64,000 nt of DNA from Oligoflexia bacterium (lineage in GTDB: Bacteria; Bdellovibrionota; UBA1018), in contig CAVWVI010000003.1 in NCBI GenBank assembly GCA_963758495.1, positions 1,184,001 to 1,248,000 of the forward strand. Direction: 5' to 3'. Position 1 is the first letter of the stretch. Each line of letters opens with the position of its first letter. Made by a program: the position numbers and the translations under genes. The notes beneath the pieces are model-generated. The model saw only the letters and a list, made by a program, of their open reading frames with translations. It was not told where the DNA came from and ran no database searches. This document shows, piece after piece, positions 1-64,000 of this stretch.

Positions 1-1014
1 CCTCTGACTCGGTTGGCATTTTTTGCCTATTCTGCCGCTGAGCCGGGTTCATCCAGCTCCTCAACTATTGAAATTCACAAAGGACAAAACCCTTCTGACA
101 TTATTAAACGCCTGGCCTCAAATAAAATAATAACCGATGCAAAAAACTTTATGTGGCTGGGTCGACTCACTCGTAATTGGAAAAGGATTAAAGCGGGGGA
201 GTATCAAGTTTCACCCTCTATGTCTCCTCTTGAGATTTTTTCTATTTTAACCTCAGGCATTAGCATTGCTCACCCCGTAACTGTTCGGGAAGGTGAAAAT
301 ACTTTCGAAGTGACTGACGACCTCACCGAGAAAGGATTAATTCATTACGATCGCTTTACTGCACTATGCCAAAATCCAGAATTTATTTCCTCAATGGGAT
401 TATTTAAAGAAAATCTGCCAAAAACCCTGGAAGGCTATTTTTTCCCTGACACTTACTTTTTCAATCGTTCCATGAATGAAACCGAAATAGCTAAACAAAT
501 GGTGAAACATTTTTTTGCCTTTTGGGGGGAAAAAGAAGAAGCCCGAGCCAAGGAGCTCCAAATGTCTCGAAATGAAATTATCACCCTTGCTTCGATCATC
601 GAAAAGGAAACAGGTGCCGCAGAAGAACGTGCTCTGATTAGCTCTGTATTCCACAATCGCCTGCAAAAAAAGATGAAGCTCCAAAGCGATCCAACGACAA
701 TTTATGGAATGTGGAAGAGATTCAAAGGAAAGATTCATAAAAGTGATTTAAGCGAAAACAATCCATACAATACGTACTCAATTGAGGGTTTACCTATAGG
801 TCCAATTTCAAACCCAGGAAAAGAGGCTATTCATGCTGCACTTTACCCCGCAGAAAGCCCCTATTTCTTTTTCGTATCTCATAATGACGGAACTCATCAA
901 TTCTCACGAACTTTTGCTGAACATACACGCGCAGTTCGAAAGTTTCAAATTGACCCAAAAGCAAGACAAGGTAAAAGTTGGCGAGACCATTTAAGAAAGA
1001 CCGCGTCAGATTAA
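1..1014 (+). CDS. mltG: Endolytic transglycosylase MltG (5' end probably outside window)
   Basis: LEGYFFPDTY, LASIIEKE, LQSDPT, NPYNTY..GLP.GPISNPG motifs; frame is open from base 1. Confidence 0.93.
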   Translation, partial: PLTRLAFFAYSAAEPGSSSSSTIEIHKGQNPSDIIKRLASNKIITDAKNFMWLGRLTRNWKRIKAGEYQVSPSMSPLEIFSILTSGISIAHPVTVREGENTFEVTDDLTEKGLIHYDRFTALCQNPEFISSMGLFKENLPKTLEGYFFPDTYFFNRSMNETEIAKQMVKHFFAFWGEKEEARAKELQMSRNEIITLASIIEKETGAAEERALISSVFHNRLQKKMKLQSDPTTIYGMWKRFKGKIHKSDLSENNPYNTYSIEGLPIGPISNPGKEAIHAALYPAESPYFFFVSHNDGTHQFSRTFAEHTRAVRKFQIDPKARQGKSWRDHLRKTASD

Positions 1015-1018
1015 GCTA

Positions 1019-2281
1019 TCAGATTGTAGCTTCCTCTCTCATGACTAATCCAATCATCGCCAGATGAGCCATAAGAAGTAACGATGCCGATTCAAAATGA
1101 GCGCCCCATTGATGCCCCACAAAATCAAATCCGGTAAGATTAATCACTGTAAAAAGAACTAAAATACCTAGCAATAGAGAGATCCTCTTCTTCTCCAATG
1201 CTTGATGAATGACCCAAATAGCGAGCGGCATGCTCATAACAAAATACGGCTTCCAAACTAAATGTGAAGGCACAATTAAAAGTCCAATCAAGACTGCAAT
1301 CCATTTAAAGGGGGAATACAAAGAACCTGAGACGATCCATCCTAAGATCACTCCAAAAGTCCCCATCGTCCAAAATAAGGAAAGTAGTCTAATTTTTTCA
1401 GAAGAAAGCCACTTCCAGCCTAAAAGCACAGGCGGTGCACCTTCCGCAATCACATGAGTAGGAATCCCACTGAGGTACCTATGTAAGAGAGCTATAAAAC
1501 TCTGATTATGAGATTCCAAAGGCAAGCCTCGAGCCAAGACGGCGTCACGCCAATCTAATAGCAAATGAAAGGTACCAGACCATCCTTGAGTGATTACTGG
1601 AACCAGTAAAGTAAATAGAACTCCTACAATAATTGCGCATCGCTCTACCTTTATTTTTCGACTGGATATTCCTGACTTTACACACCAAGGAACGAGTAAA
1701 AGCGGAAGTGGAAAAAGTTTAGCAATAGCTGCAAACGTGAGTAACAACCAACGAGGAAAATCTACTAAAGAGGGTTCTTTTTCAAAATGCCCCAAAAGCC
1801 CCCAAACACAAGCACCTAAAATAAAAAGATTAACCTGACCGTATTCTAAATCAATAAGAAGAGGCCGAGCAATGAGAACCACTCCCCAAGCACTGAGTCC
1901 AACTCCGAGCGAAGACTGTCCAATTTTACCATTTTTACTCATTTGACAAGACGCACTTAACTTCTGAATCAAAAACCCTATTAAGAATGCTTTGGCTAAA
2001 CACCAAGTTGCCAATGCCGCACTTTTTGAAAGAAGCCCCCAAGGTGAGAGAATCCAAGCAAAACCAGGTGCATATAAAAACCGATCTGGGCTCACTTGAT
2101 AAATATCGGCACCGCGTCCTGTATTGACTAACCTCCAAGCCTCATAAAAAACCGCAAAATCATTACCACCACGAGTCAAAGCACGAAAGGTGCCCACCGA
2201 AACTAATAAAACCACGGCCAATATTCCTAAAATAGATACTATTTTAGACCTAGAGCCCAAAATCATGGAACCGGGGGTCAT
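1019..2281 (-). CDS. Multi-pass membrane glycosyltransferase, GT87/DUF2029-like
   Basis: NDFAVFY, FLYAPGFA, GQVN, AKLFP and HNQS motifs; many hydrophobic segments. Confidence 0.75.
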   Translation of the reverse strand: MTPGSMILGSRSKIVSILGILAVVLLVSVGTFRALTRGGNDFAVFYEAWRLVNTGRGADIYQVSPDRFLYAPGFAWILSPWGLLSKSAALATWCLAKAFLIGFLIQKLSASCQMSKNGKIGQSSLGVGLSAWGVVLIARPLLIDLEYGQVNLFILGACVWGLLGHFEKEPSLVDFPRWLLLTFAAIAKLFPLPLLLVPWCVKSGISSRKIKVERCAIIVGVLFTLLVPVITQGWSGTFHLLLDWRDAVLARGLPLESHNQSFIALLHRYLSGIPTHVIAEGAPPVLLGWKWLSSEKIRLLSLFWTMGTFGVILGWIVSGSLYSPFKWIAVLIGLLIVPSHLVWKPYFVMSMPLAIWVIHQALEKKRISLLLGILVLFTVINLTGFDFVGHQWGAHFESASLLLMAHLAMIGLVMREEATI

Positions 2282-2841
2282 GAAATACTCGCTCGGTCGT
2301 AGCTAGTCCACCTAGGGCCGGGCGTTAAAAATGAAAATAAGGGACTTTGGTATTCCTCTTCTAACATCAACAGTCGGCGCTTTAATTGAATTTCCGGCCG
2401 CGAAGGGTCTATAGCTCCCATAAACCCCCCCATGGATGTTAAAGCAAGAATACGATGACAAGGAATTAATATAGGCAATGGATTTTTTCTAAGCGCCTGT
2501 CCTACTGCACGAGATGCAGATAAGTTACCAATCCGTGCAGATACCCATCCATAAGTGCGTGTTTCACCATGAGGTATAGCGGAGATCGTGCGATAGACCT
2601 TGTGCTGAAACTCAGTCCAATCGGATTGATCCAAATGATCCCAATCAATGGAACCTAACGGTTCGCCTTGATAAAAATATCCGCGGATCCTATCAATCAG
2701 ATCGACCAAATTATGGGGGACTTTTACACGTTGACCAATAGTCAACCGCCCCTCCGACCATCCAATTCTACTTAAGAGCCCTTGGGAGTTCCAGCTCACC
2801 AAAATCGTGCCGAAACTTACGGGAAAATAAAAATGATTCAA
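2278..2841 (-). CDS. ogt: Methylated-DNA-protein cysteine methyltransferase
   Basis: IPHGETRTYG, RAVGQAL..NP and active-site PCHR. Confidence 0.9.
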   Translation of the reverse strand: MNHFYFPVSFGTILVSWNSQGLLSRIGWSEGRLTIGQRVKVPHNLVDLIDRIRGYFYQGEPLGSIDWDHLDQSDWTEFQHKVYRTISAIPHGETRTYGWVSARIGNLSASRAVGQALRKNPLPILIPCHRILALTSMGGFMGAIDPSRPEIQLKRRLLMLEEEYQSPLFSFLTPGPRWTSYDRASIS

Positions 2842-2924
2842 ATTGAGTTATCCTCGTTGTTTTTTTGGCTTACAGAAGTTTGGCATTCGTTGCGTGGAAT
2901 TTCAATCCGATTGTGCTAATTTAA

Positions 2925-3932
2925 ATGACACCCATGCAAACATTACCCTTTCAAATTGGTTTACACTTAGATGGATGGCTTCCTGGCGCGGGAGTCATGA
3001 TTGCTACTCTTTTAGTAGCAGCAATTACTCGAATAGTGCTGGAAAGGCTATCTAAAGTTCAACACTGGAACAGTTTGCATCAACTTGCCCCAAGCATATT
3101 CAATACTATCTGCGTTATAGGATTAAAAATTTTTATTGATTTGGCACCCTTTGAAGGAAAAACTGCCATTTGGCTGGATGGAGCAGTCTATGTATTAAGC
3201 ATTTTTATTTACCTAGCCCTACTACTCAAAGCTTCCCTTATCGGATTGGAATGGAGTCTTTATAAAGCCAATAATTCCGAGACTCTCCGACGCGGATTTA
3301 TTCCGATGATTCGTAATTTGATCACACTTTTCATCATTACTTCGGGTGGGATCATGATTCTAAAATACTTTAACTACGACGTCATGTCCTTAATCACCGC
3401 ACTCGGAGTCGGTTCATTGGCTGTCGGCTTGGCAGCAAAGGATACTTTATCTCATATGATTTCGGGATTCATACTCATTATTGATCGAAATCTACGCCCA
3501 GGAGATCGGATCAACTTGAGTGGCATCATTGGAGATGTAGACGTAATTGGTCTCAGAAGTACTCAAATCCGTGTAGATGGAAATACTTTAATTGTCCCTA
3601 ACTCAGAGCTAGTGAATACAAAAATATTAAATTTGTCGACTCCTACCCGTGAAATTACCTGCTCTACTTCTATTCGTATTCCTTATAATATTTCATTCTT
3701 AAGAGTGAGAGATATTTGCTTTTCAATTTTAAGTGAAACGAAAGGACTTTCCCCAAGTAAAACACAATCCGTTAATCTCATTAGCTTATCAGAAGGCCAC
3801 CAGCTTATTCATATAGGATTCTGGGTGTTAGAATTGAGTGACGGCTCAGCAGCCGTCTCAGAATTTAATGAACTTCTGGCTTCTCGCCTTCAAAAAGAAA
3901 ACATTCCGCTTGTGGCCCCCTCCAAAAGTTAA
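2925..3932 (+). CDS. Small-conductance mechanosensitive channel (MscS family)
   Basis: ALGVGSLAVGLAAKDTLS, GD.I...G.V..IGLRST, VPNS motifs. Confidence 0.9.
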   Translation: MTPMQTLPFQIGLHLDGWLPGAGVMIATLLVAAITRIVLERLSKVQHWNSLHQLAPSIFNTICVIGLKIFIDLAPFEGKTAIWLDGAVYVLSIFIYLALLLKASLIGLEWSLYKANNSETLRRGFIPMIRNLITLFIITSGGIMILKYFNYDVMSLITALGVGSLAVGLAAKDTLSHMISGFILIIDRNLRPGDRINLSGIIGDVDVIGLRSTQIRVDGNTLIVPNSELVNTKILNLSTPTREITCSTSIRIPYNISFLRVRDICFSILSETKGLSPSKTQSVNLISLSEGHQLIHIGFWVLELSDGSAAVSEFNELLASRLQKENIPLVAPSKS

Positions 3933-4065
3933 GGGTTCTTGAAGCGTCTCATGCAGTGCGCTGATTTTTTTACAATAAAACTGCTTTATTTCCGCTTGTT
4001 TATCCTATTTAAGCAAGATAAAGTCCGAATTTCATAATTATTCATTAAGGCAGGAGAGTAGTTGA

Positions 4066-5739
4066 GTGTCTTCATATGTAGTACTTGCCAGAAAATGGCG
4101 CCCCGCACAGTTTTCGAATATCGTTGGACAAGCCTCTATTGTTCGCACGCTGACTAATGCGATTCGCTCGCAACGAATTCATCAAGCCTATCTTTTCACA
4201 GGATCTAGAGGGATCGGTAAAACATCAATCGCACGAATTCTCGCAAAAGTTATACGATGCGAAAAAACTCATGATGAGAACGAAATGATCCAATCCTGCG
4301 ATCTCTGCTCAAGCTGTAAGGAGATTACCTTAGGAAACAGTGTAGACGTTATTGAAATTGATGGCGCATCAAACAATGGCGTAGAAGCTGTTCGCGAAAT
4401 TCGAGAAAATGCTAAATACATGCCTTCCTCTGGCACTCGTAAAATCTACATCATCGATGAAGTCCACATGCTCACCACAGCAGCTTTCAATGCCCTTTTA
4501 AAAACACTGGAAGAGCCCCCTGCACATGTAATTTTTATTTTTGCAACCACTGAACCTCATAAAATCCCGGCAACTATTCTATCACGTTGCCAACGATTTG
4601 ATTATCGTAGAGTCACAGTGAATCAAATTCATACGCGTCTCAATGAAATCTCTCTAGCAGAGGGGATTAAGGCGGATACAGCCGCACTCGCTCTGATCTC
4701 TCGCGCTGCCGAAGGCAGTATGCGAGATGCGCTTTCATTGCTTGATCAAGTGATTGCATTTTCTGGCAATCAAATTTCTCTTCAATCAGTCCGTGAAAGT
4801 GTAGGCCTTATCGAAGGGCAAGCGCTTTTAGGAATTTTAGCGAATACTTTTAAACGCAAACCCCTCGATGCTTTGGCTATTGTCGAGCAAGCTTATCAAC
4901 ATGGACATGATTTACGAATTTTAACTCGAAGCTTGATTGAATTTCTCCATGGTATTTTATTGGCAAAGATTGGATCTTCCAATTCTGCTGCACTTGAGCT
5001 TTCTGAGGAAGAATGGAAAGAAGTGCAATCTATTGCAGAATTGCGAACACTGGAAGAAATCGAGCTCATTTTCCAGGTCCTTCATCAAGGCCTTGAATGG
5101 ATCGCACGCTCCCCTCAGCCCAAGATTATTTTAGATGTTTTACTCATTAAATGCGCTACTGCCGAAAGTTTAATTTATATAGATTCGTTACCCGGTAATT
5201 CTACGAAATCCCCCTCTACTCAGTCTACTACGCAAACCCATACTCAACCCCCCGTGACAGCTCAGACTCATTCGACTCCTACAGCACCCTCACCAATCAA
5301 TACGATGGTCAGCCAGGACAAAAGTTGGGAGGGGTTTATTGAGCACGTAAGAGTTTCTCGGCCTCTCTTAGCCTCCATGCTAGAACATTGCAGTGGCTTT
5401 CAATTACCTGATTTTCAAAACTCAACTAGTAGCAAAACTTTATCGATCTTTTTCTCATCTCAAGACGCCTACTTCCGAGAACAACTCCAAGCCCGAGTCT
5501 ATCAAGAACAACTGGTCCATCTTTCTAAAGAATATTTTGGAACACTCCTTCGACTACAGATTGAAATTAAAAACGCTGGAGAAAGCCTTGTGGCACGTAG
5601 AGGTCGAGAGCAAAAAGAACGTATCGAATCGATAAAAGAACAAGCGCAAAGACACCCTATTATTATTGAAGCTAAATCCCTCTTTGGTGGAGAACTCAGC
5701 CCAGTGAAAATCAGGGGAGCACATCATGCAAACATCTAG
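4066..5739 (+). CDS. dnaX: DNA polymerase III subunit gamma/tau
   Basis: LARKWRP, Walker A GSRGIGKTS, EIDGASN, IIDEVHML, LSRCQ; GTG start with AGGAG RBS. Confidence 0.96.
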   Translation: MSSYVVLARKWRPAQFSNIVGQASIVRTLTNAIRSQRIHQAYLFTGSRGIGKTSIARILAKVIRCEKTHDENEMIQSCDLCSSCKEITLGNSVDVIEIDGASNNGVEAVREIRENAKYMPSSGTRKIYIIDEVHMLTTAAFNALLKTLEEPPAHVIFIFATTEPHKIPATILSRCQRFDYRRVTVNQIHTRLNEISLAEGIKADTAALALISRAAEGSMRDALSLLDQVIAFSGNQISLQSVRESVGLIEGQALLGILANTFKRKPLDALAIVEQAYQHGHDLRILTRSLIEFLHGILLAKIGSSNSAALELSEEEWKEVQSIAELRTLEEIELIFQVLHQGLEWIARSPQPKIILDVLLIKCATAESLIYIDSLPGNSTKSPSTQSTTQTHTQPPVTAQTHSTPTAPSPINTMVSQDKSWEGFIEHVRVSRPLLASMLEHCSGFQLPDFQNSTSSKTLSIFFSSQDAYFREQLQARVYQEQLVHLSKEYFGTLLRLQIEIKNAGESLVARRGREQKERIESIKEQAQRHPIIIEAKSLFGGELSPVKIRGAHHANI

Positions 5740-6337
5740 ACATGATCCCATCTCTAAACTCATATTTGAGCTCTCTAAACTACCTGGAATTGGCGAAAGA
5801 ACTGCAACTCGGCTTTCATACTTTATTTTAAAACAGGATGCGAGTTATGCTGAATCTTTAGCAGAAGCAATATTAAATGCCAAACATAAGATCGGCCTAT
5901 GCCAACACTGTTTTACTTTCACCGATATGGATTCATGTAAAATTTGCGAAAACTCCGAAAGAGATCATGGATTAATTTGTATTGTTGAACGTCCGGCTGA
6001 CGTTTTTTCAATAGAGCAAGCCTGCATTTACAATGGCGTTTATCATGTACTTCATGGCACTCTTTCTCCACTAGAAGGAATTGGCCCAGAAGAACTTAAA
6101 ATTCAGGAATTTTTAATACGACTTAGCAACACTGCAAAACCTGTTCGGGAATTGATCCTAGCAACAAATCCTAGCGTAGAAGGTGAAGCTACTGCCTTAT
6201 ATCTCGCTCGACTTACAAAGCATCTGGGGGTGCGAATGACTAAGCTGGCTCATGGACTTCCGGTAGGCGGATTACTAGAATACACAGACAAACAAACTCT
6301 TGGTAAAGCTTTAGAAAATCGCATGGAGCTGAGCTAA
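5726..6337 (+). CDS. recR: Recombination mediator RecR
   Basis: LPGIGERTA HhH, C4 zinc finger, YHVLHG.LSPLEGIGP, ATNPSVEGEATA. Confidence 0.96.
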   Translation: MQTSRHDPISKLIFELSKLPGIGERTATRLSYFILKQDASYAESLAEAILNAKHKIGLCQHCFTFTDMDSCKICENSERDHGLICIVERPADVFSIEQACIYNGVYHVLHGTLSPLEGIGPEELKIQEFLIRLSNTAKPVRELILATNPSVEGEATALYLARLTKHLGVRMTKLAHGLPVGGLLEYTDKQTLGKALENRMELS

Positions 6338-6928
6338 GTGAGCTTCATCAACTACGCCTCAAAAGAAATCAATTGCAAGGTGATCTACTTCGGTCCGGGG
6401 CTGAGTGGAAAAACAACAAATGTCCAATACATTTACGAACATACTCAACAAGAAACTCGCGGAAAACTCGTAACATTAAGTACAGAAAACGAACGAACAC
6501 TATTTTTTGATTTTCTTCCACTCGCCATAGGTGATGTGCGAGGTTACAAAACTCGATTCCACTTATACAGCATACCAGGTCAGACATTTTATGAGGTCTC
6601 TCGTCAATTCATCCTCAAAGGGGTAGATGGAATTGTGTTTGTTGCCGACAGCCAAGCCGAAAGAATGGAGGCAAATATTGAAAGCTTTGAATCGCTCGAA
6701 AAAAGCCTGGAAAAGCAGGGTTACGACCTAAACAAACTTCCTCTTGTTCTTCAATATAATAAAAGAGACGTCCCGGGTATTGTCACAATTCGAGAACTGG
6801 AATCCACTTTTAATCCAATGCGTCGTCCATACTTCGAAGCTATTGCTAACCGAGGACAGGGCGTCATGGAAACTTTGCAGTCTATTAGTCAATTAATCAT
6901 TCGTGAACTCAAAGGGGGAGAAGCATGA
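6338..6928 (+). CDS. mglA: MglA-family small Ras-like GTPase
   Basis: SFINY..KEINCKVIYFGPGLSGKTTN, RTLFFDFLP, PGQ, LKGVDGIVFVADSQ, YNKRD. Confidence 0.93.
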   Translation: MSFINYASKEINCKVIYFGPGLSGKTTNVQYIYEHTQQETRGKLVTLSTENERTLFFDFLPLAIGDVRGYKTRFHLYSIPGQTFYEVSRQFILKGVDGIVFVADSQAERMEANIESFESLEKSLEKQGYDLNKLPLVLQYNKRDVPGIVTIRELESTFNPMRRPYFEAIANRGQGVMETLQSISQLIIRELKGGEA

Positions 6929-7335
6929 GGAAAGAAGCCGTTAAAAGATTTAAAAAGATTTTTGAAACTCAACGCAATCAAATCTTATTTAATGATCGAG
7001 TCGTTCGTGAAGACTTTAGTGTTTGTGCTGATGATCGATATGATGAAATCGATCAAGCTACTACCGACATAGAACAATCTATGCGCATGCGTCTCAGAAA
7101 TCGTGAAATCCTTTACATCAAGAAGATTGACGATGCATTACGACGAATTGAAGATGGCTCCTTTGGTGAATGTGAAGGCTGTGGAGAAGACATAGAGATT
7201 AGACGACTCGAAGCACGGCCCACCGCGACTCTCTGCGTATCATGCAAGGAAGATCAAGAGCGCAAAGAAGTCTTGACAGCCTCGGGCAGAGAGCACAAGA
7301 GCTTAGGTGCGTCATTTTCTCGCAAGCTTGCATAA
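6925..7335 (+). CDS. dksA: DksA/TraR C4 zinc-finger RNA polymerase-binding protein
   Basis: DEIDQA coiled-coil tip, CEGC...CVSC, RLEARP; ATGA overlap with mglA. Confidence 0.88.
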   Translation: MRKEAVKRFKKIFETQRNQILFNDRVVREDFSVCADDRYDEIDQATTDIEQSMRMRLRNREILYIKKIDDALRRIEDGSFGECEGCGEDIEIRRLEARPTATLCVSCKEDQERKEVLTASGREHKSLGASFSRKLA

Positions 7336-7355
7336 TCATTGAAGACCTTTTGACT

Positions 7356-7372
7356 CTGGCACGCCATTAGCA
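7356..7372 (+). promoter_or_regulatory. Putative sigma54 (-24/-12) promoter for second dksA paralogue
   Basis: CTGGCACGCCATTAGCA vs consensus YTGGCACG-N4-TTGCW; GG-N10-GC spacing exact; 36 nt upstream of ATG. Confidence 0.65.
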
Positions 7373-7407
7373 TTGCGTTCGCACGAGAGGTAAGGGGGGT
7401 AATCAAA

Positions 7408-7812
7408 ATGGAAACTGCACAATTATTAAAATTTAGAATGTTATTTGAGCAAGAACATCAAAACGTAGTGTTAAAAATAAATTTGTATAATGGAAATTTC
7501 CAAATTCAGAAGGAAGATCTTTTAGATTCATCAGATCTTATTTCACGGCAACTTGAAGCGTCCGTGCAAATGCACCTTAGAAATAGAGAGGTATTCTACC
7601 TAAATAAGGTAGAGCAGGCACTACGCAGAATTTCAAATGGTACTTTCGGATACTGTAGGGAATGCGGGAATGAAATTTCAATTAAGCGACTTGAAGCCCG
7701 CCCAACTGCAGTTTTTTGTATCGACTGCAAAGAAATTCAAGAGCACGAAGAACAACAACGGCTAGATGAAGATTATATTAGAAATTTTTCTACTGAATTG
7801 CGCTTAGCCTAA
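7408..7812 (+). CDS. DksA/TraR family paralogue
   Basis: DSSD tip, CREC...CIDC, RLEARPTA; AAGGGGG RBS. Confidence 0.85.
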   Translation: METAQLLKFRMLFEQEHQNVVLKINLYNGNFQIQKEDLLDSSDLISRQLEASVQMHLRNREVFYLNKVEQALRRISNGTFGYCRECGNEISIKRLEARPTAVFCIDCKEIQEHEEQQRLDEDYIRNFSTELRLA

Positions 7813-7817
7813 GATTA

Positions 7818-7940
7818 GGTCAGTTTTCATGGATGCTACCTGACCCACATGGAAGTGAAAACTTGGACTCAAGGATGGAATTGAAATCAATTGGACAGTA
7901 TAATTAAAAACAGGGGAAATCACGATGACTTCCCCTGTTC
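7818..7940 (+). ncRNA. Candidate CsrA/RsmA-binding GGA-hairpin RNA or 3' UTR element
   Basis: Seven GGA in ~90 nt, including C-AUGGAU-G inside a GGUCAG/CUGACC stem and CAC-AUGGAA-GUG. Confidence 0.35.
7909..7939 (-). terminator. Rho-independent terminator between convergent dksA paralogue and subtilase
   Basis: AACAGGGGAAATCA-CGA-TGACTTCCCCTGTT hairpin; T-run follows on minus strand. Confidence 0.75.
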
Positions 7941-7949
7941 CTAATTATT

Positions 7950-9455
7950 TCAATTTTTATAGTTAAGTGCTTGATTAATATTTATCCTGCCTCCAGTAAC
8001 GGTCTTATTGGCTAGCGCAGGTAAGGGATCCACAGTACTCATGAGGACATCTTTAACCTTCTTGTAACCCCATTTAGGATGCTTGGACCATAAAAGCGCC
8101 GCTGCACCCGCCACATGAGGACATGCCATGGAAGTCCCAGATAAACTTGCATATTTATCACCTGGCACAGTGCTATAGATATTCACACCTGGGGCACCTA
8201 CATGCGTCGTTTTCTTTCCGTAGCTAGAAAAATAGGCCATGTCATCATTCTCATCCGTCGCAGCGACCGAGATCAGATTATCATTATCAAAGGCAGCGGG
8301 ATAAGATGGATTTGGACCGTCATTATCAGTTCCGTCATTTCCTGCGGCAGCGATAAAAAGAACATCCTTCAATCGTGCTCGATCAATTGCATCTTTAAGA
8401 GCCTGATTATCTGGATCTCCTTGCCCACCCCAACTATTACTCAAGACCTTTGCGCCATGATCAATAGCATAATCAATTGCGCGAATAGCGTCTGCGGTAG
8501 TACCACTTCCTTCGCCCGATAGGAACTTTAAGGCCATTAGAGAAACTAATTGGCTTACTCCGGATATGCCAATTCCGTTGCCTCCCACAGCACCAATGGT
8601 TCCAGCAGTGTGAGTGCCATGTTCGTTATCATCAAACGGAAGACCATCATTATGAACAAAATCAAATCCAACAAGATCATTGGACTCCGTTGATGGACTT
8701 GGATTTCTCCAAACATTAAAGGCTAAATCTACGTGATTATAATCAATACCGGTATCAATATCTGCTACGATAAATTTCTTACTTCCTTTATGCACTGCCC
8801 AAGCATTTATTGCGCCGATTTTGCTTAATCCATAAGTCTTAGCTAAATCTGGATCAGCTACAGGCGGAATGACTTCATTTGGGGCAGGCTTTAAAGCAGG
8901 CCGTGTAGTAGCCACCGGTGGATTATTACCTGGGTCAGGGTTATTTCCCGGATCAGGATTATTACCTGGATCAGGATCATTTCCTGGATCGGAATTGTTT
9001 CCTGGATCTGAAATATTGCCTAAACTAGCACTATTCATACAACCCACAGGAAACCCTACCCCGGAAAACCAGCAACGAGCATCTTCGCCATGAGTGGTTC
9101 TACGAGCTGCAGTTCGGATCTGAATAGGTAGCGCATGCAAAATGTAATTAGGTTGCGCATATTCAACCATTTTATTCTTTTGTAGCTCTGAAATCGCATC
9201 TTCAACACTTTTATTATCATTCAAAATTAAGTGCTCAAAACCTGTCATTGCCCCGGAATAATGATGGACATTCTTTACGCCAACTACACTATAAAGCCGA
9301 TAAGTATTGACTCTAGATTGAAAAATATTATCTTTATATTTCACTAAAACTTCACCAGGCACAAACTCCGTCCCGCGCCTGACGTCTGCGTCTGCATTCA
9401 TAGCTACTGTCATAAGAGCTAAGATTGAAAATACGGCCTTCCTTGGTCTAACCAT
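7950..9455 (-). CDS. Secreted S8 subtilisin-like serine protease with N-terminal prodomain
   Basis: Catalytic DTG, HGTHTAG, SGTSMA; signal peptide after MVRPRK; start moved to 9455 (AGGGGAAG RBS). Confidence 0.92.
   Translation of the reverse strand: MVRPRKAVFSILALMTVAMNADADVRRGTEFVPGEVLVKYKDNIFQSRVNTYRLYSVVGVKNVHHYSGAMTGFEHLILNDNKSVEDAISELQKNKMVEYAQPNYILHALPIQIRTAARRTTHGEDARCWFSGVGFPVGCMNSASLGNISDPGNNSDPGNDPDPGNNPDPGNNPDPGNNPPVATTRPALKPAPNEVIPPVADPDLAKTYGLSKIGAINAWAVHKGSKKFIVADIDTGIDYNHVDLAFNVWRNPSPSTESNDLVGFDFVHNDGLPFDDNEHGTHTAGTIGAVGGNGIGISGVSQLVSLMALKFLSGEGSGTTADAIRAIDYAIDHGAKVLSNSWGGQGDPDNQALKDAIDRARLKDVLFIAAAGNDGTDNDGPNPSYPAAFDNDNLISVAATDENDDMAYFSSYGKKTTHVGAPGVNIYSTVPGDKYASLSGTSMACPHVAGAAALLWSKHPKWGYKKVKDVLMSTVDPLPALANKTVTGGRININQALNYKN
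8919..9008 (-). repeat. 5 x 18-bp coding tandem repeat (DPGNN[S/P]) in subtilase linker
   Basis: DPGNNS DPGNDP DPGNNP DPGNNP DPGNNP with synonymous variation. Confidence 0.9.
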
Positions 9456-9699
9456 TTTGGCACTTCCCCTTTGTTTGGTTTCACTGCTTATAATTAAAAA
9501 ATCCCCACTACGATACTGTAGTGTATTTAGCGAGCGACAATTTGCAAATTTGACGCGCATATTTATTTTTTCAGCCCTATATTGCTTTTTTGTATAATTA
9601 GACTAAACTTATGTTCAATCGATCATCAAAGTTAATCTAAGAACTCAATACAAAGCATCTACGTCAATTATACATTCACAAACGAGGAAGTGACTACTA

Positions 9700-10410
9700 T
9701 TACTTAAGCAGATTTTCCATATCGATTAGGAGTTGTTTAAGGGTATCAGGATGATGAATACAAATATCCTCAATGTGCTCAGCAATACTTGTAAGAGCGA
9801 GAACATCACCTTTTTCAATAGCCTGTATTGCCTTGTTTGTATTAGACCCCATGAAATTTGGCATTACGAAATTATAATATGAAGCGATCGTTTTATTTCC
9901 ATGAGGCTCAAAAGCAAGATAGCCTTCCACTTGATCCATCGAGCCTGAGCCAATCATTTTCCAATAAACTTTATAACTTCCCTGAGGAAATCCTTGAGGA
10001 TCTCTTTCTATGTAGGTTTCAACTTGGTAAATGGGCTCTCGAGTAAATAACCCTACCCATGCTGGAAGTTTAAGTCCGTATTGAATGAAAAATTTTACAA
10101 TACTCCCCTCTACAACAGATCCCAAAACCTTTTTACTTTCAGTACCAGCCACAAGAAAATCGCTACGTCCTTTAAAATCAGCGTAAACTGCCGTGGCTTC
10201 TTCTGCTTTCGCATTCACTAGAAGATAAACATAATCTTTGCGATGCTTTGTCCCACTTACTTCCTCGAAAGTTTCAACCGGTTGATAGGCCTCGACCCTT
10301 TGTTTTTGTTGACTAGTAAGCGTATCAAAAGAGCTAGCAAAGCTCTTTTCTAAATTAAGCATGAAGATGCTAGTAATACAAAGCCCTTGAATCACGTAAT
10401 GATATTTCAT
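9700..10410 (-). CDS. Exported hypothetical protein, possibly START/SRPBCC-like fold
   Basis: Signal-like N-terminus ending SFA; V.WKM..S.SM..VEG...FEP pattern; start moved to MKYHY (GGGGAG RBS). Confidence 0.5.
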   Translation of the reverse strand: MKYHYVIQGLCITSIFMLNLEKSFASSFDTLTSQQKQRVEAYQPVETFEEVSGTKHRKDYVYLLVNAKAEEATAVYADFKGRSDFLVAGTESKKVLGSVVEGSIVKFFIQYGLKLPAWVGLFTREPIYQVETYIERDPQGFPQGSYKVYWKMIGSGSMDQVEGYLAFEPHGNKTIASYYNFVMPNFMGSNTNKAIQAIEKGDVLALTSIAEHIEDICIHHPDTLKQLLIDMENLLK

Positions 10411-10560
10411 TTGATACTCCCCCAAAATAAACCAACGTTGAACCAAGCTGAATAAGCTCAGACTGATCTGAGATGACTCCTAACGCTCTTTAAGATGTAG
10501 GTCAATTTTATTGTAAGGAGGTTGAGCAAATCTTCTGCTTCAAAAAAAAATGATCATCAC

Positions 10561-10595
10561 ACAGGCCACAGCTATGGAACTATGCTATGGCCTGT
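10561..10595 (-). terminator. Probable terminator downstream of ftsZ
   Basis: 12-bp stem ACAGGCCATAGC/GCTGTGGCCTGT on minus strand; T9 run about 10 nt downstream. Confidence 0.55.
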
Positions 10596-10622
10596 CTCCT
10601 GTGAATTGAATTCTTACTGCAA

Positions 10623-12068
10623 CTACACTTCCCGCTCCTGCTGTCGTCTCATATAAGTAGGTATTTCGTATTCATCATCCGTTAGACTTGTAATTCCAAG
10701 TCGCTGAGCGATAGCGCGAGCCCTTGCAAGCTCACCACTCTCCGCCCCTGTCCCCATTTGTGGAACAGGTATCCCTGCTAGACCACTCATGGGTCCAGTG
10801 CCTTTGGATAGCAGATTTTCTTGAGGTATAGAACCCGTCGTCACAGGTTGCTGAAGCAAACTTGAGCTCTGTGGCTTAACTGATGCAGCAGCAAGCATCG
10901 TTGCATTGGGTTGGGGTGGAACTGGCAATTCAGGCAAAGGAGTAATAGCAACTTCAGGCTCTTGAACAGCCTTATTTGACGTAGGAGGAACCTCCCGCAC
11001 CTCGTATGCCTGGCTGATCTGAGTATTTTGAACGTTTTCTACCCCTGCGTGACCTGCGTGAGATGACTGCTGAGGCGATACTTGCGGAGTCACTGTTACA
11101 GAGCGAGGTACGCTTCCTCCCAAGCCCGTAGCAATCACTGTCACTTTTACCATTTCTTTCACGGATTCATCAATCACAGTACCAAAAATAATTTCTGCAT
11201 CTTCATGAGCAGCCTCCATGATGAGGGTTGTTGCTTCATTCACTTCATGGATTTTAAGATTCGAACCCCCAGTAATGTTAATAATGATACCTGTAGCACC
11301 ATCAATGGAGATATCTTCTAAGAGTGGACTCGAGATCGCATTCGTTGCCGCTTCGATAGCTCTATGCTCACCTTCTCCATATCCAATTCCCATTAATGCA
11401 AGGCCCTTATTCTGCATAATGGTTTTAACATCTGCAAAGTCGCTATTAATCAATCCAGTGTGATTAATAAGATCAGAGATCCCTTGAACTGCGTTCAAGA
11501 GCACCTCATCCGCTTTTTTAAATGCCTCCATCATTGAAAGAGAAACTCCGGATAAAGCCAACAATCTTTGATTCGGGATGGTAATCAGTGAATCAACGCT
11601 TTCACGAAGACAAGCCATCCCATGTTCTGCATGGCGCATCCTTTTCTTTCCTTCGAACAGAAAGGGCTTAGTAACGACGCCTACAGTCAAAGCACCTATC
11701 TCTTTTGCTATTTTTGCAAAAATGGGGGCTGCCCCTGTCCCAGTACCACCTCCCATTCCCGCAGTGATAAATACCATATCGGCACCAGCCAGAATTTCGG
11801 AAATTTTCGCATAATCCTCCAAGGCGGCCTTGCGGCCAACCTCTGGATTCGCGCCAGCTCCAAGCCCTTTGGTCAACTCCTGACCAATCGCAAGCTTAAT
11901 GGGAGCAAGCGATATATCTAGAGCTTGACGATCTGTATTGGCAGTAACAAATTCGACCCCTTCCAGACCTGTTCGAATCATTGTATTTACGGCATTACAT
12001 CCGCTGCCCCCAACACCGACTACCTTAATTTTTGCACCATGAGTTACTAATTGATCAATTTCAAACAT
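10623..12068 (-). CDS. ftsZ: Cell division protein FtsZ
   Basis: GGGTGTG tubulin motif, IN.DFAD, C-terminal EIPTYMRR; long Pro/Gln linker. Confidence 0.98.
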
Positions 12069-12092
12069 AGTTAGTGGATACCCTTCCTTGGT

Positions 12093-13328
12093 TTAAAACA
12101 AGTCCTTGATCCAAGCCCGCATTGAGCCACGAACCTTATCGTAAATGTTTTTTTCATGAATTGGAAATCGAGTTTTTTGAATATTTCTTACACCATATTT
12201 AATTAAACCTACGGCAGTTGCAAATTTTGGAGAATTTACAACCTCCCTTAGACCTCCTATATTCTGCGGCAATCCTCGCTTCGCTGGAATTCCAAATATA
12301 AACTCAGCCAATTCAGGCAGGCCTTCCAGTAAACTAGCACCTCCTGTAAGAACAACTCCCGCAGACAGTAAATCTTGAAAACCAGACTTTGTAACTTCTC
12401 GTTGAATTAACGAAAACATTTCTTCTACGCGTGGCTCAATTATTCCTGCAAGACTTCTCCTTGATAAAACATGACTTTTTCTCCCACCCACCCCAATCAC
12501 TTCTATCATTTCATTTGATTTTACTAGTGCTGTTAATGCGCAACCATATTTAATTTTAATTTTTTCAGCTTCATTTTGAGGCGTTCTTAATCCTACTGCC
12601 ACATCATTGGTAATATGATTTCCACCAATTGCTAAGACGCTCGTATGAACAATTACACCTTTTTTAAAAATTGCAATGTCGCTTGTTCCAGCACCAATAT
12701 CCACCAAAATCACTCCAAGTTCTTTTTCATCCTGACAAAGAACAGCTTCACTCGACGCGAGGGGTTCCAAACAGATTTCTGCTACATTGAGCCCAGCTTT
12801 ATTCACACATTTTATAATATTATGAGCCGAAGATACGGCACCTGTCACGATATGAACTCTTGCTTCAAGATGAGTCCCATTCATTCCAACGGGATCTAGA
12901 ATTCCATCTTGATCATTAATTATATATTCTTGCGGAATAATATGAACGGTTTCACGATCCAGTGGAATTGAAACTGCCTTTGCTGCATCAATTACGCGCT
13001 GGACATCTTGCTCCGTAATCTCTTGACCCTTTACCGTAACAATTCCAGTCGAATTAAATGATTTAATATGCCCACCAGCAATGCCGGTATACACCGTAGA
13101 TATATCTACTTCAGCCATTAACTCGGCTTCATGTACAGCTTTTTTAATACTTTCAACTGTTGCCTCAATATCGATTACAACTCCCTTGCGCAATCCAGTC
13201 GAAGAGGCGATACCCACTCCCATAATATTCAGCAATGGTTGAGGACCATTTCCTACAGGCTCTCCCACGACACAGCAGACCTTAGTCGTTCCAATGTCTA
13301 ATCCAACTATAAAATCTTTCTTGGACAT
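12093..13328 (-). CDS. ftsA: Cell division protein FtsA
   Basis: GLDIGTTKV, GLRKGVV, VDIGAGTSD, VLTGGAS, amphipathic WIKDLF tail. Confidence 0.97.
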   Translation of the reverse strand: MSKKDFIVGLDIGTTKVCCVVGEPVGNGPQPLLNIMGVGIASSTGLRKGVVIDIEATVESIKKAVHEAELMAEVDISTVYTGIAGGHIKSFNSTGIVTVKGQEITEQDVQRVIDAAKAVSIPLDRETVHIIPQEYIINDQDGILDPVGMNGTHLEARVHIVTGAVSSAHNIIKCVNKAGLNVAEICLEPLASSEAVLCQDEKELGVILVDIGAGTSDIAIFKKGVIVHTSVLAIGGNHITNDVAVGLRTPQNEAEKIKIKYGCALTALVKSNEMIEVIGVGGRKSHVLSRRSLAGIIEPRVEEMFSLIQREVTKSGFQDLLSAGVVLTGGASLLEGLPELAEFIFGIPAKRGLPQNIGGLREVVNSPKFATAVGLIKYGVRNIQKTRFPIHEKNIYDKVRGSMRAWIKDLF

Positions 13329-13380
13329 GAAAAGTTATCTCCCATGGGGGCAGGCAAAAATTGCCTCTCTATAGAGAATT

Positions 13381-14181
13381 CTAAGAACCCTGTAAAGTTT
13401 TTACAACAACCATTTTTCCGTTATCTGCCCACATTTGACGTACAGGAATAGAGTTTTTTTGTAGATAGCGAAACACATTCAAAAGACGAAAAAAAATCCC
13501 ATCTAAATCCATGTCAATTTTTTGACCTATGTCAACCATAGTTCGCACTCGCGTAGACGTACCCGCTAAAGTATAAAAAGCTAAAATACGAAAGCCTCTT
13601 TCAGATTCCCAATAAACTGTAGAAATAGATGATAATAAATTAACAGAAGAACCTTCCCATCGACTTATGATTCGAAGTGCTTCTTTAAGTTTTCCAGACA
13701 TTTGACCAGAAATTTGACCAGACGCTTGACCCGACGCCTGATTGGAAAATCCCATGATTAAGGGAAGATCTGAAAATCGAAGTAAATTTACCAATCCAAA
13801 AACTTTTCCATCTGCGTCAACGTATGCAAATCCCCCATTAGACATCTGTATAAGAGCCTTTGGCTCTCTATAGTGAATTGCAATCACCAACGTATCAGGC
13901 ATTTTCTTTTGCAATTGCACTTCACGGATCCAGTCTTTTGATAATAGACGGTGTTCTATGGATTTTAAATCCAATGTAAATAAGTTCACCTTACCCACTG
14001 AAACTTCAGTCAATTTAATAACTTGTTGATCATCAATGGGCGGATCATCTATTGAGCTTTGCACTTCAATGTTCTGAAGCAAGAATAGAGTTGAATTTTT
14101 CGCAAGCAAAACCCCGATAGTCAAGGCACCCATCGAAGAAAGCGATAGAACAATTATGGAAATTTTTTTATAAAGTCTCAT
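13381..14181 (-). CDS. ftsQ: Cell division protein FtsQ/DivIB
   Basis: Single TM then POTRA-like NLF..DL..IE..L....WIREVQLQKKMPDTL; directly upstream of ftsA; start moved to MRLYKK. Confidence 0.8.
   Translation of the reverse strand: MRLYKKISIIVLSLSSMGALTIGVLLAKNSTLFLLQNIEVQSSIDDPPIDDQQVIKLTEVSVGKVNLFTLDLKSIEHRLLSKDWIREVQLQKKMPDTLVIAIHYREPKALIQMSNGGFAYVDADGKVFGLVNLLRFSDLPLIMGFSNQASGQASGQISGQMSGKLKEALRIISRWEGSSVNLLSSISTVYWESERGFRILAFYTLAGTSTRVRTMVDIGQKIDMDLDGIFFRLLNVFRYLQKNSIPVRQMWADNGKMVVVKTLQGS
13693..13740 (-). repeat. 4 x 12-bp coding tandem repeat in ftsQ (QASG QASG QISG QMSG)
   Basis: tccagacatttg accagaaatttg accagacgcttg acccgacgcctg. Confidence 0.8.
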
Positions 14182-14246
14182 GAGTATTCCATAGTCTATC
14201 TTCTGAATAGTAGACAGTCGAGTACCGGATATGAGAAAGAACAATA

Positions 14247-15602
14247 ATGATTCGTTATTTAATGATACCCTTCTTCATTCTTGTCGGCTGTTCCAGTTTC
14301 TCTAAGGTAGAATCGAATTCAAAAGGTTCTATTCAAAAGGAAACTATTCCTCTCTCGGGCGCGTCTTATGTCAATCGCTATCTGTTTGATAATGGTTTGC
14401 GCTTACTCGTGGTTGAAGACCATTCTTCACCTACGATTGCTTACCAGACCTGGTTTCGAGTAGGATCACGTGACGAAACTCCAGGCAGGACCGGTTTAGC
14501 TCACCTCTTCGAACATATGATGTTTAAAGAGACAAAAAATTTAAAAGAAGGGGAATTCGACAAGCTTCTGGAGGGCGCTGGCGCAGAGGGAGAGAACGCT
14601 TTCACAGATCATGACTTCACTGCTTATATCCAAGAATTACCTAAGGATAAATTGGAACTGATTGCCAAAGCAGAATCTGACAGAATGAACAATTTAGTAA
14701 TCAATGAAAATGCGTTCAAAACTGAAAGAGAAGTTGTCCAAAATGAGCGTCGATTTAGAAACGAAAATAGTCCAGATGGCTTGATGGACCAAGAACTTTT
14801 CAGTTTGGCTTTTGTTCAGCATCCATACCATTGGCCCGTGATCGGTTACACTGAAGACTTGAACGCTATGACCTCGAAAGAAGCATTAGAGTTTTATCAT
14901 ACACATTACAGTCCAAACCATGCGACTATAATCGTGACAGGGGACGTCGAATCAGAAAATGTAAAATCTATCATCCAAAAATATTATGGCCAACTTCCCG
15001 CCCAACTCACTCATTCACACCTCATTCAAAAGGAACCCGCTCAGAAAAAGCTCCGTAGAAAGCAACTCAAGTTGAATATACAAGTTGAAAAACTCATGAT
15101 GGGTTTTCATATTCCAGAAATTACGCACCAAGACATGCCTGCTTTAGATGTTCTACAGAATATCCTCACCCGAGGCAAAAGCAGTCGACTTTACCGCGCA
15201 CTCGTCAATACTGGAGTTGCCAGTGCAATTACTTCAGACGATCTCGAGGGAAAGGACCCATCACTGTTTGTATTTATCGCAAATATGCAAAACAAAAAGA
15301 ATACTTCACAAGCAGAGGCTATCATTCGAAAGGAGCTTGCGCGCATTTGCAATGAAGAGATTTCTAAGCAAGAATTAGAGCGTGCTAAGAATAAAATGAA
15401 TTTCGATTTTTTCGAAGCATTAGGTTCTAATTTTGAAAAAGCCTATTTCCTGGGTCATTACGAAAGTGCTGCCGGAGATTTCACAAAAGGAATTGAACAT
15501 AACAAACAAGCTCAACGAGTCTCTGCACAAGATGTTCGTGATGTCGCGAGGCGCTATTTAAAGCCAAACAATCTTACCGTAGTTACAGGAGTCCCAAAAT
15601 GA
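14247..15602 (+). CDS. M16 family zinc peptidase, catalytic subunit, lipoprotein
   Basis: HLFEH (HxxEH), NAFT, ERRFR; lipobox LVGC. Confidence 0.92.
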   Translation: MIRYLMIPFFILVGCSSFSKVESNSKGSIQKETIPLSGASYVNRYLFDNGLRLLVVEDHSSPTIAYQTWFRVGSRDETPGRTGLAHLFEHMMFKETKNLKEGEFDKLLEGAGAEGENAFTDHDFTAYIQELPKDKLELIAKAESDRMNNLVINENAFKTEREVVQNERRFRNENSPDGLMDQELFSLAFVQHPYHWPVIGYTEDLNAMTSKEALEFYHTHYSPNHATIIVTGDVESENVKSIIQKYYGQLPAQLTHSHLIQKEPAQKKLRRKQLKLNIQVEKLMMGFHIPEITHQDMPALDVLQNILTRGKSSRLYRALVNTGVASAITSDDLEGKDPSLFVFIANMQNKKNTSQAEAIIRKELARICNEEISKQELERAKNKMNFDFFEALGSNFEKAYFLGHYESAAGDFTKGIEHNKQAQRVSAQDVRDVARRYLKPNNLTVVTGVPK

Positions 15603-16984
15603 CAAAAAGAACTTTGATCTCTCTACTTGTGGGACTCATTGCTTGCACCAGTGGACTCCTTTCTTCGCATACCTCTCAAGCCATTGAAGTTGCTTTCGAG
15701 AATGATTCAAATCTTCCTCTAGTCTATATTAACGTCGCCATCAAAGCCGGCTCAGTGACCGACCCTCAAGGACAAACTGGGTTAACTAACTTCATGGGAG
15801 AGATGCTGCTTCGAGGAACTCGGCTCCATAGCAAAGAGCAGATCGACTTAGCATTGGATCAGATGGGCGCTAAACTTGATGTTGAAACACGAGCCGAAGC
15901 ACTTATTTTTCGGGGAGCAGTACTTTCTTCTCAGTTAGAGCCTTATTTGAATTTATTCACTGAAATACTCACTCAACCTAGCTTTTCGAACGAGGAAATC
16001 AAGAAGTTTAAATCAGAACAGATCTCAGTTCTCCAAGAAGCGCTGGGACACGACCCATCCCTCGCATCCCTTAAATTTCAGGAATTCCTCTTTCGCGATC
16101 ATGCCTATGGAAAACCAGTAGAAGGGAAAATAAAGGACATTAATGCCTTCACCCACACTCAACTTTTAAATCATTACAATCTCCTGATGCAAGATAGAAT
16201 GCTATTAATCGTGGGCTCTGGAGCAACCACATCAGAACGTGTATCCGCTTGGGCAACTGAACTATCGAAGAAAAAACCCAATATTCATTTAGATCCTTAT
16301 ACTGAACGCCTCCTCACAAGGGTACCTTCACCCGAAAATGCGGATCAACGAAGGCTTTTAATCATCGACAAACCGGATCGAACACAAACTCAAATCAATG
16401 CTGGTCAAATTGGAATCCGAATGACTGATAGTCATTTTTTTCCCCTCTATTTAGGAAACTATGCATTTGGCGGCCCGTCTTTCTCCGCTATTCTCATGGA
16501 CGAAATCCGAGTGAAGAGAGGCTGGAGTTATGGTGCAAATAGCTCGTTCCGCCACGGTCTGCAGCCCCGGTATTGGAATTTTCATCTTTTTCCGGCAGCA
16601 AAAGATGCTGCTAATGCTCTTGCCTATTCGATCAAACTCACTGAAGACCTAAAAGAACATGGCATCAGTAATGAACTCTACGGTTTTGCCCAACGTAGCC
16701 TTGTGAACAGTTCGGGATTTATTTACAATACACCTAAAAAAAGAGTAGAAAATAAACTTTTAGAACTTACTTTAAATTTACCTGAAGGATTTATGAAATC
16801 CTTTGGATCTGAACTCCAAAAAGTGAGCTTAGCTGACGTAAACTCATCTTTAAACCACTTTCTCAAACCCAATCAAATGGCAATCACCGTTTTAGGAACA
16901 GCAAAAGAACTTAAAGAATCTCTAGCCAAGGCCGCAGGAGTTCCAATCGATCAAGTAAAAGTCATCCCTTATACACAAGAATAA
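15599..16984 (+). CDS. M16 family peptidase, non-catalytic partner subunit
   Basis: M16-fold motifs (AGS..DP..G, IRVKRGWSYG) with NFMGE in place of HxxEH; ATGA overlap; signal peptide. Confidence 0.88.
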   Translation: MTKRTLISLLVGLIACTSGLLSSHTSQAIEVAFENDSNLPLVYINVAIKAGSVTDPQGQTGLTNFMGEMLLRGTRLHSKEQIDLALDQMGAKLDVETRAEALIFRGAVLSSQLEPYLNLFTEILTQPSFSNEEIKKFKSEQISVLQEALGHDPSLASLKFQEFLFRDHAYGKPVEGKIKDINAFTHTQLLNHYNLLMQDRMLLIVGSGATTSERVSAWATELSKKKPNIHLDPYTERLLTRVPSPENADQRRLLIIDKPDRTQTQINAGQIGIRMTDSHFFPLYLGNYAFGGPSFSAILMDEIRVKRGWSYGANSSFRHGLQPRYWNFHLFPAAKDAANALAYSIKLTEDLKEHGISNELYGFAQRSLVNSSGFIYNTPKKRVENKLLELTLNLPEGFMKSFGSELQKVSLADVNSSLNHFLKPNQMAITVLGTAKELKESLAKAAGVPIDQVKVIPYTQE

Positions 16985-17107
16985 TTAAGCCAGAAGTGCG
17001 AAGAGTCGAATTATACTTTGTTTTTATTGGTGATTTAATTTGAGAAGATATTTTACGGTGAAGCACTAGACACTCAATATTTATTAATGATAACCTTATA
17101 AATCGGA

Positions 17108-18130
17108 ATGGCACAATCATTAAACGACTACTTTAGAGTTTCAAGAGAACACTTAGTAGCTGGGCGAGCACTGGATTGTGACCTTTATCTTTACATGGCA
17201 ACAAATAAATCCATTGTGCGTTACCTCTTAAAGGGAGACGCTCTTTCAGCGGATAAATGTGCCGCACTTCAAAATGCGGCCACTACCATTCCCCTTGTAC
17301 TAAAATCAGACCTAAAATCTGTCATGAGTCATAACGGCCAAAAAATTGAAACCGCCCTCAAAACAGATGCAAATCTCGGATCTTCGGAAGTGGTCGGTGC
17401 AGCGGCAGGCATTCTTAGAAATATAGATTCGACCTTATCAACACCTGATGGTGATTCTATTTTTAAAACTGCTAATGCATCCACTATAGAAATGCTTTCT
17501 TCTGCTCAAAGTACAGTTGAGGAAATCCTAAAGCAGGTAGGCAGTCTTCCTGCCACACTTATTTTTGATCAAGTATTAGCGAAAATTAAATTGAGCTCTC
17601 AAAATCCTTTAGCCCAACACAATCAACAAGTCAGTACCCTTTGCGTTCTTATGTTATTAACAGAAGGAAATGCCACTAAAACAGACCTGGCTGATATTGC
17701 CGCGGCTGGAATGCTGCATGATATTGGTTTGGAAAAAATGCCAAAAACAATTGTTGAAAAATATCTTAACGGCCAAGAAGATTTCAATAATGCAGAAAAC
17801 TTAGTTTACATGAAACATCCAGAAGAAGGGATGGAAACCATTGCAAAATCCTTTCCTGATATTTCCTCTACAATTCTCAAGATTATAGAATGTCACCATG
17901 AAAACTTTGATGGATCAGGATTTAAAAGAAAAAAAGGGAATTTCATACCTCGACTTTCTCGCTTTCTTCGTATTGCAGACAATATCGCCGTAACTTTGAA
18001 TAGCGCTAAAACCCCTATCACATTTAAAGATGCTCTCTCTGAATCCATGCAGACTAATCTATTTAAATATGATCTTCAGATTATCAAAACAATCCATGAT
18101 CAATACTTAGGACTCGGGCAAGAGATTTAG
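17108..18130 (+). CDS. HD-GYP-like domain protein (degenerate)
   Basis: LHDIG, HHENFDGSGFK, IAD. Confidence 0.8.
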   Translation: MAQSLNDYFRVSREHLVAGRALDCDLYLYMATNKSIVRYLLKGDALSADKCAALQNAATTIPLVLKSDLKSVMSHNGQKIETALKTDANLGSSEVVGAAAGILRNIDSTLSTPDGDSIFKTANASTIEMLSSAQSTVEEILKQVGSLPATLIFDQVLAKIKLSSQNPLAQHNQQVSTLCVLMLLTEGNATKTDLADIAAAGMLHDIGLEKMPKTIVEKYLNGQEDFNNAENLVYMKHPEEGMETIAKSFPDISSTILKIIECHHENFDGSGFKRKKGNFIPRLSRFLRIADNIAVTLNSAKTPITFKDALSESMQTNLFKYDLQIIKTIHDQYLGLGQEI

Positions 18131-18153
18131 GCTATACACGACTATTCATTGCA

Positions 18154-18435
18154 CTAGCGAAACAAATCTGAATGAGTTCCGGTACGCTCGAAGATCACTC
18201 TGTTATTCTCAATATCCGGTTTATAATTCAAGATCCAGTCAGGCTCAATATGACAATCACGTCGGCCTAGGTAATTACCGATCAGTTTGTGATCTCGATA
18301 TTTGGCATCCAATGACTCCTGATTGATAATTTTTGTAATTACATCTTTGATTTTAATTGGATTTTTACCACGCTTAAGCGCGCGTTTTAAATCTTTTTCA
18401 AATTGATTTGTGTAAGAAGGCTTAAGTGGCGGCAT
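18154..18435 (-). CDS. yafQ: YafQ-family mRNA interferase toxin
   Basis: F.KDLK, DHKLIGNY.GRRDCHIEPDW, RTGTHSDLF; start moved to MPPLK. Confidence 0.92.
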   Translation of the reverse strand: MPPLKPSYTNQFEKDLKRALKRGKNPIKIKDVITKIINQESLDAKYRDHKLIGNYLGRRDCHIEPDWILNYKPDIENNRVIFERTGTHSDLFR

Positions 18436-18439
18436 TGGA

Positions 18440-18727
18440 TTAGATTCCAAGCTTGTTAAATAGTTCATTTGTATTTTCAAAATGAACTACTTCTTCACCT
18501 CGTTCTGTTTTCTCCATAGTCTGTAAGGTTTGCTCATTAGGAATCTCAACTAAAAATGGCATCCCGCGCCGTAAACTGACCTGAGCATAAAACATATTAA
18601 TTGCCTCAGTTGAAGACAACCCTAACTGATGAAAGACTCTTTCTGCCTGCGCTTTTAACCGCACAGTCGTCCTAGCCCTAATCATTGCAGTTTTTTTAGT
18701 AGCGCTCACCTTTTTAACCTTATGCAT
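18440..18727 (-). CDS. dinJ: RelB/DinJ-family antitoxin
   Basis: IRAR....LK.QAE.VF..LGLS.TEAINMFY.QV....GMPF...PN..T; start moved to MHKVKK. Confidence 0.9.
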   Translation of the reverse strand: MHKVKKVSATKKTAMIRARTTVRLKAQAERVFHQLGLSSTEAINMFYAQVSLRRGMPFLVEIPNEQTLQTMEKTERGEEVVHFENTNELFNKLGI

Positions 18728-18733
18728 AATAGA

Positions 18734-18763
18734 ATTGTATCTCATTTGGGATACGGATGTCAA
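18734..18763 (-). promoter_or_regulatory. sigma70 promoter with internal operator palindrome for dinJ-yafQ
   Basis: TTGACA-N18-TACAAT ending 6 nt before ATG; GTATCTCA-TT-TGGGATAC palindrome at 18737-18754. Confidence 0.75.
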
Positions 18764-18864
18764 TTTAATAGATCGAGCGAGTATCTCTGCAAAATACGTC
18801 AATATTTTTGCATATTTGAATCTGGACGTAAAACAAGTCACAATAGATCTCAAGAGATCATATT

Positions 18865-18933
18865 ATGAAAGAAGTAAAAATAAGTGATTTTAAAGCTCAT
18901 CCTATCGATCACTTAAGCGCGCTTCCGAAATAG
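18865..18933 (+). pseudogene. Truncated Phd/YefM-type antitoxin remnant
   Basis: MKEVKISDFKAH resembles the Phd N-terminal DNA-binding segment; stops after 22 codons; GATCTC-AA-GAGATC palindrome upstream. Confidence 0.5.
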
Positions 18934-19030
18934 CGTAGTTGAGCCTCTAAAGTCCCTGACTTCCACTACTTTAAATGACACTTCAAGTATCTTCAAAAAC
19001 CTGCAGCGTGCGGAGAGGCAACCTCCCCAC

Positions 19031-19978
19031 TCAAACCTCACCCAAATAAATCACTTCTTCTTCCAAAACGATGCCAAGCTCACTGACCGCTCGCGACTTA
19101 GCCAAGGCAATCAATGCCGCCACATCCGCAGCCTTTGCACCGCCCTTATTTAAAATCCAATTGCTATGTTTCTCTGCAAATTGAGCCCCCCCAATCTGGT
19201 GACCACGAAGACCTAGACGATCAACAACTTGCCATGCCAGTAGACCAGACTCTTTTGGATTTTTGAAAACGCTTCCACACGACGGCGCCTCTAAGGGCTG
19301 AGTTGCTTTTCGGCGCGCCAAAGTCTCATCAATAATCGCTTTTACTTGAGCCGGATCACCCTGCTGAACTTCCCACTCCGCTGCCCAAATCAGACTCCCC
19401 GATGGTAAGAAAAAGTTTTTACGATACTGATAATCAAGCTGCGTTCCCTCATAAACATGGGCTTCTCTAGCCGAGTTTAAAAGCGAGTAAACTTCGACTT
19501 TTCTAAGTCGACTCTGAGTTTCGCCTAAATGAGTCCCCGCATTCATGAAAACCGCTCCGCCCACTAAGCCCGGAATTCCTGTAAGAAATTCCAGCCCTAC
19601 CCATCCTTCTTGCGCAGCTCTTCTCAATAATGAAGATATTGCCACACTCGCTCCAGTTCTTAACAAAGCTCCAGTCCCCAAAGACGATGCCGAAATCTCA
19701 AGATTCAGTTTATTCGCACGAATGATGAGTCCAGAAAACCCCTGATCCGATGCAAGAATATTAGAGCCCTGTCCCAATACAAAAAAAGGAATTCCTGTTT
19801 GACGTAACCCTTCCTTAAGCCAGTGGATATCCGCTATGCTTTTTGGAATAGCAAATACGGAAGCAGGACCGCCTATTCGAAAGTAAGTGTGCCGCGCTAA
19901 CGGCTCATCGAAGTGGAGCTGTCCCGAAAAGCTGGAAGCATGTGAACGAAACCAATCCAACACCACCGACTGAGTCAA
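19031..19978 (-). CDS. murB: UDP-N-acetylenolpyruvoylglucosamine reductase
   Basis: HTYFRIGGPA, GSNIL, GIPG.VGGAV.MNAG, GSVFKNP. Confidence 0.96.
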   Translation of the reverse strand: MTQSVVLDWFRSHASSFSGQLHFDEPLARHTYFRIGGPASVFAIPKSIADIHWLKEGLRQTGIPFFVLGQGSNILASDQGFSGLIIRANKLNLEISASSLGTGALLRTGASVAISSLLRRAAQEGWVGLEFLTGIPGLVGGAVFMNAGTHLGETQSRLRKVEVYSLLNSAREAHVYEGTQLDYQYRKNFFLPSGSLIWAAEWEVQQGDPAQVKAIIDETLARRKATQPLEAPSCGSVFKNPKESGLLAWQVVDRLGLRGHQIGGAQFAEKHSNWILNKGGAKAADVAALIALAKSRAVSELGIVLEEEVIYLGEV

Positions 19979-21387
19979 TGACCTACCTCATTCAATTGAG
20001 CTATGAGCAGATCTGGAATTCGGGTAATAGAACCTGCACCCAAACAAAGAATTAAATCTCCCTCAGTGAATAACTGACTCAACGTTTTCCGAGTCGACTC
20101 AAGGTTTCCAGTGTAGATCACTTCCTGGCGAGAAGGGGTGAGTTTTTTAAGATCTGCTACCAGGGTTTCTGAATCCACTCCAGGAATAGGATCTTCACCT
20201 GCAGAATAAATATCCGTAATCAGAACTACATCACTCTGCAAAAAAGCTGACAGGAAGCCATCATGACAATGAAGGGTCCTCGTATATCGATGAGGTTGAA
20301 AAACTGATATAATCCTGCCTGGCCAAAACCCCCGTGCTGCGGAGAGGGTGGCCGTAATTTCAGTGGGATGATGACCATAATCATCAATAATTGCCTGTCT
20401 TTTTTCAGGATCATGCCAGCGAATATCAAATCTGCGCTTCACACCCTTAAACTCATGCAAGCCGCGAGCGATGGTTTCAAATGCAATTCCTAACCGTAAC
20501 CCAATCGCAATGCTAGCAAGTGCATTATAGACATTATGTTTTCCAGGCACTGACAGCCGAACTTCTCCCAAAAAAGTTCTCTTTCCATCTACGCCTTCAC
20601 GATTAAATACTTTAAATTGAGATCCCAATCCTTGACAAATCACCTCGGTAGCATAGAGATCCCATTCTTCGGAAAGACCATAAGTAAGAAAAGGCTTGGT
20701 CCAACGACTCATGCAGCGTTTCACTCCTGAGTCATCTCCACAAACGACTGCCAAACCATAAAAGGGTAATTTTCCTACAAACTCTACAAAAGCATCTTCA
20801 ATCGCGGTGAGATTACCAAAATGGTCGAGATGATCATTATCAATATTAGTCACTACCCCCAAGGATGCGGGTAAGTGAAGGAATGAGCCGTCACTTTCAT
20901 CTGCTTCTGCTAAGACATACTGACCTTGCCCCAGCTTAGCATTTCCCCCTAATGAATCGACTTTTCCACCAATCACTAAGGTAGGGTCAACTCCGGCGAC
21001 AGTCAAAACAGTCGCGAGCATCGAAGTGGTTGTGGTTTTTCCATGAGACCCGGCAATTGCAATCCCGATTCTTCCCCGCATGAGTTCGCCTAACATCTCT
21101 GCACGAGGAATCACAGGGATTCGTAATCGCTTGGCTTCTTGCACTTCAGGATTACTTTGGCGAATAGCGGAGGAAACGACCACCACATTCACTCCTGAAA
21201 CATGGTCAGCTCTATGTCCAAGAAATATCTTTGCGCCTTGGTGAGCCAATCGTCTCGTCATTTCCGAATCTGAAAGATCCGAGCCAGTCACTCTGTATCC
21301 TTGATTGAGAAAGACTTCCGCAATACCACTCATTCCAATGCCACCGATACCGACAAAATGCAGTACGGTCTCTTCTTTTTTATACAT
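19975..21387 (-). CDS. murC: UDP-N-acetylmuramate--L-alanine ligase
   Basis: HFVGIGGIGMSG, GSHGKTTT, EADESD, DDYGHHPTE, FQPHRY. Confidence 0.97.
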   Translation of the reverse strand: MYKKEETVLHFVGIGGIGMSGIAEVFLNQGYRVTGSDLSDSEMTRRLAHQGAKIFLGHRADHVSGVNVVVVSSAIRQSNPEVQEAKRLRIPVIPRAEMLGELMRGRIGIAIAGSHGKTTTTSMLATVLTVAGVDPTLVIGGKVDSLGGNAKLGQGQYVLAEADESDGSFLHLPASLGVVTNIDNDHLDHFGNLTAIEDAFVEFVGKLPFYGLAVVCGDDSGVKRCMSRWTKPFLTYGLSEEWDLYATEVICQGLGSQFKVFNREGVDGKRTFLGEVRLSVPGKHNVYNALASIAIGLRLGIAFETIARGLHEFKGVKRRFDIRWHDPEKRQAIIDDYGHHPTEITATLSAARGFWPGRIISVFQPHRYTRTLHCHDGFLSAFLQSDVVLITDIYSAGEDPIPGVDSETLVADLKKLTPSRQEVIYTGNLESTRKTLSQLFTEGDLILCLGAGSITRIPDLLIAQLNEVGH

Positions 21388-21458
21388 AAAACCTCATAAT
21401 TTAAGCGTTCAACGATGAGCTAACAGACTTCTGGTCTTAAATCAAAAATTAGCTTTAA

Positions 21459-22559
21459 TTAAATTGTCATCAAACCCTGCACAATATCTTCTGCTGCGTG
21501 TGGACGAGAAAAGTCTGTCACCCTTTTTTCCATCTCAGTAATACGTGAGGGATGGGCCATTAGGTTTTGAATGAGTCTCGCCAAATTTTCGCCCTGAGAA
21601 GCTTGCTGAAGCAAAAGACAAGAAGCTCCTGCATCCGCAAAGATTCGGGCGTTTTTTTCCTGATGATTATCCGCTGCAGTCGGAAGAGGGATAAGTATAG
21701 CTGCCCTGCCTACTGCAGATAATTCAGCTAGAGTTGAAGATCCAGTTCTACAAATGACCAAAGAAGCTTGGGAATAAGCGGAAGTCATATCTTCAATATA
21801 CTTTTCAACCCTAGCTTGTATTCCCCATTTTTCATAAGCTTCACGAACTCGATCGAAGTCTTTTGCACCCGTTTGATGAATAAATTTTAGATTTTCTCTA
21901 TTCTTATTCAATTCAGGTAATGCATCTAAAACAAGGGTATTCATGCCAATGGCACCCTGACTTCCACCAAAAATGAAAATCGTAAAAGGGTCCCTAGCCG
22001 CTGGCGGCATCCATTTCATAGAAGAACGAATGGGGTTTCCTGTCAGAATAACTCGGCTTTTTGGAAACTTCGATTCTGTCCCTGGGAATGCAGCAAAAAC
22101 AAAATCTACAAACTGACCTAAGATCCGATTCGTAAACCCTGGAATAGCATTCTGCTCTAATATTCCTATTTGTACCTTCAGTAATCCAAGAATACGAAGA
22201 ACTCTTGCCATCAAGATCACAGGTCCAGATGCATATCCCCCGACTCCCAATACGAACCGAGGCCGAACGGATAATAAAATAGCAGCAGAGCGAAGCAATG
22301 CGAGCGGAAGTTGATAATAAGTTTTAAACTTACGAGAAAGACTCACTTGATTTAAAGTCCCTAACTTCAGAAGTTTTAAAGGATATCCTGTTTTAGGAAT
22401 CAGTCTTTCTTCGATGCCTCCATAGGCTCCTACAAATAAAACGGGCACATCTTTTCCCCATCTCACTTTCCAAGCATCAGCAACAGAAATGCCTGCAAGT
22501 AAATGTCCTCCGGTACCCCCCCCCGTAATCAGCAAACTTTTATCATGATTTATTTTCAT
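21459..22559 (-). CDS. murG: Lipid II GlcNAc transferase MurG
   Basis: GGGTGGH, GGYAS, EQN, GNPIR, GGSQGA, HQ..NA. Confidence 0.96.
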   Translation of the reverse strand: MKINHDKSLLITGGGTGGHLLAGISVADAWKVRWGKDVPVLFVGAYGGIEERLIPKTGYPLKLLKLGTLNQVSLSRKFKTYYQLPLALLRSAAILLSVRPRFVLGVGGYASGPVILMARVLRILGLLKVQIGILEQNAIPGFTNRILGQFVDFVFAAFPGTESKFPKSRVILTGNPIRSSMKWMPPAARDPFTIFIFGGSQGAIGMNTLVLDALPELNKNRENLKFIHQTGAKDFDRVREAYEKWGIQARVEKYIEDMTSAYSQASLVICRTGSSTLAELSAVGRAAILIPLPTAADNHQEKNARIFADAGASCLLLQQASQGENLARLIQNLMAHPSRITEMEKRVTDFSRPHAAEDIVQGLMTI

Positions 22560-23752
22560 GATGGAACCATTTTTCCACTTCGCGCAATACTCAACAATAC
22601 GCCTACCGCAAAAAGATCAATCAAAAGCGCAGAGCCACCGTAGCTAATAAAAGGAAGAGTCAGTCCTTTCGTGGGGACAAGACCTAAAACAACAGCGATA
22701 TTCACAAAGCCTTGAAAGCCTAAGGCCAAGGTAATTCCCGTCGCTAAGAGCATTCCAAAACGATCTTGAGTCCTCTTTTGGCAATTCCAAGCAATCTTGA
22801 GCCCTCGGTGTATAAAGTAAAGATAGGCTAAAACCACCGCTATGATGCCCACAAAACCTAATTCTTCTCCAATCACAGAAAAAATGAAGTCATTATGAGC
22901 CTCAGGCAAGTAAAATAGTTTTTCCTTTCCATTACCCAAACCGACACCAAATAACCTCCCACTGTGGAGCCCTACAAAAGACTGTAAAATTTGAAATCCC
23001 TTTCCTCCAGGATCCATCCAGGGATCAAGAAAAGTCATCAGTCGAATTCGTCGATATGCAGTCCCAATAGTGAGCCACCCTCCCGCGGTTGTTGCCATCA
23101 CTAGGGTGATCATCAAATAACGTAGGGGCACTCCTGCTAAGAACATCAGCGAGAAAATAACTAGAATAATCATCACAGTAGTTCCAAAATCAGGCTGAAT
23201 CAGGAGCAAGAACAAGGCAGGAAGTGGGACAATAAAATGAGAGAGAACGCCGGCTGTCACTGTACCAATTCTTTCATGTTTTCGATCTAACTGCCGGGCG
23301 ACAAAGAAAATAATTGCAAACTTTGCAAACTCTCCTGGCTGAAAGTTCCAGCCCGCAAGGTGTATCCAACGTCTTGCTCCTCCTACTTTCACTCCTACAC
23401 CTGGCACTAAAATGAGACCTAACAATACGATCGCAATTCCTAATACAGGATAAGCCCAGGCTGCCCAACGCCGATAATCAATTTTATACACACTAAAAAG
23501 AGCAACACACCCAAGCAAGGCATAAACGATTTGTTTTCGTATAAAGAAAAATCCATCCCCTGTCTTTTCCTGCGCATAGATAAAAGAGGCGCTATAGACC
23601 ATGACTAAACCAAACAGGACCATTGCCATCACTAGCAAAAGCAACATAAAGTCAAGTTCAGCCCAAGACGTAGGTTTTTCTTCCTGTCCTTGATTGACAG
23701 GGTGGGTTGAGTTTTTAAAGTTGAGAAACCAATTTTTTAAAGTAATCACCAC
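22556..23752 (-). CDS. ftsW: Peptidoglycan polymerase FtsW
   Basis: MVYSAS, GARRW, QP.EFAK, QPDFG, LPEAHNDFIF, LPFISYGGS; start codon uncertain. Confidence 0.95.
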   Translation of the reverse strand: MVITLKNWFLNFKNSTHPVNQGQEEKPTSWAELDFMLLLLVMAMVLFGLVMVYSASFIYAQEKTGDGFFFIRKQIVYALLGCVALFSVYKIDYRRWAAWAYPVLGIAIVLLGLILVPGVGVKVGGARRWIHLAGWNFQPGEFAKFAIIFFVARQLDRKHERIGTVTAGVLSHFIVPLPALFLLLIQPDFGTTVMIILVIFSLMFLAGVPLRYLMITLVMATTAGGWLTIGTAYRRIRLMTFLDPWMDPGGKGFQILQSFVGLHSGRLFGVGLGNGKEKLFYLPEAHNDFIFSVIGEELGFVGIIAVVLAYLYFIHRGLKIAWNCQKRTQDRFGMLLATGITLALGFQGFVNIAVVLGLVPTKGLTLPFISYGGSALLIDLFAVGVLLSIARSGKMVPS

Positions 23753-25097
23753 GTTCTTCGTAGTTTTTAAACATATCGTAGCTGGCACATCCAGGCGATA
23801 GTAGAATGATATCGCCACTTCTGGATTTTTGATAGGCTAACAATACGGCCTCTTCAAATGTGCCTACTAAATAGGTTTCAGCGAAATCACCAATCGCCCG
23901 ATTAATCTTTTCCTTTGCTTCACCCAGTAAAATTAAAATCTTACACTTTTTTCTCACGAGATCCACTAAAGGCGCAAAATCCATCCCCTTATCTTTGCCT
24001 CCAGCAATCAAGATAATAGGGTTCATATTAAATGAGGCCAAACTTCGTTGCACACTCATGACATTCGTACCCTTGGAATCATTAAAGAAAAAGACTCCGT
24101 CTTTTTTTCTAATAAATTCAAGTCGATGAGGCACTCCTTTGAAGCTATTGATTACGCTCTGAATTGCTTTTGAGGAGACGCCCATCACACGCACTGCGCA
24201 AATGGCAGCCATCAAATTTTCTTTGTTATGTTCTCCAAAAAGTCTGAAGGCAGAAAGGTCATAAGACTCTTCTTTGCCCATCACTTTGACAGTAATTTTT
24301 TTCTCAGTCGAATGATAATAAGATCCACAGAATTCTTCTGCAAAGGTGCCCCCAATCGACATAGGGTCCCGTTTTGTAAACCAAAGTAATTTTCCGACGT
24401 TTTCTTCTTTAAACCGCTGAACCGCCATACTATCGTAATTCAGTATGACAAAACTATTTCGATCACAGACCTTCAGAAGCTTCTTTTTGGCTTGAACATA
24501 GGATTGCATATCTCCGTAGCGATCCAGGTGATCTTCTTCCAAATTAGTAAAAACTGCGACAGCAGGAACTAACTTCTCGGTGAGTTCTAGTTGAAAACTA
24601 GAAAGCTCCGCTACTACCACTTCAGCCTTTTGTCCTTCAGTCACATAATCCAGGAGTGGCTTACCAATATTACCCCCCAGAAAAATAGCTTTTCCATCCG
24701 CCTTAAACATTTCTGCGATCAAAGTAGCGGTTGTTGTTTTACCATTTGTGCCAGTAACGGCAATCAGGGGTTCTTTAATTGCCGCAACGGCGAGCTCAAC
24801 CTCACTCGTAATGGGAATATTTTTCTCCCGTGCTTCTTCTAAAGGCTTGATATTTAAACTGACTCCGGGACTCACAACAATCAACTCGGCACTTTCGAAG
24901 GTTTTACCGTTGTGCTTTCCAAACTCATATTCAATTTTCAAGTCAGCACACGCATGAACAGAATCCATGAGTTCGTTCTTTTGCTTCGCATCTACAACCG
25001 TAACGCGCGCACCCTGTTTAACCATATACTTGGCAACAGCAACCCCTGAGACTCCAAAACCAACAACCAAAACTTTTTTACCTTTATACTTACTCAT
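23715..25097 (-). CDS. murD: UDP-N-acetylmuramoyl-L-alanine--D-glutamate ligase
   Basis: SPGV, TGTNGKTT, ELSSFQLE, DHLDRY, NDSKGTN, LSPGCASYD. Confidence 0.97.
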   Translation of the reverse strand: MSKYKGKKVLVVGFGVSGVAVAKYMVKQGARVTVVDAKQKNELMDSVHACADLKIEYEFGKHNGKTFESAELIVVSPGVSLNIKPLEEAREKNIPITSEVELAVAAIKEPLIAVTGTNGKTTTATLIAEMFKADGKAIFLGGNIGKPLLDYVTEGQKAEVVVAELSSFQLELTEKLVPAVAVFTNLEEDHLDRYGDMQSYVQAKKKLLKVCDRNSFVILNYDSMAVQRFKEENVGKLLWFTKRDPMSIGGTFAEEFCGSYYHSTEKKITVKVMGKEESYDLSAFRLFGEHNKENLMAAICAVRVMGVSSKAIQSVINSFKGVPHRLEFIRKKDGVFFFNDSKGTNVMSVQRSLASFNMNPIILIAGGKDKGMDFAPLVDLVRKKCKILILLGEAKEKINRAIGDFAETYLVGTFEEAVLLAYQKSRSGDIILLSPGCASYDMFKNYEERGDYFKKLVSQL

Positions 25098-25115
25098 AAG
25101 AAAATAATATTTCCC

Positions 25116-26192
25116 CTATCTCAGTTTTAGAGTCGAAAGTGTGATCAACGATAATAGGATCGAAATAATCCAAAACCTGACAATCACCTTCGGTTCTGCC
25201 CACCCCTTCAATTCAAAGTGATGATGGATAGGTGCCATTTTTAGGACCCGCTTACCAGTCATTTTGAATGATACCACTTGCGCCATTACGGAAAGAGCTT
25301 CAACTACAAAAACTCCCCCACACAGTGCAAGCAAGATTTCATTTTTTGTAATCACTGCCACCACTGCCAATGCAGCTCCTAATGCAAGGGACCCCACATC
25401 ACCCATAAAAACTTGCGCCGGATAGGTATTAAACCAAAGAAATCCTAAACAGGAAGCTGCGACACTTCCACAAAAAACGGCTAATTCTCCTGCACCCGAA
25501 ATATAGGGAATTTGTAAATATTCCGCAATTTTTACATGCCCAGCACAATAAGCCAGAATCAGAAAAGTAGCAGAAGTCGTCATGGTGGGACCCACTGCTA
25601 AACCATCTAGCCCATCCGTTAAATTCACGGCATTAGAAGCCCCGACAATGACAAAAGCAGCAAACGGGATAAAAAATGCACCTAAATAAAAAGACCACTC
25701 TTTAAAAAATGGAAATTTAAGCACAGGGGGAGTATCCCGCATCATATAAATCACATAGGCCGTACCTAGAGCAATCATTGTTTGGCCCAGTAGCTTTTGC
25801 TTGCCTGACAATCCTTTGGGATTTTTTTGGACAACCTTGCGATAATCATCGATGTAGCCCACCACCCCAAATAAAGCTGTCGTAATGATCGCTACCCATA
25901 TATTTTTATTGGTTAAATCAGACCAAAGCAGGGTTGGAATTATAATTGCGATCAGAAGCAATCCCCCCCCCATCGTAGGGGTTCCCTTCTTGGTCAGGTG
26001 GCTCTTTGGACCGTCATCCCGTATCGCTTGACCCATCTGTTTTCGTTGTAATAATCGAATATAGGCGGGGCCAATCAACATACATAACAAAACGCTGGTA
26101 ATGCTCGCCCCAAACGTTCGAAATGAAATATATTTAAACACATTAAAAAATGTGTGTTTGAGGTGTAACGGATATAGAAAATGGAAGAGCAT
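25116..26192 (-). CDS. mraY: Phospho-N-acetylmuramoyl-pentapeptide transferase
   Basis: KKGTPTMGG, NAVNLTDGLDGL, FMGDVGS, MAPIHHHFE. Confidence 0.98.
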   Translation of the reverse strand: MLFHFLYPLHLKHTFFNVFKYISFRTFGASITSVLLCMLIGPAYIRLLQRKQMGQAIRDDGPKSHLTKKGTPTMGGGLLLIAIIIPTLLWSDLTNKNIWVAIITTALFGVVGYIDDYRKVVQKNPKGLSGKQKLLGQTMIALGTAYVIYMMRDTPPVLKFPFFKEWSFYLGAFFIPFAAFVIVGASNAVNLTDGLDGLAVGPTMTTSATFLILAYCAGHVKIAEYLQIPYISGAGELAVFCGSVAASCLGFLWFNTYPAQVFMGDVGSLALGAALAVVAVITKNEILLALCGGVFVVEALSVMAQVVSFKMTGKRVLKMAPIHHHFELKGWAEPKVIVRFWIISILLSLITLSTLKLR

Positions 26193-26224
26193 GACGTGAT
26201 GCTACAGATTTTTAAAAGCCCGTG

Positions 26225-27700
26225 TCAAGCTTTGCCTGAATTCTGTAGAGAAAAAGCGTGTACCACAACCTCTCGGTCATCAAAATGGATCTTTTTCGTC
26301 CCTAATATCTGATAATCTTCATGTCCCTTCCCAGCTATCAAAACTAAATCACCTGATTTTGCTAATTGGATGGCCTTATAGATAGCCTGAGCTCGATCGA
26401 CCTCTACAGTAAAATTTTGATGCCCTTGGGTTCCCTCAAGGATTTCTTTAATAATAACCATGGGATCCTCCGTCCTTGGGTTATCGGAGGTAATAAATAC
26501 GTAATCAGACCCTTCCACTGCGGCTTTTCCCATCATGGGGCGCTTTTTCCGATCCCTATCTCCTCCACAGCCAAATACGGTAATCAATTGATGATTACCT
26601 TGAATCTCTGCCAGGGACTGGATTACTTTTTCAAGCGCATCTGGCTTATGGGCATAATCGACCCAAACATGAACTCCGTGGTCATTCTCTACGCGCTCAA
26701 GTCGCCCTGGGACACCTGGAAGGTTTGCAATTCCTTTCTCAATCAGTCTTGGGTTTAGCTTTAAGGCTTGAGCTAGAGTCACTGCCGCTGCAATATTAGA
26801 ACAATTAAACTGCCCTGTGAGCGGAGACTGAATTAAAATCCCGTTTACTTCCCCATGAATTCCCTGAAGACTCGATTGAAGTGTCTCACCCTGTTGAAAT
26901 TCGAAAATTTGTGAAGCTTTCTGTGATGACCCGAGCTCCTGAATCAGTCGCTTCCCATATGGATCTTCAGAATTGATTACAGCCACAGGTTGTTTTGCTT
27001 TTTGAATTGCAAAAGCCGTTAATTCTTTAAATAAAATCGATTTGGACTGAAAATAATCTTCCATATCAGGATGAAAATCGAGGTGTTCTGGAGACAAGTT
27101 AGTGAATACCATCCCGTCAAACGCAATAGAATCTACTCTTTTTTGTTTAAGGGCATGAGAAGAGACCTCCATGACCACTGCAGTACACCCTGCACTTTTC
27201 ATCATTGACAGAAGATGCTGCAATTCTACCGCTCCAGGCGTGGTGTGAGTGGAGGGGAAAATTTGAGAACCGAACCTAAAATTAACCGTCCCGAGAACTC
27301 CTACCTGATGTCCAGATGCCAAGAGAATGGACTCGATCAGATAAGTGGTTGTGGTTTTCCCACTCGTCCCCGTTACTGCGATACAAAGCATGGATTCGGA
27401 AGGGTTCCCATAAAAAGCAGCTGCAAGTCTTGCAAGAGTCGCTCGTCCATCAGATACCTGCAAATAGGGAACTGTCAGTGTTTGAGGCTTAGGCTGTTCG
27501 CCTAGAATCAGGATTGCACCTTGGTTTTCTACACTATCCAAAAACTGGTGCCCGTCGTTTGCCGTCCCTCGAATTGCTACAAAAACCGAACCCGGTACGA
27601 CTTCTCTGGAATCAGACGTCACGTTCACTACGACCTGATTCAGAAGGGATTCGTCCAAGTCATGGGTAAATTCGATCAATTCGCGAATAGTGTTTTTCAT
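26225..27700 (-). CDS. murE: UDP-MurNAc-tripeptide synthetase (meso-DAP type)
   Basis: TGTSGKTT, MEVSSH, DYAH.PD, DNPR motif, GKGHEDYQ. Confidence 0.96.
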   Translation of the reverse strand: MKNTIRELIEFTHDLDESLLNQVVVNVTSDSREVVPGSVFVAIRGTANDGHQFLDSVENQGAILILGEQPKPQTLTVPYLQVSDGRATLARLAAAFYGNPSESMLCIAVTGTSGKTTTTYLIESILLASGHQVGVLGTVNFRFGSQIFPSTHTTPGAVELQHLLSMMKSAGCTAVVMEVSSHALKQKRVDSIAFDGMVFTNLSPEHLDFHPDMEDYFQSKSILFKELTAFAIQKAKQPVAVINSEDPYGKRLIQELGSSQKASQIFEFQQGETLQSSLQGIHGEVNGILIQSPLTGQFNCSNIAAAVTLAQALKLNPRLIEKGIANLPGVPGRLERVENDHGVHVWVDYAHKPDALEKVIQSLAEIQGNHQLITVFGCGGDRDRKKRPMMGKAAVEGSDYVFITSDNPRTEDPMVIIKEILEGTQGHQNFTVEVDRAQAIYKAIQLAKSGDLVLIAGKGHEDYQILGTKKIHFDDREVVVHAFSLQNSGKA

Positions 27701-29700
27701 GGTTCTGACAGTATTAATCGAATAGTACCCCCTTCTGCAATCACCTTTCCCTCATCTGGAAGTTGAGAAGAAACGACACCGGTACCTGTCATCTGAAGAT
27801 CGAATTTATGTCCTTGAAATACTCGAACTATTTCTCGAGGTGCCAAGCCCTTCAGTGACGGCATGACCCATCCAGCCCCCTCCTGACGTCGCAATTTAAT
27901 TTCTGTGTCAAAAGTCACAGCAGATCGTGTCAGTTTCAATTTATCTTTTACAAAACGACCGGCCAAAATCTGGGCGGGATCTACTCTAAAAGGAAGACCA
28001 CAACGATTAGCAACAGAATTCAAAACTTCTTTAAAAAGGGGGACTGCTGTCTCAGAAGCATAGTAAACGCCATGTGGCTCGACAAGCGATGTAAAGATCA
28101 CTATTTTAGGTTCAACATCGACTGCAAACCCAATAAATGAAGAGATGTACTTTTCTCGAGAATATTTGCCAGTGACAGAATCAACCATTTGAGCGGTCCC
28201 TGTTTTGCCTGCAACTCTATAGCCTGGAAGTGTGGCTTTTACCCCCGTTCCGCCTTCTTCTGTCACCGTCTCGAGAGCTTCGAGAACTTGACTACTCACC
28301 CTTTGAGAAAAAACTCGAAGAGGAAACTGAGACGATGCATCATTAGATATTTTTTTCAGTAAAGTAGGCTGAACTAACCACCCCCCATTGAGAATGGCTG
28401 CATAGGCTCTCGTCATTTGCAACGGGGTCGCTAAAATACCTTGGCCAAATCCAATATTTGCCAAAGTGAGTGGCCTCCACTCCTTTCGGTTCGGAATTTT
28501 ACCAGATATTTCCCCTGGAAACCCTAATCCTGATTTAGCCCCCAATCCAAATGAACGAAGGGTTTTCAAATAACGATCCGCTCCGAGCTTCATAGCCACT
28601 TTCGCGGCTGCCACATTACTTGAAACTTGGATCATTTTCTTTAAACTCACCCACTCAAATTTTTCTTTCGCTTCCGCTTCGGAAATCCGATGCCCCTGAA
28701 CAAGAAATGATCCTCGCTCCGCCCACACTTGATCCGACAATTTCCAGCCATTTGAAAGTGCGCTCGTGATTAACATTGCTTTCAAAGTGGAACCTGGCTC
28801 GTATCCATCTGTCACGGCTCGATTACGCCGACGATCAGGGGAAACTCCCTTCTCGTTAGCATTGAAAGCTGGCTCATTGGCCATTGCAAGGATTTCTCCG
28901 TTTTCTGCATTCATGGCAATCACAGTTCCGCTCCGAGATCCGGTTCGATGAACTGCGTTTCTCAGTTCTTGTTCCACTTCAAACTGAAGTGAGGAATCAA
29001 TAGTTAAAGTAATCGGTTCTCCATCCTGGACACTATTTGCAGCAACAGCATCGATAAATGTCGGCCTTCCGAGAGCGTCTTTAATAGCTGAAATAGAGGC
29101 TACTTTGCCGCGTAGCTTTTCATTCATCCAAAGCTCAACACCTTCTAAGCCTTCTAAATCGACATTCACATCCCCCAAAATATGCGAAGCCAATTGCCCA
29201 TGTGGATACACCCGTTCATTTTCTTTCACCAACCAAAGACCCTCGATGAGATCTCCATCTTCATCCATGACACGCCATTTTTTAAACCGTTTCAGCTCAA
29301 GCTCACTCAGATGCCTTTTAATCCATACAAACTCACGAGGTTCGTTTAATTTCTGCAAAATTTTACTCAAGCTCAGGTCAGTGGATCGACCTAAGAGACG
29401 GGCTAACACTTTTTTATTCTTAATTTTGCTAGGATTGGCAGCTAAACTACTTGTTTCTACATTCACCGCAAGTGGCTTTAAGTTACGATCCAATAACGCA
29501 CCTCTTCGGGGCCGGATCAAAGCATGACCTTGAAATTGGCGACGGGCCATGGTTTCTAAACGAGTATTTCCCAATAGCTGAATATAAGCGGCTCGCACTA
29601 ATAGCGAAAGAGCGGCTATGACACAAAAGAGCATCAATGCGATCAATCGTGCCTTAGTGGAATAATTCAAAGTTTGTTTTAGACTCAATTCATGGATCAT
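27697..29700 (-). CDS. ftsI: Class B PBP FtsI with C-terminal PASTA domain
   Basis: EPGSTLK (SxxK), SSN, KTGT; position between ftsL and murE; start uncertain. Confidence 0.93.
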   Translation of the reverse strand: MIHELSLKQTLNYSTKARLIALMLFCVIAALSLLVRAAYIQLLGNTRLETMARRQFQGHALIRPRRGALLDRNLKPLAVNVETSSLAANPSKIKNKKVLARLLGRSTDLSLSKILQKLNEPREFVWIKRHLSELELKRFKKWRVMDEDGDLIEGLWLVKENERVYPHGQLASHILGDVNVDLEGLEGVELWMNEKLRGKVASISAIKDALGRPTFIDAVAANSVQDGEPITLTIDSSLQFEVEQELRNAVHRTGSRSGTVIAMNAENGEILAMANEPAFNANEKGVSPDRRRNRAVTDGYEPGSTLKAMLITSALSNGWKLSDQVWAERGSFLVQGHRISEAEAKEKFEWVSLKKMIQVSSNVAAAKVAMKLGADRYLKTLRSFGLGAKSGLGFPGEISGKIPNRKEWRPLTLANIGFGQGILATPLQMTRAYAAILNGGWLVQPTLLKKISNDASSQFPLRVFSQRVSSQVLEALETVTEEGGTGVKATLPGYRVAGKTGTAQMVDSVTGKYSREKYISSFIGFAVDVEPKIVIFTSLVEPHGVYYASETAVPLFKEVLNSVANRCGLPFRVDPAQILAGRFVKDKLKLTRSAVTFDTEIKLRRQEGAGWVMPSLKGLAPREIVRVFQGHKFDLQMTGTGVVSSQLPDEGKVIAEGGTIRLILSEP

Positions 29701-30013
29701 TGTTATTATGAAGTGTAGCCAATGATGGATTATAATCCATAATTTCTGATTTTTTAAGATGAACAATTTGTTCCATCTTGGGTTGCGACAACCCGTATTT
29801 TGTCCGCGCTAATATTTCCAACCTGCGAGGAGAACGCAACGCAGCAACTTTTAATTGAAGATCTTCGCGATCACGTCGAGCGGTATCCATGATCCTCTCT
29901 GTTTGATGAATAGAATACGATGTCCGAATGATGGTCAGGCGAAGCCAAACCGTCCCTATTGAAAATGCTATGAATACAGGAACAACCCAAATGGGTATCC
30001 ATTTTTTCAACAT
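29690..30013 (-). CDS. ftsL: Cell division protein FtsL-like
   Basis: Short TM, coiled coil, LRSPRRLE..AR.K.GL..P; immediately upstream of ftsI. Confidence 0.8.
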   Translation of the reverse strand: MLKKWIPIWVVPVFIAFSIGTVWLRLTIIRTSYSIHQTERIMDTARRDREDLQLKVAALRSPRRLEILARTKYGLSQPKMEQIVHLKKSEIMDYNPSLATLHNNNDP

Positions 30014-30212
30014 TCTTCTATTGAATGTGATTTTAAATTAATATCAATGAATTTATTCTGCATTAACTATAAAAATAAGGCAAAAATCTTCGCTATATCT
30101 AATTGATATTATTTATAATTATTAATTTATTAGTTTTACTTTCATTTTTAGGTATTTTTCTTTAATATCCTAATAGGAAAGCTCGGTTCTTTAAATCAGA
30201 GGAAACCCCCAT

Positions 30213-30668
30213 ATGCCGTTACTCGAAAAGCGACTGCACCGATCTCATCGAGGAGATAAAAAATTACGACAAAATGACTTTGGCATCATGGTTGGTTTTA
30301 ATTCAACAAAGGCATCAGAAGCCCTCGCAGATGGGTTACGGTACTTGAAAGACCACTGGAATTGGAACGGCTCTAAGATCGCTCGAGTTCTCCATCTTTC
30401 TCCAACCACGATCAATGGCTGGATGCGACGAGGGACCATACCGCTTTCAGGTAAAAATATTACTCCAGAAATTGAAGCAGTGATTCATCTTCTTGCTGTT
30501 CATCGGAATTTAGCTTCCATGTTTAGTGAGCCATTCCACCAATTAGAATGGTTGACAACTTCACATCCCGACCTAGGGATTGCACCGCTTAATAAGATGT
30601 CAGAATCCTTAGCTGGACTCATCCATGTACGTCAGTATCTAGACTTTGTGCGAGGTCGCGGCGCATGA
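30213..30668 (+). CDS. Xre/MbcA/ParS-type antitoxin (HTH + C-terminal toxin-binding domain)
   Basis: HTH IARVLHLSPTTINGW; C-terminal WL...HP.LG..PL..M....GL..V..YLD..RG. Confidence 0.8.
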   Translation: MPLLEKRLHRSHRGDKKLRQNDFGIMVGFNSTKASEALADGLRYLKDHWNWNGSKIARVLHLSPTTINGWMRRGTIPLSGKNITPEIEAVIHLLAVHRNLASMFSEPFHQLEWLTTSHPDLGIAPLNKMSESLAGLIHVRQYLDFVRGRGA

Positions 30669-31324
30669 TTGAGGTCTATCGAATCGCAGAAGATCAAGCA
30701 AAACTAACAAGCTACAAAATAACCCAAGACGTAGAAAAAGCCATTCAATTGGAAATGCTGATTGACTTAACCAAACCCTCAATGCCCCACCAAGATTGGC
30801 ATGATCTTATTGCCACACCATTCCGATATGACTTGCCGGTATTGCCTAAATTTCAAGCGCGATTTAGACCTCCCTACTTTTTGAAGAATATCTTTTATTC
30901 ATCTGCTGCTCTCGAAACAGCTCTCTACGAGTGCTCCTATCATATGATGCGACAACGCATTCATCTCCAAACTGGAAAACGTCGAGTCAAAAACGAAACG
31001 GGTACGAGAACAGGATTTTCCGTCAACGCAGATGACTCAAAAGCAGTGCGTATTCACCTGTATCCAAATTTGGCGGCGATTTTGAATAAGTCCGACTATT
31101 CTTCATCACATACCTTGGTGAAGTCAAACCCACAAATTGACTTTATTATCTACCCATCAGTAAGGGATCCTCAGCATCGGGACAACATGGCGATCATGGA
31201 TATTACTTATTTATCACGCCAAATAAACAATGAGAGACAACTGAGTTTCTTTTACGACTACAAAAAGAAAATCGTTACATGGATTAATGCGGGTCTAGCA
31301 ATCACATGGAAAAATATGGGTTAA
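30665..31324 (+). CDS. RES-domain toxin (putative NAD+ phosphorylase/ADP-ribosyltransferase)
   Basis: TPFRY, ARF, FYSS...TALYE, IIYPSVR (R-E-S residues); ATGA coupling to antitoxin. Confidence 0.82.
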   Translation: MIEVYRIAEDQAKLTSYKITQDVEKAIQLEMLIDLTKPSMPHQDWHDLIATPFRYDLPVLPKFQARFRPPYFLKNIFYSSAALETALYECSYHMMRQRIHLQTGKRRVKNETGTRTGFSVNADDSKAVRIHLYPNLAAILNKSDYSSSHTLVKSNPQIDFIIYPSVRDPQHRDNMAIMDITYLSRQINNERQLSFFYDYKKKIVTWINAGLAITWKNMG

Positions 31325-31330
31325 ATCGGC

Positions 31331-31363
31331 ACTTTCGATCTTGAGTAAATCCAAATACTTCCT
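31331..31363 (-). pseudogene. Remnant of the 3' end of a second fic copy
   Basis: 30/33 identity to 31787-31819; translates RKYLDLLKIES vs RKYLDLLKTEG. Confidence 0.75.
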
Positions 31364-31780
31364 GGACGCGCCGCATTTTCTGTAAGCAGCATTTTAGCGA
31401 GGCCGGAACCTTGCCCGCGGAACGTGCACTCGTGTACGATTACAAAGCGCTTCAGCGATATTCTTCCTGAAATGTAAAGTAAACTGCCCAACCAGCGGGT
31501 GGTACCCCTACTTTCTTCACTAATTCGATAATTTGGCCAGCAAGCATATGAAAAACAGAGCACATACTAAACTTTATATAAATACTAAATCCAATATCCC
31601 GGACATCACCACTCCTCACCTCTCACTACCCCAAACCTCCAACACAGAATAAAACGAGGCACCTCCTCCTTGGCAAGCCGGATTGCGGTCTCGTTTTATT
31701 GCAAAGACGTCTCTCGTCAGTGTCTCACCCGCCAAAATAAGCCCCCCATTAAGTCGCTCGGAGTGCCTGGGGCATGACCT
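31364..31780. repeat. ~417-bp direct repeat, copy 1 (abuts fic stop codon)
   Basis: Colinear with 33093-33511 at an offset of ~1729 bp; central part near-identical. Confidence 0.93.
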
Positions 31781-32932
31781 TTAGGTACCTTCGGTCTTTA
31801 GTAAATCCAAATACTTCCTATATCCGAAAATACGGTTTCGTTTAGACCTCGATGTTTGTTTCAAGATTCCATTATTGATCAAGATATCTATAGCTTTTGC
31901 GGCTGTTGGCTTTGTCGTATCTAGTAAGTCTACCACTTGGTTCACTGTGATCACTGGGTGATTCGGTAACAATTCAAAGAGACGAATTGCAGGGACAACA
32001 ACGTCTCCAGCGGCAAGGAGTTTGCGCCGATCGGTTTCGAATTGACGAAACAATCGTTGAGAGGTTTGGATAGCTTCCTGGCAGGAAATACTTACGCCTT
32101 CGAGAAAAAACGCAATCCATCCTTCCCAGTCCCCTTTTTGTCGAACAGCATCCAGACGTGTGTAATATTCCTGTTGGTTTCGTTTAAAATGGAGACTTAA
32201 ATAAAGCAGCCGTGCATCCAACAACCCCCAGGCTTCAATGAGTAAAGCAATCAGTAAACGTCCTAGCCTTCCATTCCCATCTAAAAAAGGATGAATCGTC
32301 TCAAATTGAACATGAATGAAGCCTATCCTAATTAAGGGATTTTCCACAGAGTGCCTGTGGAGATAGTCTTCTAATGACTCCAAGCATCGAAGCATGTCGG
32401 AGGGAGGGGGTGGAACAAAGTGGGCATTACTTGGACGCGAACCTCCAATCCAGTTTTGCGAGCTTCTAAATTCTCCTGGCTTTTTGGATGCTCCCCTTAC
32501 ACCTCGCATGAGGCGTTTATGCATTTCTTTGATTAGGCGCAGCGAGAGAGGAAGTCCTTTTGGATCAGAAAGTTGAACTCTTCCATATTGGAGAGAGTCT
32601 AAATAGTTACAAACTTCAAGAAGATCTGCAGTTTCTCGGTCGGGATCTGCCTCATAATTGAAAAGGTCCGCTAAAGTTGCTTGAACTCCTTCAATTTGCG
32701 AAGAGAGAACCGCTTCTTGTCGGACAAATGCGTAATTAAAAAAGTCTGGGCTGGGAACGAGATGAGAAGCGACTCTCAATTCTGAGAGACGCGAGGTGGC
32801 TTCTTGAAGCTTTGCCTTAATCGTTGGAATTTCTTCAAGAAGTGGATCTGGAGGAAGCGGACTTGGAACAAATGCTCGAACTATTTCTCCAGCTGTGGTT
32901 GTTTCGATATATTTTCCAGTGGCTCGTTGCAT
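31781..32932 (-). CDS. Fic-domain protein (class II, N-terminal inhibitory motif, C-terminal HTH)
   Basis: HPFLDGNGRLGR Fic motif, SSQIEG inhibitory motif, C-terminal wHTH-like segment. Confidence 0.93.
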   Translation of the reverse strand: MQRATGKYIETTTAGEIVRAFVPSPLPPDPLLEEIPTIKAKLQEATSRLSELRVASHLVPSPDFFNYAFVRQEAVLSSQIEGVQATLADLFNYEADPDRETADLLEVCNYLDSLQYGRVQLSDPKGLPLSLRLIKEMHKRLMRGVRGASKKPGEFRSSQNWIGGSRPSNAHFVPPPPSDMLRCLESLEDYLHRHSVENPLIRIGFIHVQFETIHPFLDGNGRLGRLLIALLIEAWGLLDARLLYLSLHFKRNQQEYYTRLDAVRQKGDWEGWIAFFLEGVSISCQEAIQTSQRLFRQFETDRRKLLAAGDVVVPAIRLFELLPNHPVITVNQVVDLLDTTKPTAAKAIDILINNGILKQTSRSKRNRIFGYRKYLDLLKTEGT

Positions 32933-32935
32933 CTA

Positions 32936-33020
32936 TTTCTTAGTAAAGCATTCTTTACTAAGAAAATCACTTAGTAAAGAATGCTTTACTAAGAATTTTT
33001 TAAGTAAAGCGCGCTTTACT
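32936..33020 (-). promoter_or_regulatory. Three palindromic operator boxes AGTAAAG-N4-CTTTACT upstream of fic
   Basis: Boxes at 32936-32965, 32970-32993 and 33003-33020; centres 31 and 30 bp apart. Confidence 0.8.
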
Positions 33021-33092
33021 ATGCTTCTTATATACGCTTTAGATGCCAATCAAAGGTTAAATAGACAACTCAATAAATCGGGGTAGACGCAC

Positions 33093-33511
33093 GGCCGCGC
33101 TGCACTATCGGTAAGCAGCATTTTAGTGAGGCCAAAACCTTGGCCGCGGAACGTGCACTCGTGTACGATTACAAAGTGCTTCAGTGATATTCTTCCTGAA
33201 ATGTAAAGTAAACTGGCCAACCAGCGGGTGGTACCCCTACTTTCTTTACTAATTCGATAATTTGGCCAGCAAGCATATGAAAAACAGAGCGCATACTAAA
33301 CTTTATATAAATACTAAATCCAATATCCCCGGACATCACCACTCCTCACCGCTCACTACTCCAAACCTCCAACACGAAACAAAACGAGACACCTCCTCCT
33401 TGCCAGGCGGACTGCGATCCCGCCCTATGAGCACAGAAGTCTCTCGCCAGTGCCTCACCAGCCAAAATAAGCCCCACCATTAAGTCGCCCGGAGTGCCTC
33501 AGGTATGACCT
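33093..33511. repeat. ~419-bp direct repeat, copy 2
   Basis: Colinear with 31364-31780. Confidence 0.93.
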
Positions 33512-33545
33512 CAATTTTGGAAGCGGTCGCATTGTGGATTGAATT

Positions 33546-34517
33546 CTAACTTGAATGCGGCGCGGCCGTACCTCCACCCTCCGTACTCTCCATACCCTCC
33601 ACACGCTCCGCAATGCGCAGTTTCGCACTTCTGGAGCGCGGGTTTCGCTGTCTTTCCTCTTCATCCGCCTGAATCGGTTTTTTTGTAAGCGAATGGAAAT
33701 AATTCCGCTCTTTAAATTTAATCTTCACTTTTCGATCTTCAAGCGAATGAAAACTCAAAATCGCGACTCTTCCACCTGGCTTGATTCCAACGATCGCCTG
33801 CTCTAATAAAGCATCCAGCTGAGAGAGCTCTTCATTAACCGCAATTCTTAAAGCCTGAAATGTTCGGGTCGCCGCATGAATGCGCCCATGGCGAGCCTGA
33901 GGCGGAATCGCTCTCACTACGGTATCCACTAATTCTTGAGTAGTCGAAGGGAGCTGCCCCGTTCGACGACGTGCAATAATCGCGGCGGCAATCCGTCTGG
34001 AAAATCGCTCCTCTCCCCATTCACGTAACAAAGTCTCAAGTTCACTTTCAGTAATCTGACTCAGAAGTTCTTTACAACTCATTCCACGAGTTGGATCGAG
34101 TCTCATATCCAAAGGACCGGCAGTTTGAAAACTCAGCCCGCGACTCGGGTCGTCCAACTGATCACTTGAAAACCCAAGGTCTGCCATCAGTCCAAGAACG
34201 GGATAGTCTCGAAGGAGATCCGCACATTCTCCAAATCGTCGATGCACGAGGACTAATTCGCCTTTGGCAATTTCTTCTTTAAATCGAATCTGTGCCCTTT
34301 GAATTGCAGACTCATCTTGATCCAAAGCAAGGACTTTGTGTCTTCGTAATTCAGGCCGTGAAGCAAAGGCCTCCAAAAATGCCGAGCAATGCCCCCCCCC
34401 ACCTAAAGTACAATCGACGATCCAATGAGGACCTTCGTTTAGGGGAAGATTCAAAAAGGGTTCAAGCAATGCCTTTAAAATGGGCTCTACTAAAATGGGA
34501 ACATGAACAGTGGACAT
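33546..34517 (-). CDS. rsmH: 16S rRNA m4C1402 methyltransferase
   Basis: HVPIL, DCTLGGGGH, DLGFSS.QLD, PLDMR, FQALRIAVNEEL, SFHSLEDR, NPRSRSAKLR; start moved to MSTVH. Confidence 0.97.
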   Translation of the reverse strand: MSTVHVPILVEPILKALLEPFLNLPLNEGPHWIVDCTLGGGGHCSAFLEAFASRPELRRHKVLALDQDESAIQRAQIRFKEEIAKGELVLVHRRFGECADLLRDYPVLGLMADLGFSSDQLDDPSRGLSFQTAGPLDMRLDPTRGMSCKELLSQITESELETLLREWGEERFSRRIAAAIIARRRTGQLPSTTQELVDTVVRAIPPQARHGRIHAATRTFQALRIAVNEELSQLDALLEQAIVGIKPGGRVAILSFHSLEDRKVKIKFKERNYFHSLTKKPIQADEEERQRNPRSRSAKLRIAERVEGMESTEGGGTAAPHSS

Positions 34518-34531
34518 AGCCGATCCACTTA

Positions 34532-35788
34532 TCACTTTTTTGCGACAGTCTTGTAATGAATCGCACCTTTAAAATAATTTTCGATCGCTCGACGAGCCAG
34601 ATAAGACGATTTCACTCTCCATTGCTTTTCATGGATAGTCAGGGCAGCCACTGCAATTCGGCGAGAGGTTGAATCGGCGTAACCTACAAACCAGTCGTAC
34701 TTTCCGCGAGGATCACTTCCCGTCAATGAACCCGTTTTTCCTCCTACATCCAGAAACATGAAGTCCTTCTTAAAAAATCCTCTGAAAGACCCTCGAGAGG
34801 TCCCATGCAATATCGTTTCTTTCATCAAGGATCGAATCACACTGGCTGTTGAGCTATCCATCGCTATAGAGGCTACTTTAGGCTCTACGGCATAAAGGAG
34901 GCTTCCATCATCGGCCTTGGCTATAGACTGAACCATATAAGGCTCCATCATCACGCCATCATTCGCAACTGCAGCAGCAATGAGTGCTCCTTGAATCGGG
35001 CTCATTGTGTTGTGTAGGGTGAATCCCGATGCGCTTTCCGCTAATCCCCAAGTGTCTTCAGGGATTAAGGCCTTACCTTCCTGAATTTGTACATCGGATG
35101 AGATTTTGTGATTAAATCCAAATCTTGCGGCATATTGCCTTAAAACATCAAACCCAACTGTAAAAGCTCCAATTTTTCCAAAAACCGTATTAATCGAATG
35201 TGCAAAAGCATCTTTTAAAGTGATAAATCGGGTCCAACGAGTAATATTGTTTTTGAGTATCTGGGTTCTGTATAAGGTATGATTTCTGCCATTATACGGT
35301 ATAATCGTCTTTGCTGAAATTTTGTTTTTCTCGATAGCTGCGGCAGCTGTAACCACTTTAAAAACCGAAGCAGAGGGAAAGGTTGCCCGAAGAGCCAGGT
35401 TCCCTGAAATTTGTTTTGCTCGTGAATAACTCACAATAGATAAAATTTTTCCCGTCACTGCGTCCATGGCCACAAATGCACCGTAGTCGGGACTGTAAGT
35501 TTGAAAAAGATTCTCCATTGCACTCTGAAGCTTAGCGTCAAAGGTATATTCTACTTTGGTGCGAACCTTTTCCTTATCATTGAGATTGAGTTCAATTTCT
35601 GCTGGAAATGTTCCTGATGAAATTGAGCTTTCCAATGCAATTGCGAGCATTTCCTTTGTTAAAACAGACTTCTTCGGAGCTACCATCAGACTTTCTGAAG
35701 ACTTACCCATACGAAAGAAGCTAAAAAGAACTATCGATCCAACAATAGACAAAAGAGCCCCGGCCTGAAGGGCCCTTGACTTCCTCAT
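34532..35788 (-). CDS. Penicillin-binding transpeptidase-domain protein
   Basis: SVFK, SIN, KTGS motifs; N-terminal TM; start moved to MRKSR (AAGGAG RBS). Confidence 0.88.
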   Translation of the reverse strand: MRKSRALQAGALLSIVGSIVLFSFFRMGKSSESLMVAPKKSVLTKEMLAIALESSISSGTFPAEIELNLNDKEKVRTKVEYTFDAKLQSAMENLFQTYSPDYGAFVAMDAVTGKILSIVSYSRAKQISGNLALRATFPSASVFKVVTAAAAIEKNKISAKTIIPYNGRNHTLYRTQILKNNITRWTRFITLKDAFAHSINTVFGKIGAFTVGFDVLRQYAARFGFNHKISSDVQIQEGKALIPEDTWGLAESASGFTLHNTMSPIQGALIAAAVANDGVMMEPYMVQSIAKADDGSLLYAVEPKVASIAMDSSTASVIRSLMKETILHGTSRGSFRGFFKKDFMFLDVGGKTGSLTGSDPRGKYDWFVGYADSTSRRIAVAALTIHEKQWRVKSSYLARRAIENYFKGAIHYKTVAKK

Positions 35789-36040
35789 AATTGAAATCTC
35801 CTTTGAAACAAAACTACGAATACAACATAATATGTACGAACTTCGAACGAAAATAGTTTTGAAACCATCTAACATCTAGACTCCATATGCTGCTACCAAT
35901 TTAATTGTATCCACGATTTTTCGCAGTTTCATTAAGACATTTCTGCCTACTCCCAACCATACAAAGCCGTTTGGATCGTAAGCACATAATTTGAAGAGTA
36001 TGCTCTTGTGTCAAAGAGTTGCCAAATGTAAGCTAAACCA

Positions 36041-38688
<2,648 letters not shown>

Positions 38689-38720
38689 GTGATCAGCGGG
38701 ACTCCTTGCAGTACTTACTC

Positions 38721-40702
38721 TTAATCCTGCATTTTTCCCTTGGAACGTGACAACAAATCAGCTGGAGTTTGCCCGTTGTTATCTTTTACGTTCAATGACT
38801 CAGGGTAATTCTTTGCTAGAAATTCAATGATATCTAGCTTTTCTTCCTGTGCAGCATAATGAGCTGGGGTTCGCCCATCGTTATCTTTTGCGTTCAATGA
38901 CTCAGGATATTTCTTTGATAGAAATTTAATGATACCTAGCTTATTCTTTGCTAGAAATTTAATGATATCTAGCTTTCCTTCCTGTGCAGCATAATGAGCT
39001 GGGGTTCGCCCATCGTTATCTTTTGCGTTCAATGACTCAGGATATTTCTTTGATAGAAATTTAATGATACCTAGCTTTCCTCCGTATGCAGCAAAATGCG
39101 CTGGGGTTCGCCCATCGTTATCTTTTACGTTCAATGACTCAGGGTAATTCTTTGCTAGAAATTCAATGATATCTAGCTTTCCTTCCTGTGCAGCATAATG
39201 AGCTGGGGTTCGCCCATCGTTATCTTTTGCGTTCAATGACTCAGGATATTTCTTTGATAGAAATTTAATGATACCTGCTTATTCTTTGCTAGAAATTTAA
39301 TGATATCTAGCTTTCCTTCACGTGCAGCTAAATGAGCTGGGGTTCGCCCATCGTTATCTTTTGCGTTCAAAAATTCATGCTTATTCTTTGCTAGAAATTC
39401 AATGATATCTAGCTTTCCTGCGGATGCAGCTCCATGAGCTGGGGTGTGACCATTGTTATCTTTTGCGTTCAAAGATTCATGCTTATTCTTTACTAGGAAT
39501 TCAATGATATCTAGCTTTCCTGCGTATGCAGCTAAATGAGCTGGGGTTTGACCATTGTTATCTTTTGCGTTCAATGACTCAGGATATTTCTTTGATAGAA
39601 ATTTAATGATATCTAGCTTTCCTGCATATGCGGCTATATGAGCTGGGGTTTGACCGTAGTTATCTTTTGCGTTCAAAGACTCAGGATGATTGTTTATATA
39701 CTTTTCAAAGTTACTGACACTCGCAGACCTTGCCATGTAACAAGCAGGATATTTTCCTAAAATTTCCTGCTTACAAGGTTGCTTGGGAGAGTTCCCGCAA
39801 GTAGTAAGATAAGAAAAATGCTCAACAGAAAAACCACTCGCATCACTCCATCCGTCTTTTCTTCCTTTACCGTAGCTATTAGCTATATTCCACTCATCAT
39901 GACACATAGAGCCACAACAAACCGTCCTTACGCCTGTAATGACCACTGCATGTTTATTGCCGTTCATATTTAAGGGTGTGATAGGTACTTTTTTGAAGTG
40001 ATCTTTTACTACTTCTGCAGCAGAGAGGCTCTCAGATACTTCTAATACATGAACGTTATAAGGAGGAATCGTTACTTTTTCGTGAGGAAGATGATCAATC
40101 AAGTCAAAATGAAAGGTATCTGGATTTTTGGAAATAGCAGCAGCATAGCTTGCGATATCCATGGTGCTGCTTATGATATTTTCATTGATTGAGCTAAGAA
40201 CCCCAACCGCTGATTTTTTACACCCTGGATCAATCCAATGACCACGCGATGATCTGAGCCTTGGCATAATGATGCGGTAAGGCATGTCTTTACTCGTTGA
40301 AATCTGATTTTCCCGGTTTTCTTGAAGTCTATATAAAACAGAGTAGGCTTTTCCACCGTCTACCGCTTCTTTTATGTTTCGATTACAAGAATTCCCAAGT
40401 ACTGAAAAGGGAGAAAGCCCTACTGGCTTTTTATTCTTATTTTGCTCATTGTAAAGGTATTCAAGCATATAAGTAGCCGCAAACCCGTAGCAGGTGCCAA
40501 AATCCAACTGATCGAAATCTTGAGTAGGTTTATATCGATCTTCTATACTCGTTTCGTCTTTAATCCGCTTTTTTTGCCCTGAAGGGCACTCTGCAGGCTG
40601 TGCAAAAGCTTGCAAAGGGGTGATTAAAAGCGAAGCTAAAGTGAGGAGGCCTAACAAGGGGGAGCAGAAGGGGGGCGGCGTGAGGGGCCTAAGCTTGGGC
40701 AT
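38721..40702 (-). pseudogene. Secreted papain-like protease + 8 ankyrin repeats, split by a 1-bp deletion (ORFs 39233-40702 and 38721-39236)
   Basis: DQLDFGTCYGFA, KHAVVITG, IANSYG; 34-aa ankyrin repeats; ATACCTGCTT at 39271 vs GATACCTAGCTT in the sister repeat at 38931. Confidence 0.85.
38770..39690 (-). repeat. 102-bp ankyrin tandem array with a 339-bp higher-order duplication
   Basis: 38779-38980 recurs near-identically at 39118-39319; 339 = 3x102 + 33. Confidence 0.88.
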
Positions 40703-40711
40703 GATCTTATG

Positions 40712-40740
40712 ATTCTAGTGGAATGAAACTAAATCATCAA
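40712..40740 (-). promoter_or_regulatory. sigma70-like promoter of protease-ankyrin gene 1
   Basis: TTGATG-N17-TAGAAT, 9 nt before ATG; both hexamers conserved in the paralogue while the spacer diverges. Confidence 0.6.
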
Positions 40741-40795
40741 CTAGACAGGGTTAAGATCTCCATAAGAGATATATCATAAAATATATCGGTAAATT

Positions 40796-42007
40796 TTACG
40801 GTATAAACGGAAATAATTCCTTAGTTAAACTTATTTCAGGACCAAGGATCTTGAGAAAGTCATCTACAGGAATACACATAATCTGATCATGAGCTTCAAC
40901 TTGTTTTCCTCGATAAAGAAAAAAAAGTTTGGCTTCAGGATAGTCCTGTCCAAAAGTACGCAATCCTTTAAGGTCTTCACTACGAATTCGATTTGAATTT
41001 TTGACCTCAATCGCAACAAACTCATTTTTTCCATAGATCACAAAATCCACTTCCACCTCCGACCGAGTTCGCCAAAAACTTATCGAAATAGATGGATCTC
41101 TATAATCCACCCAAGCCCTGAGATGTTGATGCACAAGGGTTTCTAAGCCTATTCCCTCAATACTTCGAGAATCATCCAGAGGCCCCATGGGCCTCAATGT
41201 TCTGTAGATTCCACAATCAAAAAAATAAAACTTAGAATGCCAACTGAGTTCTCGTTTCGCTCTTCTCTGAAAGACACCTAATCGAGTCCCGATGAGTAGA
41301 TCTTCAATCAACTCGACGTAAGCTTCGGCTGTTTTCTGCTGAACATGAGCTTCTCGACCCATCGCGCTAACATTGAGTGGAGACCCTTGGGAAAAAGTCA
41401 TCACTTCCAGGAAACGAGCAAAACTATCTAGATTTCTTGTCAACCGTTCTTGTAATACTTCTTCTCTGAGATAAGTTCCGATATAAGAACTCAGACTCTC
41501 GCTCGGGTTTTCTGACGCCCAGACTACAGGGAGAGTTCCCATCTCTAACGCCTGAGTTAAACTCCACTGAGAGCCTAGCTCTTTCGCTATAAAAGGATGG
41601 AAATGAAGAGTCAGAGCCCGGCCTGCCAAAAGATCAGCTCCCGAAGATTTCAATTTTCTACTCGATGAGCCTGTTAGGATAAAACGAATCCTCTTACCTA
41701 GGGGTCGTTCCATGAGTTCATGAACTACACTTAATAATGCAGGAACTTTTTGAACTTCATCGAGTATTACGTCGTACAGATTTCCATTTTTGGCTTTCCC
41801 ACTCCCCTGTATAACTCCCTCAATGAGAGAAATGATGGATTCCGGACGAGCCGAGTATCTAGCAAACTCTTGCGGTAATAGTAAGTTGATCATGAGGGCA
41901 TCTGGAAAGTGTCTACGCAAAAACTGGGTTTTACCAGTACCTCGGGGTCCAAATAGAAAAAAGCTCTGTTTTTGAGGAGGCTTACAAAATCGAGGTACAA
42001 GTTCCAT
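40796..42007 (-). CDS. AAA_14 ATPase with C-terminal DUF4143 (PD-(D/E)XK-like) domain
   Basis: GPRGTGKT, ILDEVQ, LTGSS, LAGRA, KFYFFDCG, EVDF..AIEVK; start moved to MELVPR. Confidence 0.9.
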   Translation of the reverse strand: MELVPRFCKPPQKQSFFLFGPRGTGKTQFLRRHFPDALMINLLLPQEFARYSARPESIISLIEGVIQGSGKAKNGNLYDVILDEVQKVPALLSVVHELMERPLGKRIRFILTGSSSRKLKSSGADLLAGRALTLHFHPFIAKELGSQWSLTQALEMGTLPVVWASENPSESLSSYIGTYLREEVLQERLTRNLDSFARFLEVMTFSQGSPLNVSAMGREAHVQQKTAEAYVELIEDLLIGTRLGVFQRRAKRELSWHSKFYFFDCGIYRTLRPMGPLDDSRSIEGIGLETLVHQHLRAWVDYRDPSISISFWRTRSEVEVDFVIYGKNEFVAIEVKNSNRIRSEDLKGLRTFGQDYPEAKLFFLYRGKQVEAHDQIMCIPVDDFLKILGPEISLTKELFPFIP

Positions 42008-42175
42008 AATGAGACTCATTTTAGAGTTAATAACTCTAAAATGCAATAACCCCAAAAAATCTATAGCTCACTACTGTCGCTCAGAAATTAACCGACCGTG
42101 TATAAAACCGAGAGACCAAGCCCTGGTTGGGGCGCGTTCTGTAGGATAGGTGAAAATTTCAATGGAGACACACGG
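41990..42175. repeat. Upstream segment of ATPase, duplicated at ~44113-44300
   Basis: Colinear similarity from TCGAGGTACAAG to CAATGG.GACAC. Confidence 0.88.
42017..42046 (-). promoter_or_regulatory. Promoter with overlapping 27-bp operator palindrome for the ATPase
   Basis: CATTTTAGAGTTA-A-TAACTCTAAAATG perfect arms; minus strand TTGCAT-N17-TAAAAT. Confidence 0.75.
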
Positions 42176-42268
42176 TTTCAGATTTTCCTGTGGAAATAGG
42201 TTTTTTCTCACTTTAACTTTAGGCATTGCCTTGCTTCAATCGTAAGTAGTTCCTTTAGGGCTGTTGAC

Positions 42269-42340
42269 AAGCATTGCAAGGAGTCCTATTGCGCCGTAAA
42301 GATTTGGATTCCCGGCGCAACAGGACTCCTTGCAATGCTT
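42269..42340. repeat. Long inverted repeat (28-bp arms, 1 mismatch), REP/MITE-like or terminator
   Basis: AAGCATTGCAAGGAGTCCTATTGCGCCG ... CGGCGCAACAGGACTCCTTGCAATGCTT, 4 nt after the ankyrin gene stop. Confidence 0.85.
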
Positions 42341-42344
42341 ACTC

Positions 42345-44054
42345 TCAATCCTGCATTTTTCCCTTGGAACGTAACAATTCAGCTGGGGTTTCGCCATCGT
42401 TATCTTTTGCGTTCAAAGACTCAGGGTAATTCTTTGTTAGAAATTCAATGATATCTAGCTTTCCTTCGTATGCAGCTATATGAGCTGGGGTTTGACCGTA
42501 GTTATCTTTTGCGTTCAAAGACTCACGATAATTCTTTGCTAGAAACTCAATGATATCTAGCTTTCCTCCGTATGCCGCTAAATGAGCAGAGGTTCGTCCG
42601 TCGTTATCTTTTGCGTTCAAAGACTTGGGGTAATTCTTTGCTAGAAATTCAATAATATCTAGCTTTCCTCCGTATGCCGCTAAATGAACTGGGGTTTGAC
42701 CATTTATATCTTTTATATTTAAAGACTCACGATGATTCTTTGCTAGAAATTCAATGATATCTAGCTTTCCTTCGTATGCAGCTAAATGAGCTGGGGTTTG
42801 ACCGTAGTTATCTTTTGCGTTCAAAGACTTAGGATAATTCTTTGCTAGAAATTCAATGATATCTAGCTTTCCTCCGTATGCCGCTAAATGAGCATAGGTT
42901 TGTCCGCTGTTATCTTTTGCGTTCAAAGACTCAGGATAATTCTTTGCTAGAAATTCAATGATATCTAGCCTTCCTTCGTATGCAGCTATATGAGCTGGGG
43001 TACTGCCGTTGTTATCTTTATCGTTCAAAGACTCAGGATGATTGTTTATAAATTTTTCAAAGTTACTGACACTCGCAGACCTTGCCATGTAACAAGCAGG
43101 ATATTTTCCTAAAATTTCCTGCTTACAAGGTTGCTTAGGAGAGTTCCCACAAGAAGTAAGATAAGAAAAATAACGAGCAGAAAAACCACTCGCATCACTC
43201 CATCCGTCTTCTATCCCTTTACCCCAGCTATTCGCTATATTCCACTCATCATGACATATGGAGCCACAACAAACCGTCCTCGCACCTGTAATGACCACTG
43301 CATGGTCCTTATCGTTCATATTTAAGGGTGTGATAGGTATTTTTTTAAAGTGATCTTTTACTTCTGCTGTAGCAGCGAGATTATCAGATACTTCTAATAC
43401 ATGCACATTATAAGGAGGTATCGTTATTTTTTCGTGAGCAAGATGATCAATCAAGTCAAAATGAAAGGTATCTGGCCTTTTGGAAATAGCAGCAGCATAG
43501 CTTGCGATATCAATGGTGCTGCTTATGATATTTTCATTGATTGAGCTAAGAACCCCAACTGCTGATTTTTTACACCCTGGATCAATCCAATGACCATCCA
43601 ATGGGCTGAGTCTTGGCATAATGATGTGGTAAGGCATGTCTTTACTCGTTGAAATCTGATTTTCTCGGTTTTCTTGAAGTCTATATAAAACAGAATAGGG
43701 GAATCCACCGTTTACCGCTTTTTTTATGTTTCGATTACAAGAATTCCCCAGTACTGATAAGGGAGAAAGGCCTACTGGCTTTTCACTCTTATTTTGCTGA
43801 TTGTAAAGGTATTCAAGCATGTAAGTGGCCGCAAACCCGTAGCAGGTGCCAAAATCCAACTGATCGAAATCTTGAGTAGGTTTATATCGATCTTCTATAC
43901 TCGTTTCGTCTTTAATCCGCTTTTTTTGCCCTGAAGGGCACTCTGCAGGCTGTGCAAAAGCTTGCAAAGGAGTGATTAAAGGCAAAGCTAAAGTGAGGAG
44001 GCCTAACAAGGGGGAGCAGAAGGGGGGCAGCGTGAGGGGCCTAAGCTTGGGCAT
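42345..44054 (-). CDS. Secreted papain-like cysteine protease + 6 ankyrin repeats (intact paralogue)
   Basis: Signal peptide ending AFA; DQLDFGTCYGFA, DHAVVITG, IANSWG; six NAKD..G.TPAH.AA..GKLDIIEFL repeats. Confidence 0.88.
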   Translation of the reverse strand: MPKLRPLTLPPFCSPLLGLLTLALPLITPLQAFAQPAECPSGQKKRIKDETSIEDRYKPTQDFDQLDFGTCYGFAATYMLEYLYNQQNKSEKPVGLSPLSVLGNSCNRNIKKAVNGGFPYSVLYRLQENRENQISTSKDMPYHIIMPRLSPLDGHWIDPGCKKSAVGVLSSINENIISSTIDIASYAAAISKRPDTFHFDLIDHLAHEKITIPPYNVHVLEVSDNLAATAEVKDHFKKIPITPLNMNDKDHAVVITGARTVCCGSICHDEWNIANSWGKGIEDGWSDASGFSARYFSYLTSCGNSPKQPCKQEILGKYPACYMARSASVSNFEKFINNHPESLNDKDNNGSTPAHIAAYEGRLDIIEFLAKNYPESLNAKDNSGQTYAHLAAYGGKLDIIEFLAKNYPKSLNAKDNYGQTPAHLAAYEGKLDIIEFLAKNHRESLNIKDINGQTPVHLAAYGGKLDIIEFLAKNYPKSLNAKDNDGRTSAHLAAYGGKLDIIEFLAKNYRESLNAKDNYGQTPAHIAAYEGKLDIIEFLTKNYPESLNAKDNDGETPAELLRSKGKMQD

Positions 44055-44063
44055 AAGCTTATA

Positions 44064-44092
44064 ATTCTAGGGGAATTAAAGTAAATCATCAA
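44064..44092 (-). promoter_or_regulatory. sigma70-like promoter of protease-ankyrin gene 2
   Basis: TTGATG-N17-TAGAAT, 9 nt before ATG. Confidence 0.6.
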
Positions 44093-44110
44093 CTGAGCAG
44101 GGATAATCTC

Positions 44111-44300
44111 TTATCGAGGTACAAGCCCCATAATGAGACTCATTTTAGAGTGATTAACTCTAAAATGCAATAACCCCAAAAAAATCAATAGATCACAACT
44201 CCCGCTCAAAATTTAACCAACCGTGCAGAAAACCGAGAGACCAATCCCTGGTTGGGGCGCTTTCTGTAGGATACGTGAAAACTTCAATGGGGACACATGG
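44111..44300 (-). pseudogene. Duplicated ATPase promoter/operator plus first six codons (MGLVPR-stop); rest of gene deleted
   Basis: Matches 41990-42175, including the palindrome at 44141-44167. Confidence 0.75.
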
Positions 44301-44345
44301 GCGTTTTCATGCTACGCAGTAATAACATATTCAGAGGTATTCCCA

Positions 44346-44951
44346 GTGGCCTATAACCCTAAAGACTATTATTTTCAAAAAGCTAAAGAAGAGAACTATG
44401 CTGCTCGTTCTGTCTTTAAAATTCAGGAAATTGATGAGCGATTTAAAATTTTAAAATCAGGCTATAAAGTGCTCGATTTAGGTGCCGCCCCTGGCTCTTG
44501 GTCACAATTTGCCTCTGAAAAGGTAGGCAAACCCGGTCGTGTTCTTGGGATTGATATTCAACCTATTAAATTAACTCTTCCAAATGCTGTTTTCGTGACA
44601 GCAGACATGAGAGATCTTCAATTGGAAGAAATCATGGCTGCCCATGAAATTACACCTCCATTTGATGTAGTTCTTTCAGATATGGCACCGAAAACCACAG
44701 GCATACGCATTACCGACCAAACACGCTCAATGGAGCTGTGTGAGCTTGCTTTAGCTACGGCAGAACGATTTTTACGCCCGAAGGGCTCTTTTGTTTGTAA
44801 ACTGTTTCATAGTGAAGAATTTGAAAATTTTCGTAGATCCTTACGTGATCGCTTTGGGCGAGTCGAAGTCCTCCGCCCTAAAAGTACCCGTAAAGAAAGT
44901 AAAGAAATTTTCTTTATCGCTTTGCAATATAAGCCCAAGACTGGAACATAA
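44346..44951 (+). CDS. rlmE: 23S rRNA Um2552 methyltransferase RlmE/FtsJ
   Basis: D.Y..KAK.E.Y.ARS.FKI.EI, DLGAAPGSWSQ, LSDMAP, FVCK, RP.STR.ES.E; GTG start with GAGG RBS. Confidence 0.95.
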   Translation: MAYNPKDYYFQKAKEENYAARSVFKIQEIDERFKILKSGYKVLDLGAAPGSWSQFASEKVGKPGRVLGIDIQPIKLTLPNAVFVTADMRDLQLEEIMAAHEITPPFDVVLSDMAPKTTGIRITDQTRSMELCELALATAERFLRPKGSFVCKLFHSEEFENFRRSLRDRFGRVEVLRPKSTRKESKEIFFIALQYKPKTGT

Positions 44952-44965
44952 ATACTCAGGCCCTG

Positions 44966-45010
44966 TCCTTACTTAAACTGATCCTTACTTAAACCTTTCC
45001 TCACTTAAAG
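44966..45010. repeat. 3 x 16-bp tandem repeat (TCCT[T/C]ACTTAAA) between convergent genes
   Basis: Units start at 44966, 44982 and 44998; the third contains the pilin stop codon. Confidence 0.8.
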
Positions 45011-45216
45011 TTGTACTTTGACTGGCACCCCGGACATGCTGCTGAAATTTGCTTGGTATAGTAACCCCAGATACTGACCACTGTTTTTCGAAATCCTGTA
45101 CCAATAATACCCATGAGCGAAACGGCCACCAGCATCATTAAAATATACTCAACTACTGCCTGACCCTCTTCAGAGTGGGGAAAGCGATTTTGTGAGCTGT
45201 TTATAAGCTTTATCAT
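45001..45216 (-). CDS. Small Flp/TadE-like prepilin
   Basis: EEG-QAVVEY class III cleavage motif followed by a hydrophobic helix; CPGC near C-terminus. Confidence 0.65.
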   Translation of the reverse strand: MIKLINSSQNRFPHSEEGQAVVEYILMMLVAVSLMGIIGTGFRKTVVSIWGYYTKQISAACPGCQSKYNFK

Positions 45217-45223
45217 CAATCCA

Positions 45224-45238
45224 ATTATAAGGTATAAT
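45224..45238. promoter_or_regulatory. Back-to-back TATAAT elements of a divergent promoter pair
   Basis: ATTATA (45224-45229) and TATAAT (45233-45238), 7 and 8 nt from the respective ATGs. Confidence 0.6.
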
Positions 45239-45246
45239 GAAGCGAG

Positions 45247-45822
45247 ATGACAAGATCCAGAACAAGGAATAGTAGTACTCTAGGTAAAGTTTTTCTTCCT
45301 ATTTTCATTATCTTGATTTTGGTAATAGGCAGTTTATACCTGATTAAGTCACAGATCCCCCATTCACAAAAGGCGGGGGCACCTATTGAAATCCAAGTAG
45401 GTAACACTCTTCCAGATTTTACACTAACTTTATTGGATGGCTCCCAAGTAAAAATCTCGGACATTCATTCAAAAGTATTTCTGATCAATTTTTGGGCGAC
45501 CTGGTGTGAAGCCTGTATGAGTGAAATGCCCTCTCTTGTTCAATTAAGAAATACCTTTGTCTCACGAGGTTTTGAAGTTTTAGCAATCAATCTCGATGAA
45601 AGTCCTGAGGGTGTTGTGCCCAAAACGATTCGCCAATTTAAAATGGAATTTCCAGTTTATAAAGATTCCGAGGGCCATGTGGCAGAATTATTTGATGTAC
45701 ATGCAATCCCGCTCACTGTGATTATTGATGATCATCGAAAAATCCTTTTCGTAAAAGATGGCGAAGAAAATTGGAATGGGCCGCTGTTCCATTCTCAACT
45801 CCAGAAATGGCTTTCCGGATGA
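45247..45822 (+). CDS. TlpA/ResA-family thiol-disulfide oxidoreductase
   Basis: N-terminal TM, NFWATWCEAC, AIP. Confidence 0.92.
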   Translation: MTRSRTRNSSTLGKVFLPIFIILILVIGSLYLIKSQIPHSQKAGAPIEIQVGNTLPDFTLTLLDGSQVKISDIHSKVFLINFWATWCEACMSEMPSLVQLRNTFVSRGFEVLAINLDESPEGVVPKTIRQFKMEFPVYKDSEGHVAELFDVHAIPLTVIIDDHRKILFVKDGEENWNGPLFHSQLQKWLSG

Positions 45823-46520
45823 ATACCCAAGTTCCCCCCGTACATTTTAAACCATTTCTCTCCAGTGGGTCTTTGCCCATTTTTATGACCCGAGAGAATA
45901 AAAATTCATTGGGGCTTTTCCTTGCTGCAATAGCGATTGGACTCTATCTCCCCGCCAATCATATCCACTTTTTTCCACCTCAAGTTCTTCCCATGTCCTG
46001 GATCGACTCCGTAGTCCCTTTTCTTCCCTATTCCGTTTGGATTTACATTAGTGAATATATATTCTTTATTGCCGTTTACATGACTTGCAAAGACTTAGTA
46101 AATTTAAACAAATATTTTTATTCTTTTCTCATTCTTCAAATAGTCAGTGTTTTCATTTTTTGGGTTTGGCCGACGACTTATCCCCGACAGCTTTTTCCTC
46201 TTCCTGACCACTTAAATCCAATCACCCACTACGTTTTTACTACTTTGAGAGCAACAGACACCCCTGCGAATTGCTGCCCCAGTCTCCATGTTAGTAGCGT
46301 TTATCTTTCAGCATTTATCTTTTTGGATGATCAAAAGAAGAAATTCCCATTTTTCTTTTTATGGGGAACAGCCATAGCCATCTCTACCCTCACCACTAAA
46401 CAACATTATTTAATTGATGTCGTAAGTGGGTTTTTCATGGCGTTAATTACTTATTGGATTTTTCATAAATATGTAACTTATCGTCCGGTTCAATTTGGAA
46501 AACGCCAAGCAAATCGATAA
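45819..46520 (+). CDS. PAP2-family membrane phosphoesterase/phosphotransferase
   Basis: PSLHV and STL.TKQHY..DV..G; start moved to ATGA overlap. Confidence 0.82.
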   Translation: MNTQVPPVHFKPFLSSGSLPIFMTRENKNSLGLFLAAIAIGLYLPANHIHFFPPQVLPMSWIDSVVPFLPYSVWIYISEYIFFIAVYMTCKDLVNLNKYFYSFLILQIVSVFIFWVWPTTYPRQLFPLPDHLNPITHYVFTTLRATDTPANCCPSLHVSSVYLSAFIFLDDQKKKFPFFFLWGTAIAISTLTTKQHYLIDVVSGFFMALITYWIFHKYVTYRPVQFGKRQANR

Positions 46521-47749
46521 TACGATTCCTCAAATTTTGAAAAGGGGAGTATCGCTATATCCGCATCTTTACCCACTTCCAAAGTTCCCTTGGAGTCATG
46601 CAACCCTAGGGCCCTCGCCCCATTATAAGTCACTCCAGCAAAGATCTCCGCTCGAGTCATCTTTAAATAAAGAGCCGTAATCGTCATCACGGCAGGTAAC
46701 GACAAGCACATACAAGATCCAGGATTAAAATCAGTTGCAATGGCTACTCGAGCACCTGCATCGATCAACTTTCGGGCAGGAGCATAGGGTGCATTCAAAT
46801 AAAAGGCCGTTCCAGGGAGAAGGACTGCCACTGTATTTGAAGCGGCGATTTTTTTAATCCCATTTTCTGAAATCTTAAGCAAGTGATCTGCCGAAAGGGC
46901 GCCTAATTCTGCGGCCAAGGCAGCTGACTCTGTGTTGGCGAGCTCATCCGCATGAACTTTTATTTTTAATCCCAATTGACGTGCGCGAGTTAAAATACTA
47001 CGGCCCTCATCCAGCGTATAATAACCGTCATCTATAAATACATCACAACTGTCTGCAAGCTTTCTTCTAGCGATCTCTGGAAGCATCACCTCGATGATCT
47101 CTTTTAAATAATCCTCGCGTTTACAATCCTTAGGAAAATCATGAGCGCCCAAAAAGGTCGCTGTTAACATCATTTGAGGAAAATATTTTCTCAGTTTGGG
47201 TATGATTTTAAGAATTTTAGTTTCTGCCTCTGCTGAAAGACCGTATCCACTTTTAATTTCGACTGTTCTGACTCCGTAAGAGTAAATTTCTTTTAGTCGA
47301 TCAATCGCCAGTTCTTCTAATTCCTCTGTTGTAGCAGCTCGAGTTGCCCGAACAGTGGTCTGAATGCCCCCCCCCTTTTTGGCAATCTCCTGATAGGTAG
47401 CTCCGGCACATCTCGCAGCAAACTCTTCGGATCGATCTCCCGCAAAGATCAAATGGTTATGACAATCCACCATTCCAGGGATCACAGCTCGTTTTTGCTT
47501 AAGATTGACTTTTTTAATTCGAGCCCACTTTTTAGGGAAAGCCACTGTAGGCCCCACCCATTCAATTCTGTGAGGAATTTCTATTTTCCCCTGCTTTCTA
47601 ATACTGTACACGATAGCTCCATCAGGAATCCGACCCAAGTCCTCTTCCTGAACTTTTCTACCGTCTTTTTCACGTACTCCTACTCCAGTCAGTAACTCAC
47701 TCGCATGAATGATTGCTCTAAAAATCACTGTTTTGCCCTTATGACTCAT
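46490..47749 (-). CDS. hutI: Imidazolonepropionase
   Basis: DCHNHLIFAGDR, GGGI..TV.ATR, EIKSGYGL, HADEL, ATDFNPGS. Confidence 0.95.
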   Translation of the reverse strand: MSHKGKTVIFRAIIHASELLTGVGVREKDGRKVQEEDLGRIPDGAIVYSIRKQGKIEIPHRIEWVGPTVAFPKKWARIKKVNLKQKRAVIPGMVDCHNHLIFAGDRSEEFAARCAGATYQEIAKKGGGIQTTVRATRAATTEELEELAIDRLKEIYSYGVRTVEIKSGYGLSAEAETKILKIIPKLRKYFPQMMLTATFLGAHDFPKDCKREDYLKEIIEVMLPEIARRKLADSCDVFIDDGYYTLDEGRSILTRARQLGLKIKVHADELANTESAALAAELGALSADHLLKISENGIKKIAASNTVAVLLPGTAFYLNAPYAPARKLIDAGARVAIATDFNPGSCMCLSLPAVMTITALYLKMTRAEIFAGVTYNGARALGLHDSKGTLEVGKDADIAILPFSKFEESYYRFAWRFPN

Positions 47750-49295
47750 GATGTAGAAAGCATTTTTGTAAAAGTTCAGTCAGCTCATCAGAAGAAATGA
47801 TTTCTTCCATCAAATTATAATCTTCATAAAATACTCGATCAGAATCGAATCGACTGACTTTTTGACGAATTAAGGCATGGACTTTCTCTATAACCTGAGA
47901 ACTCTTCCGGGGACGTAATAAATCAATCCCTTGAGCGGCTGAAAGGAGCTCTAACATTAAAACACGTTGGGTATTAGCCACTACTTTTTTTGCTTTTCTA
48001 GCTCCCCATGCTCCCATACTAACATGATCTTCCTTATCTGCTGAAGTCGGAATGGAATCCACGCTAGCGGGGTGACAGAGCGTTTTATTCTCTGACACAA
48101 TACTGGCTGCAACGACCTGGACAATCATAAAGCCACTATTTAATCCTCCCTGCGTAGTCAAGAAAGGGGGAAGGTCCGAAGTAGCGGGGTTCACAAGTTT
48201 TGAAATTCTTTGCTCAGAAATACTCGCGAGTTCAGCGACTGCAATGGCCAGAGCATCCATAGCGATTGCGACTATTTGGCCATGGAAATTTCCACCACTC
48301 AAAATTTTTCCTTCAACAGGAAATAATAAGGGATTATCAGTTACCGAATTAATCTCCCGTTCAAGTACTTGCCTTACAAATGCCAAGGTATCACGCGAAG
48401 CCCCATGAACTTGAGGCATACATCTTAAACTATACGGATCTTGTACTTTCCCACAATTTTCATGACTTGTAGCAATCTCGCTCTTAACCCCCCCAGACAA
48501 AAGAATATTACGAAGATGGCTGGCAACCAAAACTTGGCCTGGGTGGGGTCGAACGGATTGAATCTCTGGATCAAATGCACTCGTCGTTCCTCGAAGTGCC
48601 TCGACACTCATTGCCCCTGCCAAATCAGCAATGTCGCACTGATGCTCTGCCTCTAAAAGATTGAGAACGCCCATTGCTGTCATAAACTGAGTGCCATTAA
48701 TGAGAGCTAAACCTTCTTTTGGACCTAGACGAATGGGCTCGAGTCCGACTGAGTTCAGTGCTTCAATCCCTGTCATCTCTCTCCCACCGTTTACTCCTGA
48801 GATGCGAGCCTTTCCTTCGCCGATGAGAACTAATGCCAAATGAGAGAGAGGCGCAAGATCGCCACTTGCTCCAACAGAGCCCTGCTCAGGAATAATCGGA
48901 ATAATTCCTCGATTTAATACCGCTAAAATCTGCTGAACTAATGCGAGACTGACCCCAGAGTGACCAATCGCCAGATTACTCGCTCTCAACAAAAGCATTG
49001 CACGCACGTATTGATCTTCCAGAGGGGAACCTATTCCACAGGCGTGAGATCTCAGAAGATTATATTGTAATTTCTCGATATCTTGAGAGGGAATCCGAAC
49101 ATTTGAAAGCAAACCAAAACCTGTATTCACACCATAAAAGGTGGCTCCCGTCTTGATCTTTGAAATAAGAAAATCATGAGCCCGCTGAATTTTCTCAATT
49201 GCCACGGAAGAAAGTTCTACTGTCCTCTTTTTTACAGCAACCTCATAAACCTCTGTGAGTGTTAAAGGTGCTGTCCCAAGTTTTAATGTCTCCAT
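47739..49295 (-). CDS. hutH: Histidine ammonia-lyase
   Basis: YGVNTGFG, GASGDLAPL (MIO), QDPYSLRC, GGNFHG, EDHVSMG; adjacent to hutI. Confidence 0.95.
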   Translation of the reverse strand: METLKLGTAPLTLTEVYEVAVKKRTVELSSVAIEKIQRAHDFLISKIKTGATFYGVNTGFGLLSNVRIPSQDIEKLQYNLLRSHACGIGSPLEDQYVRAMLLLRASNLAIGHSGVSLALVQQILAVLNRGIIPIIPEQGSVGASGDLAPLSHLALVLIGEGKARISGVNGGREMTGIEALNSVGLEPIRLGPKEGLALINGTQFMTAMGVLNLLEAEHQCDIADLAGAMSVEALRGTTSAFDPEIQSVRPHPGQVLVASHLRNILLSGGVKSEIATSHENCGKVQDPYSLRCMPQVHGASRDTLAFVRQVLEREINSVTDNPLLFPVEGKILSGGNFHGQIVAIAMDALAIAVAELASISEQRISKLVNPATSDLPPFLTTQGGLNSGFMIVQVVAASIVSENKTLCHPASVDSIPTSADKEDHVSMGAWGARKAKKVVANTQRVLMLELLSAAQGIDLLRPRKSSQVIEKVHALIRQKVSRFDSDRVFYEDYNLMEEIISSDELTELLQKCFLHHES

Positions 49296-49298
49296 ATC

Positions 49299-49973
49299 TT
49301 ATTTCCCTTCAAAACCTGATTTGAGCTGTGCAATAGCCTTTCGCCGATCTGCTGCTCCAAAAATAGCTGAACCTGCCACAAAAACATCTGCGCCGGCAGT
49401 GTGCAATTTTTCTATATTGGAAGCTTGTACGCCTCCATCTACCTCAATCAAAAACTTTCGGTTTCCTCTTAAATGCCTCAGCTTTTCTACTTTTGCTACT
49501 GAGCTTTCTATAAATTTTTGCCCACCCAACCCAGGATTGACGCTCATTACCAAAACAAGATCCACCCAATCCAATACTTCTTCGATTAAAACGAGGGGAG
49601 ATCCTGGATTTAAGGAGACTCCTGCCTTTGCACCTAACTTACGAATTTGGTTCAACACGCGATCGAGATGAGGAGTGGCCTCAGCATGCACGGTCACGCA
49701 ATCAGCACCCGCCTGGATAAAAGGCTCAACCCAATTTTCCGGCTGACTCACCATCAAATGGCAATCCAAAGGAAGCCGAGTTAAAGGTCTGAGCGCTTTG
49801 ACCACAAGTGGGCCAATCGTGAGATTTGGAACAAAGTGTCCATCCATCACATCCACATGAATCCAATCTGCTCCAGCCTCTTCTACTGATTTGATTTCTT
49901 CGCCAAGGCGCGCAAAGTCGGCAGATAAAATAGAGGGAGCTATCAACGAGGGGCTTCTTTTTTGGGTAGTCAT
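49299..49973 (-). CDS. rpe: Ribulose-phosphate 3-epimerase
   Basis: [32 protein letters not shown]. Confidence 0.97.
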
Positions 49974-50038
49974 CGAAACAAGACCATAGCAAAACCGACT
50001 TTAATCTGCATTTATTTTAATACTGGGTGTATAAGCCT

Positions 50039-51817
50039 CTACCGCGTTAATTGAATCTGCTGAAGTCTCCCGAGAAGCTCCGCCGAAGTGGGTCTTCGAT
50101 CCGGGTCAGGCTGGATCGCATCCATTGCGAGCTTAAGGAGTGATTTATTGAATTTATCTGTTCTTTCATCTTCGATCCAAGCTTGAAGCTGTTCAGATGT
50201 TTGATGGACAACCCCACTGTAGCATCTTTGAACTTTGACTTTATCTTCCTCTTTCGTCCGACCTTTGCTGGACTCTTTATATTCACAGCTCTCTAGACCG
50301 ATCGCAAGTTCTTTTGTAGGACGAAAACGGTCTTTCATTTTGGCAGGGAACAGCTCATCTGCAAGCATCACTCCCACTGCGAACACATCTCTTTTTAATG
50401 CTCTTGTGGCTTTTGTTTGGGCGTCACCACTTCCTAGACCATAAGAAAGGCATTCGGGAGAAAGATATCCCGGTGTTCCATCGCAGGGCATAGGACCTCG
50501 TAAGTTTTCAGGTTTGGATAGATCAACCGCTAATCCAAAGTCATTGATCACTGTTTCCCGATCATTCACCAACACATTTTCTTTTTTTAGATCTGAATGG
50601 AGGATCTTTGCATGATGTAAATTGACCACCCCTTGAAGCATTTGATTGAAGTAAAGCAGTTTGTGCCGGAGAGCCTCTTTTTCGCTTATGTTAAGATTCC
50701 TATCTATTGTCTTGAAAACATTTTTCATTTCTCCCTGTTCATAGAGAGGAGAGGCTACTTTTTTTCGGAGACTGCCATCCGGTTGTTTTATCAAAATCAC
50801 ACGGGAGTGAATGATCCCTGTCTTATTTGAAATATTTTGAATTTTATTAATAAAATACTCTTCTCTCTCCATTTCAATCCTGTTGAGTTCGTTGTTCTTC
50901 CCGTAAGCCCCCGACACTGCGATGGGCTGAAAAGCTCCATTAATCAGTACAAGCTCTCGTAGAGCGGTTTTAAACCCACCCTCCCCAAGGACTCGACCGG
51001 GATCACTCTTAATGTCCAAATAGAGTTCACCGTCTGCACCAGCCTCCCAAATGCCGAAACTCCCTTTTGAATCGAGTCGTAAAATAGGTGTTCGAATTCT
51101 ATCCAGAGTTCCTGCTTTGTGGCTTCTTCTAAAACGTAGAAGCGCCTCCCGTGTGACTTCAGGATCAAAATCCACACCTCGGGACGTGAGGTATTTCTCA
51201 AGACTTTGATACATTCTATTGAAGCTGGCGTCATCACACGCACCCTGTTTGCTCCGATCGAAGATTTCAGCAATCAGGGAATTCGGCCCCTGTTGGGCGT
51301 CAAGATAACCCTGAAGAGCAATCATCGGATCATCTTTTTCAGAATTGATTCTTTGTTTTTCCGCTAAAAGATGAGCATCTTTAAATTTTTCTTTTAAGAT
51401 CAGGGCTTCGAACGCTTTACCAAAGTAATCATTAGCTTTTTGCTCATAGGGTCTTTCACCTTTTAAAAATTCAATGATGCCGACTTTATTTTTAAAAGAT
51501 TTATTGTCCAGATACATCCAACCCTTGGCATTGAGGATTCTTTCTAGATAGTCGTAGAGGTCATATTTTTCAGTCTCTGTAAGCTTCTTATTGTTTTTTA
51601 ATTCATCGTTGATAGCCTGTTCAGCCTTAAGAAAATGGTTTTTGGCAGCTTCCCAATAGATCTTAAATAGCTCTGGGTTACCTTCAGCGGCCTTTAACTT
51701 TCCTGCTGTGTCAATTGCCCAAGCGTATGAAGTGTCGGCATTTCCTAGATTCGAGAATGCAGGTGCTGAAATTGAAAAAATGAATAGCTGAATTAAAACT
51801 ATATATTTTATTTTCAA
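50039..51817 (-). CDS. Secreted Hanks-type protein kinase
   Basis: Signal peptide ending AFS; LGEGGFK, HSDLKKEN, DFG, GTPGYLSPE, DVFAVG, RRPT. Confidence 0.85.
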   Translation of the reverse strand: MKIKYIVLIQLFIFSISAPAFSNLGNADTSYAWAIDTAGKLKAAEGNPELFKIYWEAAKNHFLKAEQAINDELKNNKKLTETEKYDLYDYLERILNAKGWMYLDNKSFKNKVGIIEFLKGERPYEQKANDYFGKAFEALILKEKFKDAHLLAEKQRINSEKDDPMIALQGYLDAQQGPNSLIAEIFDRSKQGACDDASFNRMYQSLEKYLTSRGVDFDPEVTREALLRFRRSHKAGTLDRIRTPILRLDSKGSFGIWEAGADGELYLDIKSDPGRVLGEGGFKTALRELVLINGAFQPIAVSGAYGKNNELNRIEMEREEYFINKIQNISNKTGIIHSRVILIKQPDGSLRKKVASPLYEQGEMKNVFKTIDRNLNISEKEALRHKLLYFNQMLQGVVNLHHAKILHSDLKKENVLVNDRETVINDFGLAVDLSKPENLRGPMPCDGTPGYLSPECLSYGLGSGDAQTKATRALKRDVFAVGVMLADELFPAKMKDRFRPTKELAIGLESCEYKESSKGRTKEEDKVKVQRCYSGVVHQTSEQLQAWIEDERTDKFNKSLLKLAMDAIQPDPDRRPTSAELLGRLQQIQLTR

Positions 51818-51950
51818 TGGAAGTTACCCCAGGTCTTTATAGTATCAACACTGTGTAACTAATCAATTTTTGAGTGGGGTTAATTTAGATGAAAGGCTAT
51901 AAATGAAGAGCTATGTTGAAATTATCCAATAATATCAACTTATTGAGAAA

Positions 51951-52880
51951 TTACCGTAGAATCAAAGGCAACGACTGCTTCCGGCCCCGAAGGCCATTTA
52001 AAAACCCACCGGCATCCACTTCCTTTTTTCCATCCCATTGAACAGTCAGAAGCTCCAAGGAACCTTCTTTACAACCTAAAAGAACCATCCCCGCTCTTTC
52101 GAAGATTTGACCCTGATTCCCCTGGATATTCTTACGAACACGAACTTTTTTAATCTTCAGTCTCTCCCCTACATTTACACTTGTGCCTGGCCATGGATTC
52201 AAGGCACGAACTCGACGATCGAGTACTTCTGCAGACTCTTCTGAATTGAGAAATTCCATTTCTTTTGTGAGTTTTGCAGCGTAGGTCACTATCGATTCGT
52301 TCTGCGCTATTCCTTTTAAACTACCGTTCTCTAAGCCCTGAAGGGTAGGAATAATCAATTCAGCCCCCATCAAAGATAATCGATCATGAAGAATCTCTGC
52401 GGTGTCATCCGCTTGAATCGGGGTTTTTGCTTGAAGAAGAATATCGCCTGCATCTAATTTTTCAACCAGCCGCATCGTTGTGACGCCTGATTCTGAATCT
52501 CCTCCTAAGATTGCCCACTGAATAGGCGCAGCCCCTCTCCAACGAGGAAGCAGAGAGGAATGAATATTCACACATCCCAATCGAGACAATTCTAGAACAT
52601 TTTTTCTTAAAATTTGACCATAGGCAACAACCACAATGACATCAGGATTCAGCTCTTGCAGCTTTTCATATTCACCTGCCATAGAAAGCTTTTCAGGTTG
52701 AAATACCGGCAATCCTAATTCAGTCGCCTTTTTCTTCACCGCCGATGCTTTTAAATCGAGGCCCCGGCCTACTGGCTTGTCGGGTTGAGTATACACAGCA
52801 ACAATATTAAATTCTTTATGAATTGCCTCAAGAGAAGGAACAGCAAACTCAGGGGTCCCCATAAAAACGACTCGTAACAT
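51951..52880 (-). CDS. fmt: Methionyl-tRNA formyltransferase
   Basis: FMGTPEFA, TQPDKP.GRG, NIHSSLLPRWRGAAPI. Confidence 0.97.
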   Translation of the reverse strand: MLRVVFMGTPEFAVPSLEAIHKEFNIVAVYTQPDKPVGRGLDLKASAVKKKATELGLPVFQPEKLSMAGEYEKLQELNPDVIVVVAYGQILRKNVLELSRLGCVNIHSSLLPRWRGAAPIQWAILGGDSESGVTTMRLVEKLDAGDILLQAKTPIQADDTAEILHDRLSLMGAELIIPTLQGLENGSLKGIAQNESIVTYAAKLTKEMEFLNSEESAEVLDRRVRALNPWPGTSVNVGERLKIKKVRVRKNIQGNQGQIFERAGMVLLGCKEGSLELLTVQWDGKKEVDAGGFLNGLRGRKQSLPLILR

Positions 52881-52883
52881 GAA

Positions 52884-53540
52884 TTAAAACCCCTTCACTT
52901 TTTTCTTGGATGTCCCAACTGGGCCATGAGCTGCGTTATGATCCGCGCGATTAAAAGGATCATCCTCCATTTCACGACTTAAACGTTCTTGTTTGAGTTT
53001 CTTTTTAATCATCTCTTTTTTCAACGGACTCAAGCGATCAATAAAAAGCTTTCCGTCCAGATGATCCATTTCGTGTTGAATAGCAACCGCCAACAACCCT
53101 TCCGCAGTCAGGGTTCGAGTCACACCATCAATATCCTGATATCTCAGTTTTAATTTCTCGGATCGCTTCACTTCGGCAGAATATTCAGGAACAGATAAGC
53201 AACCTTCTGAAAATAAAATACTCCCCTCGCGGTGAATGATTTCTGGATTGATAATAATTTCTGGCTTTTTATTCTTAATGATATTCTTGCCAATCACTTC
53301 CCCGCCCTGGCGGCTCTCTTCCGTGTCTGGCAGATCCTCTAAGTCATAATCTACATCTATCACTAAAATTCGATCCAAAATTCCCACTTGATTTGCAGCC
53401 AACCCAATACCTGGCGCATCGTACATGGTCTCAAGCATATCGTCTGCTAAGCGATAAAAAGACTTTTCAACTCGTTGAATTGGCTTTGCTTTTTGTGCCA
53501 AGACGTGATCTGGAAATGTATATATTTTTAATTTTGCCAT
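52884..53540 (-). CDS. def: Peptide deformylase
   Basis: GIGLAANQ, EGCLS, QHEMDH; start moved to MAKLK. Confidence 0.97.
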   Translation of the reverse strand: MAKLKIYTFPDHVLAQKAKPIQRVEKSFYRLADDMLETMYDAPGIGLAANQVGILDRILVIDVDYDLEDLPDTEESRQGGEVIGKNIIKNKKPEIIINPEIIHREGSILFSEGCLSVPEYSAEVKRSEKLKLRYQDIDGVTRTLTAEGLLAVAIQHEMDHLDGKLFIDRLSPLKKEMIKKKLKQERLSREMEDDPFNRADHNAAHGPVGTSKKKVKGF

Positions 53541-53632
53541 TTTTGTTTGACTCGACCTTCGCGGTAAGACCAATAACTAACAAAATCCAAGCGGAAAATC
53601 AAAACAATAGCCCCACGCTTCCTGATGGCGCC

Positions 53633-53941
53633 TCACATTTCGTCCTGAATGAGTTTAAAGAAGTTCCGCATAAATCCTAAAGAATAAAGGGGAATATTTA
53701 ACATTTTTTTATCTAATTTTAGATTTAACTGACTCGTCCGAATTAATAAGGGAGGTGAATATTTTTTTTCGTACTCAGTAATACTTTTATTTTTGGTGTT
53801 TTTACCTGATTTCACTTCCAATGGGAGAATCGTTTCAGCTTTTTTCAATACTGTAGAGATGAGGAAATCTACTTCAGCAGTTCCACGACTTGCCCAATAA
53901 TTGAGAGGTTGTTGCAAATGAACAGATAGCTCTTGGGCCAC
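53633..53941 (-). pseudogene. C-terminal fragment of an AAA/DUF4143 ATPase
   Basis: QEL......YW.....AEVDF...PLEVKSG...NIPLY, with no ATPase domain upstream. Confidence 0.72.
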
Positions 53942-54072
53942 TAAGTTTACTAAAACGTGGTAAATATCACAATATTCCTTAGAAAAATGTGAACTATATG
54001 AAATTAAAAGATAATTATTAAAATAACTTAGGGCATTAGCACCTGAATAGCTCTTCTATAAAATTAACTTCC

Positions 54073-55146
54073 TTACTTCCTTCTCAGAACCAGACCCCCA
54101 GCTAAAAGTATAAACAAACTACTCGGTAACCATGCTGCGACCCAAGGAAGAAAGACTCCCTTAGTTCCCAAGGACAAGCTCACTGAGTAAGAAAGCCAGT
54201 ATAAAAATGTAACTCCGAGGCAAAGTCCAAGATCCTTGGCGACTCCACCTTCTCGTCTCGCTCCCAACGAAAATGGCACCGCAAGGAAACACATCACAAT
54301 AGGTATAAAGCTCAGGCTAATTCGAGAATGAAATTTGACTTCATACGACCGTGTATCCGCTCCAGCATTTTTGATTCTCTGAATGTAGTGGTAAAGCTCT
54401 TTAAACTGTAAACCATCCACTTCTTTATCAATTTCCTGAAAGTCTTTTGGAGACTCTGAAATGATCATTTCTTTTTCTTTAAAACTTTTTGTCATAGGAA
54501 AAGGATTGTCGGGCGAAAATACTGTAACCGTACCCTCCATCATTTTCCAACCTTTTGGCGTGTATGCTGCCTGTTCAGCACCCACCACTTGAACCAAATT
54601 AAAATCCTCATCAAATGTATAAACTGACATTCCATGAATGGTTTTGGTTTGAACGTCAAACCGCTGCAAATTGTAAATTAAATTTTTTGATCGATACCAA
54701 ATTTTATCCCGCTTGATATCTAAAAAGAAATCAGGCCGTTTTTGCATTTCTCGCCAGTAATAATTCGTTCTAATTCGAAAAGCCGGAGGTAAAATCCGAT
54801 CCTCTGATACCAGAATCAAACAGCAGACAATAAAGACTATAGATAGGATCAGCGTCATCACCCGTTTGAGGCTGAATCCAATTGCATAGCAAGCAATCAA
54901 CTCTTGGGTTCTTGATAAACCAGACAGTGTAAGGACCGTGGCCAATAAGACCGCCGGGGGAAACATCTGCACAATGATCTGAGGGAGGTTCATCCAATGA
55001 TACAAAAGGATTTGATGTGTAGGGTAATTATGATCATAAAGGTCTGTAAACATTGACTGAAATAAAAAAAGCGCTCCCATCGAAACCACTCCTAAAAGTA
55101 GATTTTGAAGAAAGATCCCAGCAATGTAGCGATCGAGCGTTTTCAT
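54073..55146 (-). CDS. lptG: LPS export ABC permease LptG/LptF family
   Basis: LDRYI, EL.A..A.G.S, periplasmic beta-rich region, AAWLP; F/G assignment tentative. Confidence 0.85.
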   Translation of the reverse strand: MKTLDRYIAGIFLQNLLLGVVSMGALFLFQSMFTDLYDHNYPTHQILLYHWMNLPQIIVQMFPPAVLLATVLTLSGLSRTQELIACYAIGFSLKRVMTLILSIVFIVCCLILVSEDRILPPAFRIRTNYYWREMQKRPDFFLDIKRDKIWYRSKNLIYNLQRFDVQTKTIHGMSVYTFDEDFNLVQVVGAEQAAYTPKGWKMMEGTVTVFSPDNPFPMTKSFKEKEMIISESPKDFQEIDKEVDGLQFKELYHYIQRIKNAGADTRSYEVKFHSRISLSFIPIVMCFLAVPFSLGARREGGVAKDLGLCLGVTFLYWLSYSVSLSLGTKGVFLPWVAAWLPSSLFILLAGGLVLRRK

Positions 55147-55296
55147 AATGCAAAAAGCTTACAACTTTCTGACAAGAGACGACACCTCCGTTTTGCACTT
55201 CCCTGAGACGCTCGTCACGCGCAATGTCAGAACTGAAAACACCAAATACAGATAATTAATTTGATTATGTTTTTTGTGACAGTTATCTTGCCCACT

Positions 55297-56061
55297 ATGG
55301 CAGATAGTCATTCTTTAGTTTCTAATGTGTCTAAGTCTCGAAAAAGCTGGATTATTGAAAATGTTGTTTCATTAGGCCTAGCCCTTTTGATCGTATTCAT
55401 GATCCGTTCAAGCATTATCGAGGCTTTCAAAATTCCCTCTGGCTCTATGATTCCCACCCTCTTGATTGGGGACCATATTTTTGTAAATAAATTTGCTTAT
55501 GGTTTCAAAATTCCATTTTCAGATTTAGTCACCGACCACCCGATTTATGTTCTCAAGCGCGATCCACCTAAGCGGGGTGATGTGATCGTATTCATGTATC
55601 CAAAGGACGAAAGTTTTTACTATATCAAACGAGTCGTGGGCATCCCGGGTGATACAGTTGAGATCAGAAATAAGATCCTTTATATTAATCAAAAGATGGT
55701 TCAGAGGGACCTTGTCACAGGCCCCCCCGCTGAAAAGTTATTTAAAACCCTGGATGATCCTAAATATACTGCGGCGAACTTAGACCTTTATACAGAACAT
55801 CTTGACCATGCTGATCATATGATCATGTTAGATAAAACCAACTTTATGGGTGAAACGAATGGTCCGATTACCGTGCCATCGGAAAGCTTATTCGTCATGG
55901 GAGATAATCGAGATTTTTCGAATGACAGTCGTTTTTGGGGATTCGTTCCTATGCGAAATGTCAAAGGAAAGGCTGTCGTGATTTGGCTATCCCTTTGGGC
56001 AAGCTTTACGGATAGTCAGTTTATCTTTAGACCTGAAAGAATCGGCACGCTGCTTCACTAA
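55297..56061 (+). CDS. lepB: Signal peptidase I
   Basis: IPSGSMIPTL, YIKRVVG.PGD, GDNR..S.DSRFWG; start moved to MADSH. Confidence 0.96.
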   Translation: MADSHSLVSNVSKSRKSWIIENVVSLGLALLIVFMIRSSIIEAFKIPSGSMIPTLLIGDHIFVNKFAYGFKIPFSDLVTDHPIYVLKRDPPKRGDVIVFMYPKDESFYYIKRVVGIPGDTVEIRNKILYINQKMVQRDLVTGPPAEKLFKTLDDPKYTAANLDLYTEHLDHADHMIMLDKTNFMGETNGPITVPSESLFVMGDNRDFSNDSRFWGFVPMRNVKGKAVVIWLSLWASFTDSQFIFRPERIGTLLH

Positions 56062-56817
56062 TAGGTTTGTCAGGCAGTAACAGAAATAAGCGATAAAATC
56101 TAAAGTGAGGCCCATCATTTTTCTGATTCGATTAGGTAAATGATCTACTTTGGCCGCTACTCTTGGGCCTATATGATAATAGCCGAGTACAAACCCTCTC
56201 CCGACACTCGAGCGCTTTAAGACCTGATCTCTAAACTGACGAAGAGCCGGAAGGGTCGTTGGCTTTGTGACATCTATCAGTGAAGTCGCAATAAAGCAGC
56301 GTGCCACAGAAATCAGCTTATAAGCATTTTGAAAGTCACTCCGATGAAGGGGGCTGCCATAAGCTATGTATTTTCTTAATGATTCAGCACAAAGCGCTTG
56401 ATAAGGCATCCCTTTCGAAAAGGCGACGTATTTTTCAAGGTAGTGAGCAAATTCCCTGTGCTTATGGGATGATTGAGTGCGATCAAAAAGTTTAACAAGA
56501 TCCCAATAAATACCGCTGATCATGAGCATCTCAGAAAGATCCGCTTTTGCATCAAAACAAGCAGGAGTTAACCCACCTTCCCTCACTTGCTTGATTTCTT
56601 CCAAAACCCTCAAGTAAGACTGAAAAGCTTTTACCGCTTCCATGATCTTATGTCGATTATAGGCATCGATTCCGGCGCGAGCATACTCTAAGCGATGCGT
56701 TAGAAGTTTATGCCGTTGCTCTTTTTCTGCAATTTCAATTTTCTTTTCGACGCTTCTACGAACGTGATCAACAGATTTATCTTTATAAGATAAGGGGTTA
56801 TTTTTATTTTCAGCCAT
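55987..56817 (-). CDS. Helical protein with C-terminal CFI-box-CTERM-like domain
   Basis: CFIAT...LRQFRD.VL....GR.FV..YY..GP. Confidence 0.75.
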   Translation of the reverse strand: MAENKNNPLSYKDKSVDHVRRSVEKKIEIAEKEQRHKLLTHRLEYARAGIDAYNRHKIMEAVKAFQSYLRVLEEIKQVREGGLTPACFDAKADLSEMLMISGIYWDLVKLFDRTQSSHKHREFAHYLEKYVAFSKGMPYQALCAESLRKYIAYGSPLHRSDFQNAYKLISVARCFIATSLIDVTKPTTLPALRQFRDQVLKRSSVGRGFVLGYYHIGPRVAAKVDHLPNRIRKMMGLTLDFIAYFCYCLTNLLVKQRADSFRSKDKLTIRKACPKG

Positions 56818-56826
56818 TTATAAACA

Positions 56827-58911
56827 TTATATCCCATAAGGATCAATGTCGGCTATAAACTGCCACTTACGCTGTGCACAAACGCTTTTCGAAAAAGAAA
56901 CAGCTCTCTGTAAGATTTGAATATTCTTTGCTTTGAGTAATAAATCCCAGCGATAAATCCCTTTTATCTTTTCTAAAAAGGCTTCACTAGGACCTAATAA
57001 CTCTAAGGTACGATCGGATTGCAGTACAGGACTTATATTTTGATCAAAGATCTTCCTCAACTGTGTTGCAATCTCTTGGGCACGATTGAATGCCTCCTCT
57101 TTCGATGAGTTCTCAAACCTAAATCTAACCAATCGACCAAAAGGAGGGTAACCTAAAATTTGTCGCAGTTGACGTTCACCTTCAAGAAAGTCCTCTTCTA
57201 ATATCTGCCCTTGAATCACTTGAAGCACGGGATGATCCACATTAAAAGTTTGAATCATCACTTTTCCAGGCTTTTCTCCTCGCCCAGCCCTTCCTGCTAC
57301 TTGTTTTAGTATTTGCACTGCCCTCTCGGGCGCACGAAAATCCGGCCAACGAAAGAGAGAATCTGCCATCACCACCACAACTAAGGTGACTCCCGGAAAA
57401 TCATGACCTTTGACCAACATTTGGGTGCCTAAAAGAAGGTTCGCTTCACCTCGTCTAAATTCATCCAGGATCACACCCAACCGAGTGGCACTCGTAATTT
57501 GATCACGATCTAATCTCAAAATTTTTGCACCAGAGACTAACTTAGGGAGTTCTGTTTCTAAACTTTCCGTTCCTGCCCCCATCGCACGCAACTTTGGACT
57601 CTGACATTTATGACATAGATCAGGAATCCCTTCATGATGAGTACAGAGATGGCATCTCAACTGTAATTTCTTTTTATGAAGAGCAAGAGAAACAGAACAG
57701 TGCGGGCAACCTTTTACTTCTCCACAATCACTACAGAGCAGGAAAGAGGCAAAACCCCGACGATTTAAGTAGACGATCACTTGCCCACCTGCATCAATCG
57801 TTTCCTGAATTTTTTGTACAGTTCTACGAGCTAAGAGTGCTTGAGTGTTCGCAACTTTATCTTCAATTCTCAAGTCTACTATTTCAATCTGAGGCAATCC
57901 CCCCGAGGCAATGCGATGATCCAGAGTTGTCATTAAGTAACGTTTTTCTCGAACTCGTTCTTGTGTCTCAAGACTAGGCGTCGCGGACCCCAAGATGGTA
58001 AGCGAATTTGTAATTTTGGCTCGTACTACCGCTAAGTCACGGGCATGATATCGAACTCGATCTTCTTGTTTATAGGTAGGATCATGCTCTTCATCAACCA
58101 CTAACAAGCCGAGCTGCTGAACAGGAGCAAATACTGCCGATCTTGCACCCACGACTACTTTGACTTCACCACTCTGCAGGGCCGCAAGAAGATCACGCCG
58201 CTGTCCATTGGAAATTGCCGAATGCCAAAGTCCAACTGGAATTCCGAGCCCATCTTCAAATCGTCTATGAAGCTGGGGGGTCAGGGCAATTTCTGGAACC
58301 AAAATCAGAACACCCTTTCCCTCTTCGAGTGTTTTTTTAGCAAGCTCTATATAAATTTCTGTCTTTCCACTGCCGGTTACCCCTTTTAAAAGCACCACTT
58401 TTCCGAGCTTTTCTTGGCGAGCTTTCTCAAGGAACTCGACGGCCCCTTGCTGTTCAGACGTCAATACATGTGTGGAAGGATTTATGGACGGTGATGATCG
58501 TACGATGGGTCGCGGGCCTCTCTTCAGTTTTTTCTTTGCAAGGGAACTATGGCTTCCTGCGCCATTTAAAACTTCGCCCAGCGGGACACAGTAATATTCA
58601 TGGGCCCAACGACAAAGACTGAGAACATCCGCCGGAAAAACAGCGTCCGGATCACCCACTTCCAAAACCTCTTTGAGTTGATTGACGGACAAGCCCGCCG
58701 GAAGTTCTGATAACGGTCTAGGTGGCTCCACAATAAAGGCATGGGTAGCAGCATTTCCAAAACGCACCTTGACCCATCCCCCCACCTTAACCAACGGGAC
58801 CAGGTGCGCAGGCAATTTATAAGTAAAAAGCCCGTGCAATGGTCTTGGGATCGCAACAGAAATCATCTGAGGCGCTGAAGAATGAGAGAGATTACTATCG
58901 CATGATGTCAT
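56827..58911 (-). CDS. priA: Primosomal protein N'
   Basis: GVTGSGKTE, VPEIALTPQ, DEEHD, LNRRG, eight-Cys region, GTQM..KG.DF, QVAGRAGR. Confidence 0.96.
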   Translation of the reverse strand: MTSCDSNLSHSSAPQMISVAIPRPLHGLFTYKLPAHLVPLVKVGGWVKVRFGNAATHAFIVEPPRPLSELPAGLSVNQLKEVLEVGDPDAVFPADVLSLCRWAHEYYCVPLGEVLNGAGSHSSLAKKKLKRGPRPIVRSSPSINPSTHVLTSEQQGAVEFLEKARQEKLGKVVLLKGVTGSGKTEIYIELAKKTLEEGKGVLILVPEIALTPQLHRRFEDGLGIPVGLWHSAISNGQRRDLLAALQSGEVKVVVGARSAVFAPVQQLGLLVVDEEHDPTYKQEDRVRYHARDLAVVRAKITNSLTILGSATPSLETQERVREKRYLMTTLDHRIASGGLPQIEIVDLRIEDKVANTQALLARRTVQKIQETIDAGGQVIVYLNRRGFASFLLCSDCGEVKGCPHCSVSLALHKKKLQLRCHLCTHHEGIPDLCHKCQSPKLRAMGAGTESLETELPKLVSGAKILRLDRDQITSATRLGVILDEFRRGEANLLLGTQMLVKGHDFPGVTLVVVVMADSLFRWPDFRAPERAVQILKQVAGRAGRGEKPGKVMIQTFNVDHPVLQVIQGQILEEDFLEGERQLRQILGYPPFGRLVRFRFENSSKEEAFNRAQEIATQLRKIFDQNISPVLQSDRTLELLGPSEAFLEKIKGIYRWDLLLKAKNIQILQRAVSFSKSVCAQRKWQFIADIDPYGI

Positions 58912-59791
58912 AATAAATCCGAATTGAATCTCTCACCGCTGAAGCTATCGAATTTCCTGCTTCTGTATAACCGGGGTGAATAGGCGTCGATAAGAGATGA
59001 GCCGGATTTACATTAAAATCTATTAATTGACTAGAAAAGATAACTTCACTGGTCTTCTCTAAAGTTTTGGGAGTTTTGGGCGTTTTCAGAACTTTGATGA
59101 CCCTAGGGTACGGAAATTCTCTAAAAAAATGAAAATTTTCAAATTGAAAATCATAGACTTGCTCTAATTCAGTCGGATTCGTATAAATGATTCGCAGAGG
59201 TAAAAAGGTATCTTTCTGCATCCATAACTGTGGGGAAATTTGATCTTTTGGGCCTTGAGATCCAACCACCCATGCGACGCCGCCATTCCATCTGGCCATC
59301 ATTTTATTCTCAGTCTGGTTATTCTCAGTCTGAGTATTTTTAACCTGGTTATTTTCAGTCTGAGTTTGTAACCGCTCAGCACTTTGAGCTACGGAGTTAC
59401 TCTCCTCAGTTTGTACGGAAATTCCACTCTTGACTAAAGAAGCTATGACTTCGCTAGAATTAGAACTCAACACCATTTTCGCTGCAGTAGGCAAATCTTT
59501 TAATGATTTTTCGATAGAGTAAAGCCTTTTATCAGTGTCATCACTGACCCAACTCAAGAATATGTCCTTGTCGAAATCAATCAAGAACGTTTCTTTAAAG
59601 TGAACCTCTGTAGGCTTATTATTCTCATAAGCAGTCACAAGCGTTCTCACTTTGAGGGTCTTTATTGGAGCATGCTTTTTAACCCAACTTTTAACTAAAA
59701 ATGAAGAAGGAGGAATATAAGCGAATGCAGAAGAGGACCCCAATGCTATCATCCATACCAATCCGATTCCAATACAAGTCAGTCTTCTCAC
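58895..59791 (-). CDS. Exported hypothetical protein
   Basis: Signal peptide ending AFA; QLW..KDTFLPLR; short internal repeats (QTENNQ, KTP). Confidence 0.7.
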   Translation of the reverse strand: MRRLTCIGIGLVWMIALGSSSAFAYIPPSSFLVKSWVKKHAPIKTLKVRTLVTAYENNKPTEVHFKETFLIDFDKDIFLSWVSDDTDKRLYSIEKSLKDLPTAAKMVLSSNSSEVIASLVKSGISVQTEESNSVAQSAERLQTQTENNQVKNTQTENNQTENKMMARWNGGVAWVVGSQGPKDQISPQLWMQKDTFLPLRIIYTNPTELEQVYDFQFENFHFFREFPYPRVIKVLKTPKTPKTLEKTSEVIFSSQLIDFNVNPAHLLSTPIHPGYTEAGNSIASAVRDSIRIYYDIMR

Positions 59792-59792
59792 G

Positions 59793-60671
59793 TCAGCTAC
59801 TCCCCAAATGCTTTTTCATCAGCTCTTTGACATCATCTGCTAACTCCGGTCTTTTTAAAGCAAAAGCAAGAGTGGCATCTATAAATCCTAAACGATCACC
59901 CGTATCATAACGAGTGCCTTCAAATTGAAAGGCCAGAAGTTTTTCTTGCTGAGCAAGAAGTTGTAATCCATCTGTAAGCTGAATTTCACCTCCACTCCCT
60001 GGCCTAATTTTTCTAATGCACTCAAAAATATTTGAAGAAAGTACATACCTTCCAGGAATGGCAAAGGTAGAAGGCGTATCTTTGGGCGCGGGTTTTTCAA
60101 CAAGTTGACTGACATGCATCAACTTTGAGCTCAACATTTTTCCACCCACGATGCCATATTTACTGACATCATTTTTTTCTACCTTCATAATTCCCACAAC
60201 AGAAGCATTTTCCTTGTCATAAATATCAATCAACTGTTTGATACAAGGAACCTCTGAATCAATTAAATCATCTCCCAGCAGAACTGCAAAGGGCTCGTCC
60301 CCTATCATTGAAGCAGCGCATAAGACCGCATGACCCAGACCTAAAGGTTCTTTTTGCCTGATGGAAACCACATTGCACATTTTAGCAATGGATTTTGATA
60401 GCTTTGAAAGTTCCGTTTTTTGCTTCTTATCCAGACTCTCTTCGAGTTCATAATTATAATCGAAATGATTCTCAATGGCTTCTTTATGCCGAGCTGTTAT
60501 GAGAATGATCGTTTCGATTCCTGCCCGAACCGCTTCCTCCACGATATGCTGGATCATCGGAACATCTACAATAGGAATCATTTCTTTGGGTATTGCTTTA
60601 GTCGCAGGCAAAAATCGAGTTCCCAAGCCAGCGACTGGAATGACCGCTTTTCGAACTTTCAATTGAGACAT
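59793..60671 (-). CDS. galU: UTP--glucose-1-phosphate uridylyltransferase
   Basis: KAVIPVAGLGTRFLPATKAIPKEM, GLGHAV, VEKP, EIQLTD. Confidence 0.96.
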   Translation of the reverse strand: MSQLKVRKAVIPVAGLGTRFLPATKAIPKEMIPIVDVPMIQHIVEEAVRAGIETIILITARHKEAIENHFDYNYELEESLDKKQKTELSKLSKSIAKMCNVVSIRQKEPLGLGHAVLCAASMIGDEPFAVLLGDDLIDSEVPCIKQLIDIYDKENASVVGIMKVEKNDVSKYGIVGGKMLSSKLMHVSQLVEKPAPKDTPSTFAIPGRYVLSSNIFECIRKIRPGSGGEIQLTDGLQLLAQQEKLLAFQFEGTRYDTGDRLGFIDATLAFALKRPELADDVKELMKKHLGSS

Positions 60672-60717
60672 AACATGACCCTCCGGAAGTTCCCGGAGAG
60701 AGTGTGCTAAGAGACTC

Positions 60718-61092
60718 TCAATTACGCCCCGGGAAACGATGCTCCTCGGACTCTAGCTCGACTTTGCAATCGATGCAAAGAGTAGTAAATGGGAAGGCTT
60801 CAATTCGACCTTCCGAAATTGGCTCATCGCAGCGTTCACACTCACCAAAAGAACCACTATCTAACCGCTTAATGGCTTCGTCTATCTGCCAAAGAATATT
60901 ACGTTCGCGATTCTTCATTTGAAGAGTAAAACTCTTATCTGTATCAGCAGCAGCTTGATCAACTGTATCCGTATAGGTCGACTCATCATTAATCAACTGG
61001 ACTGTCGCTAGGCGTAAATCTTCTGCAAGCGCATTACGGCGAGCAGTCAACTGTTTACGATATACTTCAACCTTTTCCTTGCGTAATGCCAT
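60718..61092 (-). CDS. DksA/TraR family paralogue (third)
   Basis: DTVDQA tip, CERC...CIDC; start moved to MALRK. Confidence 0.87.
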   Translation of the reverse strand: MALRKEKVEVYRKQLTARRNALAEDLRLATVQLINDESTYTDTVDQAAADTDKSFTLQMKNRERNILWQIDEAIKRLDSGSFGECERCDEPISEGRIEAFPFTTLCIDCKVELESEEHRFPGRN

Positions 61093-61204
61093 AAGCGATG
61101 ACTCTTTAGCGGTATTCTCTATCAAAGTAAAGAGTAATTTTGACACTTCGCATTCAAACGGCTTTAAAGCTGATTATTGACCGATCTTGTGTCAATGTCT
61201 TCAT

Positions 61205-62083
61205 ATGTTTAAGTATATTATAGTGGTTACTTTATTTTTAAATCTCTACATGAGTTCTCCCCTTCAGGCATCCGATTTTCATTCGCCTCGAACGGAAGCT
61301 CTGGGCGGCGCCGGCCACGCCAGTCCCCTTCTCAATGACGCCATCTATCTCAATCCATCGTTTACATCTTTTAATCAAGTCCATAGCTTAAGCTTTAACT
61401 ATCTCACGTACGGAGATAGCACGATTACGACACCTGCCGGAACGAGTGATTATTACGGACATAATATCAATGCTTCAGTTTTAGATGGAACTCAAGAATC
61501 CATTTTTCAAGCAGGCGTAGGGTATACTCGAAGAGATGACAGCTCCTTGCTTCATTTAGGTGCTTCAAAGAATATCACTCAAAAGATGGGGGTAGGGATC
61601 GGCAGTAAATTTATTTTCCCCAATGACCCTGCAGCAAGCCGTATCTATGAAGCTTCGCTTTCTGTCTCAGGGATCTTAAGTACTTGGTTTCAAACTGCTC
61701 TTGTTGTTGATAATCTTCTGGAAACTGCCTCTAGCCGAGGTTTTTATCGCGAATTCACTCTAGGAACAAAATTTAACTTAAGCTCCATCATTTTGATTTA
61801 TATAGACCCCCTCTGGGTCCCCAACCTACCCGTCGATCAATCTACTAACCAAGCCACATGGGGCTTTGAAAGTGGTGTTGAATTTCCATTCTTCAGTGAG
61901 GTCTTCTTAAGAGTGGGAACCTTCAAAAATGCGACAGTTCCTTATCAAGCGCAAAGAGGAAATGGATATGGATTGGGGCTAGGATGGATGGGACCCAAAC
62001 TGTCTTTCGATTATAGTTTTTCACGAGTCATCACCCCGATCTCTACCTTGAGTCATAACTTTGGAATGTCCGTTTTCTTTTAA
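61205..62083 (+). CDS. Probable outer-membrane beta-barrel protein
   Basis: Signal peptide, R..ALGGA...D.AI..NP motif, alternating beta strands, terminal Phe; start moved to MFKYII. Confidence 0.65.
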   Translation: MFKYIIVVTLFLNLYMSSPLQASDFHSPRTEALGGAGHASPLLNDAIYLNPSFTSFNQVHSLSFNYLTYGDSTITTPAGTSDYYGHNINASVLDGTQESIFQAGVGYTRRDDSSLLHLGASKNITQKMGVGIGSKFIFPNDPAASRIYEASLSVSGILSTWFQTALVVDNLLETASSRGFYREFTLGTKFNLSSIILIYIDPLWVPNLPVDQSTNQATWGFESGVEFPFFSEVFLRVGTFKNATVPYQAQRGNGYGLGLGWMGPKLSFDYSFSRVITPISTLSHNFGMSVFF

Positions 62084-62094
62084 GGCGTTGAACC

Positions 62095-62886
62095 ATGATG
62101 CTACCCATTTCCGCTGCCATCATCACTCGAAATGAAGAATCAAAAATTGCACGTTGCCTCGCCTCATTAACCTGGGTAGACGAAATTATTGTCGTTGACG
62201 CGGAAAGTACAGATCAAACGCGAGCCATTTGCCAAGACCCTACCCAACCTTGGGCTTCAAAAGTTCGTGTCATTCAGAGACCCTGGACAGGATTTAAAGA
62301 TCAAAGAAATTTTGCAATGACTTCCACTCAACATGATTGGATCATTGTACTCGATGCGGATGAGGCCTGCACTCCAGAGCTAGCGCGGAAAATCCAAGCC
62401 CTCTTGAGTCATCCCAACGGTCCCAATAGAACTGCATACAAAATAAGAAGAGTTGAATATTTCCTAGGAAAACCCATCTTATATGGCATTTGGAATCCCA
62501 GTTACCAAGATCGTTTTTTCCATCGCAAAGGTGTTTATTACGTGAATGATATTCATGAATATCCGATTTTTCCGAATCTTCCCGGCGAAATACATGAACC
62601 CATTCTACACTCTCCTGACTTTAATGTGGAAAAGCTGTTAGACAAGATGAATAAATACACAAGCATTGAAGCAAAAGACCGATTTAATCAAGGCAAGCGG
62701 ACTAATTGGTTTCATCTTCTATTCACTTTTCCCGCACTCTCGCTTAAAAATTATTTTTACTATGAAGCATACAAAGATGGCATGCACGGCCTGATTCTCT
62801 CTTTAATCGAAGGAATTTCAAGATTAGTTCGTCATATCAAAATTTGGCAATTGACTCAGGAATCGAAACATAAGAATGCGCCTTAA
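62095..62886 (+). CDS. GT2 glycosyltransferase (LPS beta-glucosyltransferase-like)
   Basis: IITRNEE, IVVDAESTD, QRNFA, LDADE, IHE. Confidence 0.88.
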   Translation: MMLPISAAIITRNEESKIARCLASLTWVDEIIVVDAESTDQTRAICQDPTQPWASKVRVIQRPWTGFKDQRNFAMTSTQHDWIIVLDADEACTPELARKIQALLSHPNGPNRTAYKIRRVEYFLGKPILYGIWNPSYQDRFFHRKGVYYVNDIHEYPIFPNLPGEIHEPILHSPDFNVEKLLDKMNKYTSIEAKDRFNQGKRTNWFHLLFTFPALSLKNYFYYEAYKDGMHGLILSLIEGISRLVRHIKIWQLTQESKHKNAP

Positions 62887-63908
62887 AAGTCATACCCAAC
62901 ACTGAATGATGTAGATGATGACGTTACAGGAATATCACCCACCGTAATTGACAACTGAGAAATATCCAAATGAAGAGAAATGGAGTTACCCTCTGCATAG
63001 GAATGCGCATACGAAATACCCCCTGCAATTTCGCGATCGGACAAACTGGCAATATTAAACCCTTCCCCCACGGGTGAAAATTTTAAATACGCTGACAAAC
63101 TATTTGACCCAAAGAATGTGCTGACCACCGGAAAGAGCTGAGGCCCTGATAAGTTATTAAAACCAAAACTATTACCCGTAACAAACATAGTTGTATAATA
63201 CCCGCCCCCATAGAGAGCGATGCGCCAACTTGGATCCTGATAGAGCAGATATCCTACCTTTGCATTAAAACCCAAATATTTTACAGAAACATTATTGAAA
63301 CCAGAAGGCGCACGAGCCAATGTGCTAGATAATGCAAAAGCAGTAAAAAATGCATTGATTCCCAAATCAAACCGAGGTGGTTTCAAGTCCACTCGATACC
63401 CTAACTTGACGGTAGTGGCGATTTCAGAAAAATCTATCGATGTCCCTTCCGTATAGTGAAGCATTGAAATCCCTAACGAAGGAGAAAATGGATGAGACAT
63501 TTTCTTGGGCTCATCAATAAGCCGAATCATAATATATTCCGTCTCTACCTCTCCACGAAGTCCTATTGTATTCAACTCAATTCTAGCGGGTAGCCTAGAA
63601 ACTCCCCAACGCACTGAAAATGAATGATCGCTCGATTGCGTTGTATCCACTTTAGAAGTTTCAATGAGAAGGGTGGCATTTGGATTTGTGTAATTTCCTT
63701 TTAATTCAATAACGGTTTTTGCATTTGGAGAGACCCCTGAAGAATGTGGGTACACCTCAATTTTTGCGTTAGTTTCCAGTGTTAACTCGGAAATCCGTTT
63801 TGTACTCTCAGTGGCTCTCACAAGCTTAACAAATACAGTCTGTTCCCCACGGGCAACACTCGTCCAGAGAAGGCTCCCTACGATTAAGGTCCTCATCCCT
63901 AATTTCAT
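62883..63908 (-). CDS. Exported protein with probable C-terminal beta-barrel
   Basis: Signal-like N-terminus, amphipathic strands, ends FSVGYDF; start moved to MKLGMR. Confidence 0.6.
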   Translation of the reverse strand: MKLGMRTLIVGSLLWTSVARGEQTVFVKLVRATESTKRISELTLETNAKIEVYPHSSGVSPNAKTVIELKGNYTNPNATLLIETSKVDTTQSSDHSFSVRWGVSRLPARIELNTIGLRGEVETEYIMIRLIDEPKKMSHPFSPSLGISMLHYTEGTSIDFSEIATTVKLGYRVDLKPPRFDLGINAFFTAFALSSTLARAPSGFNNVSVKYLGFNAKVGYLLYQDPSWRIALYGGGYYTTMFVTGNSFGFNNLSGPQLFPVVSTFFGSNSLSAYLKFSPVGEGFNIASLSDREIAGGISYAHSYAEGNSISLHLDISQLSITVGDIPVTSSSTSFSVGYDF

Positions 63909-64000
63909 TAAATACTTGACGTTACACACTTTATAAATCAAATATTACTTAAATATATCAAATTACACAATATTACTTTAATCGTCAAATTATTAGCACT

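Follow-up and report, generated by a model that had tools for sequence, protein, structure and literature searches.

Two paralogous genes on the reverse strand of the window (the whole 64,000-nt stretch of Oligoflexia DNA that was analysed) join a signal-like peptide and a cysteine protease domain to an array of ankyrin repeats, and the locus raises the question of what kind of enzyme they encode and against what it is directed. Gene A was found to be organised as follows (positions are those of the window).

42345..44054, reverse strand: gene A, intact, 569 aa; a signal-like peptide followed by a C1A papain domain and the ankyrin repeats
43953..44054, reverse strand: predicted Sec signal peptide, residues 1-34 (by eye)
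43119..43952, reverse strand: papain-like catalytic domain, about residues 35-312
43860-43862, reverse strand: Gln65
43842-43844, reverse strand: Cys71
43302-43304, reverse strand: His251
43230-43232, reverse strand: Asn275
43017..43151, reverse strand: conserved Cys-containing linker, then the first ankyrin repeat, a degenerate N-cap (together residues 302-346)
42405..43016, reverse strand: six full 34-aa (102-nt) ankyrin repeats, with the C-cap onward to 42345

The signal-like N-terminus, recognised by eye, shows a basic start, an LLGLLTLA core and A-F-A ahead of Q35, and residues 1-34 were modelled with low pLDDT and a single helix (residues 17-27). The full-length model of the gene A product presented a pLDDT of 88.6 and a pTM of 0.87, with pLDDT values of 96-98 over the array, and the stacked helix-turn-helix repeats with their TPxH motif, together with the Pfam Ank match (E = 7.6e-35), identify the repeats as ankyrins. 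Co-folding of the protease half with the ankyrin half gave a score of 0.00, which has no bearing either way.

The papain-type reading of the earlier note was borne out by both profile and structure. Genes A and B matched the Ank families and, above the cut-off, Peptidase_C1 of Pfam (E = 2.5e-7 and 1.5e-4; 31.4 and 22.4 bits against a gathering threshold of 20.7), the latter match covering the N-terminal half only. The Q-x5-C, HAV and NS[W/Y]G motifs that it had listed were all found; Q65, C71, H251 and N275 aligned to cathepsin C motifs with the papain order kept, and across the family alignment the catalytic His was present in all 42 rows, the Cys in 41 and Asn or Asp in 39. The best VIA-align match of the model was a plant C1A protease (Z = 15.2, rmsd 2.7, 177 residues aligned), and cathepsin or papain-family chains were also the best matches in Foldseek and profile searches, with a Foldseek E value of 1e-6 to cathepsin-like chains. 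Sequence and model thus both indicate a papain fold with a Gln-Cys-His-Asn set, and a deubiquitinase of the UfSP/ZUFSP type is less favoured, with VIA-align Z scores of 12.6 and 12.3 compared with 15.2 for the C1A protease. Papain, the cathepsins, xylellain and Lpg2622 share with genes A and B the fold (Z = 13-15), the catalytic residues and a Peptidase_C1 match above cut-off, whereas genes A and B differ from them in a long mid-domain insertion, the marked shortness of the loop preceding the catalytic His, the fused ankyrin array, an identity of 13-22% to the aligned C1A structures and the lack of an I29 prodomain. This inhibitory prodomain is usual in cathepsin L-like C1A members without being universal; in genes A and B no I29 match was obtained at E 0.1 (Pfam) and only about 25 residues separate the signal from the catalytic motif, while another C1 gene of the same genome does carry I29.

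The earlier note had described both genes as signal peptide, protease and six or eight repeats; this holds for gene A, whereas gene B is not a single eight-repeat reading frame and occupies two frames, with the break in repeat 4.

39233..40702, reverse strand: first ORF of gene B (489 aa), with a signal-like peptide, the papain domain, repeats 1-3 and the greater part of repeat 4
40490-40492, reverse strand: Cys71
39950-39952, reverse strand: His251
39878-39880, reverse strand: Asn275
39225..39358, reverse strand: repeat 4, an irregular 134-nt unit and the site of the frame break
38721..39224, reverse strand: repeats 5-8 and C-cap in the second frame (ORF 38721-39236)

The first ORF ends as an out-of-frame tail inside repeat 4, a feature that had escaped the earlier note. 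Repeat 7, 135 nt long, contains a partial duplication that keeps the frame, and over the compared columns repeats 5 and 8 differ by 1 nt and repeats 4 and 7 by 4 nt. The frameshift is possibly an assembly error, because rpoC is broken too, being split across three ORFs in the assembly. The candidate reading of gene B as a pseudogene was rejected in view of the stop-free protease domain under purifying selection and of the same state of rpoC.

The two genes, paired in the wording of the earlier note, were found to be separated by an ATPase gene.

40796..42055, reverse strand: AAA_14 and DUF4143 ATPase gene, member of the duplicated unit
44113..44300, reverse strand: remnant of the ATPase-gene 5' end upstream of gene A, 89% identical to 41989-42175
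42269..42340, no strand: palindromic REP-like hairpin behind gene A, with copies dispersed across the genome

The remnant at 44113..44300 would have been left by a tandem duplication and a subsequent deletion. A polymorphic toxin system was considered and rejected, given that the neighbours are PilZ, AAA_14/DUF4143 and FtsJ genes and that the catalytic domain of A and B is N-terminal; no immunity gene was found among the neighbours of the locus, and no variable C-terminal toxin cassette either.

The variation of the arrays was evaluated for each repeat position. Positions 3, 5, 10, 13 and 14 showed entropies of 1.4-2.0 bits, the residue sets listed there proved exact, and the concentration of variation on the turn and first helix was upheld by the per-position analysis; the framework, said to be almost fixed, is less so, since positions 24, 27 and 28, which lie away from the binding face, also vary (1.2-1.3 bits). 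Repeat shuffling was supported by mosaic repeats. As to the excess of non-synonymous change that had been looked for, the pattern is present and selection is borderline (p ~0.04-0.05): M2a against M1a gave p = 0.038, two of 57 mosaic-null simulations were as high as the observed LRT, and repeat sites 5, 10 and 13 belong to a class with omega of about 3. On the presumed DARPin library positions omega was 1.65 (p = 0.13), and it rose to 2.0 (p = 0.024) once position 10 was included. A value of 3.2 on the five positions of the earlier note was discounted, because these sites had been picked for variability. Eleven repeats taken from further ankyrin genes of this genome showed the same pattern, more strongly, and the pattern is therefore not special to the papain-ankyrin fusion. 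Near-identical arrays mark the A/B subgroup only and not the whole papain-ankyrin family, in which array length and sequence vary widely; repeat identity within an array is 0.78-0.81 in the subgroup compared with 0.29-0.71 in eight other members.

The likeness to DARPins lies in a framework that hardly changes while the turn and helix-1 positions of the concave face vary, the design set out in PMC8229355 and PMC8683736. DARPin structures also dominate the Foldseek matches of the full gene A model. Set against DARPins, the 34-aa repeats of A and B vary at only four of the six presumed library positions, position 10 being the most variable, and their variation extends to the outer-helix positions. 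No generator of diversity was found.

The protease cleft was also compared between the two genes, with the S2 pocket (positions 67, 157, 158, 160 and 205 in Table 1 of PMC5917446) mapped onto gene A.

43170..43703, reverse strand: gene A positions mapped to the S2 pocket, F118 (papain 67), K249/D250 (157/158), A252 (160) and Y295 (about 205)

Four of the five S2 positions differ between A and B, compared with 36 of 291 positions overall (p = 9e-4), the mapping of 157/158 and 205 depending on gapped alignments; the cleft therefore diversifies, besides the ankyrin face. Surface loops, it should be said, are more variable than the average background used for this enrichment. Within the protease domain dN/dS between A and B was 0.50, with no amino-acid change over residues 35-84, and codons 118 and 294 are changed at all three bases at a dS of 0.13. 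At 13 positions A, B and P0003 each have a different residue, and eight of these positions are at or beside the cleft by our own mapping. Changes between A and B cluster outside the cleft too (residues 150-153 and 224-231). The diversification of the cleft is absent from the earlier note.

The fusion was found to belong to a family, with ankyrins in 31 of 43 other database matches; it may also occur outside the Bdellovibrionota clade. The earlier note, which did not notice this wider family, held that a well-described conserved family would speak against its proposal: the family is real, and no description of it, or of RING-bearing Bdellovibrionota, was found in the open-access literature, supplements aside. 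The fusion was detected in seven Bdellovibrionota genomes, all within one 11-tip RpoB clade (SH-aLRT 98, quick tree), and the same clade holds all nine RING-positive genomes among the 75 with the family, compared with none of the 18 genomes having only the stand-alone protease and nine of 301 in the phylum. One genome (G043) has the fusion and no RING match, and three (G053, G084 and G087) have RING and no fusion found. Since the clade represents one evolutionary event, this co-occurrence is not independent evidence. The stand-alone protease is present in relatives outside the clade and in many other Bdellovibrionota; of the 24 matches scanned outside the RING-bearing clade, none has ankyrins, and the tree keeps the ankyrin-fused proteases apart from the stand-alone ones (2 changes versus 22 when shuffled). 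Ankyrin calls are Pfam scans, our own ankyrin HMM missing diverged repeats. A word-index search yielded only three close proteins, with one family member among longer proteins, and a profile scan of the genome contigs with the family alignment found no relative; 29 metagenome loci, matched from residue 264 onward via the repeats, were left out of the analysis.

Evidence for a eukaryotic rather than a bacterial target, which the earlier note had passed over, comes from the genome itself. It encodes about 30 ankyrin proteins and 15 RING ORFs, including Ank+RING and Ank+IBR combinations, as well as 13 kinase matches over cut-off, and RING and IBR domains need a ubiquitin system. Signal-like N-termini were recorded by a crude test in 28 of the 30 Ank and 13 of the 15 RING ORFs versus 1224 of 2385 in the background. 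Concerning secretion, the 3.66-Mb genome has FlhA-type and pilus genes and a GspC-D-E-F-G-J type II cluster; no match to VipB or VirB4 (PF03135) was found in it, its one FHIPEP gene was not distinguishable from flagellar FlhA, and the gene A product is signal-like at its N-terminus. For a cysteine-rich secreted protein an oxidising compartment fits better than the cytosol. Chromulinavorax, of the protist-parasitic Dependentiae, likewise has many signal-peptide ankyrin proteins (98, of which 78% with a signal; PMC6561590), and differs in its phylum and in its reduced 1.2-Mb genome.

On balance, and by a modest preference, A and B are read as C1A protease-ankyrin enzymes, predicted to be exported, whose likely targets are proteins in the cells of a eukaryotic host or prey, with the repeats probably choosing or locating the substrate; a host-directed role is likely because, among the searched genomes, the fusion occurs only in the branch with eukaryote-type ubiquitin-ligase domains. 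Sequence and model show a papain fold with Gln-Cys-His-Asn, joined by a Cys-containing linker to the N-cap and repeats. The protein would be exported through Sec with disulfide formation and then released via the type II system of the genome, and its target, judged by the genomic company, would be eukaryotic and probably a protist, with the phagosome lumen, surface or cytosol as possible sites of action. The ankyrins were likely added to the stand-alone secreted protease common in Bdellovibrionota, and tandem duplication would then have led to divergence at the S2/S1' cleft and the concave ankyrin face through point change, repeat expansion and mosaic exchange; here the sequence change is observed and the selection presumed.

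A common digestive protease, secreted and bearing a sticky tail of ankyrins whose repeats reflect recent expansion and gene conversion under framework constraint only, would account for the omega of 1.65 (p = 0.13), the two simulations in 57 that reach the observed LRT, the same profile in other ankyrin arrays of the genome, and one frameshifted copy beside a third that is an internally deleted remnant, as in gene-family turnover. This reading is unlikely in view of the enrichment of S2 changes, with codons 118 and 294 changed at all three bases, and of a fusion restricted to the RING-bearing clade among the searched genomes. The array could instead be a built-in regulator or self-protection device, an inhibitor replacing the missing prodomain or an activation surface, and not a substrate binder. 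Consistent with this are the missing I29 match and the short spacing of about 25 residues, the linker and N-cap conserved across the family, domains confidently placed in the model (pTM 0.87), the proposal that LegA7 ankyrins modulate catalysis from the opposite face (PMC10983931), and Bd3460, an ankyrin inhibitor of Bdellovibrio's own endopeptidases for self-protection (PMC4686830). Were the array a fixed partner within the molecule, its concave face should be conserved, yet nowhere is variation greater; across the family, arrays differ widely in length and sequence, and stand-alone relatives have no array, so that a regulator is judged quite unlikely.

Bdellovibrionota are mainly known for eating bacteria, and a targeted protease against periplasmic or surface proteins of bacterial prey or competitors agrees with the phylum assignment (MreB 90-96% identical to Oligoflexia records and 81-82% to Bacteriovoracaceae), the pilus and secretin genes and the stand-alone relatives in many other Bdellovibrionota; with ankyrins in none of the 24 outside matches and RING plus IBR in the fusion clade, it appears very unlikely. 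The eukaryote-directed reading can be extended to a tentative scenario, put at somewhat short of even, in which one Bdellovibrionota clade switched from bacterial prey to eukaryotic cells, exporting RING/RBR ligase-like proteins, kinases and ankyrin proteins as an arsenal via Sec and type II secretion, with the papain-ankyrin enzyme as a two-part targeted protease whose cleft and face were retuned in a host arms race. The distribution indicates a clade of Bdellovibrionota that is associated with eukaryotes and apparently not yet described, and raises the question of how signal-peptide proteins such as the RING ones reach a ubiquitin-containing compartment. The A/B pair, with differences in the S2 pocket as well as on the ankyrin face, is handy for gauging the share of the array in protease specificity.

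Protease-plus-ankyrin effectors are known as injected effectors of Gammaproteobacteria and Betaproteobacteria. EspL and RipBH (ShET2, Toxin_15 type III effectors) share with A and B an N-terminal clan CA cysteine protease and C-terminal ankyrins, and the nearest ESM Atlas neighbours were Toxin_15+Ank clusters (similarity <=0.80, a lead only); their set is Cys-His-Asp and their delivery type III, whereas A and B have Gln-Cys-His-Asn (C1A), a signal-like peptide and many cysteines. Membership was rejected on the third residue, Asn, on the Atlas similarity and on the lack of a Toxin_15 match at E 0.1 (Pfam, genes A and B). In RipBH, recognition of the cleavage site is reported to be under the control of the repeats (bioRxiv 2023.03.08.531657). 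The Legionella Dot/Icm effector LegA7/AnkG has the same layout of cysteine protease, inter-domain region and C-terminal ankyrins (PMC10983931), but its protease is HopN1/YopT-like and it is a type IVB substrate; membership was likewise rejected, NCBIfam NF043022 being matched via the repeats only (57 bits against a cut-off of 500). Bd3460 of Bdellovibrio bacteriovorus, from the same phylum, also pairs an ankyrin domain with a secreted peptidase, but as a separate DD-endopeptidase inhibitor, whereas in A and B the array is fused to a cysteine protease. The papain-ankyrin family is apparently an independent, undescribed variant that would work like EspL, RipBH and LegA7 and matches neither family, and its papain/cathepsin-type domain with an export signal represents a seemingly independent solution to the protease-ankyrin design.

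The two window paralogues, each predicted to encode a signal-like peptide and a protease domain ahead of ankyrin repeats, were recovered with the six (gene A) and eight (gene B) repeats claimed for them in the earlier note, gene B being split over two ORFs in the assembly. The frames were as follows:

42345-44054, minus strand: gene A, intact ORF of 569 aa
start 40702, end 39233, minus strand: first ORF of gene B, 489 aa
38721-39236, minus strand: ORF with the remaining repeats of gene B, outside its first ORF

When the DNA was cut into repeat units, the gene A array consisted of six 102-nt units and that of gene B of eight, with unit 4 (134 nt) breaking the frame in the assembly and unit 7 (135 nt) remaining in frame. 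The essential gene rpoC is spread over three ORFs in different frames in the same assembly (G000, GCA_963758495.1; contig C3, 1050915-1055074), so the assembly carries indel errors. Pfam scans placed an AAA_14/DUF4143 gene between B and A, and a remnant of the 5' end of such a gene lies upstream of A, which makes a tandem duplication of a unit of ATPase and protease likely, with later deletion of one ATPase. The genome-wide paralogue search proposed earlier yielded a third copy (L001, C1:329021-329454), which stops prematurely and lacks, by internal deletion, the stretch between the protease start and the last repeat, and a distant paralogue (L010, C4:521483-522943) that keeps the catalytic set and linker cysteines and whose tail gave no Pfam ankyrin match. 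By eye, L001 has an IS200-like transposase and a group II intron-like reverse transcriptase nearby. In the window, a palindromic REP/MITE-like element of about 100 bp (42236-42345, z -9.1) has 75 look-alike loci in G000, at least 80 bp long in 41 of them, and an Xre-antitoxin/RES toxin-like gene pair with a Fic-domain gene, recognized by eye, is inserted among cell-division genes (30213-31324 and 31781-32932).

Both genes matched Peptidase_C1 (above the cut-off) and Ank families in Pfam, as the earlier note had anticipated, and no I29 prodomain was found in either by Pfam scan. Q65, C71, H251 and N275 (gene A numbering) lined up with cathepsin C motifs. The model of residues 35-325 (pLDDT 72.8) had C1A enzymes as its best structural match (Z 15.2, rmsd 2.7, 177 residues), with UfSP and ZUFSP below them (Z 12.6 and 12.3), and the Foldseek matches listed were papain-family chains; the proposed papain fold is thus supported by prediction. 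The full-length model of gene A (42 sequences; pLDDT 88.6, pTM 0.87) showed six repeats between an N-cap and a C-cap.

A word-index database search returned nothing beyond A, B and one close outside homologue, P0003; an exhaustive one yielded 44 representatives (50% identity). The 43 non-self matches, including one false positive and several fragments, carried a Pfam ankyrin match (E 0.01 or better) in 31 cases. In 42 aligned family rows the His was invariant, while 41 rows had the Cys and 39 an Asn/Asp; the fused forms shared a cysteine-containing linker ahead of the first repeat. On a FastTree of 72 domains, from which 11 partial rows were left out and in which P0028 and P0031 counted as fused with weak or absent Pfam support, separating the fused from the stand-alone forms took 2 changes, against 22 when shuffled; the fused form may have arisen once.

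MreB of G000 was 90-96% identical to Oligoflexia-labelled records and 81-82% to Bacteriovoracaceae, which places the genome in Bdellovibrionota. The protease profile was matched (E 1e-5 or better) in 24 of the 75 family genomes; by Pfam scans, six had the fused form (G000, G008, G041, G042, G054 and G055) and 18 stand-alone forms only, and a second profile added G043 as a seventh fusion genome. RING fingers (PF13639) occurred in nine of the 75, namely six of the seven fusion genomes plus G053, G084 and G087, and in none of the 18 stand-alone-only genomes. In an RpoB tree (30 chosen genomes, quick search), the nine RING genomes, G043 and G020 formed one 11-tip clade (SH-aLRT 98). Since these genomes are kin, fusion and RING in one clade count as one event and not as a statistical correlation. 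Across the phylum sample, RING was found in 9 of 301 genomes (two of the nine outside the family) and the protease profile in 49; among 25 protease loci scanned for ankyrins, that of G043 was the only carrier; the remaining matches outside the clade have frames of 330-444 aa. Most C1-like protease loci of the 49 genomes, fused forms counted in, score below the Pfam cut-off, and L236-L260, from other Bdellovibrionota families, encode an uncharacterised stand-alone C1-like protease of about 330-440 aa.

The concave face of ankyrin repeats is the part randomised in DARPin libraries (PMC8229355, PMC8683736). Among the 14 units of A and B, after masking 4 codons of the two irregular units, variability peaked at positions 10, 3, 5, 14 and 13 (2.0-1.4 bits), with 24, 28 and 27 next (1.3-1.2 bits), so that variation falls mainly on the binding face, as claimed, without being confined to it. 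Unlike in DARPins, whose library positions we take to be 2, 3, 5, 13, 14 and 33, there is hardly any variation at positions 2 and 33/34. A codon model whose branch lengths were scaled from a nucleotide tree gave omega 1.65 on these assumed DARPin positions (p 0.13), omega 2.0 when position 10 was added (p 0.024), and omega 3.2 on the five positions named in the earlier note, a set picked after the fact; elsewhere omega was about 0.5. M2a was favoured over M1a (p 0.038; sites 5, 10 and 13), and the observed statistic was reached in 2 of 57 simulations under a null with three block-wise trees, leaving the expected non-synonymous excess borderline. The repeats are mosaic, with 51% of informative site pairs incompatible and fewer among neighbours (p 0.03). 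As a control, three other ankyrin genes of G000 supplied 11 repeats, which gave the same sites with a stronger signal (LRT 27). Mean repeat identity was 0.78-0.81 in A, B and P0003, whereas in eight other family members it was 0.29-0.71, limiting the description of near-identical repeats to the former. From the codon models, simulations, control set and repeat identities, the face-biased variation is real, selection on the face is borderline, and the papain-ankyrin fusion is not set apart by either. A cluster of closely related genes with signal-like peptides and ankyrins, some broken, occupies C4:926036-935214; repeats from two of these together with L151 pointed strongly to diversifying change at concave-face positions.

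The protease domain is overall under purifying selection between A and B (dN/dS 0.50), with no amino-acid change in residues 35-84 and an uneven spread of changes. The S2-pocket positions in papain numbering are 67, 157, 158, 160 and 205 (PMC5917446, Table 1). A and B carry different residues at four of these five, compared with 36 of all 291 positions (hypergeometric p 9e-4); for A and P0003 the counts are again four of five, compared with 47 of 291 (p 0.003). Both p-values are optimistic because residues 150-153 and 224-231 are further hot spots of A-B change and surface positions vary above the domain average. The five correspond to residues 118, 249, 250, 252 and about 295, the mappings of 157/158 and 205 crossing gaps and all depending on how the flanking motifs are taken to be numbered in papain. 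At codons 118 and 294 all three bases differ between A and B, though dS is 0.13.

The strongest lead, ahead of the DARPin analogy, is a clade-wide secretome that appears to be directed at eukaryotes. About 30 ankyrin and 15 RING ORFs were found in G000, and by a crude test hydrophobic N-termini were present in 28 of 30 and 13 of 15, respectively, against 1224 of 2385 in the background. Among them are Ank+RING, Ank+IBR and Ank+double-AAA proteins; 13 kinase matches exceeded the cut-off. Ubiquitin is established as the partner of RING and RBR domains, and their presence thus points to a eukaryotic partner. A type II secretion cluster, pilus secretins and one FHIPEP gene were present, and VipB and VirB4 had no match in this 92% complete genome. 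Nearly all 15 RING ORFs (for example C3:157165-158328, C1:160617-164468, C3:857590-859305, C4:813108-814436 and C1:224057-225424) have signal-like N-termini, and three are fused to ankyrins. L153 (C5:41449-44118) and L157 (C5:48605-51268) combine a signal-like peptide, ankyrins and two ClpB/ClpA-like AAA domains; a basic, Ser-rich segment behind the signal ends in RTYS or RNFST, presumably resembling a mitochondrial presequence cleavage site. L168 (C5:154052-156493) and L169 (C2:77994-80528) carry ankyrins and a C-terminal, RBR-ligase-like IBR near the cut-off. Weak matches were PI3/PI4-kinase (L161), M28 peptidase (L176) and nuclease/phosphatase (L171), each with Ank. A Ser/Thr kinase with a signal-like N-terminus lies in the window (50039-51817, minus strand), with about eight similar kinases elsewhere in G000, and L177 (C4:97158-98876) joins a signal-like N-terminus, a eukaryote-like I29 prodomain, a C1 papain domain and a ricin-B lectin.

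Given the observed fold, motifs, variation and distribution, we infer, with slightly better than even confidence, that a cysteine protease without a prodomain is exported by Sec, released by type II secretion and reaches a eukaryotic host or prey, where the ankyrin face would bind or locate the substrate and the cleft would set the cut site, duplicates diverging in both. The binder-plus-protease proposed earlier, with prey, host or competitor as target, is thereby narrowed towards eukaryotes, in keeping with the RING-bearing clade; an anti-bacterial weapon is improbable. A generic digestive enzyme whose repeats turn over neutrally, a reading favoured by the borderline selection and the stronger signal in the control repeats, is unlikely, and marginally more so is an array that regulates or inhibits its own protease, for which Bd3460 (PMC4686830) and LegA7 (PMC10983931) are precedents.

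Sec-signal ankyrin sets are known in a parasite of protists that belongs to a different phylum (PMC6561590), and a Bdellovibrionota MAG from a sponge was noted to have 12 Ank domains (PMC9944714). The papain-ankyrin fusion is not described in 12 of the 14 places where ankyrins appear in a polymorphic-toxin survey (PMC3482391), nor is the family or a RING-bearing Bdellovibrionota clade in the open-access literature searched. Membership in the RipBH/EspL (bioRxiv 2023.03.08.531657) or LegA7 (PMC10983931) families was considered and rejected: A and B would work in a similar way to those proteins but do not pass either family model, and the papain-ankyrin proteins are set apart by their C1A domain and signal-like peptide.
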